This document shows, piece after piece, positions 1 to 64,000 of a DNA stretch of 64,000 nucleotides. The position numbers and the translations under genes are program-made. The stretch comes from Oikopleura dioica (lineage: Eukaryota; Animalia; Chordata), in assembly GCA_907165135.1 (NCBI GenBank), contig OU015566.1:12028001-12092000 (forward strand), written 5' to 3'. The notes below the pieces were generated by a model. That model did no database searches and was not told the origin of the DNA. It worked only from the letters and a program-made list of their open reading frames with translations. Each line of letters starts with the position of its first letter. Position 1 is the stretch's first letter.

Positions 1-1
1 G

Positions 2-2788
2 TGTCTCTGGTGTCGCGAAATATACCACTCGCAATGTATTGGTGCCAATTTGAGATGCTCATTTGGGCTCAATTCAAATTCAATTTTGAAACCGCTTGCG
101 CTCTCCGAATATGACAAAGAAGAGGACGTTTGGCGTGCGAGTAATTGTACCAAAACGCCCAAGCCGATGCTCGTTTTCGTCAACTCCAAATCCGGCGACA
201 ATAAAGGTTCCATCAAAATCCAAATAGAATTAGGTCTTTATGCATTCTTAGGTGTCCAATTTCTGCGAAGATTCAGACAGCATCTCAATCCGGGACAAGT
301 TTATGATTTGATGCGCGCTGGACCGCTGCCCGGACTTAATGTTTTCCAGAGATTAGACAATTTCCAAGTTCTTATCTGCGGTGGCGATGGAAGTATAAGC
401 TGGGTGCTCGGCGAAATGGATCGGCTAGGACTTACGCCAAAGGTATGCCACCTGGAAAAAACCTCGTGCTGAAACAAAAGTTAAAGACGCAAGTCGGAGT
501 TCTACCTCTGGGAACGGGAAATGATCTTAGCCAAGTTCTCGGATGGGGTGACGTTTTCAATGACGATACAAAAGTGCCAACTTTGCTGGAAAGATACGCT
601 TGCGCAAAAACGAAAATGCTCGATCGATGGTCGATAATGGTGTACGAAGGCATTTTGCCAGATCTCCCCCAGCAAATGTTCGACAAACACGAAGATGAAA
701 AGGAAAAAGCAATAGAACAGAAGATAGGCAATCAGTATGTTTATCTTCTTTGTGTTCCTGGTCATAAATTGGTTGTTTTTAGAATCGCTAATATAATCAA
801 TTCAACAGATCCTGAGATAGTGTTGAAGGCTTCAAGTGACCTTATCCGCATCGCCAAGCATGTTTTGGACATAACCGCAGAAAGATCTGCAGAATTCGCG
901 CAGCGTGACACGGAGACATTATCAAATATCAATTTATTGCGGCAAAAGCTGAATGGATTAGAAGAAGCGTCATCATTTTCCGATAATGTGCATTCAAAAT
1001 TCAACGAGGTAATTGAAGAATAACCACAAACAACTATACCAGCTTTAGAACTCGAAAAACAATCTGATGAACCGAGCAAACTCGGTGAAAAACGCGGTGA
1101 AAAACGTTCTCGATAAAGCCGTCAAGTCGAAGAAAAATGATAAAAATCCAACTAGAAAGAATCCCAAAATCTCGCCCAGAATCAAAAGCCGACCAGTTCG
1201 AAGAGAAACGTCTGATGAAAGTATTTTGACTCCCTGCTTTTACATAATTAATCATGGTCTTTAGCATCGGACCAGCCTAATCTCCAGACTTTTCTTGGCC
1301 TGAATGATTTCAACGAGAGATATGTGATGAACAACTATTTTGGAATCGGAGTTGATGCTAAGATCGTCCTTGATTTTCACCATTATCGTGACAAAAATCA
1401 GAAAAACTGCGGGTAATCCCTTCTTATAAAAAGCTTTCGATTAAAGTTGTTTTTCAGGCGGAATCTAAATAAACTCTCCATGACACTCTTCTCGGCCAAC
1501 GAGCTGCTGAAACAATCACATAAAAAACTAAATAAGAAAATTCGACTCTTCTGTGATGATAAAGAAATCAACCTGCCAGATCTTCAAGGTGTTCTAGTTC
1601 TTAATATACCGTCTTATGCTGCTGGAATCAATTTTTGGGGAGACAAGTCCGGAGGACAGGTACCTATCTTCTACAAATCGTATTCTAAAAAGCTTCAGTC
1701 TTTCGTTACTCCCTCATACTCTGATCGATTGATCGAAGTTATTGGAATCTTCGGCGTCTTTCAACTTGGAATGTCTCAAGCCTTCCTGGGCTTGCCCCAA
1801 CGCGTTTCTCAACGACATCGCATCGCTCAGTGCTCCTCCCTAAAAATAATGATCAAAGGAAGCGACCCAATCCCGGTTCAAGTCGACGGAGAGGCCTGGA
1901 TGCAAAACCCCGGCATCATCAAAATTGAACATAAAAATCGTGTACAAATGCTTGCCCGCGATGTTAACGCGGAACTGATGCTGTCTGAGACTGCGCTTTC
2001 TGTTGAAGAGATCAATTCTTTCGCTCTGTTTGCCTCTGAAATGCTTGCCTGTATTGAAAGGTTGGAATATCCTCAAGTTATTCGACTTTACCTTTTAACT
2101 TACATAGCTCTGATGAATTTGGAAGAGATGAATTGAGCGAAGAAAAGGACAAAATCGTCGATTTCTTAGATACGATTCAAATCAACAAACTCCCAATTCG
2201 ATATGACGTGATCAACACACTAATTGAAGTTGTTGACTCTCTCTGTTCCTCCCCAAGTATAGCCAGGGATCGAAAGGTAAAACATATCCTCTGCTCCTTT
2301 GTTTATCTGAGTTTTAGGATGACATTCGTTCCAAATTCGAGCGACTTGGAGAAATCTCCTGGTTCCGGATTTCAGTAGAGCGACATAATATCTCCAAGCC
2401 TCAGCGGCCAACAGTCATCTCGCGATTCCTTCACCCAAAAAGATCGAATAGAGATAGTTTATACAACGAAATGTGTAGGCTTGACCTTCCTTTTGACAGT
2501 AAGGCCGTTTGCACCTTTTCTTGTTTAATTTTCAAATTAGTTCGGACATGGAACGAGGATTCTGTGCGCACATGGGCTGAGAGCTTGAAAATATCCAAGC
2601 AGTCTGCAAAGATGTTTAGCGAGAATCACGTGATTGGATCCGACTTGATCTACTTTGATTCCAAGGATCTGAAACAAATGGGAATTAGCGGAGAGGACCT
2701 GCGCCGCCTTAGCGACGAAATTAGCGAGCTACGGAGATTACACCAGCGCCAGATGAAATCAAAATCAACGTCTGACCTGCCCTCTTAA
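2..2788 (+). CDS. Diacylglycerol kinase, type II (DGK eta/delta-like), 5'-partial, multi-exon
   Basis: End of C1 domain (CLWCREIYHSQC), catalytic motifs FVNSKSG, CGGDGSISWVL and LPLGTGNDL, accessory domain (NNYFGIGVDAKI, NIPSYAAG, PVQVDGEAW), C-terminal SAM-like domain (VRTWNEDSVRTWAESLKI...LKQMGI); many ~45-nt GT-AG introns. Confidence 0.9.
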
Positions 2789-3465
2789 TTTTAAATACTA
2801 CCCATACTTGCCACTTGATTCCTATCAAATATGATGCTGTAGCTTTTAACTCCTCGATGCACAATTGATTCATAATAAAAATTAATACTGCAAACTCAAA
2901 AATAAATTGCGAATGAAAGATCTAGCAAGAAACAATAAATCAAAAATATACCTTCATTATTGAACAGTTTTTTTCCCAATTATGAATGTGCAATTTTCAA
3001 AAATTGACTTTAGTCGTTAGTCTTAAATTCAAATCCCATTACTTTTTCATATATCTTTATGAGCAGAAAATAATTCTCGCCTTTTATTCTTTCTTTTTTA
3101 TCTAAAATGTATTCTTCAATGCATGATCGACTTACTGAATGTTTGCGAACAAAGTATTGTACATTTTGTCAAGCTATGCAAAATCAAAAGATGTTGCAAT
3201 TTGCGAGTTGTAACGAGGCAGATCTCTCGTTTAAAAACCGTTGTTCATTCGACTGTCCTAAAAATGCTTTATTTTTACGTCACTTTCTGACTTGATGAAA
3301 TCCGGAAAATATCTTCTTCAAAGTTTTTGTAAAAAGAAATTCCTGAAAGCCGAAACTCTTCAACTCTTTTGTACGACTTATTGTTTCCTTAGATCTGTAA
3401 CTGCCCCTGAAAATACTAAATATAAATGTATTCCTTATCCGAGCTTATACTTTAGAAGTCGCAAA

Positions 3466-4311
<846 letters not shown>

Positions 4312-4457
4312 TTTTGATTTTCTGTAGCAGCCGAAAGCTAACTTGTAGTACCGATTATTTCTCGTGCAATTTTAAACCCCTGATAGTTCACAAATTGATA
4401 GATGATATTTCTAAAATGACCTTCTCTAATATCTTCTGTCTGTTTCAGTGTGCAGAT

Positions 4458-5397
4458 ATGGATGCTGATAAAATCAGGTCCCACTTGAAAAAGAAAAAAG
4501 ACGATTACAACTACGAGATACAAACTACAGATGATCATGCTCGGAAAAAAGTTGCGAAGACGAAATACTACAAGATCCGAAAAATGTTAAAAGAAATGAG
4601 CGATGCAGAAATCGTCTCCTGGTACTATGAGGAAGAAGCAAAATCTACAAATCGTCAGAGACTCAAAGATGAAACAAATAGACAAAACAATCCACCGAGA
4701 AAACCTGTTCAAAAGATTTCGAAAAAGCTAGCAGACTTTGCGGATATGGAATACGAAGTACAAACTCCCAAAGTTACTCCCGTTGCTCAAGAACCGAGCA
4801 CGAGTAATGATAGGATCGCGAACTGGCTTTCAAGCAACGACTTCAGCATCGCCAATGAAACTCTCGAGCTAGAAAGAGAGTCAGCTGGATCCTCGCAAAA
4901 AGTGGTTAAATGCTCGAAATCTCGACAGCGAGAAAAGAAAGTACAAAAGTCTTCAAATAAAGAAGATAATTCCGACCCTCCATTTTTTCCTCCAGAGTCT
5001 AATTTACCTGCGAAGAAGCCCAGATTACAGGGAAAAGGTCAAATAAGTGTCCTCATAAACAGAAAGAACTCGGTCTAAATCTCTTGAACTTGAGATCGAA
5101 CAAAAGTGCACTCGAATTTGACCTTTTGTGAAGACCCAAGATACGTTCGTAAATCCTTCTGGTCACCTTATGTACAGAAAAACACTGCCGTTCCCTGAAG
5201 GAGTATCAAAATCTTACCAAAAGGCAGACATCGATACGTACCTAACGCAAGAAGAGGAGCGGGAAGAAAGAGAAAAATTCGAAGATATCTACCCGCGCAA
5301 TAATCATCTCCAAGAGCAAAGACGGACAGATAACACTTGCGAGTTGATTTTCCACACTGTTCATTGCTATCAATTGAAAAATAAGCACTCAAAGTAA
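4458..5397 (+). CDS. Uncharacterised K/E/S-rich protein, no recognisable domain; 3' structure uncertain
   Basis: Open frame 4458-5078 behind an acceptor-like TTTCAG, probable intron near 5035-5130 and second exon to ~5397; sits between DPM1 and the SDR on the same strand. Confidence 0.5.
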
Positions 5398-5445
5398 TAA
5401 AGATATTTTTATTTACTTCTGTTGTTTGCATTTTTTGTGTTGAGA

Positions 5446-7511
5446 ATGGGGTCGGAGAGGAGGAGGAAGAAGGTGTTGATCACTGGAACGAGTAGTGGAA
5501 TAGGGCGATGCACGGCTAGCTTACTAGTTCAGCGAAATTATGATGTTGTTACTGTTAATAGGTGTGAGAAGTCTGCGCATTTGTCGACCGAGTACTTAGT
5601 TTTGGGATTGATTCTTTTCTGTACTTATTTTTCCAAAGAATTTTTTGAACAAAGTCGATCCTAAATAAGCAAAAATGGCCGCGGATGTAACAATCGACTC
5701 TTATGTCGTTGACCTTGGAGATCTGCAGAAGGTTGGAGACAAAAGTTCTCGCGATTGACCTAATTATATAACTAGGTGAATGAAATCGCAGCGGAGATCG
5801 TAAAAAATCACCAGTTCGATCTTGTGATCTTCAATGCCGGGGTAATGTTTGTCCCCTTCGACGCCGATCACGGGTTAGGCTCGGGGAAAAGACTTCTAAT
5901 TTGCTCATCAAACAATGAATATTCTCAATGCTCTCGATTCAGATATTAGCGCAAGAGTAACAAACTAACTGTTTTCTCTCCGCTGTGTCCTGAATCTTGT
6001 TTTGATTATTATGCGCGCCCCCTAAAAACAGAGAAGACTTTGCGAGTCAACTTTTTATCGACAGTTTTATTTCTCGATCATCTTAGATCAAGAATTGCCA
6101 AGAGAATGAGTACGAAATTCAGCAGCTTGCAAATCTAATGAGAAAGACTCAATTTTTGCTGAGTAATTTTGAAAAGTTTTGATTACTCTTGAAAACAGAA
6201 TGGAAGAGTTATTTTTCTATCATCGGTTGCGCATAAATGGGCAAACTCCAGCGACCTCGCGTATTTGAATCAGTTCGATGAGGAGAAGGCCGCGAATTTT
6301 CATCATGAAAATGGAGTGTTAGCGTACGCAGAGTCTAAGCTCCTTTTGATCCTCTTGGCCCGTCATCTAGCGAAAACTGATACTGAGGTTAATTATTACG
6401 CCGTTCACCCTGGAATATGTGCCACAGGTTTATTTGATCACTGTCTGCCAAAGTGGATTACTCAAGGTTCGTGTTTTTCCCCGGCTAGTTGATCTCAGAC
6501 GATAAATAAGCAATTTTCTTATTTGGTAATTTTCAGCATCAAAGATGCTCGGAGTCATCAGATCCGCTGAGGAAGGTGCTAAAGGAGTGCTCGCAGCAGC
6601 AGAAGCGGAAAACTCTTTACCAAGGTACTTCAAAAATATGAGCCAAGGAGATTTTTTCCATTCAAAAAAATGAGATTATAAAAGTTTATCCTTGAGAAAA
6701 ATTGCTTCTGTTTTTTGATCATTTACGTCAGTCGTTGGTTACATAACCCAGTTTAAATTATTTTTGTGTAAATTTCCGTGGTCACAATTTCTTACAACCA
6801 AGAGCCGAGAAATTTTCAATCTTTCGATTTTTCATATTTGCAGAGGAAATTTCCGAACGAAGGAGACTTTTTACGTGAGTAACAATCTGGCTCTGAATTT
6901 TTCTCCTCAGGTCTACTTTCGTGTATATTTTTCATATTTACACAGCATTAAATGACTTGGAGTTATCTAATCGTTACTGAATTGAAATTTTTCAAAAGAT
7001 GGCGAGAGGAAAAATTGACGCTGATGATTGTGAACTTTCTCTCATTCTTTTTTCGCTGAGGTTAGCCGCAGGCTAAGACAAGAGAAAGAAGTGTGTGCCC
7101 AAAAATGGTAACGTGTCAAGCAAATCCCCCAGTACCACTAGCAGCGTGTCAAAATTGCTACTAGTAGAGGGTCAATAAACAACTTAGAAAGGAAGATTTC
7201 ATTAAACCTTTATTTCAAACAGAGATTTCCAAAAATTTAGAGATTTAACCGGATGAATAGCGAATAACCTGGCATCGTAAATTAATTATTTTCTGGAAAT
7301 CGTAAATTTGGGTCACTATCAACCAATTTTTTATTTCAGTGGTAGTTATCTGTCAGACGGGGAAGTCATCAATCCATTGATTTTAAATGAATCTGAGCTT
7401 CTTCAAAGGACAAAGAAGTTTCTTCATGCTTTGACGAAAAAACACGGGATGAATTTCCAAGGCCAAGGGCTTAAAATTGATTTATATGTTATTTTTTGGT
7501 ATATTTATTGA
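5446..7511 (+). CDS. Short-chain dehydrogenase/reductase (retinol dehydrogenase/DHRS-like)
   Basis: LITGTSSGIG Rossmann motif, LVIFNAGVM, AYAESKL (YxxxK), YAVHPGICAT; last exon SGSYLSDGEV joined in phase 2 across a ~715-nt intron (6625-7339). Confidence 0.8.
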
Positions 7512-8442
7512 AAAATTCACTTTTTTGAACCCAAAGAAAGGTATTTTCTAGATCATTTTTGAAACTTTTGTTATTCTGTCAGTTCTGTATCAGTTGATTC
7601 GTGAAACGTTCATGCAAAAGAAGTCAATTGACTTTTTCAAATTTCTTTATTGAAATTATTTCCAGGTAAGTGCAATAAATTAACGACGAGATCCTCTAGT
7701 CTTCCCTTTTTATTCTGTCAAAATGAAGTTTACGATAGATTTGTTAGTTACGTAATTACTCGGCTTTATGCGAAGATTCTGGCTGCAAATGTCCGCGGGC
7801 AGATTGATCGCCACCGTCTGGTGTTAATACTGCCACCAAAAATAGCCCAATTTCCCTATTTTGATATTCACTGAAGGGTTAAAAATTTCTCAGACTTTAC
7901 AGCCTTGGGGCGATTTTTTTTTGAAAAAAAAAAGATCCCCACTGATTTTTTGCTTTGGCGCGCAGACTCAATTCTCGTTGAAATTGAAAATTTTCCACTT
8001 GCTATCTTTTTCTTTCTTCCCACCTTTGACCGTTTTACTGCAATTACTGTATTTTTGGTCGCCGATACTGCTTGCCGATTGTTGACCAGATTGCCTGTAA
8101 ATCCGGCCGTGTTTTGATTTAGCAGCTGTAGATTTATGCACTAGATGGCGCCACGCTAACGTCATGGTTCTGTTTTAGATCTCGATAACCCACATTTGCG
8201 AGAGGAGTTTCGCTCCACAAAGAATAAAAACCGAGATCGCAGAGGAACTGACTCGGAGTTGGAGATTCCCCCGCCCCCAGAAAAGAGAGAGAGAAGCTAA
8301 AAACGCCGCCAAAATTTTATCCTCGCAGCAGCAACCGAGCAAGCCGGAGAACCGTCAGAGGCCGCCGCCGAAAAGGCAACAACCTGCAAGCACGAGTTCG
8401 CAACAAACACAATTCAAGAGCAACCACAGAAAAAAGAACCCG

Positions 8443-10555
<2,113 letters not shown>

Positions 10556-12056
10556 AAATCTATCACCCTCGCCTCTACCAAAGACTATCACCGTTTTCCC
10601 CATCAAAGTACGTTTAAAAACAAAAAAAAAAGTATCCTCGTGCCCCTCCTCTACGAGTGAGATTTCTGAGACAGAGTTGTGCCAAGTACAAGTGACAATA
10701 TTCAAATCACCCGAATAAGAATCGCTCGACTTGGCCCTTTGGCCGATCGAGCTTTTTATTCTAGCATTTTTACTTGTCCGTGTTTAGGTTGCAGCCCGAA
10801 ATCTATAGTATTTATTTTATCCCTTTTGCCTTATCTACCGTTACGCTCTGTACATATGAATATATCTATATATATAATATCGAAATAAGGTAGTTTCTAC
10901 GACAAGATCCGTTTTAGTTTCTCCCCCGGTCCAGGACTCAGTACCGATAGCGCCAAGGATTAAATCGCGAATCAACTCAATTCCACTAAAAAAAGCTCAA
11001 GCATGCAACGTTCGAATGCTGGCGCTGTCGAAAGATCATGTTGAGTCCTCTCCGGGGTCGTTCTTCTCTTTTTTCTTATTTAACTTAAAAATCTCAAAAT
11101 CTCCAAAAAACCTGAAAAAAAAGTCACAAAATCTAAAAAATCTCAGCATTAAAAATTACAAATAAAGTAACAACCGATTAGTACACGAGTTTAGGCCTCC
11201 ATCCTATCACCTTTGACACGCTCCGTGGAGCCAGGCCCAAGCTCATGTACTGATGGGTACACAATGGAAATGACACGAATTGACATTTTCTTTGGTACAA
11301 ACTCAAAAAAGCCAAAAAAATCTAAAAAAAATTCCATTCAATCATTTACCAACCGTATACTTTCCTTTTGTATCCACTGTAGCCAACCATAAAAAAACAA
11401 CAACTCTACGGATTTCTGTTTTCATAGACACTTCCGATTATTTAAGTTTTTGACCAGTTCTGTGTCAGCGAAACTGTGCGTTCGTTAAAATCAAAGTTCA
11501 ATAATCCCTAACCCACTACAAAAAACAACAAAAAATCAAAGTCAATCCAATTGCTCCCATCATCTATTTCGGACTTCCCAAATTATCCCATGATTCGCTT
11601 GATGTCTTTGGCCTGCTGTTGCTGCTGCACTGAACTCTGTTTCCCTATTTTTTTAATTATCTTCGCGTCAAACCTGAAATCCAACATCCAAAAACTTCGT
11701 TTCAAAAAAGTAAAAAGCCTTATTTCTGCGTATTGTGTTGCCCTGTTCGTTCAAATCCAAAGACTATGGATCAGAATAAAAATTTATAAATTCAAACTTT
11801 GCTGGTGTCCTTGTTGATTGCAAACATTTTTAAAATGTCCGGAAATACTAGTTTTTGTCAATAGCATTTCCCTTGTATATATGTTTTTGAAAAAACGATG
11901 GTATATTTGATGAAAAAAATAGCAAAAGATATGCTCGGCGAATACAGATTGATGGATAAATGAGGTGTTTGATGATTTTACAGAAATTAAATGATCATTC
12001 AGTTGTGTTTTTTGGAATTGCTCTTTTTGGATATTGGCAGTTTTTTCTGTCTTTTC

Positions 12057-13105
12057 TTAGTTCTTTATCTGTTGAGTTTCGAATTGATTGATAGCAATGA
12101 AGTCGTCTTTGTGAATCCAAGCGGAGCAGGCTGGGCATTTGCGCTCTTTTCGAGGCTTACTCGCGAAGCAATCAGCGCAACTGTTGCAAACTCGATGGCC
12201 GCAGTTCTTGAATGTTTTGCCATCTTGCACTGGGTACTGAAAAAAGATATTCTACCATGATCTGTGAGATTTCGCCTTACCAATCTGTTGCACCCCTTGC
12301 AGCTTCCGCATTGTGCGTCGCGAATCTGCTTTTCTAAAAGAACACATCAGTCCTTGTTAAAAACATCTGTTTCTTACCGAAGAGGAGGACCTGACTACGA
12401 AGTCGTTCAGTCTCTTCTCGCATCAGCTTCTTGTCTTCGTTGTCTTTCAGCCACATGGCCTCAATAGTTCCAAGATTGGATCTGAGGTTTTGAATCTGTG
12501 AGCGCTGCTCGCCCATGAAGGTGTCTTTGTCTTTGATCTCCTGGGCCAATCGAACGAGTCTGAATTGGGGGAGAGTTATTGAGAAGAAAACAGTTTTGTT
12601 TCTCACCGTTCACGGTGAATAGCAACCTCGCGTTTGAGGTGATAGTTCTCCGTGAGAATTTGATCAGTTCGAGCTTTCATGGTATCGACGAGTGTGGCTC
12701 CCGTGGCTCCCTTCTGTACTGCTGCTTGCTGCGCAACGGCGGCTTGCTGAGCTGCTGCAGCCTGTTGAACGGAGGGCGGCGAGGCTCGCTGGTGAACGAG
12801 AGCCGCTTGTTGAACAGATGTTGCCGTGACTTGCACCGGTGTGCTGACTGCGAATGCATTGAATGCACTAAAGGCCACTTTGAAAGGCTATTTTTTGCGA
12901 GAATTATGGAAGAGCATTTGATTGACACGCTATGGAAGCTGATTGGCTTAATAATCGCGATCCCAAGGGGTTGATCCTCAATTTTGCTTATAATTCTTAT
13001 TTGTTGAGAGATTTTTCCCATGAAACTACTGTAAAATTACTGTAAGCCCGTGCCTTGATTCTTGTAATTACTTAACGTGTTGATGGTCGCAAAGTTCGTG
13101 CTCAT
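12057..13105 (-). CDS. Q/A-rich, coiled-coil protein with C-terminal RING finger (putative E3 ligase)
   Basis: Hand-spliced: MSTNFATINT|AFNAF..QQAAAAQQAA..coiled coil..CKGCNRL|YPVQDGKTFKNCGHRVCNSCADCFASKPRKERKCPAC...KN*; the RING is split by an intron so the ORF track misses it. Confidence 0.75.
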
Positions 13106-13387
13106 GTAGACAGTAGAATTCTCCAGCTTGGCGGGTGATCGGTGCTCTCGATTTTCAGAAATGACCATTTTCAAAAACAAACACTTGTCTGAGGATGGAC
13201 CTAGAAAATCACGGCTTATTTTTGAAAATTCTCAATATCCCGATAAAAAATCCTCGAAAACGTTGAGAACAGCGTATTAGAGCTTGCGTTTCTTATTTAG
13301 TCATTTTTCTGTCGGAGAACTTGACAGTGCGCCTTTTATCACTAGAGAATTTTTATTTCTGATGCTTAAAATATTCAATTTCAGAAA

Positions 13388-14488
13388 ATGTCGTACTCGA
13401 TTGGGGAGAAAGTGTTCGTCAAATACTCAGAAGGGGTCTGGTACGGCGCGAAAATCCTTGACGTAAGTTTTGATGACCTTATTTCATTTTTACTTCATTT
13501 TTAGCCATGGAATGTGGTCGATCGCGAAGAAAACACCTACCTTGTGCATTACATCGGCTGGAACAAGTCACACGATGAAGTTGTCCATGCAGATCTTATA
13601 CGAAAAACCAAGCCGGATAAAAATGACAATGAAACGTACCCGCAGTCTTGTTTTCGTCGATAACTTTTTTTTATAGAATCGACAGAAAGCCGCTGAAACG
13701 AGGGAGAAAGGGGCGGACGAAACGGGCGCGCCCGACGAAAGCCCAAATGGCGGAAGAGATCAAAAAAGTCAAGAAAGAAATTGAAGAAGAGAATAATGCC
13801 GCCTTGGCTCCACCAGCAGATAACACTGACCCTATAAATCTCTGCCCGAAAGACACCTTGACGATTCCCCTCGAAAGATTAGACCCTACCGCTTCTTACA
13901 ATGTCAGAAATACTTACATGCATAATCCGCGTAAGCCCGTCGCCGAGCTGCGTTTGATGACGGAGCAAATGCGCAAAGAGATCAAAATGGAAGAAGTCAA
14001 AGAGGAGCCCACGACTCCAACAGAAGATCGACCCTCGACCAGTTTTTTCAATGATTCTTCGCTTATCTTATGTGACCCGTCCCAATCCGCCCTAGTTCCA
14101 GTCGTTCCTCCAGCGACGCAGCAGGAGGTTTTGAGAAAAATGAAGCAAGAAGACGGAGAGCCAGACATCGACTTCATCAAGTGCTGGGTAGAGCCCTGGC
14201 TAAACTTCAAACGCGAGGTTAAAAGCTTTGGATTTCCTCAAAACGTCGCGCAAAGAGTCATGGAAAACAACGTCGAAGAATGTCAACGAGCTCTTCTACG
14301 CATCACGGAGAAAAATAGACGCAATTTGCCCGAGAATATCAAAGGAAAACAAAAACTCAAACTGTAAGGCTCAAAACTCGAACGAAAGAATCACTCAAGT
14401 TTTTTTCAGTTTCAAAGAACAATTCTCCGAAGATGAGGAAGACCCGATTGATATTGTTGAATTCTTTGCTGATGCTGACGCCTTTTAG
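13388..14488 (+). CDS. Chromo-barrel (Tudor-knot) domain protein with unique acidic C-terminus
   Basis: MSYSIGEKVFVKYSEGVWYGAKILD|...TYLVHYIGWNKSHDEVV resembles the MRG15/MSL3/MOF chromo barrel; no MRG or MYST domain follows; final intron 14364-14409 gives ...EDPIDIVEFFADADAF*. Confidence 0.7.
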
Positions 14489-15363
14489 TATTCCTGTAAA
14501 ATTATCATATAAGATTTTTGTAAATAACTTTTAATTTTCGACTGTTACTGTTATCGACCCTAACCTTCCAAAGTCTCATTATTCAGTTTCAAAAACCTGC
14601 CTTGGCAGAATTTCGACCCTCTACTAATTCATCTGTATTTTTTAAATTGTATTGCTCCAATACTATTGCATAAGTTTTCCTTACCACAGTCATATTAAAC
14701 TCCAGTCATTGTGCCTGGGTTTGGTCTAGTAAATTGACCGTGATAATGAAAGACCCCAATTTTTGCAATGCTTCGTCAAAGCTCGTTTTTCCCCTCATAT
14801 ATTTATTGTATTTCTTTTGTAAAATCCTGCTGCTATCGGCACATTCGTCTGCTCCTGCTGAAGGCCATTTGAGAGTAATCTAAAAGCAAGACTCTCTCGA
14901 GAGGAGAAAACCAACCCAAATAAATCAAAACGCTCTCTGCAGGAGCATCTTCAACATTTTATCTTTCACCTTCGTTCAACGAAGTTCGTTGTCTACTATC
15001 TTAATATCTCCTTGCATCTGATATCATCATTGATTAAAAGCCGTCTGATAGAGTAGAGTCTTATTTTTATACAAAATTTAAAGTTTAAATCGATTTCTAT
15101 TATTTTTATACAAAGAACCTTTATACTATCAGATAGTTTAGGCGCAAAAGTAAAGTTGTATATTCTCAGAAAGATATCTACCGAAGAAAGTTCTATTTTA
15201 AATGAGTCTTCGGCCCAAAAAAATATTTTTGGAAGGAAAAAATGACTCAAATGTGACTTTATCAATTTCTAAGTTCACTTCTTTTTGTTTTCCTGCTTTC
15301 CAACATTCAAAATAAATAAAAATCAACAACATATTCCTGAGAAACATCATGATTATCATAAGA

Positions 15364-18300
15364 ATGTCAGACAGTGATTCCAGCATCGAAACAAAACCGC
15401 GAAAGCCTACTTCTTTGAGGCCACAGAACGAAAACGAGCAAGAAGCAGAAGACGAGATTGATGTTGCGGGACTTGTGACGAAGCTCTTATCGGACAGAAA
15501 GAATGCAAATGTTTTGTGTGATCTTCTCAGGAATAGTTCGAAATGCTGACAAAACTGCTGTCATTATCAAATAATTGATCTCTCAAAAGGTTTATCCAAA
15601 CAGATGATCTCGACGAAGAAGAGCTATTCTTTACTGTGGGCGCCATCGAAAAGTGGTTCCTTCAGCAGATAGATGACGGTTTTATGAAAAGCTCGCAAGT
15701 TGAGTCGAAGAAAAAGTATGGAGAATGGATTGCCAAGCAAATCAAAGCATTCATTGGAGTTCTATGCCAAAAAGCATCTATTGAAGACTACTCAGGTATT
15801 GGGATCTTAGATTCGTTAGACTCCCTCGTCCCCTAAGGTCACTTGCTTATCTAGATCGAGCTTTGCTCGGTCGCCGCCGTGTATTTCTCTCCATTCGGTA
15901 ATTCACGCAGTTCGTGAATTAACCTCTATTTTACTCCAGCTCGAAATACAGACGTCAAAGATACTTTACTCGTTTTCTTCACTCGTCCAGATATAGAGAG
16001 CAGGCAAACTACGCTAGAAGTGGGAGATTCAGCAGAAGCTAGGATCCCTTCAGTGGTATCAGAGTAGTCCCGTTGGAGAAAAGATAAATTTTTCCGCCAT
16101 CGACAACCGAAGTTTCGCAACTTGGACGCTGATTGGCCGTCAGCGGAGTCGAGGGGAACCGAATCACCAACCGCCACCGCGCCGCCGGAGAAACTCCACT
16201 CAGAGAATTTTCCGCACCACACCAACACCACCCCGAGCGAGCGCCACCGCACGAGCGCCACCACGACCCACGCGCCGAAAGTCGCGCCCACGCAACCACG
16301 CACGCACGCCGGGGAAAACCTAAAATACTGAGAAAAACATAATTCTTTCGCCACTTTTCACCAAAAATCGAGAGAAGTTTACGAAGAATCGACCCTTGGA
16401 CCAGACCTTGAAATTTCGACAATCGCTGGACAGAGAAATCGTCGGGCGTTTGCGCAAAAGGCACCTCAGCTCATCATATTGCGACTTTTAGTCGCAGTAT
16501 TTTCTGAGGGCCTGAAAGGTAATCCAAGGCCCATAAACCCTTACTGCCGATATATTTCGAGCTATGGCGGCGAACAAATCACTGCTAGAAACCGTCACCG
16601 AAATAAGAAGCATAAACGATCGAGTAAACTACCTCGAAGAACAAGTGCGAAATGACGAATCACTAAAGCCAAGCCTAGAGCCCTTGATCACAGAAAGCAG
16701 AGTAAAATTAGAACAGCTCAGTACAACGCTTCTTACCTGCGAGCTCGATCAAGGAAAAGACTCTACGAATGCGACAATGAGAGAAGAAGCATGGGTGGCC
16801 ACTACCTGGTCTCGTCACGTCCAAGACTTGCCGAAGCTGGACGCCGCATGCAACACATCTTTCAACACCTTCTTGGGCAGAGCCGACATTTATCACCGCG
16901 CCTACGTCCGCGACAGACCTTCACGTGAACAGCCTTTCATCGCAGCAGTGTACAGCCACTTCGACTTGAACATCGAACGCTCACTTGGAACCGAATTTCT
17001 GAATTGTCAAGACTGGAAATCGGCCAAGGCGCTGCTAGAGAAATCATTCGCCGCGAAGAGTCACTACTTACTGAAGCTAAGCGAAGTTTTCGACGTCGAA
17101 TACGACCATTCGAAGCCGTTTGCACACTACACCGCCAACGTCTTGCAAAAGATGAACGAGGCGAAGCAAGCGACTTTGAACTCTTACCGACAAGAGAAGT
17201 CAGCCGACGCCGGGGTCGATGAAATATTTGACATATTCTCGACGATGATGCTGTACTTGAATCTTAGGAAAGAAGAACCAGACGTTTTCAACGCAATCCT
17301 TCCAAGCCTATCAAAAGTTTACGATATCAACGAACTCTGCCGTCTCGCCCAATCCACAAGACAGAATCGAGTTGACAGCGCGACCGTCTCCCAGCACTTC
17401 AACAGAAATAAGAACAAAAGAAGAAGAATGCTAAGCGCGCCAGCAACGATTCTAAGGATGGGAAAGACGATAAACAACCAGAATCCAAGAAGATAAATAC
17501 GACTAAGAACGTTGAAGATTTCCAACCATTCGACGTTCACTTTTACACAGTGAAGAAGAAGCGACCAGGAAAGGCTTATTTCGCTTCGGCTACCATCATT
17601 ACGGGCTCTAAAAGTTTTGACGTATCGATGGAAGTCGACAGCGGAGCCGAGTCCTCCTGTCTGTCCGCTGCTTACGTTCCCGACGAATTTCTCCAGATGC
17701 TGAAGCCCTGTCCCTTCAAGGTCACCGGTTTCAGCCCAAATATTCCCGCCGAGCAGCCGATGGGTATCCTTCCCTGCCGCTTATCATTCAATGGTGGCCC
17801 TGCATTCTCCCTGAATCTCACCATTATGCCAGGCAGTAAATACCCAAGTCTACTGGGCCGCGATATACTAGAGAATGCGATGACGGACAGCTTCACAGTC
17901 GACAATAAGAATCGTACTCTCTCATTTTGCTACAACGAAGCCTTCACACAAACTGAGACTCAAGTGGTGAAGCTGGACGGAGTGAAGCGGACCAAAATCA
18001 AGAAATACTTGACTACTAGATCAGCGGTCAAGGATAGCGATCGATCCCGCACTCAACCGCCACCAAAAGTCCCAAAGCTGGACGCACCTAACAAGAACGC
18101 AGCCAGGTGCCCCATTCAGCTAGCGAAGCAAAAACTCGGAATTACCCTACCAGCAAACGCCGACCCGGGGCAAAAGAAGGTGGTCGCCGAGCTGTGTTTG
18201 GATTTCGACGACAGATTCGGCTGCGACGGTCAAAAAATGGGTGAATTCCCATTCGAGATCGAAATCCCGACTGATGGTACGAGTCGAAACATCAGTCAAC

Positions 18301-21300
18301 ACCCTATTCCGCAAGCTTTTCATGGCCAGGTCACTGATCACATCTCCGAACTGCTCGATACGAAAATAATAGAAGAGATCAAGGACCAGAAAGGGTTTAA
18401 TAGCCCCGTTCTGCCAATCCCTAAGAAATCTGGGGAAATGCGCTTCTGCATCAACTACAAGAACAGCTTGAACAAATGCCTCTCCGACAAATCCGACCCA
18501 TATCATCTTCCGAGCATGGAGGATACGATCGCGAACATTGGACCGGGCAACAAGTATTTCGCCACAGTTGATTTGCGGAGCGGATATTGGCAGTGCCCTA
18601 TTAAGAAAAGCGATAGGTATAAGACTTCCTTCCAGTGGGGTGGGAAATCTTACGCCTTCTGCAGATTACCTTTCGGTTATCGATGCTCGGGGAATATATT
18701 CTCGCGCGTCGTAAACACGATTCTCGACTCAAGCCCCACCAGGAAGAAGATGCTTTCTTATATCGATGACATAGTATGTTTTGGGAAGTCTTTCAGCTGC
18801 TATTACAACACTCTCCGAAACCTATTCATCGCGCTCCGCAAGTTTAACGCTAAACTCAAGGGCGAAAAGTGCTCTTTCCTACAATCAGAAGCTCACTTTT
18901 TGGGCCGAATCATCAACGAAGAAGGAATCAAACCGGACCCTGCGCAAGTCTCCGCCCTTCGTCAGATGAAACCCCCACGCTCCCAAAAGGAGTTAGCTTC
19001 ATTAATCGGGTCATTGAATTGGATCCGAGGTTTTCTAGAAACAAAAATGGGCGAAGCTATTTCATCCGGTTGCTTCTCGAGCAGAATGAAACCCATAAAC
19101 GATGTTCGAAATTCGGCGAACGAAACAAATTGTTTCAAGTGGACCAAAGAAGCGGATTTGGCGCTCAAGGAAATTCAACGACGACTCTCCGAGACTCCTG
19201 TCATAAGCTTTCCTAACTTTGACGAGTCTTTTCACCTCTACACAGACGCGAGCCTGTACGCAGCGGGTGGTGTTCTGCTACAAGAGTATGGCGGGAGAGT
19301 GCACCTAGTAAGCGCGATTTCCCACACCTTCAACAAAGCTGAAAGAAAATGGAACACTTCAGAAAAGGAAATGTTTAGCATTGTCTGGTGCTGCGAGCGA
19401 CTGGAAAAGCTCCTGAAAGGTAGATTCTTTCAGATTCACACAGACCACAGATCTTTGATCTTCCTACACAAAAAGAAGTTCAAGAATTCTAAAATAAGCC
19501 GATGGCAAAGCCGATTGGAAGAATTCGATTTTCACATTGTCTACATCAAGGGATCAGAAAATCAATTCGCCGATTTTATGAGCCGCAGACCTGGCGAGGA
19601 CGACAAATCACTTGGATACGACTCTGAGTTTCCCGTTGGTCGCGAGTACGAAATCGACAAGAATTCACCAGTACGTGTCTTCGTCCCTTTCTGGAACGAA
19701 AATCAGTTTCCGGAGAAAATCACTTTATCAGAGGTGAAGATACATAAGGTAAACGTCAAGGCTATCGCGGCGCCAATGGAGATTCCGTTGGTGTCAGCGA
19801 ATTATAATAACATTCTGGACTATCAAAGGGAGGACTCTGCTCTGAGTGCAATCATCACTTTTCTGGAATCTGGTAAGGAGCCACTGGACATAAAATCGCT
19901 GGTGAAGGACTCCGACCACCGACAATCGTCTCTACTCAAGATGGAAAAAGCTCTGTTCCTGGATAACACTACCGGGTGCTTGATGTGTCAATTCAAATCT
20001 GGCGCGCGGGCGGTGGTACCGGAAGCGGTAAAAAGTCACTTTCTCTTTCTAGCTCACGACTTGTCCGGTCATCTGGGCGAGCCGCGGACTTTAGAGCGAT
20101 TAGAGGACGTTTGGTGGCCTTCATTTCAAGACGATGTTTCTAACTACGTCCACAGCTGCGTCCCTTGCCTACGCAGAAAAGGATCTGCTGGAACTCGTAC
20201 CAAACCGCCACTTGGAACCCTTCGTCGTGGAAAAACAGCTGGCGAATCGATTCAGATCGATTTCGCTTGTATGCCTCCCGCTGGCGGATTCAAGTATTAT
20301 TTGGTGGTGGCGGACACTTTCTCTCGCTACACTTGGTGCATTCCGACGCGGTCCGACACTGCTATCTGCGCTGCAAAAGCGCTCATCTACAAGGTCTTCC
20401 TTCCCATGGATTTCTTGCCGAAACATCTACACAGTGACAGAGGTACCCACTTCTGCGCAAGCGTGATTGACGAAATGTGTAAGCTTAACCAGATAAAACA
20501 TACAATAAGTACCGCATTTCACCCTCAATCAAACGCTTTCGCAGAAAGAGCGAATCGGACTATCAAAAACAGTCTATTCTGCATGGTCAACTCATCTTCC
20601 GGTCGAAAAACTTGGGCCGACTGCGTTCCCCACGTGATGCGCGCGCTCAATAGTGTGAAAAACAAAAGCACGAAAATTTCACCGCGAGAAGTTTGGTTTG
20701 GCCGAAAAAGTACTTTCACCCACTCTACTGGCGCAGAAATGACAGCGGAAACACCTCAGGTGTTTGGTCTCAATGTTGGAGCTTTAGCGAAATCGGCGGA
20801 AGCCATTGTGAAAACTGCGATGGAAGCTGCTGACCGAGCCATGGAGCACAGGCTGAAAAACGAGCCTAAGCCGAGACCAATCCCCGCTGGCGCTGTCGTG
20901 TACATTAAGCGAGAAAACCTGACCGACGCTAAAAGCAAGAAGGAACGCTGGGTAGGTCCCCTGAAAGCCGTTTCGAGCAACGACTGGGTCGTCATGGTCG
21001 AAGATAAAAAAGGACAACGTGATTTCATCCATCGAGAACACGTGGTTCACGCCGCAGAACGAAATCACGACTTACGCTGGATTGATTACTACGAGGCCGA
21101 GTACGTATTCCCACATTTAACCGAAATCGTTAAGTCGAAAGTCCCACAAAAATCGCCTGTTCCTACTTCCAAACCGATGGAAAAGTCCGGGTCGAAGTCG
21201 CATGGGGGGAGGAAATCTTCTCAGGTCGCGTCGACTCCGATGGTTGCTATGGAAAAACCGCCAAGATCATCTCTATCACCTATTTTGGAAAGTAGACGCC

Positions 21301-23663
21301 GATTGGACATGGAAAATCTGGGAGATACAACCGCTACATCTATTTTGGACTCGTCGGTAGCTCCAGCCGAGCCGTCAGATCGCTGGTACTCTGGTGGTAC
21401 TCTTTATGAAACTGCCGAGGACATGTCAGCTGATGCTACAGTGATTTCGGAGGTTGCTGCGCCCGACAATAGCCATATGTCAGTCGATAAACAAAATTCA
21501 ACAGTAGTTGAGGGCTCAGCAACTGAAAACAGCAAGAAAAGAACCCGTCCAAAGTCTTCACCAGATCGTCAATACTCAGCCGGCGCCGATCCGAATGCGA
21601 CTTTAACCGAAGTTGGAGCAGCTCATCTCCCGAAACATACAAAACGAGCACACCGTGAAACGAGGCCCGTCGAACCTCTAAACATCGGCACAAACTCGGG
21701 TCAGTCATACGACTAAGCGCAAGTACTGCCCCACTCAGGTCCCCTATTCATCGACCGGGGCCTGAAAAGGTACGGAAATTATCACAGTTTACCGTCGCCG
21801 ACGTATTTTGAGTTCTTCTACATGTGCAGCTACTCCTTCATGTCATCACCGCTCGGACATCACGAAAACTTCGCATCTGATTCAAGCTTTTTCCCAAAAA
21901 AGGGTTTTTTAACGCGAATCAGACTGCCTCGACGTTTCGAACCTGCCATGTTACTCATCTTACGCTTATACTCCTGCAAAAATCACACACTTTGGCCTTA
22001 GAGGACGTTTCAGTCTCATGGGGGGTATTGGGATCTTAGATTCGTTAGACTCCCTCGTCCCCTAAGGTCACTTGCTTATCTAGATCGAGCTTTGCTCGGT
22101 CGCCGCCGTGTATTTCTCTCCATTCGGTAATTCACGCAGTTCGTGAATTAACCTCTATTTTACTCCAGCTCGAAATACAGACGTCAAAGATACTTTACTC
22201 GTTTTCTTCACTCGTCCAGATATAGAGAGCAGGCAAACTACGCTAGAAGTGGGAGATTCAGCAGAAGCTAGGATCCCTTCACAGGAAAGAGTTAAACATG
22301 ATCACTTTTGAATATACTATTAGAAACTTATTTGTAGAATTTATACAGTATAACTCAGGCGAAAGACATTATGTTCCCTTGTTTAATACGACTGTATAAA
22401 TTGGAGCTGGAAACAAGAACAAAACATATTGAAACAGGAAAAATCATCCGAAAAGTAGCGGTCCATCTGTGCAGCTTTGAAGACGACAGAACCGAAGAGA
22501 TCGAGAAGTTCTCCGAGTACTTTATCCACCCCGATTTTGTCATAGAAGTACTGAGAAAAATGACGGACCTTATGGACAATTACAAAGATAGAAACGATAT
22601 CTTGGCGGGTAATGTGTTGTATTTCCTCCAAGCCATTGCGGACGTGTTTCCAGAAGAAGTCACGCCAGATATGAATATGTCTTCTCGCTCCTCCATCAGT
22701 ACTAAAGTAACTTGTCTTTCAATGCCAAAATTTAACTGATATTCAGTCTCTCAAAACAGCCGTCCAAGCTTTTGTCACTGCCTTTCTTCGACGGCAACTC
22801 ACAGACAATCTGACCAAAAGAATACTTGTCAAAATGAGCGTAATTCTTCCGATGCTCTCGAATCCCCTCTTGATCGCAGACTACATTGTTGCTTGCTACG
22901 ACTCTCCGAACTCGTCGATTGCATTTTTGGCTTTGAGTGGCATCTTTACTCTTGTTAGCAGTAATTTTTAATTTGGGTGATTAGTTATTCACAATTTTCT
23001 AGCGTACAATTTTGAGTATCCAGACTTTTTCCAGAAGGTTTATCGACTTTTATCCGATGATGTTGTCTATGCTGCAAATAGAGTCCAAGTTCTGCATATG
23101 ATAAATATGTTCTTGCAGTCTCCAAAGCTTCCCGTCTCCTATCAGGTCAGCACAATCCGAGTTTCAATATTTTCTAAGGAATCATTAGTATGCCTTCTGT
23201 AAAAGACTCTCGCGACTAGCACTACACGCTCCAGCCCCAGTCGCGATTGGCATCATGCCGGTTATTTACAACCTCATTCGCAGCAGTCAGTCCTTGCGAT
23301 TGCTCATTAATAGACCAACTGCAGCTGAAGTAGAAAAAGATCCTTATGATCACACAGCTGAAAATGTTGAAGATTCAAGAGCGGCAGAAAGCTGTTTGTG
23401 GGAGCTTGAATCGCTGAGAAAGCATTTTGTTCCAGAAGTGAAAAGATTGGCCTCTCGTAAGATAACTCTGTTTCATTATTTCCAAGCAGCATTTTATAGA
23501 AATAACTACCTCACTTGGCCGGGTTAATGACCCAATTCCGACAGACGTAACGTATATGACGATGACGCAAAAGGTACTTGATGGACAGAAGAACGAAGAA
23601 TATCCACTTGCGATTGATAAACCGAAATGTTTGATGGTTGATGAACTGTTTGTTGAAGGCTAA
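15364..23663 (+). CDS. NOC4L: Nucleolar complex protein 4 homolog, interrupted by an LTR retrotransposon
   Basis: KLLSDRKNANVLCDLL, KKKYGEWI, QAKDIMFPCLIRLYKLE, ALSGIFTL, NFEYPDFFQKVY, SPKLPVSY, KRLSRLAL, ESCLWELESLRKHF match NOC4/CBF family motifs; exons lie on both sides of 15797-22281. Confidence 0.9.
15797..16052 (+). repeat. 5' LTR (TA...CA)
   Basis: Direct repeat of 22026-22281; imperfect terminal inverted repeat TATTGGGATC / GATCCCTTCA; internal hairpin AATTCACG-CAGTT-CGTGAATT. Confidence 0.97.
16054..16064 (+). promoter_or_regulatory. Primer-binding site, tRNA-iMet-like (TGGTATCAGAG)
   Basis: Starts 1 nt after the 5' LTR; TGG complementary to the tRNA CCA end. Confidence 0.85.
16564..17496 (+). 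CDS. gag: Retrotransposon Gag-like ORF (310 aa, no CCHC knuckle)
   Basis: First ATG after a leader with no ATG; N-terminal coiled coil; position between PBS and pol. Confidence 0.85.
   Translation: MAANKSLLETVTEIRSINDRVNYLEEQVRNDESLKPSLEPLITESRVKLEQLSTTLLTCELDQGKDSTNATMREEAWVATTWSRHVQDLPKLDAACNTSFNTFLGRADIYHRAYVRDRPSREQPFIAAVYSHFDLNIERSLGTEFLNCQDWKSAKALLEKSFAAKSHYLLKLSEVFDVEYDHSKPFAHYTANVLQKMNEAKQATLNSYRQEKSADAGVDEIFDIFSTMMLYLNLRKEEPDVFNAILPSLSKVYDINELCRLAQSTRQNRVDSATVSQHFNRNKNKRRRMLSAPATILRMGKTINNQNPRR
17412..21716 (+). CDS. pol: Retrotransposon Pol polyprotein (protease, RT, RNase H, integrase, long disordered tail)
   Basis: VDSGA protease; DLRSGYWQ, LPFG and YIDD RT; YTDAS, EKE and TDH RNase H; H-H-C-C zinc finger; IDF, SDRG and AERAN DDE integrase; uninterrupted frame. 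Confidence 0.97.
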   Translation, partial: EQKKKNAKRASNDSKDGKDDKQPESKKINTTKNVEDFQPFDVHFYTVKKKRPGKAYFASATIITGSKSFDVSMEVDSGAESSCLSAAYVPDEFLQMLKPCPFKVTGFSPNIPAEQPMGILPCRLSFNGGPAFSLNLTIMPGSKYPSLLGRDILENAMTDSFTVDNKNRTLSFCYNEAFTQTETQVVKLDGVKRTKIKKYLTTRSAVKDSDRSRTQPPPKVPKLDAPNKNAARCPIQLAKQKLGITLPANADPGQKKVVAELCLDFDDRFGCDGQKMGEFPFEIEIPTDGTSRNISQHPIPQAFHGQVTDHISELLDTKIIEEIKDQKGFNSPVLPIPKKSGEMRFCINYKNSLNKCLSDKSDPYHLPSMEDTIANIGPGNKYFATVDLRSGYWQCPIKKSDRYKTSFQWGGKSYAFCRLPFGYRCSGNIFSRVVNTILDSSPTRKKMLSYIDDIVCFGKSFSCYYNTLRNLFIALRKFNAKLKGEKCSFLQSEAHFLGRIINEEGIKPDPAQVSALRQMKPPRSQKELASLIGSLNWIRGFLETKMGEAISSGCFSSRMKPINDVRNSANETNCFKWTKEADLALKEIQRRLSETPVISFPNFDESFHLYTDASLYAAGGVLLQEYGGRVHLVSAISHTFNKAERKWNTSEKEMFSIVWCCERLEKLLKGRFFQIHTDHRSLIFLHKKKFKNSKISRWQSRLEEFDFHIVYIKGSENQFADFMSRRPGEDDKSLGYDSEFPVGREYEIDKNSPVRVFVPFWNENQFPEKITLSEVKIHKVNVKAIAAPMEIPLVSANYNNILDYQREDSALSAIITFLESGKEPLDIKSLVKDSDHRQSSLLKMEKALFLDNTTGCLMCQFKSGARAVVPEAVKSHFLFLAHDLSGHLGEPRTLERLEDVWWPSFQDDVSNYVHSCVPCLRRKGSAGTRTKPPLGTLRRGKTAGESIQIDFACMPPAGGFKYYLVVADTFSRYTWCIPTRSDTAICAAKALIYKVFLPMDFLPKHLHSDRGTHFCASVIDEMCKLNQIKHTISTAFHPQSNAFAERANRTIKNSLFCMVNSSSGRKTWADCVPHVMRALNSVKNKSTKISPREVWFGRKSTFTHSTGAEMTAETPQVFGLNVGALAKSAEAIVKTAMEAADRAMEHRLKNEPKPRPIPAGAVVYIKRENLTDAKSKKERWVGPLKAVSSNDWVVMVEDKKGQRDFIHREHVVHAAERNHDLRWIDYYEAEYVFPHLTEIVKSKVPQKSPVPTSKPMEKSGSKSHGGRKSSQVASTPMVAMEKPPRSSLSPILESRRRLDMENLGDTTATSILDSSVAPAEPSDRWYSGGTLYETAEDMSADATVISEVAAPDNSHMSVDKQNSTVVEGSATENSKKRTRPKSSPDRQYSAGADPNATLTEVGAAHLPKHTKRAHRETRPVEPLNIGTNSGQSYD
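17460..17466 (+). promoter_or_regulatory. -1 ribosomal frameshift slippery heptamer G GGA AAG
   Basis: X XXY YYZ pattern phased to gag codons (GGA 17461, AAG 17464) inside the gag/pol overlap; pol frame (-1) is open from 17412. Confidence 0.65.
22020..22025 (+). promoter_or_regulatory. Short polypurine tract (G6)
   Basis: GGGGGG directly abutting the 3' LTR. Confidence 0.6.
22026..22281 (+). repeat. 3' LTR
   Basis: Identical by eye to 15797-16052; followed by TSD CAGG. Confidence 0.97.
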
Positions 23664-23718
23664 ATAGAATGTCCTCCGAACTTTTTCATCTGAAACATTA
23701 AATGTGTTATCATTCAGA

Positions 23719-24773
23719 ATGAAATTGTTAGTTGTTCTGTTATTCGCTTTTGTTACAGGGACGCTTTCACCTCCGAAGAAAAAGTCGGTCGCCGATGACG
23801 ACGACTTCGATGATTTTGCGGATGAAAAAGAACCTTGGGTAGCGCACTCGATTGAAGCAATCGAACCAGTAGCAAAAACTGTTTATGAGCGAAATCTTGT
23901 TAGAGAATCGATGACATACGGTGAAGTATTGGAAAACTACAAGGCGTATTCGACGAAAGATATGAAAAAGAAGAACTTTGAAGGGCACACGCTCGCGTAT
24001 GTAACGCCTTGGAACAATCATGGATATGATGTCGTCAAAATGTTCAACAAGTTCTCACTCGTCCTTTGGTCGACGATGCTGTTCATCTAATGACACATAT
24101 TGGCGAAAAATTTCACAAACATCACAAACTAACGATTCTCGTCATCCCGCCAAATCATGAAAATCCACTTCGAACAGCACAATTTACTCAGACTGAATTT
24201 GACATACTCAAGGATGATATCGATTTCTTTTCTCTGATGACTTATGATTACAACGGAAGATTGGGCGGATTCAATGCACCACTTCCGTGGGCGGAATCTT
24301 GTGTGGAGTTTTTGGGCGATTCAGAGAGACAGAAAATTCTCATGGGCTTGAATTTCTATGGCAGATACTTCCCTGATTTACAGAATCCTCGCCGTGAGTC
24401 AATTTCCTCTAGAGTCTAGACTCTGTAGTGATGAAGTCTCTTTAGCCCAATTTTAGAGGCTGCAGCTATTCTTGGACATGAATACATAAAGATCCTCGGC
24501 GAAAAAGTCGTAGGTAGTGGAGGAGTATCCGAAGATGAATCTATCACAATGAACTCGGAAGCGAAGGTTTTTGGAATAAGATTTATTCCGTCTAATCTTC
24601 TTTAGGAACACTTCTCCTTCTTTTCTGACCCCGACTCGGGAACGCAATCTCTTCTCATCTACCCATCATTGTACTCAATTCATCTGAAAATCGAGCTCGC
24701 CAAAAAGCTCGGAGTCGGTCTTTCAATTTGGGAAGTCGGCCAAGGACTTGACTACTTCTACGACTTGTTCTAG
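23719..24773 (+). pseudogene. CHID1: Chitinase domain-containing protein 1 with a frameshifting internal deletion (null allele, pseudogene or assembly error)
   Basis: Signal peptide, [54 protein letters not shown]; frame jumps at ~24062 where the segment from SPVW to FDGFVVEVW is absent. Confidence 0.75.
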
Positions 24774-24993
24774 ACAAATTTACTCTACTACACTAGGTGG
24801 TGTTAGCTGTAGTATTTCTCTTCCCGTGCAATTTCATATGCCCTCGACATTCTTAGTTCAATTTTTAACCATTTCTTCAATCACGCCTTTCGAAGGATAT
24901 TTTCTACTGTAGATTCTCAACCCGGCCAAGTATGCTAGAATGCTGCGTGCCACTTTAAATCCTTTGCGTCGCGTAACGATTATTTCTTGCAGA

Positions 24994-26742
24994 ATGGTTC
25001 TGGATATTTCTTCATTCCGAGCAGAGGAAGGCGGCAGCCCTGATGCTATGCGCAAGCTCCAGCAAGACCGATTCAAGGTTGGCCTTTTCAATTCTCAGCA
25101 CTATATTACCGATTTTTAGAACGTCGAAGTTGTCCAGAAGATCGTCGACATTGACAATCAATGGAGAAAAGAGCAGTTCGTTCTCGAGCGCACCAAGTTC
25201 GTCAAGAATCTGTGCTCAAAGACAATTGGCAAGAAAATGAAAGCCAAGGAACCGAAAGGCGATACTGCTGATCTCGAAGAAGGTGCGTAAATTTCTACTG
25301 CCACTTTGTTCGATGAAATTATAGGACTTTCCGCTCTTAGCCTTATGGATAAGGAAAACAAAGCCGCTGAAGAGGTCATCAACGGACTCACCGTCACACA
25401 GATCAAAGGCCTTGTTGAGCAAATTGGAAAGCTCATCCCCGAGACTCAGGCAAAGTCCGAAGCTCTCCTAAAAGAGCGAAACAGCGCACTTGGTGCTGTT
25501 GGTAATCTTCTTGGCCCCGATGTCCCAATCTCTAATGATGAAGATGCGGACAATGCTATTGTCCGTCTTGTTGGAGAGGTCGAGGCGAGAAAGAAATACT
25601 CTCACGTCGATCTGGTCCAGATGATCGACGGTGTTGATCTTGAGCGAGGCTCTACCATTGCCGGTAGCCGTGGATATTTCTTGAAAGGCCCCTTGGTCTT
25701 CCTCGAGCAGGCTATCATCCAGCTCGCGCAAAAACATCTTCTTGAAGGCAACTATGAAATGCTCGCCACCCCGTTTTTCATGCGAAAAGGTACTGTCATC
25801 GTTGATTTCAGAAAATGACATTTCTCATAGAAATGATGCAGAAGGTCGCTCAGCTCAGCCAGTTCGACGATGAGCTTTATAAAGTTGTTGGAAAGGGTTC
25901 TGAAAATCCTGAAGACAACTCAGTTTCCGAGCAATATTTAATTGCTACTTCGGAACAGCCTATTGCTGCTTTTCATTACGATGAAGGTATTAAGCCCGAA
26001 CGCCTCCCAATCAAGGTAATATTCTATTGCTTAAGCCTTTTTCATTGTCAAATTTAGTACGCTGGACTTTCTTACTGCTTCCGACAAGAAGTTGGCTCTC
26101 ATGGTCGAGATACTACCGGAATTTTCCGCGTGAAGCAGTTCCAAAAAGTCGAGCAGTTCACTTTCTGCTCTCCTCATGATAACACATCTTGGGATGAATT
26201 AGAAAAAATGATTACAATGGCTGAAAACCTCTATAAAGAAATCGGCATCGGTTACAGAATCGGTGAGTGAAAATTTTCCAATCAAAAGTGACCTTTATTC
26301 GATAGTGAATATTTGCTCTGGAGCATTGAACCTTGCCGCAGCGAAAAAATATGACTTGGAAGCGTGGTTCCCTGGCTCGGGCGCTTTCAGAGAGTTGGTC
26401 TCCTGCTCGAATTGTCTTGACTACCAAGCGAGAAATTTGAACATTAGATATGGAGAAACTAAGCAAGTGAACAAGAAGCAGGATTATGTCCATATGTTGA
26501 ATGGTATGTTTTTGTTCTTTGATCAAGAGAAAGATCTTTATCTAGCTACCATGTGCGCGACTACTCGTGTGATGTGTGTGATTCTGGAAACCTTCCAGGA
26601 ACAAGATGGTGTTAGAGTGCCAGAAGCTCTCCGGCCTTACATGCCCGCCAAATGGAAGGAATTCCTCCCATTCGTCAAGGAGGCCCCTATCGAGGTCGAG
26701 GCGAGAAAAGCTGCCGAGAAGAAGAGCAAGGGAAAGAAGTAA
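24994..26742 (+). CDS. SARS1: Seryl-tRNA synthetase, cytosolic
   Basis: [86 protein letters not shown]. Confidence 0.97.
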
Positions 26743-26857
26743 ATAAATATTCGTTCAAGTGAAATTGTGTTGTCCCGTTACTAAAAAGAGCATTTATATT
26801 TTCTGTCATGAAACTAATAAATATGGGTGGATGGGATAATCTAACAAGAGTCCTAAC

Positions 26858-27209
26858 ATGATGTGTGAGTTTTGTGTTGTGTACTAATCGGCATCAAGAA
26901 AGAATTTCTTCTTTACTGAAATCTAGCAAAAGCAGCCAAGGAAAAGGAGAGCAATCTTCAGTGGAGGAAAAACTTATCCTGTCAAAATTTGGCAAATTTG
27001 AAAATGAAGAGAATTTGAAAAAGCTCGATGACTATCTGCAAGACAAGTCATACATGGATGCATCCCAGGCATGCACAAAATTGGACGCAGAAGCATATAA
27101 AATGACGATGAATCTGAACATGGAAGGATTTTCGAATGTCATTCGATGGAGGAAGCACATTGCCTCGTTTGAGAATGAATTTGCCATTTTGAAAACTGGA
27201 TCATTTTAG
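26858..27209 (+). CDS. Stand-alone eEF1B-alpha N-terminal (GST-C-like) domain; 5' end uncertain
   Basis: FGKFENEENLKKLDDYLQDKSY...LDAEAY...NVIRWRKHIASFENE resembles the EF-1beta N-terminus (FGDLKS...LNDYLADKSY...ALRWYNHIKSY); no GEF domain before the stop. Confidence 0.65.
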
Positions 27210-27287
27210 ACCCTTTTCTGCAATATCGATGTCTGAACATAATCTCAAGTCTATCATTTCAGATCAATATCGTAGTACTCGATTATT

Positions 27288-28194
27288 ATGATAGACAATC
27301 TGACATCGGACTTGCTTTTCTGTGTTTCGATCCCTCTCGTACTCGTCTTTTTCGTCAATATCGTCACTCCCAGCGACCGATCTAAGGATGAGCCGGATAT
27401 CATCTTCAAACGCGTCAGCGTCAGTCTCATAATAACAGCTATCTACTTGTACTGGAACAAATCTTCGGGCTTCCCGAGTGGATTCGAGTATGGACTTGAG
27501 CAACATTTTGAAGTTTCGTGGAAAACGATGACGCTCATGATATTGTTGTACATCGGGCCGATTTACAATTGCCTCACGTACACCGGTCTGCCTGAGACAC
27601 AAAGTACTGCGCTGGAGATCAAGTATGCCCCCGAAATCTCTTTGTTATCAATATAGAAATAAGAACGCTCATCTGCGCTCCGATAATTGAAGAAATACTC
27701 TTCCGCTCGATCATCATCACTCGAATGTCGATACATTACAGTCAATCCTCCACCACCTTGTTTGCTTTGACCCTGTTTAGCTTACGTAAGTCTTTACTTT
27801 CATTACGTTGTGTTAAAAGTAAATGAACATTTTATGGCTAGAATGCATCTCTATTTTCTTCCATTTTAGCTCATTTGCACCACTTACTTCACGAAATCCC
27901 AGCGTATGGTTTCGCGAGCGCATTGAGTACTGCCCTTTTCAGGTAACTTTTCAACAAAGAGAGTTTTATCGATAACAAATACTACGTAGAACTGTTTATA
28001 CAGGCATCTTCGGGGGACTTTCGTGCTTCCTGTTTTTCAAATACGGAAGTCTCCTCTCGCCCATCTTAGCTCATGCCTGGTGCAACTACTTTGGCTCCGG
28101 ATTTGTTCCCACTGGTCGTTCAAAAACCGAGATTTTTATGTTTTGCCTTGGACTTCTTTCCTTCTCAGTTGCTATATATATCAATGTATTTTGA
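27288..28194 (+). CDS. RCE1: CAAX prenyl protease 2 (Rce1, CPBP family)
   Basis: APIIEEILFRS (EExxxR), FSLAHLHH, AHAWCNYFG (HxxCN); multiple hydrophobic segments. Confidence 0.85.
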
Positions 28195-28796
28195 TGTTTT
28201 TTTGCACTTCTATTCAAAATAATAGCCAGAGGCCTGTTATGCTTTTCTCTCATGACTTCCTGCCGAAGCTCCATCTGCCAAAACATGTGTTCATCTACTA
28301 AACACACGAGAGATTAAGAAGGAATTTTAGAGATCGACGCGTTGTTGGATCAGAGCTAACTCACTGACAGAGTTTCAGGTACATTCTAGAATGTATTCTG
28401 GTAAAGACGATGCGGTTAAACAAGTGTGCTTTTACACTAGTTTGGTGTTTTAGTCTTTTTATAATGGTTAAATAGGTAAAAATATTCATTTATTCTCCAA
28501 GTATTTTAAGTCGTCTGATTAATTAGCATTCTGCTGATTAAGTCTCTTTTAAACTTTAAATTGTAACTAATTGGATTATAGAAAATCACGAGATGAGCTT
28601 GATTTTCGCTCTGAATCTGGCTTTGCATGCTTTCAAATACTCCAGTCATTCGAAAAGTGACTCAGATAATGTTTTTCTCTGATAGACATGTGGATTCGTC
28701 CTAATCTATCTGCTTAGTAGTGGCTCCGCTGCATCGCCTCGACCTTCGCCCAATATTTCGTAAACGACAAAAACCAACATCTGTTTGACACCCACA

Positions 28797-30690
28797 ATGC
28801 TGATCTCAGAGAAATCGAGCGAGAGAGACGCACTAGAATCGTCCTCTGCTAATCAGTTGAAAAACGATGCTCCAAAGAAGTGGTTCCTCACGTTATCGCT
28901 GTTTTCCAAATTGGGTGATCGAATGTGGACATTTGCCGCATATTTGCTATTAGCAAAGGCTTTTCCCGATTTGCGAATGGTTCTTGGTGGCCTTTTTGGT
29001 CTCTCAATTGCGATAAGTACCGCCATTTGTTCCTCTTGGATTGGAGGTTGGATTGATAGATCAAAAAGGCTGACAGCAGCGACTACTTGTTTGATAGTTC
29101 AGAATTTCTCAGTTGGTAAGACTTCAATTTCTCGGCTTTTCGATTTTTTATGCTTTTACTCAGCTGTGGCAGCAACAGTAGAAACATTGTGCATCCTCTG
29201 GCCGTTTGATTTCGAGAAATCTTCAACGTTAGAATACGTTTCAATCGCAACAGTCACGCTTTTCTCATGCATCGCGATGGTTGCATCGATCGGACACCAA
29301 ATCTGTATTGACAGAGATTGGGTTCCGGAAATCTTCAGAGGAGATGGTAAACAAACGCTTCTTTTGAGTTACTCTTTTTACGACTGTCATAATTCTAGCT
29401 CTTACATCGGTCAATGCTTGGGTGCGAAGAATCGACCAGTTTGCGATGCTGGCAGGTCCGGTTATTGCTTCACTGGCGATTGATCATATCAGCCCTTGGG
29501 TCGGAGGCATTGCGATTGCCGTGTGGAATATTTTATCCGTTTTCGTTGAATATTATTTTATGAAGAAGATTTATAATTTCTTCCCCTCGCTTTCGGAGAA
29601 GGAGACTCCGAAAGAACAAGATGAAAGGTAAAGCAAGCAAATACTTCGACGCTAACTAATCTTATAGTGGGATGGCTGATTGGATCACAGCTTACTCTCA
29701 CTGGTACACCTCCCCCGTATTCTTACCTGGCCTTGCTCTGGCGATTTTGTATTCCAACATCTTCCAACTATCTTACCTTGCTCAAGCTTACAGTACTAGC
29801 CACTGCGTGAGTACGACTTTTATTGCCATCATTTGGATTATTGCCGGTTTTTGTGGTTTTTCATGTACGCATTTTATATTTCTCTATATGAAACTCATAT
29901 TAATCCGCCTTTATTGTGTCCCTTAACATTTACTTGAAGCAACTATTTGGTACGAATCATGGGTTAAAAGCTATGGACTGACAAAAGTGGCTATCCTTGG
30001 CGCTATTCTTCATTTTTCATTCGTGATTATTACCGTTGTTGGGCTTTTCGTACCTGGAAGTATGTACATGTTCTACCTCGGCGTTTCGTCTGCTGACCAA
30101 TGTCCTCAACAAGTAAATATCTTTCAAGCTGTGCCAAATGGTCATTGAAATCTAGCTCAACGAAACAGCCCTCGCTGAGTACGAATTCAAGCCAACAACT
30201 GATGATAACTGGATCACCGACTTTACAACTCCTTGCACGCCTCCTGATAATCTGTTGAGCATTCTGTTGATGCTCTTTGCCTGCGCCTTGTCAAGAGTCG
30301 GTCTGTGGACGTTTGATCTCGCAGTTAATCAAATGTTTCAAGAATGGGTTGATGTGGATAAGGTATCTCTCAAAGCTCTTTGTTAATTCATAACGAATAT
30401 TTAGCGAGGCAAAGTGTCTGGAGCGCAAAATGGAATCCAGTACGTTTTCGATTGTGTTCATTATGGCTTGATTTTCGTTTGGTCGAGTCAATGCGAGTAT
30501 GGACACGGGGTTATTGTTACTGCAATCCTTATGCTGATAGGTAAGAAATTCCTAGTCGAATACGTACTAATGTGGTAAAAAAGGATACGGACGATTCGTA
30601 CAACACGGCCTGACAACAAATAACGAACACGAAGCTCTTCCAACTGACGAAAAGCCTACAAGCAGAGAAGACGTCGTACTAGAGTGCTAG
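28797..30690 (+). CDS. SLC40A1: Ferroportin iron exporter
   Basis: LGDRMWTFA, IGGWIDR, IDRDWV, VRRIDQ...LAGP, LALAILY, RVGLWTFDLAVNQMFQE. Confidence 0.92.
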
Positions 30691-30932
30691 AATACATAGA
30701 GTACCGATTAGCCTGTCTGAGTCTGTTCAACTGCTGAAACCGAGGAGCTTATTTCAAAGATAATATACAATTCGATTTTACTTGTGTGCTTTTCTTTTCA
30801 TTTCTTTTGCTACTTATAATTAGCAATTTTGCGCCAATAAAACAAAAATGTAGTACCACAGAAATCAATTGCTCCTAGTCAAGGGCGAGGTTCAATTTCG
30901 AATTCATGAATGGCTTTTATTGAAAGTATGAA

Positions 30933-32522
30933 TTATGCAGAAGCAAGAAGTGGTTGCCTGTCATTTTGATTTGTATCGTCGGACTCCTCCGATTCGGAAT
31001 TTGTAGATGTTCTTTGCTTTTTCCTCGCCCATGGCTGGACTTCCGCTTTCCCAAAGACAAGATAGAACAGAGCTCCAAAAGTATAAATTGCGGCGGAAAC
31101 GTACCAGACACGAGACCATGTGAAGATCGTAGACTCTTCTTTCGTAAAGGAGCCTACTAGCATCGGAGCTAGAATTCCAGGAACATTCGCGAACATGTTT
31201 GTAATTCCAAATAGAAGCCTTGAAAGAGATAAAAAATTGGTTATTTTTTTATTCTTACCCGGTAAATGGAGGAGCCAAATCAGAATGGTTGACGTTAACA
31301 GAAGCATAATGACCAGATTTGAACATACAGCAGACACAAATAAGAATAACAACAGATATCCCATCGCAGCCAAAGAACGGGATGAAGGTGAATAATATGG
31401 CGGGAATGAAGGTGGACAATGTATTGAAGAGTTTTCGAACTGTGAGTTTTCGGACGATCTCTTTTTTCAAAAGATAGTCCCCAATCTGAGTTGAGACATT
31501 CATAAACACCCAAATTGTTAGATAAGGTAAAGCAGAGTAGTATGCGTTGTGCTTCAGGTCGAAACCGAGTACTTCTTTCATGTATTTTGGTAGACAAGTG
31601 AAAAGGACGTAGAAACCCCAGTTGAACGACGCGTGCGCTACAGCAAGGGCAAGAAGAGGTTGACAAGTGAAGACTTTCTTCCAAGGAATAGGCCTTTTTT
31701 CTTGACGGTTAGCTGGTCTGCTCTTCACAAGCAATCGTTTTTCTTCCGGTGAGATCCATGGACAATCATTAGGATCATTCCTCGCATAAATAAAGAACGC
31801 AATGCACCAAAGACAACCAACAGCACCAAACCAATAGAAAACTGAAGGCCAGCCCCAGTTATCAGCAATAAGCCCCGTCAAGGGAATTCCTAAGACGTTT
31901 CCAATCTGACTCCCAGCTAATGAAAGACCCATTAATCTTGCCCGCTCTTCTGGAAGTGACCATCGCGTCCAGAAGCTCGCTGCAGCGGGAAACGTGACTC
32001 CTTCGCCAAGTCCTTCTATCAAACGAAGGGCAAATAGCCACCATGGACCTTTCAACACATTGTCAACCTTTCGATAACAGACTTTTGTTACCTTGGCGAG
32101 CAGCAACTTCTGTGAACAGCGAAAAGAAACTGGTGCAAAAAAGTCCGCCAGCTAGCAAATTCACGGCGCCATATTTATCAGCCAGAATGCCTCCAAGAAT
32201 TTGTGTAGATACATAGCCATAGAAAAACGCACCGAGCACTTTCCCTTGAGTCTCAGCGTCCCAGTCGAAATCGCCTTGGTTAGATGAATTCGACGGTGGT
32301 GGCATTGGACAACGAGTGTCGTTCTGAAAGTTTCAATAAAGGACTATTTATGGAACATGTTCTTACATTCAATGGCTGAGGAATAGGTTTCGTCATGGCT
32401 ACAATTGCGATTGAAAGGTTCACTCGTAAAGCGTAAACCAACGCAAAGCCAATTCCACAAAGTACGCATAGCCTTCCACGGACGCTAGAAATCAAACTTC
32501 CCCTGTCTTCCTCGCTCGACAT
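30933..32522 (-). CDS. SLC17 family (sialin-like) MFS anion transporter
   Basis: YALRVNLSIAIVAM, FDWDAETQGKVLGAFFYGY, RLIEGLGEGVTFPA, GWPSVFY, LPKYMKEVLGFD, DLAP, GITNMFANVPGILAP. Confidence 0.9.
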
Positions 32523-34971
32523 TTTTCTTTGTTTTCTTCTACGTCATTTTCTTATCATTCTCCCTCAGTACTCTTGTTCATTATCTAACAAAGATGTGAG
32601 AAAATGCGCTGGTAAAATAAAGAGAGGCCAATCAATTTTTCTTCGGTGAGTTTCATTGGCCCAGGGCGGTGGGAACCGAGACGCTCTGTCAGACTGCAAT
32701 AGAATGCATAAGCTGCAAATGGAACATTTGTTTAGCGTTACGACTTTAGGAAGCAAATTACTTATTGTGATCTATGTTAGCATAAATCAACAATGTGTCC
32801 TCGAATTGGAAAAATAAGCTTTAAAAGCTTATTGAAATTTGTTAAAAAATTATATTTTGATGATAGACATTATCCGAGATAATTTATCTCCTATCTAAAA
32901 CTCATATAATTTACAAGAAAATAGAATTTATTGGTTTCATCTAAAGAAATTGGCAATTACTACTCGCGCAGAAGGTGTAAGATGTTTGGTTTCATTTTAT
33001 AGAAATAAAGAGTTCGAATCCCATGGCAGATTGTCCGTGAAAAAGCTCTGGGCTTGTCAGGATATTCTATCGTAACATTTAATCTCAATAGTTTCCATCG
33101 AGTGGTTTCTTCTTAAAAGCTGATTATCGGCCAAAAGAGGGCACAAGAGATGTCTTAGCGGGATACCACTACATTTAGTATTTCAGATTATCATCAATTC
33201 GATCATTCGATAAAATCAAACACTAGTTTCAGCCTGAAACTTTCAGGGCCTCAAATTCAAGGATAAATTTGCAGAAATCACCCGATTGACTTTTGGAGAT
33301 TCAACATAACAGATTTTGAATTCCAATCAATAACCGTATCCTCGGTTAATTTCCATAAAAACTTCTCAGCTAACACCCGTTTGTTCAAAAGTCAGCTTAG
33401 TGCCATCCTTTCCTTGATCTCTTTCAGCCAGCTCTCCCCAAAAATCCTAGAATTGGATTTCAACGACAAATCCTTCACTTTCAAACAGCTTTCAATCTCA
33501 AAATATGCAAATGCCAATCGCTCTGGAACCCTCTGATAATTAAATTTCCTCGTCTGAGTACTGAATTAATGCTCTTATTGACGACCAACTTCCCCATTGG
33601 AACCTCTCCTTTGTATGCACGCAGCTCCCCGGACTGCTCCTAATCGCGGTCGCAAGGTGATTACCATAGAATCTTTTTGCATTCCATCAGCAACAACAAC
33701 TTGCATGACTTTTAACTGGTTATTGCTGACGATGGCGAAAAGATTAAGAGTCAGTTGAAACCGCCGCAAAGTGGAATAATAACCACGTAACGGCATTCGA
33801 GGAAGGAAACTTGGCAACAACGTAATCATTCGCCAAGAATCACTCAGCGGGGTTTAGCCTTGGCATTAGGTTAGAAGTTTACATGTAAATATATGCAACT
33901 GATCCTCGCGCAAGTACTTGGAGGGATCAACAGGTGTTCCGGGAGGGCTAAAGTGTATTGCAACGAGTAAACTTGACGAGTTCTGATTTAGACGCTCTCT
34001 ACTTTCGAGATCACTCGAGTCATACTCAGCCCTGGTGCTTTTGCCCAAATATTCTTCATGCAAAAATTTCGAGTTTTTGAATTTTCGTTCAATATTTTTC
34101 AGGAAATGTGAAGGCACTTTGTTAATCGATCTCGGCCGTTTGAAGAAAGAAGGCCCGTTAGTTGCGATAATGAAGTTTCTTGTGATGACATTTCGCTCGT
34201 CGTGGCGCAAATTAACAAACGGATTATACGAAGAATAGCAAGATAGGCTCACAATGTAAATTTTTGTATAATAACATTTTGGTAAGCTTATGACTCCCTG
34301 AGTTGGCTCCGCAAACACTTAGACTGCAGAATTAAGTAGTCTGCAAGGCAGTGCAAGCTGGCTGAGGGTGATGCTCTTGAATGTTGAATAAATTGAATAA
34401 CAGCCCGTTATTAACCAACAAATTGCTTTCTCGCATCTGCGAAGCATTTATTTTCATCAAAACAAAGCATAAAACAGTCTGCATGTTCATAATTATCAGA
34501 AATTAATCTTTTCAATGAGTCATTGAAATTGCTACTTCGACAAGAGGTAGAACCAAAAAGCGTGAATTTCAAGCCTTCCAAAAGATATCTTGAGATATGA
34601 TAATAACGCGCTCTTGAAATGTTCTCATCCTCAAAGTAAATTATTTCCAAGCAAAAAAAGTCTCGCAATACACACTTTTGCATTTGCATCTGGCGATTGC
34701 CCAAGTACGTGGTCGCTATTGATACCTCGCTCCAGCTCAACTACCACCGCCACGGTCCTCCGTCGACTCGCTACACTAAGATCTGCGATGGCGCCGCAGA
34801 GCTCCGTGCACCAAGCGCGAGCGTACATGATTGCTCCTAACGGCTTCCAAATCTAACAATATATATTTATTGTAATTGTATTTTTTTATATTTTTCTAAT
34901 CCAAGCCAAGGAAGAAACATTTTTTATGATACTTTGAGAGAGAAATCGCAAAAGAAAGAAGCTTCAGAAAA

Positions 34972-37900
34972 ATGAAGATGATTATATCAAAATTATGCTT
35001 GCTACTTTGTAGTGCGGCACATGCGGCAGATATAGGACCGGATGCATGATTTTTACGAAGCCAGAATTAAGCCAGGAATTGTTGTTTTTGTATGAAATTG
35101 AGGGAGAAAACCGTGCGATTACTAATTAATCGTCAACGTGCCTCTTTGGTGTATAAATAAGACTTGCTACCTTTGAATTGTTTCTTTAGAAAAGCCACTT
35201 GAAACTTCGGTTTAGAAGCGATTTTTAACCGGCTAATGTTCAGCGAGTGACGTAATCTCGGCTGACTTGAAATCTTTAAAATCTTTGAAATCCTTAAATC
35301 CGAAGAAAACCTTCACTTCTTTTTCTTCGTTGAATTCTTATTTGAAGCGGCTTATCGAATCATTATGATTTATAGGAAGTCGTGTTTTGTAATTTTCAAT
35401 AATTCGCATCCCGAAATTGAGTGTTTGGTGCTAACACAGATATCGAGTCGTTTTATGGTACAAAAGTCAACGTGGACTGTTCCGTCGAGACTGGAATGAC
35501 GGTAAGAAAAATATACTTTTTGATGGTTCTTAAAATAGGCCTTGAAAGATGAAAACCCATTTAAAGTTATTTTCTGAAAAATAAACATTTTCCATCTTTG
35601 TTAGAAAATTTCTCAACAGGGCCATTTTCAGAGGTCAAAATAAATAGTTTTGTCAAATGCCATTTCCAAAACGGATTAAGACGGTCACGGCAGGACCTGA
35701 AACTTACGTGGCTCCAGTGTTTCAAGACTGAGCCTTGTTTTCGCAGTTGTGAAAATGAAAAAGTGTGTAGATAATGAAATTATGCTCAAATAATCAATTC
35801 AGATAACGTTAGAAGCGCCGCTCGCAGCGAGAAGCATGCGATTTGCTCTCACCGATCCAGCCTGTGTTTTAGAAAAGAACGGAAACTATCACACCATCAG
35901 CGTAAGTACCAAAACGCGAGCTTAGTGTGACACACTAGCCAATTTAGAGAGAGATTAATCCAATTTGGACAGTCGAGGATTAACAATCGCCGGCCCAATA
36001 AACTTTTACAACTTTTCTATCCGCCTATAATTTATAAACTATTAACTAATCTATTTATAAAACGAACAACTTGGCAAAATGTTTCAATAAGGAACAACTT
36101 ATCCAAAACAAAGAAGCAATTGCAATTACTTACTTAGCGAAATTTCTCCTCGTTAAAAATTGAACATCGTTTGCAAAAAACTTGTCTCAAATTATTTTTA
36201 CAACAAAAAATATGCGGCGCTCATAATTAACAAGCCCCAACAGAGACAAATCAGGTTTGTATACAGTAAAGTTGATTGAAAAAAATATCGAGTAGAAAAC
36301 TTCAGTGGCTTTTTCGTAGAAAGAACCTGTTATTTGCCCACTTCAACGTGAAGATAATATTAAAATAAACATCATTAATTGACACTTTTTTTTTGGCTGA
36401 TCTGGTTTTTCGCTGTGATGGGGAAAATAAATATTATTCAGACGCATTTATCCGGCTGCGGCAATGACATCTTCATCGATTCTTCCACGCTGACGATTGT
36501 AAACCAAATAACGAATATAATGGGCTTCGGAACTTCGCCAATCAAGTAAGCATTTTTTCAAACTCAGCACGTTTTCGCCAAAAATTCAAAAGTGTCAAAA
36601 GCAACCTTCTTTCGACAAAATTCTCAGCCTTTCAAGCATCAAGATATTTTCTACCAAAGCTGGGTGTGATGACACTAGAAACGTCACCAACGCCATCTTT
36701 GACAGAAAATATACAAATCACGTCCACATCGACTCCTTCCGGTGTTGGGCAAGAGATAGATGAAAATGACTTCTGCGGGGCAAAATCGGGACCCCAATAT
36801 TTTCTTTGCTCATCTTGTAGCGCAGGTTCTGATGAGTCGAATGGTACAATTTTGATGTGTCTAAGCCACGGAAAATCGCCAATTCAAGTGCCTAAAGTAC
36901 CTGAAAATGTCAGGTAATGTCCCCCTGTATCTCCGAAAATTTTCAGAAATATATGGAGATTTTGGTATCGTTAGAAAGCCCAGCTCAAACTGGTTATGAG
37001 CACCAGATGCGCAATAGAAAATTCCGAAAAAAAATTTTGGGTGAAAAGTTTTTGTCTCAGAAAAAAATTTTTCCCTAGAAATTTTTTCTTGCACACCTTG
37101 TGCTCATAGCCAGTTTGACGTGGGCTTTCCAACGATACCAAAATCTCAATAAATTTCTGAAAATTTTCGGAGATACAGGGGGACATGACCATTTTCCAAA
37201 GGGGGGCCCTTATGACGTCATATGTGATGACTCAGACCCTCAAAACTATACCATTCGACTCCTTAGGAGTTGCTCTTTCTAATGAGCACAGGGAACATGG
37301 GGGTAGAATTTTGCACCGCAAAAGTGATTTTCATGTATCAAGAGACCTCCCTGCTGGAGTAATTTTGCGGCGATTCTACTTGCTCGTTTGCGAGTCAATG
37401 AATTTGCCTCCCTTGCACGTTTTAAGAGAATAAGATTAACGTACAAAAATGATTGTTTTTTGATCATTCCAAGTGGTGTCCTTATTTTTCCTCGAAATTG
37501 GCACTCTTCAACTCAGCAGTAATTCTCAAGGACCAAGCACTTGATGTTAGAAACGTCATGATACTTTTGCTTACTGCAATCGTAAACATTCACCACATAA
37601 TATTATTATTGCAGCAGAAAAACTAACTGCTTATTTCCAGACTTACTTCCCGCGTTGGATGCCTCTTTCATCAACAAGAAATTTCCATCGGCGCAATTCT
37701 CAAAGAGCACATTCCGGTATGTAGCCACCTGCCCGGTTTGGGTCGTTTCTTGTGGCTTGGCGTTCGCAAAGTTAAACACTTTTTATGCTGATGATTTAGC
37801 CCGAAATCGTGCCCGGAGTCGGAGAAGAAATAACCACAACAACTGAATTGTTCACAACATCGACAACAGCTGGATTTTCCTCATCAACAACTGCGTCGTC

Positions 37901-39939
37901 AACGTTAACGTCAACAGCTTCTTACCAGGTAACTCTCAAAGAACGTTCAGGGACTGGTGATGATGATGAAGAATCAACGACTTCAAAATCAACTGAAACA
38001 ACTACAACAGGATCCGGTCTGATTGACCCGCGACGAGGCAATTTTACAAGGCGACCTGAGGTTGACGATGACGATGATGATGGTGATGCTAAGCCAAAGA
38101 AAGAGAAGGAAACTGAAAAGGAGGAAACTGAGAAGAAAGAACCAACACAAACAACCCCAGATTCTTCAACAGATGAGTACGAAGAAACGACGACAACTTT
38201 TGCATTCACAACAACTCAAGGAACCACTGTTTCCGAAATTCAAACAGAAATTTATGCGACTGGAACTGTCCCACTAACAGTTGATGTTGATATTTTGACG
38301 ACTGTCAACGTTGACATCATTTCAACCACAGCACAAACTACTGAGGAACCAGATGAAACTGGAAAACCTTTGTTTCCTGGATTGATCGATCAAAGAGGTG
38401 GAGGACAGGAATTGCCAATGCCAGAAAAGCCATGCAAAGGAAGAAAATGCAAGAATAAAACGCGTCCAACCAAAAAGCCACGAAAAACTCGCCCAACAAA
38501 AGCCCCGAAAACAACAAAGTCCCCTGCACCAACAGAAAAGACAGATCCAATTCTGATCCCAACGCAAACTCCCGAAGTAGTAGTTGTTGAAGACGATATC
38601 GTCCCATGCAATGATGGAGAGAAGTTCAAGGACCATAAGTGCGTAAATAGCAGCTACGATATGCCATGGAGATCTCAGGCGGAGGGCAAGGGTTTATTCT
38701 TTGCGAAGATGTTCTTGTACCCAGATGCTGAATACGATGAGCCGTTTGTTCATCCACCTGTTCTGGCTAGCAACGAAACCGTGTTCATTGGTGTTCAACT
38801 TATGGGAGGGCCTCCAGCGACAACCCTCTCAGTAAAAAGGTACGTGAGCAAATTTTCGAAATTTGACATGATCGGGTTGACCCTCTTGATTATTTATCGA
38901 GATCAGTAGTTTGAGGTGAGGCGCTGAAGTTAGACACTGACAAAGTTAGATCACGTGTTATACGAGCTTATGAAGGGGTTTAGCGTATGGCAGTAATACG
39001 GCCCGCTGCTCAGAAGCGTAGCGAATTCTAATAAGAAAATAAACCTGACGCGAGTTTTGCACCTTTTCTCGTTTACTCAGCCAGACGACGAGACTAGTAT
39101 CGGTTTCGTCCCCCTGATTTTTTAAGACCTTTGGGTTAATTGAGTTTAATAGTTGCTGGGCGTCCAACATGTATCACTCTCCGCTAGAACTATCTTCAAC
39201 GAAGAAAGCTGATGAAATTACGTTGGACCTGATCAAAAACAGCTGCGCGTCGCCGTATCCGGAGGGATTGGTGTCAATAATTACCAACGGCGAGGACAAC
39301 ATTGCCAAGTTTACGGTAAATACGAGCGGCTCCTTCCTAGCCAATTATGATTCGTCCAAATGTATGTTCTCTTAATAACTTGTAACTCGTAGAGTGGTGT
39401 TTTCAAATTCGTTGACTACGACACTGCATATTTATATTGCCGCATACGAATTTGTCCTACTGGCCCTTGTCCAACAGATTGCTCCTCGTCTGAACGTGAA
39501 AGGCGAGATTCTGATGAGCCCGTTTTCGAGGCGCTTGTTCAAAGCTCCGATCCCTACAAAATCGATTCCGGGCCATTGCTGGGCGCAACGATTTACCGAG
39601 AACCGAACAGAGAGTCGGAAGTGGAAGTCGTTGAAATAGAAGTTCTCGATGGGAAACCGGAGGCGGAAATAGAAGATCGATTCGCATTCGGAAACATTTT
39701 ACGCGACGCTACTCTAAAACAAGGAACGGCTTTCAAATGCATAGAAGTTCAATTTGAAAAATAATCGGATTTAAAAATTTTCAATCCAGGCTAGAATTTG
39801 CTTATCTAAATTTCACAGGGTCGCTTAGAAAGCCACCAAAGCAATTCTCATCGGCGCCCTCGGATTCGCTATTTTCATCCTTTTGGTGCTTTCGATTCTC
39901 GTTATTCGCCGACAAAACCAAATCAAATCTATCAACTGA
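34972..39939 (+). CDS. ZP-domain transmembrane protein: signal peptide, ZP-N, Thr-rich mucin linker, ZP-C, furin site, TM helix
   Basis: Hand-spliced MKMIISKLCLLLCSAAHA; SCENEK|ITLEAPL..LTDPAC..|THLSGCGND..VNQI..|LTSRVGCLF (ZP-N); ORF 37809-38909 Thr/Glu-rich; CWASN..LIKNSC..FKFVDYDTAYLYCRIRIC..CPTDC..RERR (ZP-C); TM AILIGALGFAIFILLVLSILVI. Confidence 0.8.
36757..37337. mobile_element. Non-autonomous foldback/MITE, hAT-like, with an inner second inverted-repeat block; intronic in the ZP gene
   Basis: Outer TIR TAGATGAAAATGACTTCTGCGGGGCAAAAT vs TACATGAAAATCACTTTTGCGGTGCAAAAT (26/30); 8-bp TSD GCAAGAGA/TCAAGAGA (7/8); inner ~110-bp arms 36913-37190. Confidence 0.85.
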
Positions 39940-40302
39940 AGATTCTCCCGCTACAATTGCTGCTAAAAAATAACTGTACATATTTCTACCTTTCGAAAAT
40001 AACGATCCGATTTCTTGTGACTGTACAAATTGCTTTCTAAAGATCTACACATTGTTGCCAACAAGAGCGTGCTTCTTTGAGAATTTCAAATTTGTGTGTT
40101 TTGAAGGCATACGTTATTTTGTTATTCACGTTTTTGCTGCTTTCAGCTGAACAAGGGACAGAAATTCAAGAGCGAAACTGCGAGAAATATGAGTGCCTGC
40201 CCCCTTTTTACTGTATAATTATGTTTCCAAAAGAACTCGCAAAATCTGCAGCTGAGAATTGATTCTCAAGACTTTTTTTGATCGCCAAACTTTCAATATT
40301 TT

Positions 40303-41395
40303 TTATTCGTTTTCGAAAATCTTGTGCAGTTTGTGACCAACGCGTAGTGGCAGTGACATCGTTCTATCAGCATAAAATGATGATTTGAGTTTTATGTTTT
40401 CAATCACATCGGTCAGAAGAATCGCGCGCTCGGTATTACAGCCCTGGCCGAAGTACGTTGATGTGATGTGAACATGTAGGTGGTAGTGGCTGGGCGGATA
40501 GTGGAAATACATTCGGAGCTGTTTTTCCTAAATAAAAGGGCTCATTAGCTGCTGCTTCCTCTTGCGAAATCAATTACCGGGACGCCGTATTTTGCCGAGA
40601 CTTCTTTCGAGCTTTTGTTAAAAATATTCTCGAGTAATTCCAAATGATCGGCGTTCAAGTGCCGTACAGTTGGTAAATCTCTCCTGTTGATCAAGACGCA
40701 CAAATTGAGTTGCTTCATGTCCTTGCCATCCCATTTCAAATCCGGGACGATGAGGAAACCAGTCTTTGGATCAGGATCTTCTACGACGATTCTATCCACT
40801 TCATTGCACTTTTCTCGGTTCTTATCTATAGAAAGTGGAATCAACGAAGACAATGTGAGTTCCTACCGAGAATATTGTAAACCCACTGAAGAGAGTGAAG
40901 TTGCGAACTAATGAAGGGTCGATGGAGACGCTCGAACATGTCTTTCGTCTCCATCCAAATCTCAGTCGGAGCAGATCGAGCTTTCGCAATATGGAGCTCA
41001 GTGGCTGGATAGGTCATTGAGTATCGCACCGGCTGGTACTTCGAGTCCATTGTCCCATCTAGCGCAAACTGATGAGCAGAACGATTTTTTTTCAGATATT
41101 ACCGTAAGTATGATACCGGTCGTTTTTGAGATCAAGGTCAAGGTCGCATTCGGATAACATTTCTTGGCAAACATTGGCCTGTGAGGGTCTAATCGCAGAA
41201 CAGTTCATTATCTTGACAGAAAGAAAGCTTGAGACATTCCTGAAAAGGCTTCTTTCTCAACAAGATAACCGCTTTTTCGTCGTTGTCATCCTTCGCCAAG
41301 ATGGTTATTGATGGATTTTCGGGGTTATCATTGAGTACTTCTTCGAACTTCAGGAAGTCTAGACTTTTGTACTTGCCGGATTCCTTCAGACTCAT
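40303..41395 (-). CDS. DCPS: m7GpppX scavenger decapping enzyme
   Basis: TLICPATELHI, LHSLQWVYNIL, VVEDPDPKTGFLIVPDLKWDG, HIT motif YFHYPPSHYHLHVH, ERAILLTDVIENI. Confidence 0.95.
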
Positions 41396-41901
41396 TCTGA
41401 AAGAAAAATGAAAAATTACTGACGTTGGTACAGTCATTTTCAAATGATGCACGATGAAAGACGCGGTGATAGCATTCTTATCAATGAATCGCTCCGCGAG
41501 CTTTTGAAGGATCAAAAAGGAGTGATGCTGGGAAACATTTGAATCACAGGTTTTCGGTTTTTTTCTAGAAGGCAAGATTCGTAAGCTTCTTGGTTGGTTT
41601 TTCTCGACGTAATTCGTGATTGGTCAATTCCGAATAACGCGGATTTCATTATTGGCCACTCATTTTTAAAACGGGCTTCCGTTTTCGAACTCAGAGAGGC
41701 ACCAAAATTTAAAGGAGACCCTCCGCAATTTTTTTCGAAGCGAAAAGTTTGAGACGAAAATTTGGCGGCGAGAGACAGCGGCGCGCCGAAGAGTTGAAAT
41801 TTAACAGTTCATTTATTGAGAGCGCTGAATTGATGTGAGTTCAAAGGCAGAGATTTTGAAAGCGAACAAAATATATTTCAGAAATCAAAGAAGAGGCAAG
41901 C

Positions 41902-42224
41902 ATGAGCGGAAATTCACCCTTCTACTCTGACAAGTACGATGATGGAAAATACGAATACCGACACGTCCACATCCCCAAAGAGTGGGTCAGGTAAGTTCCA
42001 AAGCTAAATCAAGTTCCGAGACTAAACTTTTTTTAGAATGATTCCGAAGGGACGATGCATGACTGAAGATGAGTGGCGCGATCTTGGAGTTCAACAGAGC
42101 ATGGTAAATATTTTTTAACCAGCAAAGAGGGTTTAAATTTAAATTTCAGGGCTGGGTCCACTACATGGTCCACGAGCCCGAACCCCACGTGCTCCTTTTC
42201 CGCCGACCTTTGCCAAGCAAATAA
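41902..42224 (+). CDS. CKS1B: Cyclin-dependent kinase regulatory subunit (CKS1/2)
   Basis: Spliced [76 protein letters not shown]; CKS1 vs CKS2 not distinguishable. Confidence 0.93.
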
Positions 42225-43092
42225 ACTACTGGTATTCTTTTGCACTTCGCAAGCATCATCCTCGCCATCATCACCAATAAAAATCAAATTAATTGAAATC
42301 TTGAATCTTTCTGAATTCTTGCAGCTCCGAGATCGTTTTGAATAAAATAACTAAGATATTCATTTCCGTGTTCATATAGATTCAGAACAGAGAAGCCGCT
42401 CGCGGCTTCAAGAAATCTGAGCCGCGTTTTGCGCGGCTTTCACTTCATTCCACCAGAAACCACTAGCGGGTTTTTAGTTTTCTACTGAATACCGTAGAAT
42501 GCCGCATTTTGGAAAGAGTGAATACAAATATCAGCTTTTACACAGTTATAATAAAAATAATTGTAAATGAGAGGCCCAAAATTACAACGAAGATGAAGAC
42601 AGATGCTTTTCTCTACATCTTCGTTATAAATCGGGTCTTCAAGGATTTCTGTGGGGTAACTTTTGATTTATCAGGAATTGTAAATTTCCAGTTGAAAATT
42701 GAAAGAAAATCGAGCAGTCTTGCCGTGGGAAAATCGTAGCCCGATGAATCATCGTTTCAACCTCCGCAATGAGTCACTTCGAATGACCGAGGCGCTGCCT
42801 TCTCCAGTATCAACACAAAGGATCGACTTCCTCGACTCTTCTTTGGTGGATCATCCCTTTTTTCCTACAAATTTTGTTTTTTGAAAGAGTTGTTTTTCCT
42901 GTGAAGCGAGATTTTGGAAAGTTGGAGAATCGGAAAGGAGATTTTTTTGGAAGAGAAAAAAGGGGATGATTCTCGAAGATTTTTCTCGTTTTGAAGCTTC
43001 GTTTTTTTTGTTGTTAAATTCGCCGAGAAAATTTTTGTAGACGTTAATTTTGATTTTTGTTGAATTTAGCATGATTTCGTAAAAAGTCAGAA

Positions 43093-46000
43093 ATGAAATC
43101 TGACGAGGACGAGTTGACGGAAGATGAGCTCGAGCAGAGTGCAGATTGGGACTCGCGAAATTTCGGCGACGAGGAATTTCTCCCCAATGGTGGCAGATTC
43201 CAGGTTAATCACAATTCTTTCATGACTTTCATCTCGAGCCTTCGCAGCTTGAAGCTTCGCTTATTTTGTCGAGTCGATTGGATTAATTCTAGTTCATTAA
43301 TTTCAAACTCGTGCTGATAATTTAGCAGACAATTATTTATGATGCCAATAACCGCAAATGCCCAGAAAAAGTACCCTTTTGGACGCTGTTTTTGGACTCA
43401 AAAATAGACTCCTGTTTACGTTACAATAATTCTTATTTCTTATCGAATAAAATATTTATAGAATAATTGAATGTTTCTTTAGCTCTTGCAAAAGATCATC
43501 CGCAACTATCAGAAGAAGATCACTGATAGTCCGCGGCCGGATCCAGAATGGCTTCTCAGACTCGGCCACTTTCATCTCCTCGGTCTGCAGTGGCACTTGG
43601 CCCTGTCAGCCTACTCAAAATGTCTCAAATTGTCCAAATGGGAGGATCATCAGTTCTCCGTCATTAGGGATCAAAGGTTAGCTCCTCATTTTCAAAATGA
43701 CCTTGGACAAAGCAACTGTAATTACCCTTCTCTTCAGTCGTTTCGTCGTGAGGCCGAACAAGGGCGCAAAAAGTGGACGAGTTATGCTGTTATACGGACT
43801 CGGTCTTTGCTACTTTCACTTCTCGAATTTCGCTTGGGCGAAAAACGCGTTCCTGGAAGTTCTTTACCGCGAGCCAGAGTTTCACTGCGCGCAAGAAGTT
43901 CATGCTCGACTGGGAATTTCGTTGAAATACATGAAACTCTACAACTGGGCTTTCAAAGTAGACCTCAGTGTTGAAAACTCCCATGTAACCTTTGTTTAGC
44001 ATCTACAATGGGCCCTATCCGTCGCGAATCGAAGCCCAGATAGATGTCCAATGTCCGTGGCTGAAATCAAGTTTCATCTCGGCCACACTGAAGAATTAAG
44101 AATGAACTTCCACTCGGCAAAAAGTTATTATGAATCTGTAATCGACGACGATTCCAAGTCGAAATCTGTCGAAGCTGCGGCAAATTCGACACTTGGTTGG
44201 ATGCTCTTTCGCACCAAAGAGCTAGGAGAAAAGGTCAGTTCGTCATCCCTCATTTAAAGTTGATATTCCGACTTGCTGACATTCCTTTTCTAGTCACAAA
44301 GAATCCAGGCTGCAATAAAGCTTCTTCAACGAGCAACCCAGCTCGATGACAATTCCGGTCAAACTTGGTATTATCTTGGACGATGCTACTCAGCCGCTAG
44401 CGATGTAAACTCGGCTTTTAACAACTACAGAAAATCGATTGATAAGTCCGAAGCCTGTGCTGATACTTGGTGCTCCATCGGAGTTCTGTACCAGGAACAG
44501 ACACAACATACTGACGCGCTACAGGTGATTTGCTGCCGAAATTCTTCGATTAAAAATTGTAGGCATTTATCTGCGCTGTTCAACTCGATCCGACCCATGT
44601 TGAAGCATGGATGGATCTTGGAGTCCTGTACGAGTCGAAGAGACAATTCAAAGACGCATTCAAGTGCTTTCATCGTGCTTATTCTTGCTCTGTACGACGC
44701 GGAGCACCGAGAGAAGAGCTTTTTCATAAAGCGAAATCACTTCAAGGTATTTTTAAACCAATAAACCAGCGTAAACGAATGATCATCAAGATATGGAATC
44801 GAATTCTGTTGGACCCCAGACTGGCCTGACTTCCATCGAAAAAGCGTGGACCATGCCTATCCCAGCAGAGCTAACCCAGAGACAAGCTGCCCGATGCGCC
44901 CCACCCCGAAACTTCAATGAAACGCCATCTGAGGAGAAGCCAAAGACCGAAGCTGATAGTAAGAAACAAGTCAAATCAGAACCCGTCGACCAAAATGCAA
45001 CGCCCATGGATTACTCATCATCAACAACTCCCGAGAAAACATCATCATCAACGAAAACTGCGCCTACCAAGCCATCTTCAGCCAAAACTGACAAACAATC
45101 GAGTTCTTCCAATAATAGCGGGCCGAATTGGCTCATGAACGAGATGGAGTCAAACGTCCTGAGAACACTTCAAAATAATTCAAACGCGCTTACGCCCTTC
45201 CAAAAAGCCGAGCTCGAGAGGCTTCGCTATTTACAAAAATGTACAGAATACTTCAAAAAACATGTAAAAACAACCGAAAGCAATGTTCCAACAAATGACT
45301 TGTTCCAACAGACGAACGAGCAAACAAAACCTGCGAAAGAAACCGACTACGCCAAGGAGCTCTCCGTCGTTAAGGGGAGAAGGGTTCCGGGACTTTCTGC
45401 GCCCACTGAGTTCAGCCATTCGATCACTGCCAATGAATTGATCAAGTAAGAAACTCACCTTCGATTTATTTTAAAACGATCATTTAGTGTTTGTCGAAAA
45501 CTTCGCCACAACTTAGAAAAGGATACTAAACTTGAAATCGAAAATCGTTCTCCCCCCTTCTTCCCACTCAACCCGAAGCCCGTTGATATCAATCCGGAAG
45601 CACCCCTGATCCAAGTTGACACGAAAAAAGAAGCCAACTCTAAAGTCCTTAGACAGTTTTTTTTTTAAGGGGGCCCGGAGAACTTTTTGAAAAAAAGAAT
45701 CTTCCCATGATCGTAGAGGGATGAATGAGGGCTTGACTGAAAGAGCAGCCCGAGTTCTGTTTAAAAAAAATTCAGCGAAGATTTTGATAGAGTAGTTTCG
45801 CTGTAAATGCCTGTTGAAAATGCACTAAATAACAATAGATTTGGAAATGCGGCGCGCTGATTGGCTGAGGCGCTGCTATTGTTGAAAAATGGGCGCCGTG
45901 GCGGCGCGCAAGGACCGACTCGCTGACAGAAAACCGGCTGATACAGCACTCCTGCTGATCCAATTTTTTCGTCGAATTTTTTTTAAACAGTTCGATAAAT

Positions 46001-47659
46001 GGGCTTTCAGATGAGCCTTTATTTATCTCCGTACGATGTCGGGAAGTACCTTTTTTTTAAAAAGTTCTCCGGGCCCCCTTAAAAAAAAAACTGTCTTAGT
46101 GATATTTGCACATCGTCAAAAGTGCCTGTCGTTTTAATACGTGGGATTGCGGCGGCCTTGAAAATGGATTTGGGCTTTTTCTCAACGAAAATGTTGAGTA
46201 CGCATCATAGTCAACAAAAAATTATTCAACGGTAAGACGCATTGGCCCTCGATTCACAATCTTATTTCTTGTTTAGCGAGCAGAGTAAAGTACCCGGAGA
46301 GAAATGGTCCCTCAACGAAAAAGTCACTACCTCCACAATAAAAGAATATGGCATCTATCAAGGAAAAAATTTCCGCGAAGCATTGACCGACGATTCAAAA
46401 CGCTCAGACAAGAAGAAATCCAAAAACGTTCGTCCGCGCGCGCCCGTGCGCATGGCCGAAGTCAATGACCTAACAGTTCCTGAACAAAACTATCGAGAGC
46501 ACCTGACCGAGCTACACAAGCTGCCGCCTTTCATGCGAATCTGTAGCGCGCAAAACATTCTGACGTATTGCGGCCAGCAACACACAAAAGCCCAGTTGCT
46601 CCTTACCGTGCCTACGTGTCGAGTTCCGCCGCGGCATTCCGTCTTTGCCAAAGTGTCGTTAAATGTTGGACCAGGAGATTATGAGTGGTTTATAGGTGAG
46701 AGAAAATCGCCGGATGTCGTCGATGTTTTTATAACACTTGCTTATTTAGTGCCCGAATGGTGGCATGTTGAATTCCGCGAATTGCTGTGTCAGCAAGGCA
46801 AGACATTTTCCGACAGCTGGTGGCCGGATCTCGAAGCTTGCGCTAAACATTCCATACCTATTTATAGATTTATACAGGTTTGCTTTCAAAACAATTGCCG
46901 GGGAGCTTCAATTCAACTTCCATTTTCAGAAACCTGGAGATTTAGTTTGGGTCCAATCAGGGTCAATTTATTGGGCTCAGTCTCTCGGATGGTGTAATAA
47001 TATTATGGTAGGAATCGTCTTGATTTCGGTTATTTAAAGATCTCTTCAGTACAACGTTGGTCCACTCACTGCCTACCAGTACCAGATAGCAATCCAAATA
47101 TATGAAAAGTCCCTGATGAACTCAAGTTTACCTTCATGTAAGCATTTCAGAACTTACCCGATTTCTCATGAACCGTTTTAGGCCCTATGTTCCACATAAC
47201 CTGGAGTCTGGCCCGACTGGTTCGCGTTTCAGACTTCAGGATGTACTCACAAATCAAGGTAAATCTCTCGTCTACTGTCGCTCACGCTAATCTTGTCTAT
47301 TAGTTTTTCCTACAACGCTCACTCTGGGCACTTTCGTCACAAGAAGAATTTTTGAAAAATCTCAAAATCGATGTAGTTCCACATAGAAGTAGTAAAGTTG
47401 CCTTTTGCTTTGACTGTCGTCGCGAATTATTTCTATTCATTTGGGTTCATCGGAAGTCGGATACTGACTCGAATCAGAGACAAGCTTTTTGCCAGGTAAA
47501 ATAGCCGGATAAAGCCGAAATCTAATTGCTTTCAAGACTTGTGCCTTGCGTAGCGATCGGGAAGAAGGAAACTGGTGCGTTTTGCGCCAGGCCAGTCTTG
47601 ACGAGCTCCATTCAACTTTCAACAAATTCAACTTTCACAAAACCCCACAAAAAATATAG
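43093..47659 (+). CDS. KDM6A: KDM6/UTX-like protein (TPR repeats, JmjC, Zn domain), predicted catalytically inactive
   Basis: TPRs ([45 protein letters not shown]), [73 protein letters not shown]...FCQTC. Confidence 0.9.
45652..46095. mobile_element. PIF/Harbinger-type MITE (444 bp) inserted in a KDM6-like coding exon
   Basis: 37-bp perfect TIR (GACAG-T10-AAGGGGGCCCGGAGAACTTTTT) decaying over ~130 bp; 3-bp TSD TTA (45649-45651 / 46096-46098); removal restores ...NSKVLSDICT... Confidence 0.92.
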
Positions 47660-47803
47660 CTTTATTCTGTTCAATCAAATTATTAAATTCCAGAAAGCTC
47701 CACAAAATATGAATTCATCACTTCATTCGATCTCGATTATTATTTGTTGATTTTTATTTACAGCTGCAAAGAGGAGAGCAGGTAGTGAGCAGATTCAAAA
47801 GAT

Positions 47804-49713
47804 TTAGACGTCGAACTTGATACCTTGGGCGAGCTCGACCTTTCCGGAGTAGTTGACGCAGGAGGTAGCTCGTCGCATGTACTGCTTCCACGAGTCGGAT
47901 CCGGCCTCTCGGCCCCATCCAGTAGACTTGAATTAACATTTATCACCATGATCAGCGGTAAATCTTACCTTGTTTCCACCGAAAGCTCCGCCGATTTCAG
48001 CACCGTTGGTTGGAGCATTAATATTGGCAATACCACAGTCAGATCCGTTCGGTCCGGTGAACCAGTACTGAGTTTTGATGTCGTTGGTAAAGATTGCGCT
48101 CGAAAGACCCTGCTCGACTTCGTTGTTCCATTCCATAGCCTGCTCAAGAGTGTCGTACTTGAGAAGATAGACGATCGGGCAGAAAGCCTCTTCTTGAACC
48201 AACTCATGGTCGTGTGGGAGACCAGTAACAATGGTTGGCTCCACAAAGAAGCCTGGTCGATCCATGACCTGAGTATTAAGTAAAAAATGAAAGGAAAACA
48301 TTGATAAAAACCTTTCCACCGCACTCGATCTTTCCGCCAGCTTCCTTGATTTTCTCAACAGTTCGAACGTAGAGATCAACTCCGGCCTGGTTGTGCATGG
48401 GACCGTACAAAGTCTGGGCGTCTTAAACATGTTACAATGAATTTAGTCAAATATCGATAGCTTACCCAAGGGATCACCGATCTTAGTGAGAAGCTTGGCA
48501 GCGCCATTCTTCATTCGCTCAAGAATTTCATCATAGATGGTTCCTGGAAGCATAAGTCGTCGAAGAGTAGTGCATCGCTGTCCCTGAGTGCCGAAAGCAG
48601 CGAATACAACGCTCTTGATGACGGAATCAGTATCAGTGTAGTCAGGAGCAACGATCAAGGCATTGTTGCCGCCGAGTTCGAGGATGCTCTTGCCAAATCG
48701 TCGCTGAACCTCAACACCGACTTCTCGTCCAACAGCGGTCGAACCAGTGAAAGAGACGAGAGGAACTCGCTTATCGGAAGCAATAAGCTTGCCGATGTCA
48801 GCACCACCAGATACGAAGGAGCAGACAGCTGGGTTGTAGCCGTTTCGCTCAAGAACCTTGGCGCAGATGTTCTGTACAGCGATGGAAGTCAAGGTAGAGG
48901 TTGGTGGTGGCTTCCACAACATGGTGTTTCCGGTGTACATGGCTTGTATTGGATCAGTTTTAGTTCTATGCTCAGTTCGAAACAAGGGTGTGGAAGCATG
49001 AAAGGCTTATCACCTCCCACTTTGATACGTCTATTAATGATCCCTTCCGATGGCGGCATTCCAGCCGTAGACTGCGATGGGGAAGTTGAAAGCGGTAATA
49101 ACAGCGCACACGCCAAGTGGATTCCAAATTTCTTCGAGCTGATGATTAGCTCGCTCAGATGGAATCTTGGCACCATGGGCCTGTCGAGACATGGAGGTGG
49201 CGAACTCGCAGATGTGGATGTACTCGAGAATTTCACCCTATAAAAAGATTTACCAAGAACATATTCAATTTTTCTAATACCTTTGATTCTACGTAAGTCT
49301 TGCCAACTTCAAGAGATTCGAGTTTGCTCAGAAGGTCGAGGTTAGCAACAAGCTCTCGGCCGATTTCATTGACGACGTCACCTCGAGCAGGCATGGAGAC
49401 ATTTCGCCATTCTTTCTGAGCAGCGACTGCAGCTTGGACAGCGGAATCGTACTGCTCTGGAGTAGCAGATCGAACGTTAGCGATAGGCTCGCCAGTGAAG
49501 GGACTCAATGGGGTGAACTGCTCGCCTTTTCCAGCGTGCCATTTTCCATCAAAAACACCGTCTGTATCGGGGTGGATACCGAGCTCCTTGAGCCAAGCAT
49601 TTTCTGGCTAATAAATTCTATTCGAACAGTGAAAAATAAGGAAGACTTACCTTGGCAGCAAGGAGGGCAGCTCGATTGGTGTTAGATAACGAACGGGAGG
49701 CAGCCTTCAGCAT
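47804..49713 (-). CDS. ALDH7A1: Alpha-aminoadipic semialdehyde dehydrogenase (antiquitin)
   Basis: Presequence [87 protein letters not shown]. Confidence 0.97.
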
Positions 49714-50108
49714 CTCGGAAAGTCAAAGGAAACGAAGTGAGGAAATGAAAAAACAACAAATAAGAATTCAACCGTGTTCTGGAAAATATATATTTCAGAG
49801 GCGTGAAATGACACGTAATGTCAAGGATAGGAGGTCACGGAAATTTGGCCTCTCTAGGATTAGCGCGAGCCCTGAAAATAGACTGAAGGGGAGTTTCCCA
49901 GGAAAATCAAGAATAAGCACAGAATTTCCCAATTATCGAGAAATTTCTGTGGATTGTTTGAAGTATTGAAATTATTTTATTTCATTACTAAAGAAGCTTA
50001 ACTTTGCGTTTTCGCAGGAATGATTTTGATTGGATTGAGTTGAACTTGATTATTAAAGAATAAGGAACAGCATTTTATGGGTAAGAAATCTTGTTGTACA
50101 TCTTCATC

Positions 50109-53100
50109 TTAGAATTCGAAGCGAGTGCGAGCTGGGCTAGGAACATTGTCTGATGTGGGTGTGGGTCCAACGGTTGTCATGGCTGTATCTGGAGTCGGAC
50201 CATCACTGGTTCGAGGAGGCACTAGAAATATCGTTAAATAGTGAACGCTTATCGTTTATACCAAGTGGTACGTAATCAGAGCCAGTATTTGTTGAAGGAA
50301 GCCTTGGAGCAGTATAAAATCGTCTTTAATAAGTCTACATAACGAAATCCACATAAATATCACGCTAAAATGTCGAGGGAAAAATGAATAGACCCGTTCC
50401 TATCAAGTGCAGGTTTTTGACTCCTTGGTCTCGTCGGAACCTTCTTGTCATCTTCTCGCACTCTTTCCGATTGCTTACGAATTTTTTTCTGCTCTTTGGG
50501 CTTCTCAACTTGCCACCAAGCTTTCATCGCATTCTTGACGTTCTTGCGATGCTCGACTTCTCGTTCGTAGTTGTAAGTCAATTCTCTTGGCCTAGTTGGT
50601 TACTTATAAGAAGAAAAGATAGCTCCTACCTTTGGATATTTTCTTCTCTTTCCCAGCTGTTTGAAGGACTAGACTGACTCTCCATTTGACGCGTTTCTTC
50701 TGAAACCTTCTTCAAATAGTTTAAAAAGTCTTCTTTGTCTTGATCCGTTCTTTCCGAAAGGGGGTTCCTGTGGAAAGGTCTCCCGACCTTTGCTTCCCAG
50801 TCCCGCTCATCGTGAACTAGGAGCCGTGGGTCCCAACTCTCCAGCCACTGTTGAATGCTATCTACACGGGTGACTGGAGGGTACACGATACTCGAATAGC
50901 ATCTCGAGTTGTCGGCTTTGCAAGCACCAAGGAAATTTACAATATGAAAGCCGAGGAAGCAGTAGTTTGTCCAATCGTTCAAGCCGAATTTTCGGTTCCC
51001 TTTTATTCCATCATACGTTCTAAAATCAAAGTCTTAAAATGATTTTGACGGCTCAGCGAGACCTGGTACGACCGCCGTTAAAATCTTGATAAGAAGGCAA
51101 GTTAGGCGGATGGCACATCCAAAAGATAGATTCCTCCTTTTTGACTTCATTGGATCGATGAGTACGATCATGGTAATCTTTGTAGATGGGTTCTAATTTA
51201 TTGTTACTAATTGGAGACGTAGTTGTTTCTCGGCGAGTAACATCCTTCACAGCGCTCGAATCGATGACGCCTTTAATGATTAGGTCTTCCCACATGAAGT
51301 TATTCTGGAGGCGAAATTGAACAACCATTTCCATCAGACGCTCATGAATCTCACGCCGTCTAAATTAATTTAAAGATATTTTCGGTTAAGATAAGGCGAC
51401 CTTTTCGGAGATCTCTCGAGAATAATCGCTGCTTGTAAATAAACAACCCAAGTGTCGTTGATAAGGACCATCTTTTTGTGAAGTTCAGACTTATTTCCCT
51501 TCCACAAGTCATCCAGCCTTGTACTTTGTAAAATATCGAGAGTATACAAGGTTATTTGCTTGGCAAGTTCGATGGGATGAAGAGTAAGAAGACTAAATTT
51601 GGCTGGGTTTTCTGTCTGGTGCCAGAGTGTCTTCTGTTTTCCGAGATCGACTGGCAAAGGTCCCCTTCTTGTGCTATCTGGTGAAAGAGAATTTCCACGA
51701 TAAAGAGGAAGTGAATTTTTAAGATGAGGATTCGCTTGAAAATCGAAGCTTTGATCGATGGTCTTTTTTAATGTTCGGAAAGCCGATCGCACTTTTACAG
51801 TGGATGTTTCCATAAGCGGCGTCATCCAGTCGAGAATCCTTTCCGCTAGAACTTTTCCGCCACCAAGAGGGCAGTGCATATCTTCCCATGGATCTTCTCT
51901 GACCCACTGAGTCAGGACCCGAATGACTCTGACTTGAACAGGGTTGTAATACTTGTTCTGATAACTTCGAAGAAATTCACCAAAACAGACCAAGCCGTTA
52001 TCGAGTTTTGCCTTGAAATCTTCATTCTCCTCGATAACTTTTGGCAAATTGAAACGAAGCTTGAGAAGGTGAAACAATTTATCAGGACTCAGGTCTTCGT
52101 CGTTTCCATCCTTGAGCTTTTTGTAAACGAATAGGAATATTCTTGTGTAGTGATCTTCCGCCGACTCGTGTGGATTTTGCGATTTCGGATTCTTCTTTAG
52201 GATCTGGTTCGATGGTGGTGACGTCAAGTAGTTTTCAATAATTTCCAGCAGGGAAATGAGATTTCGATTCGGAGTGGAAACTGTGTATTTTTCCCCAAAA
52301 GGAGAATCCGGTGCTTCTCGAAGAATCTCATTTCTATGAGGCTGGGGTGCTTCTGTATCAATTTGCGTTTTCAGCAACGCAGATATTTTCTCATTGATAG
52401 CACGGTGTTTCCGAGCTCGCAAAAGACCAACCATGAGTCGTCGTCTTTCAACATCCCTTTCATTAAACACCAAACAAATCGACTCGCTATTTTGGCTTAT
52501 CACTTTGTTTTGAAAAACGATCGTAATCTTCGTCTTAGTGGAGGTTTCGTCATCGAGACGTTCCAAAATCGTATCAGAAACATGGTTTGCGTGATTCCTT
52601 GGACCTTGCCACTCATCGATTTTGAACACAGCCCCTTCTGTCTTGGAGTAAATCAAGAAACCAACAGAAAAAGCTCTTTTTACAAGTGCAATTCTTCGTT
52701 CATCTTTTCTGTTCACAAGGATCTCCAAAGTATGCTTCATTTTCTTCACAACCTTCTTTGATATATGATTCTTCTTGCCATTAATATACTTTTCGATGGG
52801 CTCGTCCAAAATCAGCCTCTCAGCATCATCCCAAAACGCTCCAGATGGTTTTCCTCCCCAATAGGAAACTTTATCTGGACTTGTTCTCTCTTCAATCAAT
52901 CGTCGAAATTCCTTCACAGAATCGTCAAGATTCAGCTTTTCGTCAATTTCTCTATACCAAAGTGAAGGGAAGAAATTCTTGTCGTGTCTTTTAAAAGCAG
53001 TAAGCCAGTCTCTCGAAAGCAGATGTGTTAAACCATTCTTTAGCTTGTTCCCTTCTTCAAGAACTTTGTCAAGAACACTCGCCTCATTTCGAAGATAGTC

Positions 53101-54442
53101 TTCACGCAGCTGTTCTCCGTAACATTCGTCGATTTCCGCGTTGATCGCATCTTTGATCGAATTCAAATTTTCTATCGTGCAAAAAGCTCGGTAAATAGGA
53201 CGAAGCAAAAGCTCAGGAAGAAGCCAAACGACCTGGTCACGGATTTCGTAAAATTTCCTCTTTTCGTACTCATCCAGTCTGTTGATGATGTCAGATGAAC
53301 ACTCCTTCACTTTTGCTTCGATTTTTCTGTGAATGATGTCGTAGACTTCGGAGACAGATGGAGAGGGTCCTCTTGTTTCGCGCCCGTTTGTTTCGCTCCC
53401 GAGAATCTGTTTCACATATTCGATGAATGTATCCAGCACTTGTCCTTTTGCAACATCGTGAAAAATCTCCGCGATTGAGCCACTTTGGTCCTCTTTTCCG
53501 TCCATATCTCCGTCATCCCCGTCAAACATGTCATCAAGCTGATCCGTAAAACGGCGAGAGGTATTGAGCATTTGCTGCAAATATCCATGCTGGCCCAGTA
53601 GTTCAACATTGTAATGCCCGTGATATTTGAAGGCATTGTTGAGTTTTTCTAACAATTGGGGGAAGCACTTGAGCTCAACGACAAAATAGCCCAGTATTGC
53701 GTACAAATCGCGCTGAAAATTGCGCTCTCGCTTCAGGAATTCTTTCGCTTGAACGACCTCGTTAGAAGAGGCTTTCGGGTAGGTCATGATCATCTCGTCC
53801 GCCGGTACTTTCTGAACAAATATTTCCATCGTCACAATTGCTTTCTCGCATCCATCCATGCCAAAGATAGAATTGTTGATCGCCTTGATTATGCCAGCAA
53901 GAAACTCGAACTTAGCATATAGTGGGTAAAAGAAGACTTTCACGCAGCCAACGATGATTCTTGCCATTTTCTGATCACGATACTTTTTCTCGAGAATTCG
54001 ACATAATTCCGCCGTCTGCTTCTCCTCCTGATTTCTCTCCGACGACATGTTCAAAAAAGATCTTGCCTCAATCTCTACTTGCCACGTTTCCTTCTTTTTG
54101 GCGAAACCAGGAAGGACGTCGGGACCGCTGGTATCATCTCTCTCAAATCTTTCAGAAAGCTCATTCTGGAAGTTGTCGAGGAAAATCTTCGCCTTATTGA
54201 TACATGACTGGAGGTTGCTGTCATAAATCAGATTGATGGCCGCTCCGATGACGCGAACAATTCTCTCCGGCGGAAAATCTTTGTCGACTTCATATGGAAG
54301 TCCCCCATAAGATTGGAATAGTGTCTAAAAAATAAAATTATTAGTTCAACCATTTTCGACATGCAGAATCTAAAGCGGAAACGAGGAGTTTTTTACTTAC
54401 TTTGATAAAGTGGTCGCTTACAAAAGCTTGTCCAGCCGCCAT
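50109..54442 (-). CDS. Highly divergent Son-of-sevenless-like RasGEF (DH, PH, REM, CDC25)
   Basis: AKEFLKRERNFQRDLYAILGYF (SOS DH start), VQVRVIRVLTQWV (REM), FSLLTLHPIELAKQITL, NNF, HPP and IVNF (CDC25); low-complexity tail. Confidence 0.75.
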
Positions 54443-54805
54443 TTTTTGCTCTGGACTATCTGTTGACCGCTATTCTTTCTTCTTCACTCATATTTCTGCT
54501 TCGATTGTTTTCTTGCGCTCTTTTTTAGTTTCTCTGCATGACTCGTGGAAAGGCTTCTTTCTTCATAACTCAATTTTACTCTCGATGATTCTTCCGAAAC
54601 TGGCGGAAAATTCTAAACACCAAGTTTCAGCGTCGTTTCTCGCTATTTGCGCTCTTTCTGCGGTACGCCCAATCGCCAGCGCGTAGCGCCGCGCCCCTCC
54701 GAAGGAAAAAAAAAGAGAGAAAAGGAAAACCGAAGACTCGCGAATCGTAGGAACTCTTGTGTTACTGGAACCAAACGAAAAAGAGCAAGTAGAAGAGGTG
54801 GGTAA

Positions 54806-56367
54806 ATGTTCAAAATAGCAATCGTCGGCGCCGGCCCGGCAGGTGTCTCTGCAGCTGCCCGATTGTTGAAATCAGCCGCGAATAAGGATAGGGGTTCTTG
54901 ATCTTTCTAGGTGAAGATATTTTATATCTACGATTCAGCATGTATTCCATCCTAGTGTATCTTCAACTTTCGGTCGCACATCTCCTACCCCGCAACTTTG
55001 GTCTCCACATAGCGACTTATTTTTATTAATAATTGAGAAAATCAATACAATTCGCAATAATTCCATAAAAGAGAAGAACCACCTGTAGTTCCAAGTCAAC
55101 CTCTTCGACCGAAGCCTTGTTCCTTGGGGTCTTCTCCGCACTGGTGTTGCTCCAGATCATCCCGAAGTAAAACATACCGCTCAAACCTGGTCAAATGTCG
55201 CTGATTTTCCAAACTTCCACTTTTTCGGCGGAGTGAATGTTTCAGACTCGAACGAAAAAGGGATCAAATCCCAGTTTTCGCTGAAAGAACTGATGGAATG
55301 CCATGATTCCGTATTTCTATGCAACGGAGCGTATAATGCAAGAAGACTGAAGATCCCAGGAGCCGATTCAGAACGAGTGATAAATGCGCAAAAATTAGTC
55401 GGATATTATAATGCAGATGTGATGCAAAATCTTAGCTTTAATCCTTCTCATCTACAAGGTAAGACTTGCGAAAATATACTTTTATAAGATTCTCACTGAG
55501 AATTTCTCAGGCAACGTCGGAATAATTGGTGGTGGTAATGTCGCGTTAGATGTCGCACGAGTTCTATTGGAGCCAGAACTTTTACAACCAACTGATGTTA
55601 GTAAACATTTCATCGAGCAAGCTCAGAAAGTCGACAAGATCTCCATTTTTATTCGCCGCGGACCATTTGATCTCCCGTGCACGACCCGAGAGCTGCGAGA
55701 GCTGATTCATCTCCCGTCGGTTTCGAGAATTATCATAAAAGGCTTAGATGAACCACTCGGAGAATCAGAAAAATACAAAAAGCTCATGAAATCGAGAAAA
55801 GTTCAAGAACGGAAGACGAAGCGCCTGTTAAAATTGCTTGCTGAATCAGAAACTGACCAGAAAGCCGGATCGTTCGGAAAAGGAAAAACCGTCGAATTCA
55901 ACTTCTTTCATACCCCAGAAAATATCTTGGACGCCGACAATGGTGGAATATCTGTAGAGTTTTCTCACCAAGGAAACTCAAGACGTGTTGATCTCTCAGC
56001 GCTGGTAGAATCTCTTGGCTACGAGAAAACACCAGTTTCTAACTTCATTACTGATGTTGATACGAAGACAGGACGAGCAAGTGCGTTCGACAGACCGATT
56101 TACCTGTCAGGCTGGGCACTTGGCGGGGCGAAAGGAGTTGTAGGTGATTCAACAGAGTCTTCAAGACTCGCTGTTCAAAGTTTATTCGACGACATTGAAA
56201 GTGGAACTCTTCAAGCTTTACCAAGACCTGACATCGTCTCATTACCTCATTCTAACTGGGAGAATTGGAGAAAAATCGACGAAGAAGAGCTCCGAAGAGG
56301 GCAAGAAAACGGAAAACAACGTGATAAAATTCTTTCAATATCTGAAATGCTCAAGATAACTGAATGA
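54806..56367 (+). CDS. FDXR: NADPH:adrenodoxin (ferredoxin) reductase
   Basis: IAIVGAGPAG, PWGLLRTGVAPDHPEVK, IIGGGNVALDVARVLL, IRRGP, YLSGWALGGAKGV, WRKIDEEE...GKQRDKI. Confidence 0.92.
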
Positions 56368-56441
56368 GAACGTATTAAACTGATAATAAACAGGAATAAC
56401 CAATAAAAAGAGTCTCAATAAAACCAATCGCTGGTTTTAGA

Positions 56442-59400
56442 ATGAGTTTTGGTGGTGAGGGGCTCTTTGATGTATTTTCTGGAGAGTCCGGCGCTTCTGC
56501 CGTCGAAGCAAAGACTAATGGAGAAGGAAAGAGAAAAATGGACGATCCAGTCGGTAAAGCCCCATTGCTCTTCAAACCTGTTGATCAATCTGTATTTTAG
56601 CAATAATCGACGAGAAAAGACTGAAAGATGATGACGAGGCGGAAATGCGTACTCTTCTTGATTCACTGCCGAAAATCAAAACGGTCAAACTCGACGTTGC
56701 TGGATGCTCGCACGAAGTATCCGTTCATTCTAGCGAAGAAGTGCCTGAATTACAAGTAAACACCTTTCTCTGACCTATTGATAATGTTTTTCTAGCCACG
56801 AACAGGTCCACCAGCTAGGGAATACAAATTTACTCTTGATCCCTTCCAAGAAAGATCCGTGCTCTGCCTCGACAATCATCAGTCTGTTCTTGTTTCTGCG
56901 CATACATCTGCTGGAAAAACGGTCGTCGCAGAATATGCGATTTCTTTGGCTCTCCGAGACAAGCAGCGAGTCATTTACACGACTCCAATCAAGGTTATTC
57001 TCCTGCTAACTGAAAGGCTTTATGAAAAATAAATTCAGGCACTCTCCAATCAAAAATATCGAGATCTTCAAGAGGAATTCGTCGATGTCGGTTTAATGAC
57101 AGGTGATGTGACGATCAATCCGTCCGCATCCTGCCTCGTAATGACAACTGAAATTCTCCGATCAATGCTGTACAAAGGCTCTGAAATTATGCGCGAAGTC
57201 CAGTGGGTGGTTTTTGACGAAATTCACTACATGAGAGACTCTGAGCGAGGCGTTGTTTGGGAGGAGACGATCATCTTGCTCCCTGACAACGTTCGATACG
57301 TTTTCCTTTCTGCGACAATCCCCAATGCAAAGGAATTCGCCGAGTGGATTTGTCATCTGCATAAGCAGCCCTGCAATGCCGTGTATACGGAGTACCGTCC
57401 AACTCCTCTCCAGCACTACATCTTCCCCTGTGGAGGTGATGGACTTCATTTAGTAGTCAACGACAAGAGAGAGTTTAACGATGCGGAGTTCGACAATGCA
57501 ATGGCTGTATTGAGGTAATTATTCACACAAAACTCGATCATAACTTCAACTCAGAAATGCTGGAGATATGGCTAGGGTTTCTCACGGGAAAATGGTAGTT
57601 ATCACTTTTTTCTGAAAATTTCATCGTTAGCTTAATTTGACCCGCTGATTCCAAAAATACAAAAATCAGAGGCGCCGGTCGACGTTTTGGTGGTGCAGCG
57701 CGCGCTGTCTTGGCGCACTTGGTGCAAGGGAGATTTTTCAGTGAAAATTTCCCAAAATAGTTTTCTATAGGTTTTTGAACAAAGTGAACCCGAAACTAAT
57801 GGTTATTTTGTTAAATAACAGTTATTATTATACAGCAGTATCTTACAACATGTCGATTTAATTATTTCATGAGATACCACTTCTGAGGTAGGTACTTCTG
57901 CTCTGATTCCTCTCGAAAAAATAAGAATAGTCTGCTTTGACTTTTTTGTTTAATCTATGGAAAAGTTCGGATTCCTTCTGCCGAAGGAATATGTTCTTTT
58001 TTTTTGAATCTTTAATACTTCTGCAAACCCATGTTCAGAAACTAATTGACAATTAGCTTTTTTCGGCATTTTCGAGGGTAAGCCGCATTATTGACAATGA
58101 AATTATCATGTTTTAATCGGAAATCCCCCAATTAATGCATCGAACCACTTTATTTTGTCACCTTCTACAGAAAGGTTCGGACTGCTCTCCGGGGGAGTGA
58201 GTAAATATACGCGTTTTCAGGCCAGGCGCTGACCCCGTGCGCGACTCCAGCGCGCGCGCAATGTCAAAAAGTTTTAGTTAAATGCGGATTTCTTGGTGAC
58301 CGGCTATTTTCGGCTATCCAAAAATTTAAGAGGTGAATTCTTTATGCTTGAGATTGATCATATTCAAAAATCGAGACTGTGTCTGAGTGTGTTCAGTGTT
58401 AAAGTGAAGATTTTTCACTAAAATTTCCATTTTTTCGCCTTTTTTTCAAAGAAAACTTAAAATTTGATAGCATATTGTTAATCATCATCCTCGATTTAGT
58501 ATTGTCCTTAATTTTCATATAAAACCTATGAGAAAAAGTGATAACGGCAATCGCGGTCAGAAGGCGTTCCGAGCCCCGCGCGCTCCCGTGAAAAACCCTA
58601 GATATGGCAAAAGGCGACGCTCGAAACAGACGACAACCTCGAGGAGGAACTCAAGGACCAAGCAACATCAAGAAGCTCGTCAAATATTGCCACGAGAACA
58701 GCTTCCTACCGCTGATTGTCTTCAGTTTTTCAAAGAAAGATGTCGAAGGTACTAATAGATCTCTAGAACTGATTTCTCCCTTTTTTGTTGATAGCGGAGA
58801 TTAACACCAAGAAATGCTTCGAGGCCCTCGATCGTGGGAATCAAAAGCATTTCATGCTAGTTTTTGTATGTGAAAGTCTATAATTTATTGACTACAACTG
58901 AAGCGCTTATGAGCAGTTGTTGGAAAGGAAGGCAATAAGGTTGGCTCGGTCACCCTTCTTCTTGAGGCCAGCGAAGACCATCTTTGTTCCTAAAAAACCC
59001 ATTATATCTAGTTCCTTTAAGAACAAATCTTACCGGGAACAAATTTCTTGGGGTTGGTGAGCCACTGCTCGAGGGAAGATTCATCCCAAACGATGCCAGA
59101 AGCTAGAATAGATGTTGTCATCTCTCTTTCATAAAATTTAATTTACATTTGATGGCATCAGAGTAGTTGAAGGAGGTCTGGGCGGCGGGCTTGCCGTAGA
59201 ATCCAGCAAGAGCAGGTCCCTGACCGTGCTTTCCTCCGGCTTCGTAGGAGTGGCACTAGATATCGTTAACTACTGATTTTTTTAATAATGATTTACCTGT
59301 TTGCACTTCTGGACAAAAAGCTTCTTTCCCTTGGCTTCAGACATGTTCTTATCTACAAATTTCGATAGTGAAATGTGGACTAGAGCAACAAGTTATGCTG

Positions 59401-61791
59401 AAAAAGGATTAACCCGGGCGGCCTCCCCCACGGCCATCTGAAACATGCCCTGCAGGGAGATAGGTCAAAATTGCGTAATCTATGAAAAATCGAGCACTTA
59501 CTTGCGAGCTTGTATCGAACTAACTGAAGTGCTGATAAGCAAAATATCGCAAAATCAGCGATGTTCTAGAAAAAGTTACATAACTCAAAATATTCAAAAG
59601 CACTTTTCAGCAAATGCGATGGAAATCCAAAGACAGGGAGGCCTTGACTTCACGACAGAACACGAAAAGAAGCTCATCACGGAAGTTTACAACAATGCCA
59701 TGGAGTGTCTATCTGACGAGGATCGACAACTCCCTCAAGTAGCAAATATCCTCCCAATTTTGAAAAAGGGAATCGGTATTCACCACGGTGGTCTTCTTCC
59801 TATCCTCAAAGAAACCATCGAAATCCTTTTCTCTGAAAACCTTATCAAATGTCTTTTCGCGACGGAAACTTTCGCCATGGGAGTCAACATGCCCGCAAAA
59901 ACTGTTGTCTTCACATCTCATAGAAAATTTGATGGAAAGGTTGGAAAATTTTCCCGAAACGTAAACTAATCATCCTTTAGGACTTCCGACCTATCAGTGG
60001 CGGTGAATATATCCAAATGTCTGGTCGAGCCGGTCGTCGAGGCATGGATACCAAAGGTATCGTCATTCTCATGGTCGACGACCAGATTACGCCCGCCATT
60101 GCGAAGGAGCTTCTTCAAGGCAAAGCAGACGCGCTCAACTCAGCTTTCCATCTCACCTACAACATGGTTCTCAACTTACTCCGAGTGGAAGACATCAATC
60201 CCGAGTGGCTTCTCGAAAAATCTTTCTACCAGTTTCAGCATTGCAACAAGGTTCCTGGCATGATTAGAGATCTTGATGAGCTCAGCGAGAGTTTGAAAGA
60301 TATCACTGTTGACGATGAAGAGTCCGCCACCAGCTACTACAAGCTTCGACAGCAGATTGAAAGACTCGGCCGACAAATGGACCAGATTATTCTTTCGCCA
60401 AAGCATGTGCTTCCATTTTTGAACCCAGGGCGATTGGTCAAAGTCAGACATGGAAAGAAGAACTTCGGATGGGGAATAATTGTCAACTTCAAGAAACAGA
60501 AAGAAACTGGACCCGATGAGGAACCGATTTATCGCGTCGACGTCATGGTAAACTGCGATAAGGAGTCGATCAAGAAGACTTCTACTGATCTCGCCCAGCC
60601 TGCAGAAGGTTAGTTATCAATTGATGTTGCCTTCTCTGAAAGCGCATTTTTAGGATCTGATGGAACAATGGAGGTCATCGGCTTTTCACTGAAAGACTGC
60701 CTATCATCACTGAGTTGCATCCGCCTTATGATTCCACAAAAACTTACTGGAGCAGATGAGCGACGAAAATGCCGAGACCAGTTGAAAGAAATTCAGCGGC
60801 GATATCCTGATGGCCTTCCACTGCTTGATCCAATCGAGGACATGAATATTATTGGTAGCTGTCTTTATTAAAGAGTGGCCTCGTTAAAATTTGATTCAGA
60901 TCCGAAAATCACGGAAATAATTCGAAAGATTGAAGCTTACGAAAAGCGTCTTTTCACACACCCACTTCACGGAGGGCAAGATACAGAAAACCTTCTTTCT
61001 CAAGTCGAAAAGAAGCAAAAAGTACTGAGTGGAATCAAAGACAAGAAGAAGGAACTGAAGAAAGCCAAGCAAGTTATCCAGCTGGACGAGTTGAAAGCCC
61101 GCAAACGAGTTCTCAGAAGACTTGGTTATGCAACGGATGCTGATGTAATCGAGACGAAGGGTCGCGTCGCCTGTGAGGTTTCAACTGCTGATGAGGTAGA
61201 AAAATGATTGATGATGATCTCTATTAACTTTTTGCGTAGCTTCTTCTCACGGAAATGATTTTCAATGGAATTTTCAACACAATGACTGTGGAACAGTGCA
61301 CTTCGGTACTTTCCTGCTTGATTTTCCAAGAAAAGGGTGATCCACCGAAACTAGCGGAGGAGCTTGCAGCGCCATTGAGAACCATGCAAGAATGTGCCAA
61401 ACGAATTGCGAAAGTTTCGATCGAATGCAAATTAGATTTGGAAGAGGAAGAATATATCAAGGTTAATTTTTCACTGCTATTCTAATGAAACATTATTTTA
61501 AGCAAATTAACCCCAACCTGATGGATGTTGTTGATGCTTGGTGTAAGGGAGGAACCTTCAAGCAGATTGTTGAGCTTACAGAAGTGTACGAAGGATCGAT
61601 TATCAGAGCAATGAGAAGACTGGAAGAGCTCTTGCGGGACATGTGTCACGCTGCGAAGGGTATATTTTATATCAAAAAGGCACATCTAATGTTTTTAAGC
61701 TATCGGAAATGAAGAGTTAGAGGCAAAGTTCACGCAAGGAATTGAAAAGATTAAGAGAGATATTGTTTTTGCTGCCTCACTCTATTTGTAG
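56442..61791 (+). CDS. MTREX: Exosome RNA helicase MTR4 (SKIV2L2), interrupted by a hAT element and hosting a nested gene
   Basis: [94 protein letters not shown]. Confidence 0.97.
57573..58600. mobile_element. Non-autonomous hAT-type element (1028 bp) inserted in an MTR4 coding exon
   Basis: TIR TAGGGTTTCTCACGGGA / TAGGGTTTTTCACGGGA (16/17); perfect 8-bp TSD GATATGGC (57565-57572 / 58601-58608); no transposase ORF; removal restores [15 protein letters not shown]. Confidence 0.93.
58907..59344 (-). CDS. CYCS: Cytochrome c, 3 introns, nested antisense in an MTR4 intron
   Basis: [16 protein letters not shown]|[36 protein letters not shown]|[23 protein letters not shown]|[27 protein letters not shown]; CxxCH and the Met ligand are intact; absent from the ORF track. 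Confidence 0.93.
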
Positions 61792-61864
61792 ATGAATCGT
61801 TCAGAAACTGCCAGACACACTTACAGTTAAACGAAGTAGAAATAAAAAAAATAAGTTAAAAAGA

Positions 61865-62981
61865 ATGTTTTCGCTCGACGATGAAAGGTTTCAAGTCTTT
61901 GGAGCATGCTCCCTTTTGCTTCTCGCAAAGATGACCCTTATGTCGCTGATGACAAGTCGACAACGAATTAAAACGGGGAAATTTGCAAACAAAGAGGACT
62001 CTTACTTCGGAGACAAGTCAACACCCGCCAATTTGAAGGTAACTTTATTTAAGCAAGCATATTAGTTAGATCTTTTTTGAATCCAAGTTTGCCAGTCATT
62101 CTGATTAATCTCGGTAGTTCCATACACTGTTGAGTAATTTTATCGTACTCCAGGGGAGTGGGGTCCCGGTCCAATCCTTTCAGATATTCTGAATAAAAAT
62201 TAATTCTTGAAAAAAGAATACTCCTACCTTCTTCGCAGCGAAAATATAAATCGTGTGCAATAGTAACTCTTTCGCTCATAATTCCTGCGTTTGCTAATCC
62301 AGCAATAGATGATAAGATTGTGGAAAATTTCATTTTGCTGAATTTGAGCTCTCAGCATCTTATATACCATCGTTTTATTTGTCTGACAAGTATTTATATT
62401 TTTAAATATGCATTCCGCTCTTACATGCTATAAAAATTGGACAGGTAGCATCTCTTAGACGTTGAAAAAGCAATATTGCTTTTGTAACCCATGTTCAGTA
62501 TCGACTTGCGTTTTGCTAACATGGGATAGTTTCCTACATGCTTTCCAATACCAACCCCAACATTTCCTGACAGTGAAAGCAAGTAGAAAAGCTTTGAGTA
62601 AACTCTAACACATAGCGTTGTTTCAGTCTGACAGCTATTTTGACAGCTAAGCAATCATAAGTCCTCTCAAACTCTTCACGCCATCACTTGAAATTTCAGG
62701 AGTCTCTCAAAGCCAACGATGAAGTCGAGCGAATCCGTCGAGCGCACATGAACGACATGGAGAACATTTACCCCTTCATTCTCATCGGCTTTTTCTACTG
62801 TCTTACAGATCCGAATTCGAACACCGCCAAGTTCCATTTTATAACATTCTTGATCGCGCGAGTACTGCACTCCATTGTCTACATTAACGCTATCAAGCAG
62901 CCTGCGCGGGGTATTTGTTTCTTCGTGGGAATTCTTGTCAATGCGTCCATGATTTTTCAATCGATCGCTCACTACATGTAG
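61865..62981 (+). CDS. MGST1: MAPEG family protein (microsomal glutathione S-transferase 1-like)
   Basis: LAKMTLMSLMTSRQRIKTGKFANKED, VERIRRAHMNDMENIYPF, FLIARVLHSIVY; ~660-nt intron. Confidence 0.82.
62049..62333 (-). CDS. Small secreted orphan protein (~81 aa), nested antisense in the MGST intron
   Basis: Acceptor-like TTCAG then CAAAATG; signal peptide MKFSTILSSIAGLANA; 39-nt GT-AG intron 62189-62227; two Cys. Confidence 0.6.
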   Translation of the reverse strand: MKFSTILSSIAGLANAGIMSERVTIAHDLYFRCEEGRSILFSRINFYSEYLKGLDRDPTPLEYDKITQQCMELPRLIRMTGKLGFKKDLTNMLA

Positions 62982-63708
62982 AGTCTACATTGTAGGCCCC
63001 AACACAGGCATCTTCAATAATTATCTATGATTAACAATCCACCATTATCCATTTAAAGCCTAAGCTTCGTAAATATTTACTCGACTGATAAAGACCGAAT
63101 TCTTCCTTGATTCCTGAAAAGAACGAAGTCAGGCAAAATAAATTCCAATACACGAAACTCTTTTATTATCATTCTATTTGGCAGGTACCGGAAATTGATA
63201 AGCAAAATTGCATTTGCATTGTGGCGATGGACACCCTTGATCGGCACACTATCATTCTGAAAGCTGCTTCGATAAACAGATCCAGGCTTAACATAAGTTA
63301 AACAATAGCGTCTTTTGTGCTAAGCGCTAACCAAATGGCCCAGGTAAAAAGAGGTTCCCTAGGGCACACCCAGGGAAACACACAGTTCTTCTGGGCACAC
63401 ACTGTGCTACTAAACGGTAAGCAATTACTTCAATATTGAAATGCCCAAACACTTGCGCCTCCAGTGTACTTTAACTTAGTAACGCGCTATTTGGACCGAG
63501 ATTATGATCACACAATTAAAAAGTGCTATGAAAACATAGAGAAACATGTATATTACAGAGAGTTTCTAGAACACGAGGAAATGAAGACTGTTTGTAAAAA
63601 GTAGGAATCAGTTTAAAAAGTGTCTTCAAATGGAACGGCTGCCAGGAAAGGGTCCATTTTTCAATAAAAATGGGTCGCTTTGATTTCAAAATATTTTCTT
63701 GCCTATAA

Positions 63709-64000
63709 ATGAGCCCTGATAAAGTTTTCGTGCGCCTTCGGCCAACTGAGGCTGTTCAGGCTGTTAAAAAGGCAAAAAACTGTGTTGTAATCGAAGATGA
63801 ATGCGAGTTCGAGGCAACCGGCGTCCTCGACAATGCTTCCCAAGACGAGACTTTCAAAGCTGTTGGTCGTCCTCTGGTTGAAGCAACTCTTCGAGGAATT
63901 TCTTCAACTCTTCTAGCTTACGGTGGCATCGGATCGGGCAAGACCTATTCCCTCTTTGGCGGAAAAGTCAATCACGAGCGCGGCATCATCCCTCGAGCGC
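63709..64000 (+). CDS. Kinesin motor domain (kinesin-9-like), 3'-partial
   Basis: KVFVRLRP, VLDNASQDETF, LLAYGGIGSGKTYSLFG, RGIIPRA. Confidence 0.88.
   Translation, partial: MSPDKVFVRLRPTEAVQAVKKAKNCVVIEDECEFEATGVLDNASQDETFKAVGRPLVEATLRGISSTLLAYGGIGSGKTYSLFGGKVNHERGIIPRA

Follow-up and report, generated by a model that had tools for sequence, protein, structure and literature searches.

A probable young insertion allele: a palindromic Tourist/Harbinger-like MITE in a constrained KDM6/UTX-like exon of Oikopleura

We analyzed a 64-kb stretch of Oikopleura dioica DNA (the window) in which a coding exon of a KDM6/UTX-like gene is interrupted by a 444-nt palindromic element. The explanation that we favor, with a probability of about 0.62, is a young, rare, polymorphic insertion allele in a constrained exon, null or hypomorphic in effect. 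A non-autonomous transposon would have landed recently in the exon, and the transcript of carriers would mostly retain it. The in-frame GT-AG pair that spans the element would be a by-product of the TIR sequence at TTA|G and may rescue a fraction of transcripts.

Structure and class of the element

Inverted-repeat analysis and a hairpin fold delimited a non-coding MITE body of 444 nt (45652 to 46095), which is a palindrome over nearly its full length. The left TIR, GACAG-T10-AAGGGGGCCCGGAGAAC, occupies 45652 to 45683 on the plus strand. The right TIR is its exact reverse complement (46064 to 46095, minus strand), and both are 32 nt long and perfect. With a variable T run, the TIR pattern reads GACAG-T(n)-AAGGGGGCCC. 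Inverted arms of 96 nt, 82% complementary, extend over 45648 to 45743 and 46004 to 46099. As RNA, the element is predicted to fold into one long hairpin (MFE, -220.6 kcal/mol; z, -15.8). A 23-mer of the TIR occurred exactly twice in the window versus 0 times expected from shuffles, and neither this count nor BLAST found a further copy of the element in the 64 kb.

The two TTA copies of the TSD lie at 45649 to 45651 and 46096 to 46098. Each is part of a longer direct repeat, CTTAG (45648 to 45652 and 46095 to 46099), so TTA is duplicated along with its neighbors; empty sites keep one copy. Since the whole of CTTAG is repeated and a single copy is read, the duplication is either TTA beside a TIR with G...C ends or 5 nt at most. 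Maize PIF favors an extended palindromic target around CTTAG. The repeat analysis bore out the original observation of a MITE, with TTA duplicated at its ends, in the codons for V-L-S-D.

Small size, TIRs, and an absence of coding capacity, the marks of Tourist-like MITEs, were all found in the element, whose ORFs are short (63 aa or less). From these sequence features, it is probably a non-autonomous cut-and-paste DNA transposon of the Tourist/Harbinger-like kind. Its perfect TIRs and intact duplication suggest that it is young. An exact-product look-up with four of its ORFs, in which other copies or carriers were sought, returned no match on record. An autonomous partner with the same ends would be expected to encode a DDE transposase and a Myb-like ORF; no such partner or transposase was found within the 64-kb window or in two TIR scans of JGI metagenomes. 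One of these scans, for an exact 21-mer of the TIR, gave 0 matches. The other, for a gapped TIR pattern, gave seven loci with one match each, which we attribute to chance given BLAST similarities of 15 to 27 nt.

The interrupted exon, its empty sites, and carriers of the insertion

The element sits in a larvacean (Oikopleura-type) gene that resembles histone demethylases. The interrupted exon spans 45488 to 46231 on the plus strand, with coding parts at 45488 to 45652 and 46100 to 46231, and the element splits the codons for V-L-S-D. The local introns are ordinary GT-AG introns of 42 to 45 nt: the upstream one (45446 to 45487, 42 nt) was located by means of sequence and frame, and the downstream one (46232 to 46276, 45 nt) is removed in an mRNA contig. 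The translation flanking the element (...KEANSKVL|...) aligns with the beginning of the JmjC core of KDM6, as known from solved UTY/UTX structures, with E values of 4e-7 for a 43-aa piece (46101 to 46229) and 3e-18 for the next exon (46278 to 46880). In the HMMER alignment, the HxE iron-binding motif is absent, the UTY residues GHqeN being aligned to PR--H, followed by S-V-F. With the JmjC exon as the query, 82 proteins of the representative library were recovered at an E value of 1e-10 or better. Close relatives in this library were fragments only (88 to 91% identity, 62 to 184 aa), and the query found no full-length Oikopleura protein model across the insertion site.

Comparison of the exon with that of L001, a lineage about 80% identical (about 20% diverged), gave a dN/dS of 0.05 at a dS of about 1. 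The exon is strongly constrained by purifying selection, and its interruption should therefore be costly. Read-through translation of the element on the plus strand stops after five codons at a TAA (45666 to 45668; …KVLRQFFF*), ahead of the JmjC domain. A truncated product would lose everything from the JmjC domain onward, and the allele would then be null or strongly hypomorphic. We propose that rarity or heterozygosity makes it tolerable.

A comparison of haplotypes or populations for an empty site had been suggested together with the original prediction, and the site proved to be empty in three sources. In DNA from another animal (X27), an 825-nt contig with a depth of 87 links 45649 to 46098 via one C (GTC CTC AGT). 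In L001, the exon is continuous and coding through the site and the element is absent. The third source is the sole mRNA contig across the site, which has a depth of 2 and comes from X1, a metatranscriptome of wild plankton with many genotypes. It joins 45647 to 46095 with the exact empty-site sequence and reads V-L-S-D. Its flanks are 100% identical to the window, it skips exactly 447 nt, and the neighboring 45-nt intron is also spliced out. Since empty-site DNA exists, this contig is most simply the mRNA of an uninterrupted allele.

The same contig would also be the product expected if the element and one copy of the TSD were removed exactly from the RNA by a non-canonical route (cuts from CT..GT through AC..AG), with TIR pairing helping. 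The perfect flanks and the exact length of the skip fit this route, and in the predicted fold the ends are brought together by TIR pairing. It would have parallels in Fritillaria, with its MITE-derived introns, and in Euglena, with its non-conventional ones. Moreover, spliceosomes of larvaceans cope with non-canonical introns (PMC11282704, PMC4122922). However, the non-canonical class reported for Oikopleura is GA-AG (PMC4122922), and of the six cuts that would be exact, not one combines an initial G with a terminal AG. Empty-site DNA explains the contig more simply, and the sample holds many genotypes. We regard exact removal as improbable.

The 31-mers of the region were found at a fraction of 0.98 in the probable source sample only, and at 0.49 to 0.82 in other samples. 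We estimate that the lower fractions reflect empty sites together with words common to other copies of the family. Taken with the empty sites, the sequence data suggest that the insertion is probably polymorphic and was captured in the assembled haplotype. The species label is carried by two raw RNA runs (X7 and X8), which matched at 90 to 95% only, on 45150 to 45300, and had no reads at the site. At this identity, their reads come from a divergent lineage and are uninformative for the insertion site.

The element belongs to a multi-copy family. In X27, where this insertion is absent, 127 contig pieces match the stretch, mostly on the element. Their summed depth over the element is 200 to 800, versus 87 on unique flanks, which corresponds to about 3 to 9 copy-equivalents. 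The element could also have been put at this site by misassembly of a repeat, given that its family is multi-copy and that repeats may be misplaced in long-read assemblies. Against such an artifact, the duplication is clean, the empty form keeps exactly one copy, and 0.98 of the 31-mers that cross both junctions are present in contigs of the probable source sample, although these contigs and the assembly are not independent. We consider misassembly very improbable.

Splice potential of the element

The original prediction held that the element creates a canonical, in-frame intron and could belong to an active intron-generating family. Carriers would splice from GT at 45656 to AG at 46099, as in a nascent introner-like intron, and a one-codon scar (S to R-H) would be left. 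Both dinucleotides are present in the sequence, the GT in the left TIR and the AG from the right TSD plus its flank. The arithmetic is also correct, in that splicing of 45656 to 46099 removes 444 nt and gives V-L-R-H-D-I-C. The term "in-frame" held on enumeration of frames: among donors from 45560 to 45760 and acceptors from 45990 to 46180, this was the sole GT-AG pair that excises the element in frame and stop-free. The term "canonical" applies to the dinucleotides only.

The candidate donor, ACA|GTTTTTTT (45656 to 45657, plus strand), scored 3.2 bits (16th percentile within a heuristic intron set, 68th among all GTs in the window). Its sequence, ACA|GTTTTT, has neither the preferred G at -1 nor the preferred A at +3/+4. 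The candidate acceptor, CTGTCTTAG|T (46098 to 46099, plus strand), consists of the A of the right TSD and the G of the exon. It scored 5.0 bits (24th percentile in the heuristic set, 92nd among all AGs). The donor is weak, barely above an average GT, and the acceptor is of moderate strength. These percentiles are rough, as the heuristic intron sets (PWM) still hold false introns. In the predicted fold, the donor and the acceptor pair with each other in the basal RNA stem of about 47 bp.

Several of these observations speak for a nascent intron: the pair is unique, the acceptor ranks high among AGs, and the donor is inside the range of inferred real donors. The scar would lie directly before the conserved FCTNP...VIRG block, where the exon shows weak conservation relative to UTY/UTX. 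It had also been inferred that, by the design of this TIR, every insertion at a TTA with a G after it would be self-splicing with a one-codon scar. The frame would indeed be kept, since four TIR bases stay and one flanking base is lost, for a net gain of 3 nt. As this gain is automatic at TTA|G, a single in-frame case is not improbable by chance.

Other observations point away from a nascent intron. The donor is without the preferred bases, both splice sites would be sequestered in a long perfect duplex, and a 444-nt intron would be about 10 times the size of its 42- to 45-nt neighbors. None of X1, X7, and X8 showed the predicted junction 45655|46100 (AGACA|TGAT), with very low power (the sole contig across the site has a depth of 2). 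A protein that spans the junction (VLRHDIC) was sought with the 43-aa downstream piece, which gave no candidates, and with the 126-aa exon ORF of L001, which gave no hit. Together, the weak donor, the sites predicted to be buried in the stem, and the roughly 3 to 9 copy-equivalents in X27 lean against efficient splicing; none of the observations refutes splicing.

Against the insertion-allele explanation, we counted that donors are weakly conserved in this genome, that the candidate sites score in the lower part of the range for inferred real ones, and that the Oikopleura spliceosome is described as permissive (PMC4122922). On balance, we view splicing of the element in carriers as possible at perhaps one chance in four or five, and a nascent intron as unlikely. 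GA-AG splicing from 45652 to 46099 (448 nt) was considered as a rescue and was rejected because it shifts the frame.

Significance and relation to known systems

About three-quarters of Oikopleura introns occupy positions that no other animal shares, and their origin is unsettled (PMC4122922). An insertion that is still polymorphic, lies in a strongly constrained exon, and comes with a GT-AG pair usable in frame offers a direct test case for intron birth. If carriers splice the element, the birth of an intron has been caught while segregating; if they do not, this is an ordinary deleterious insertion allele. There is a small chance that we are looking at a segregating newborn chordate spliceosomal intron, spliced in carriers at GT 45656 and AG 46099 or exactly, and one of many such exonic MITEs. 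If this were true, the lineage-specific introns of Oikopleura, whose share is very high, would have a mechanism of origin that still operates.

Introner elements occur in Micromonas, Aureococcus, and others (Huff et al. 2016 and Gozashti et al. 2022, as cited in PMC11282704); the main text of Gozashti et al. 2022 makes no mention of tunicates. The present element resembles introners in being a short, probably non-autonomous DNA transposon that has TIRs and a target duplication (3 nt in introners, 3 nt or up to 5 nt here). At the sequence level, it contains one potential splice site (the GT at TIR positions 5 and 6), and the other comes from the duplicated target (the A of the TSD) and the flanking G. 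Unlike introners, it has 32-nt perfect TIRs and a full-length hairpin that are predicted to bury both sites, and it is known from one readable copy. In addition, its removal would leave a 3-nt scar, whereas introner removal is exact.

MITE-derived non-canonical introns occur in Fritillaria borealis (Henriet et al. 2019, as cited in PMC11282704 and PMC13326754). As described in these citing sources, that system shares with ours a larvacean host and a TIR element at a species-specific position in coding sequence. Its introns are, according to the same sources, mostly AG-AC or AG-AT, fixed, and removed by a modified spliceosome. In contrast, the local introns of our host gene are GT-AG introns of 42 to 45 nt, and the insertion appears to be polymorphic.

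The element differs from Medicago elements, as its TIR does not carry the G(N)5GTT motif. With Tourist/mPing MITEs of the PIF/Harbinger group, it shares a TTA/TAA 3-nt duplication (up to 5 nt here), TIRs, small size, and a non-coding body (PMC2213677). Elements of the Tourist/mPing type can excise precisely, with the target restored (PMC4561436).

The inserted element and its host exon

The 444-nt element (45652-46095) has a longest open reading frame of at most 63 aa and, judged by its structural intactness, is young. A repeat search of 45300-46500 returned two inverted arms of 96 nt each (45648-45743 and 46004-46099) that are 82% complementary. Their outer 32 nt are perfect terminal inverted repeats (TIRs): the left one, at 45652-45683, reads GACAG-T10-AAGGGGGCCCGGAGAAC, and its exact reverse complement lies at 46064-46095. 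A 23-mer from the TIR had exactly two occurrences in the 64-kb window, one at each end of the element, and none in 100 shuffles; BLAST with the element as query located no additional copy in the window. The direct repeat CTTAG at 45648-45652 and 46095-46099 implies a target-site duplication of TTA with TIRs ending in G...C, or one of up to 5 nt. On the strength of a TTA duplication (PMC2213677), assignment to PIF/Harbinger is plausible but unproven; no autonomous partner was found. The element RNA is predicted to fold into a single long hairpin (minimum free energy, -220.6 kcal/mol versus -127 ± 6 for shuffles; z, -15.8).

As the original prediction held, the element lies inside a KDM6-like coding exon, on which the translation of the flanks and the matches to UTY and UTX agree. 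The interrupted exon (45488-46231, forward strand, from flank translation) has a GT-AG intron on either side. The upstream one (45446-45487; 42 nt) was deduced from the sequence and the reading frame, and the downstream one (46232-46276; 45 nt) was confirmed by a spliced contig from X1, an oligo-dT plankton metatranscriptome. In the solved UTY/UTX/JMJD3 structures, the 43 residues downstream of the element match the region where the catalytic core begins (E, 4e-7). The next exon (46278-46880) matches these structures at E 3e-18, and 82 proteins of the representative library match it at E 1e-10 or better. In the UTY/UTX alignment (46560-47000), the iron-binding "GHqeN" of UTY is aligned to "PR--H", followed by S-V-F. 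No HxE motif was found in this aligned exon and the iron ligands do not align; the host may be a KDM6 homologue that lacks catalytic activity.

Among library proteins, P0001 matched the JmjC exon best (88% identity). Its coding sequence lies on L001, a 1,272-nt ENA metagenome contig with about 80% DNA identity to the window on both flanks of the element. Across the orthologous exons, protein identity is 88 to 92% at about 80% DNA identity (dS about 1). Over the 98 codons of the interrupted exon, 90 residues and 247/294 bases are identical, giving a dS of about 1.0, a dN of 0.052, and a dN/dS of 0.05. Since L001 is continuous across the insertion site and dN/dS is this low, the uninterrupted exon is ancestral and under strong purifying selection, despite the unaligned HxE iron ligands in the next exon. 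The element, with its target duplication, thus sits in a constrained exon of the assembled haplotype. L001 (positions 1-1272) is also evidence that environmental data include a sibling lineage at deep divergence.

Empty sites in DNA and mRNA

Other DNA, from the same lineage and from a related one, lacked the insertion. X27, a set of DNA contigs filed under a second organism label, contains an 825-nt contig (depth, 87) that covers 45150 to 45649, carries one C, and continues from 46098 to 46343; it reads GTC CTC AGT GAT, an empty site with flanks near-identical to the window. The X1 contig mentioned above (208 nt; depth, 2) joins 45604-45647, 46095-46230, and 46276-46303. Its sequence at the site, GTC CTT AGT GAT, is exactly that of an empty site, and removal of the 45-nt intron indicates that the contig comes from an mRNA encoding V-L-S-D. 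The original prediction had proposed a search for empty alleles, and the element is indeed missing from X27 DNA, L001, and this mRNA contig. The 31-mers were shared at 0.98 in the probable source sample only; shares of 0.49 to 0.82 in six other DNA samples fit, by our estimate, empty sites plus words common to other family copies. That a misassembly placed the element here is very improbable.

We consider it most likely (probability of roughly 0.6) that this is a rare insertion allele, perhaps heterozygous, whose transcripts mostly keep the element and end early. With the element retained, the frame reads KVLRQFFF and meets a stop at 45666-45668, before the entire JmjC domain, and carrier transcripts would mostly terminate there. 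Exact removal of the element from RNA by non-canonical splicing would also account for the 208-nt contig; we regard it as quite unlikely, as empty-site DNA makes it unnecessary and all six possible exact cuts fall outside the GA-AG class reported for Oikopleura. Precise excision at the DNA level, which is possible for Tourist-type elements (PMC4561436), could be another origin of TTA-bearing empty alleles.

X7 and X8, two raw RNA-seq runs under the same species label, gave no coverage of the interrupted exon. Their reads match the window at only 90 to 95% over 45150-45300, with fixed differences at 12 positions and complete divergence past about 45270. Both therefore derive from a divergent lineage and are uninformative on the insertion site. 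Lineages at deep divergence are evidently filed under this one species label, which by itself does not guarantee RNA usable for GCA_907165135.1.

Other copies of the family were seen in these data. On the whole stretch, X27 placed 127 contig pieces, many of them over the element, where summed depth was 200 to 800 versus 87 on the flanks. These 3 to 9 copy-equivalents, approximately, indicate a multi-copy family of no large size in the X27 genome. A 170-nt X1 contig is 100% identical to the element interior (45841-46010), showing that some family copy is present in poly(A)-primed RNA; its source could be any copy, at this locus or another.

The candidate GT-AG intron

The original prediction proposed instead that splicing from GT 45656 to AG 46099 removes 444 nt and yields V-L-R-H-D-I-C, and this arithmetic is correct. 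When donors starting with G (45560-45760) were paired with AG acceptors (45990-46180), this was the only GT-AG pair that excised the element while preserving the frame and introducing no stop. The other six combinations were non-canonical and lost 9 to 26 residues; GA-AG from 45652 removed 448 nt and shifted the frame. The net gain of 3 nt follows from geometry (four TIR bases retained, one flank base removed); as predicted, the one-codon outcome would recur for any insertion of this TIR at TTA followed by G, so a single in-frame case is unsurprising.

Site strengths were compared with short introns inferred from open reading frame junctions in the window, sets that contain false introns, which makes the values rough. 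The candidate donor, ACA|GTTTTTTT, scored 3.2 bits, at the 16th percentile of 37 acceptor-chosen introns, and the candidate acceptor, CTGTCTTAG|T, scored 5.0 bits, at the 24th percentile of 33 donor-chosen introns. Against all AGs in the window the acceptor reached the 92nd percentile and looks plausible; against all 2,991 GTs the donor reached the 68th and seems hardly stronger than average. The two sites are predicted to pair with each other at the base of an unbroken stem of about 47 bp, whose opening would have to precede binding of U1 and U2AF, and the candidate intron is about 10 times as long as local introns.

Splicing of the carrier allele at this pair is unlikely in our judgment, though less so than exact removal. 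In its favor, it is the sole canonical option in frame, local donors are degenerate (among the 37 introns, +3 A 56% or T 29%, +4 A 54%, and -1 G 45%), and the Oikopleura spliceosome has been described as permissive (PMC4122922). The predicted junction, 45655|46100, was absent in every run examined, of which X7 and X8 had no reads at the site and X1 had a depth of 2.

Known systems and species background

The closest parallel is provided by introners, in which the element brings one splice site and the duplication the other (PMC11282704). A second parallel is the MITE-derived introns of Fritillaria borealis (PMC11282704; PMC13326754), which are AG-AC or AG-AT, unlike the ordinary GT-AG introns local to the KDM6-like gene. 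Membership would require splicing and many intronic copies in unrelated genes, and the Fritillaria dinucleotides differ; the element is a candidate at most, and we claim membership in neither group. The earlier statement that such intron gain is known in appendicularians holds through the Fritillaria work, on which it must rest, as tunicates go unmentioned in the main text of Gozashti et al. 2022. Both the intron lengths of 42 to 45 nt and the occurrence of the sequence in plankton samples point to Oikopleura. In O. dioica, the median intron is 49 bp, 11% of introns are non-canonical, and heterozygosity is about 3.6% (PMC8008620).

Elsewhere in the window, the listing of intron candidates contained identical strings 6,229 nt apart (15815-15860 and 22044-22089; 15985-16032 and 22214-22261), which suggests a duplicated segment at 15815-16032 and 22044-22261.

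Follow-up and report, generated by a model that had tools for sequence, protein, structure and literature searches.

A young hAT-like transposon insertion in a coding exon of MTR4 in the Oikopleura dioica reference assembly

The MTR4 gene and the element within it

The stretch of DNA that we analyzed (the window, 64,000 nucleotides) is chr1:12,028,001-12,092,000 of OKI2018_I69, which is an assembly of Okinawan Oikopleura dioica (64,281,565 bp in 19 scaffolds). It includes the gene for MTR4, whose fifth exon contains a transposon (Table 1). In searches with the exons taken one at a time, the product of exon 4 aligns to residues 229-354 of human MTR4 (E = 4e-70, 237 bits, versus 128 bits for SKI2W), and the sequence on the 3' side of the element, from 58604 to 58748, matches residues 359-403 of the same human protein. 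As for Pfam domains, DEAD is found before the insertion site and Helicase_C is found after it. MTR4 is single copy in this assembly, and the next-best locus is 52% identical. MTR4 is essential in yeast and in mammals, and we presume that this is true of O. dioica as well.

Table 1. Features of the MTR4 locus and in-frame splice routes across the element (positions are those of the window)
Feature	Position	Strand	Basis or effect
MTR4 exon 4, end of RecA1 / DEAD domain	57039..57514	+	human MTR4 match, Pfam DEAD
Native GT-AG intron 4, 40 nt	57515..57554	+	direct reading, GAG/GTAATT...CTCAG/A; conserved in the closest contigs
Exon 5, left part, ending in the left TSD copy	57555..57572	+	
Left TSD copy, GATATGGC	57565..57572		
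Non-autonomous hAT-like element, 1028 bp	57573..58600	+	inside coding exon 5
Left TIR, TAGGGTTTCTCACGGGA	57573..57589		
Subterminal inverted repeat, 13 nt	57598..57610 and 58533..58545		inside the element
First in-frame stop (TGA) in an mRNA that keeps the element	57613..57615	+	read-through translation
Right TIR, reverse complement of TAGGGTTTTTCACGGGA	58584..58600		
Potential AG acceptor	58600..58601		
Right TSD copy, GATATGGC	58601..58608	+	
Exon 5, right part, RecA1-RecA2 linker and start of RecA2	58609..58748	+	GT donor next, at 58749
Route AT to AG	57566 to 58601		exact restoration; only exact route
Route GA to AG	57563 to 58601		one Gly lost
Route GG to AG	57575 to 58601		N-M-A added
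Route GG to AG	57587 to 58601		7 residues added
Route GG to AG	57575 to 58613		K-G becomes S
Route GT to AA	57577 to 58612 (AA at 58611-58612)		K becomes R
Route GT to AG	57515 to 58629		13 codons deleted, invariant across lineages

The human sequence AGDLAKGD corresponds to AGDMAKGD in O. dioica, and the element falls between bases 2 and 3 of the Ala codon. The original prediction, which was made from the letters of the sequence without any database searches, held that a 1028-bp element with a perfect 8-bp TSD splits the G-D-M-A codons of MTR4 and that reading through into it would end at a TGA in its left arm. We agree on each of these points: our reading of the TIRs and the TSD gives the same element, AGDMAKGD is interrupted, and translation into the element would add 14 foreign codons and then stop at that TGA.

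The TIRs are 17 nt long and match each other at 16 of 17 positions, and the 8-bp TSD is perfect. The TIR motif occurs twice in the window, at the two ends of the element, versus 0.23 occurrences expected by chance. There is no ORF of more than 42 aa within the element, and a search of Rfam with the element gave no match. We describe it as hAT-like because of the 8-bp TSD, the TAGGG (YARNG) ends, and the presence of multiple copies with different TSDs; the assignment to the superfamily is based on the TSD and the TIRs only. In a predicted RNA fold, the TIRs pair with each other and so do the 13-nt subterminal repeats, as would be expected for any element with TIRs. Finally, the end of the right TIR (CCCTA) and the first base of the TSD (G) together form CCCTAG, which is the potential acceptor that is listed in Table 1.

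We also note two features of the genes around the insertion. The 862-nt intron 5 of MTR4 (58749-59610) contains a cytochrome c gene in the antisense orientation (minus strand, 58900-59350), whose last exon matches residues 76-99 of cytochrome c; the same nesting is present in contigs from other Oikopleura lineages (for example, L033). And there is a gap of only about 75 bp between the end of the upstream gene (55567-56367), which is on the same strand, and the start codon of MTR4 (56442). This spacing is compatible with an operon, which is a common arrangement in O. dioica.

Empty sites in other lineages and the ploidy of the locus

Twelve contigs from Tara Oceans, ENA, JGI, and Logan encode the 140-aa product of exon 4, either exactly or nearly identically, and 10 of the 12 (L031-L040) reach past the insertion site and are thus informative. 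Exon 5 is uninterrupted in all 10 of these, with a single GATATGGC in each, and each alignment to the window breaks off at 57572 and resumes at 58600, with 9 nt of overlap. The informative contigs represent five lineages (haplotype groups), which are about 95%, 89%, 77-86%, and 75-84% identical to the window. For the closest lineage (about 95% identical), the neutral divergence is roughly 8-12%. As all of the other haplotypes that were sampled have an empty site, the insertion is derived and young, and it postdates the split from the closest of these haplotypes. The copy in MTR4 has 17 private substitutions in 973 sites. Since a cut-and-paste element takes its substitutions along when it moves, these bound the age of the insertion without dating it.

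The other lineages also speak to the importance of the interrupted residues. Around the insertion site, a 19-residue peptide is invariant at the amino acid level in all five, despite many synonymous changes. The "loop" at this site is thus under constraint in larvaceans, and the constraint is strong on the residues that splicing would remove or change. The 13-codon stretch had earlier been described as a variable loop, and we would drop that label, as its residues do not vary among the five lineages.

Searches for the insertion in other public data gave little. A scan of JGI metagenomes for the pattern of the insertion junctions found nothing, and a scan of the same metagenomes for the TIRs by themselves gave three chance matches, which have no homology to the element. 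Exact look-ups in public collections of the ORFs that span the junctions, and of the 66-aa ORF that follows the element, returned no hits. With close records excluded, the negative results for the junctions and for these ORFs are weak. A word-based protein search with exon 4 returned genomic ORF calls from other lineages only, with no transcript-derived or annotated models among them.

Is there a second allele? The scaffolds of OKI2018_I69 include the PAR (17,092,476 bp), chr2 (16,158,756 bp), chr1 (14,533,022 bp), and the X- and Y-specific regions (12.96 and 2.92 Mb, respectively; PMC8008620), and coverage of the autosomes was about 258x, versus about 137x for the hemizygous X-specific region (XSR; PMC8008620). 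The window is autosomal and thus diploid in the male that was sequenced. (We considered an argument from hemizygosity for MTR4 and dropped it, as the locus is on chr1 and outside the X-specific region.) The DNA came from one male, from generation 47 of a laboratory culture, with a heterozygosity of 3.6%, and the 99-Mb diploid assembly was merged with HaploMerger2 to give "reference" and "allelic" sub-assemblies. Given the autosomal, diploid location and the merging of the haplotypes, it is possible that the insertion is heterozygous. There is no second copy (haplotig) of the MTR4 locus with an empty site in the assembly, and the HaploMerger2 paper did not confirm that the tool prefers the longer allele.

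The transposon family

Allowing up to one mismatch, we counted 52 occurrences of the TIR motif across the genome, versus 0 in a reversed control. There are around 19 intact elements, which form subfamilies of about 1.0 kb, 0.7 kb, and 0.53 kb, along with one element of 3.2 kb, and the family as a whole has about 25-30 copies. Perfect 8-bp TSDs with different sequences flank 16 of the 18 copies that we checked. Within a subfamily, copies diverge from each other by 3.5-5%. Two pairs of copies are 100% identical: L003 and L004 are 31 kb apart in the Y-specific region (2,675,904 and 2,707,226), and L060 and L061 are 42 kb apart on chr2 (4,608,569 and 4,650,678). Within each pair, the TSD and the flanking sequences are the same or nearly so, and these pairs look like segmental duplications that carried the element along rather than separate insertions.

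We did not find an autonomous copy with the same ends. The 3.2-kb element (L052:501-3717, in the X-specific region at 9,564,113-9,567,329) is the longest with the TIRs of the family and has a perfect TSD, ATCATCCG, and it does not contain any ORF of 80 aa or more; the one locus with a hAT domain that we examined lacks these TIRs. The genome does encode at least seven near-identical ORFs, in frames of 177 aa, with the hAT dimerisation domain (L046-L051 and L053, at 0.63-0.74 Mb of the PAR, 0.38-0.39 Mb of chr1, and 13.85 Mb of chr2). Several of these form a repeated array with a spacing of about 5 kb, and the ends of these loci are unlike those of the TAGGGTTT family.

Besides the copy in MTR4, the family has three more copies in exons (L006, L009, and L062; the latter two are located in long open frames), and none of the three has an AG where the right TIR meets the TSD. 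Instead, they give CCCTAA or CCCTAC. The original prediction had proposed that the TIR end and the TSD combine to make an acceptor, and CCCTAG is indeed present in MTR4, but this is because the MTR4 TSD happens to start with G, which is a 1-in-4 accident and not a general trait of the family. The acceptor is accidental, and the family is not built as an introner. Also, among the old and degenerate fragments of the family that we checked (L013 and L016-L018), there was no clear case of a copy acting as an intron.

The copy at L006 (L006:1501-2489, or 3,811,643-3,812,631 of the X-specific region), which is 81% related, interrupts an exon of a single-copy sugar transporter of the MFS family. It falls between the parts of the protein that match positions 274-390 and 403-452 of Pfam's Sugar_tr. 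The sequenced male was hemizygous for this locus and thus lacked any intact allele of the gene. No AG is found near the right end of this copy in the sense of the gene. For testing splicing, the sugar transporter is a cleaner case than MTR4.

More broadly, 7 of 16 independent sites of the family are in open frames of at least 100 aa, as compared to 58% of random positions in the window. In this small sample, the depletion of the family from coding-like sequence is slight at most.

Splice routes and the fate of the insertion allele

Near the ends of the element, no pair of canonical splice sites would keep MTR4 in frame. There are three GT donors ahead of the stop codon (57577, 57595, and 57598), and past the final in-frame stop, three AG acceptors are available (58601, 58613, and 58629). 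By enumeration, all nine pairs shift the frame. The in-frame routes in Table 1 include the three that had been proposed originally. The arithmetic of those three was right, but the list was incomplete: the exact route from the AT at 57566, the GT-AA route (57577/58612), and the route from the GG at 57587 were absent from it. Just 3 of the 15 dinucleotides that start with G are in phase, versus 5 predicted by chance, which means that in-frame routes are not in excess of the chance number.

In O. dioica, 11-12% of introns are not GT-AG (PMC7072748; 10.1101/2023.05.09.539028). The non-canonical types that have been reported are GA-AG, GC-AG, GG-AG, GT-CG, and GT-AA, and AT-AG is not listed (10.1101/2023.05.09.539028). 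The published context of the GA-AG introns is AG/GAA, with AG upstream and A downstream (PMC7072748), while the candidate GA donor at 57563 has the context CTG/GAG. All 11 of the MTR4 introns that we read are GT-AG with a G at position -1. Their acceptors include GCGTAG/ and TTCTAG/, and the CCCTAG/AT that is formed by the right TIR and the TSD resembles these. Close to the candidate donors are two stronger GT donors, AGG/GT at 57577 and ATG/GT at 57595, which shift the frame with every AG.

Overall, we favor the reading that this is a young and probably heterozygous loss-of-function allele, and not a nascent intron, although we would give this no better than an even chance. A hAT-like element would have inserted recently in exon 5 of single-copy MTR4, on one of the chr1 haplotypes of the Okinawan reference male. 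The resulting allele would be mainly loss-of-function, or leaky at best, and an intact second allele would have sheltered it in that animal. It would then have entered the reference when a single sub-assembly was made out of the two haplotypes. Both the heterozygosity and the loss of function are what we infer from the sequence of a single genome and its relatives. We prefer this reading because the insertion is derived and is absent elsewhere, because the locus is diploid and the reference was merged from a single animal, and because there is no canonical pair in frame, the contexts of the non-canonical sites are weak, and the flanking residues are constrained. As a recessive loss-of-function allele, it would be an ordinary polymorphic transposon: young, derived, absent elsewhere, with a premature stop codon, and at an autosomal diploid locus. 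On present evidence, the MTR4 case does not differ from such an allele.

Nevertheless, several observations do not sit easily with a null allele. The family shows little depletion from coding-like sequence (7 of 16 sites versus 58%, with the caveat of the small sample), and the copy in L006 splits a single-copy gene that was hemizygous in the sequenced male. Also, non-GT-AG introns are 11-12% of those that O. dioica splices, and the gain of introns from transposons has been published for this species.

These observations leave a nascent intron as a serious alternative, which we consider to be somewhat improbable. The major spliceosome would remove the element at non-canonical sites, this would yield enough functional MTR4, and the allele would be nearly neutral. 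Pairing between the inverted ends, as in the predicted fold of the TIRs and the subterminal repeats, may help by bringing the two copies of the TSD together. O. dioica does use the GA-AG, GC-AG, GG-AG, GT-CG, and GT-AA types of introns, but exact removal of the element would require AT-AG, which is not among the reported types, and neither the GA donor nor the GG donors have the conserved AG/GAA context. Furthermore, the stronger GT donors at 57577 and 57595 would compete with them, always at the cost of a frameshift. The acceptor does look like native MTR4 acceptors, but it is a chance product of the first base of the TSD. And although coding sequence does not show a clear deficit of family members, and a hemizygous X-linked gene contains one of them, the insertion in MTR4 is missing from all of the other haplotypes, so there is no sign that it has survived selection. 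There are published precedents in the transposon-born introns of Oikopleura, of Fritillaria, and of algae that bear introners.

How similar is MTR4 to the known cases? One comparison is to the Ds and dSpm elements in the wx, adh1, and bz genes of maize and to Tc1 in unc-54 of C. elegans, in which transposons within exons are spliced out, if imperfectly, as was shown with cDNA. As in those genes, a coding exon contains a cut-and-paste element that has TIRs and is flanked by a TSD, and splice-like sites in or next to the ends of the element could remove most or all of it, giving leaky or altered products. But those cases are proven by cDNA while MTR4 is known from genome sequence, and MTR4 has no canonical pair in frame. 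The general model for the splicing of transposons from exons has been reviewed (PMC3443670, PMC11282704).

A second comparison is to the introners of Micromonas, Aureococcus, and others (Huff et al. 2016 and Gozashti et al. 2022, as summarized in PMC11282704). As with these introners, a DNA transposon is in an exon, and one splice site is at the end of the element while the other is co-opted from the TSD. In introners as they are summarized there, however, this design is found in every copy, there are hundreds to thousands of copies, and removal is exact. In contrast, the family in MTR4 has about 25-30 copies, forms an AG only if the TSD begins with G, and has no GT donor to match. Thus, the splice site is not present in every copy, and we found no exact in-frame removal at sites that the host uses.

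The third comparison is to the non-canonical introns of Fritillaria borealis, which derive from MITEs (Henriet et al. 2019, as summarized in PMC11282704 and PMC13326754). This is a related group of animals in which elements with TIRs are found in genes, their ends can pair, and they are reported to be removed by the major spliceosome without using GT-AG. But according to these summaries, most of the introns in Fritillaria are AG-AC or AG-AT, and they depend on a duplicated and divergent U2AF, whereas exact removal from MTR4 would be AT-AG. If the exact intron were to start with AG (at 57564), then it would end with CT.

Events of this kind, in which a polymorphic transposon within an exon could be on its way to becoming an intron, are known already. 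What the MTR4 case adds is a single-copy and essential host gene, a clear series of empty sites, and an accidental acceptor from a TIR plus a TSD. A broader claim would be that O. dioica removes fresh insertions of hAT elements or MITEs from exons non-canonically, with the aid of pairing between their ends, so that MTR4 is the live birth of an intron; we doubt this.

Finally, we think it is very improbable that the insertion is an artefact or is not in the germline (that is, a long read that was chimeric, a mis-join in the assembly, or an insertion in somatic cells): it is seen in a single assembly, whose estimated error rate is 1.3% (PMC8008620), but that assembly is based on 221x nanopore coverage and was polished. 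Moreover, real transposition is what leaves such a signature, with a perfect 8-bp TSD whose sequence occurs just once at empty sites, TIRs with exact ends, and an element of full length for its family.

If the element is not spliced out, as under the sheltered loss-of-function allele that we favor, then this is an ordinary deleterious insertion, and it implies that a merged reference carries broken alleles, which gene predictors may turn into false introns. Conversely, the non-canonical removal of fresh insertions, if true, would explain how O. dioica can have an exonic copy in an X-linked gene that is hemizygous. And if the element in MTR4 is spliced out, then the birth of introns could be conveniently assayed here in a chordate that is kept in the laboratory, given an essential gene with a single copy, a known ancestral allele without the insertion, and a distinct peptide predicted for each splice route.
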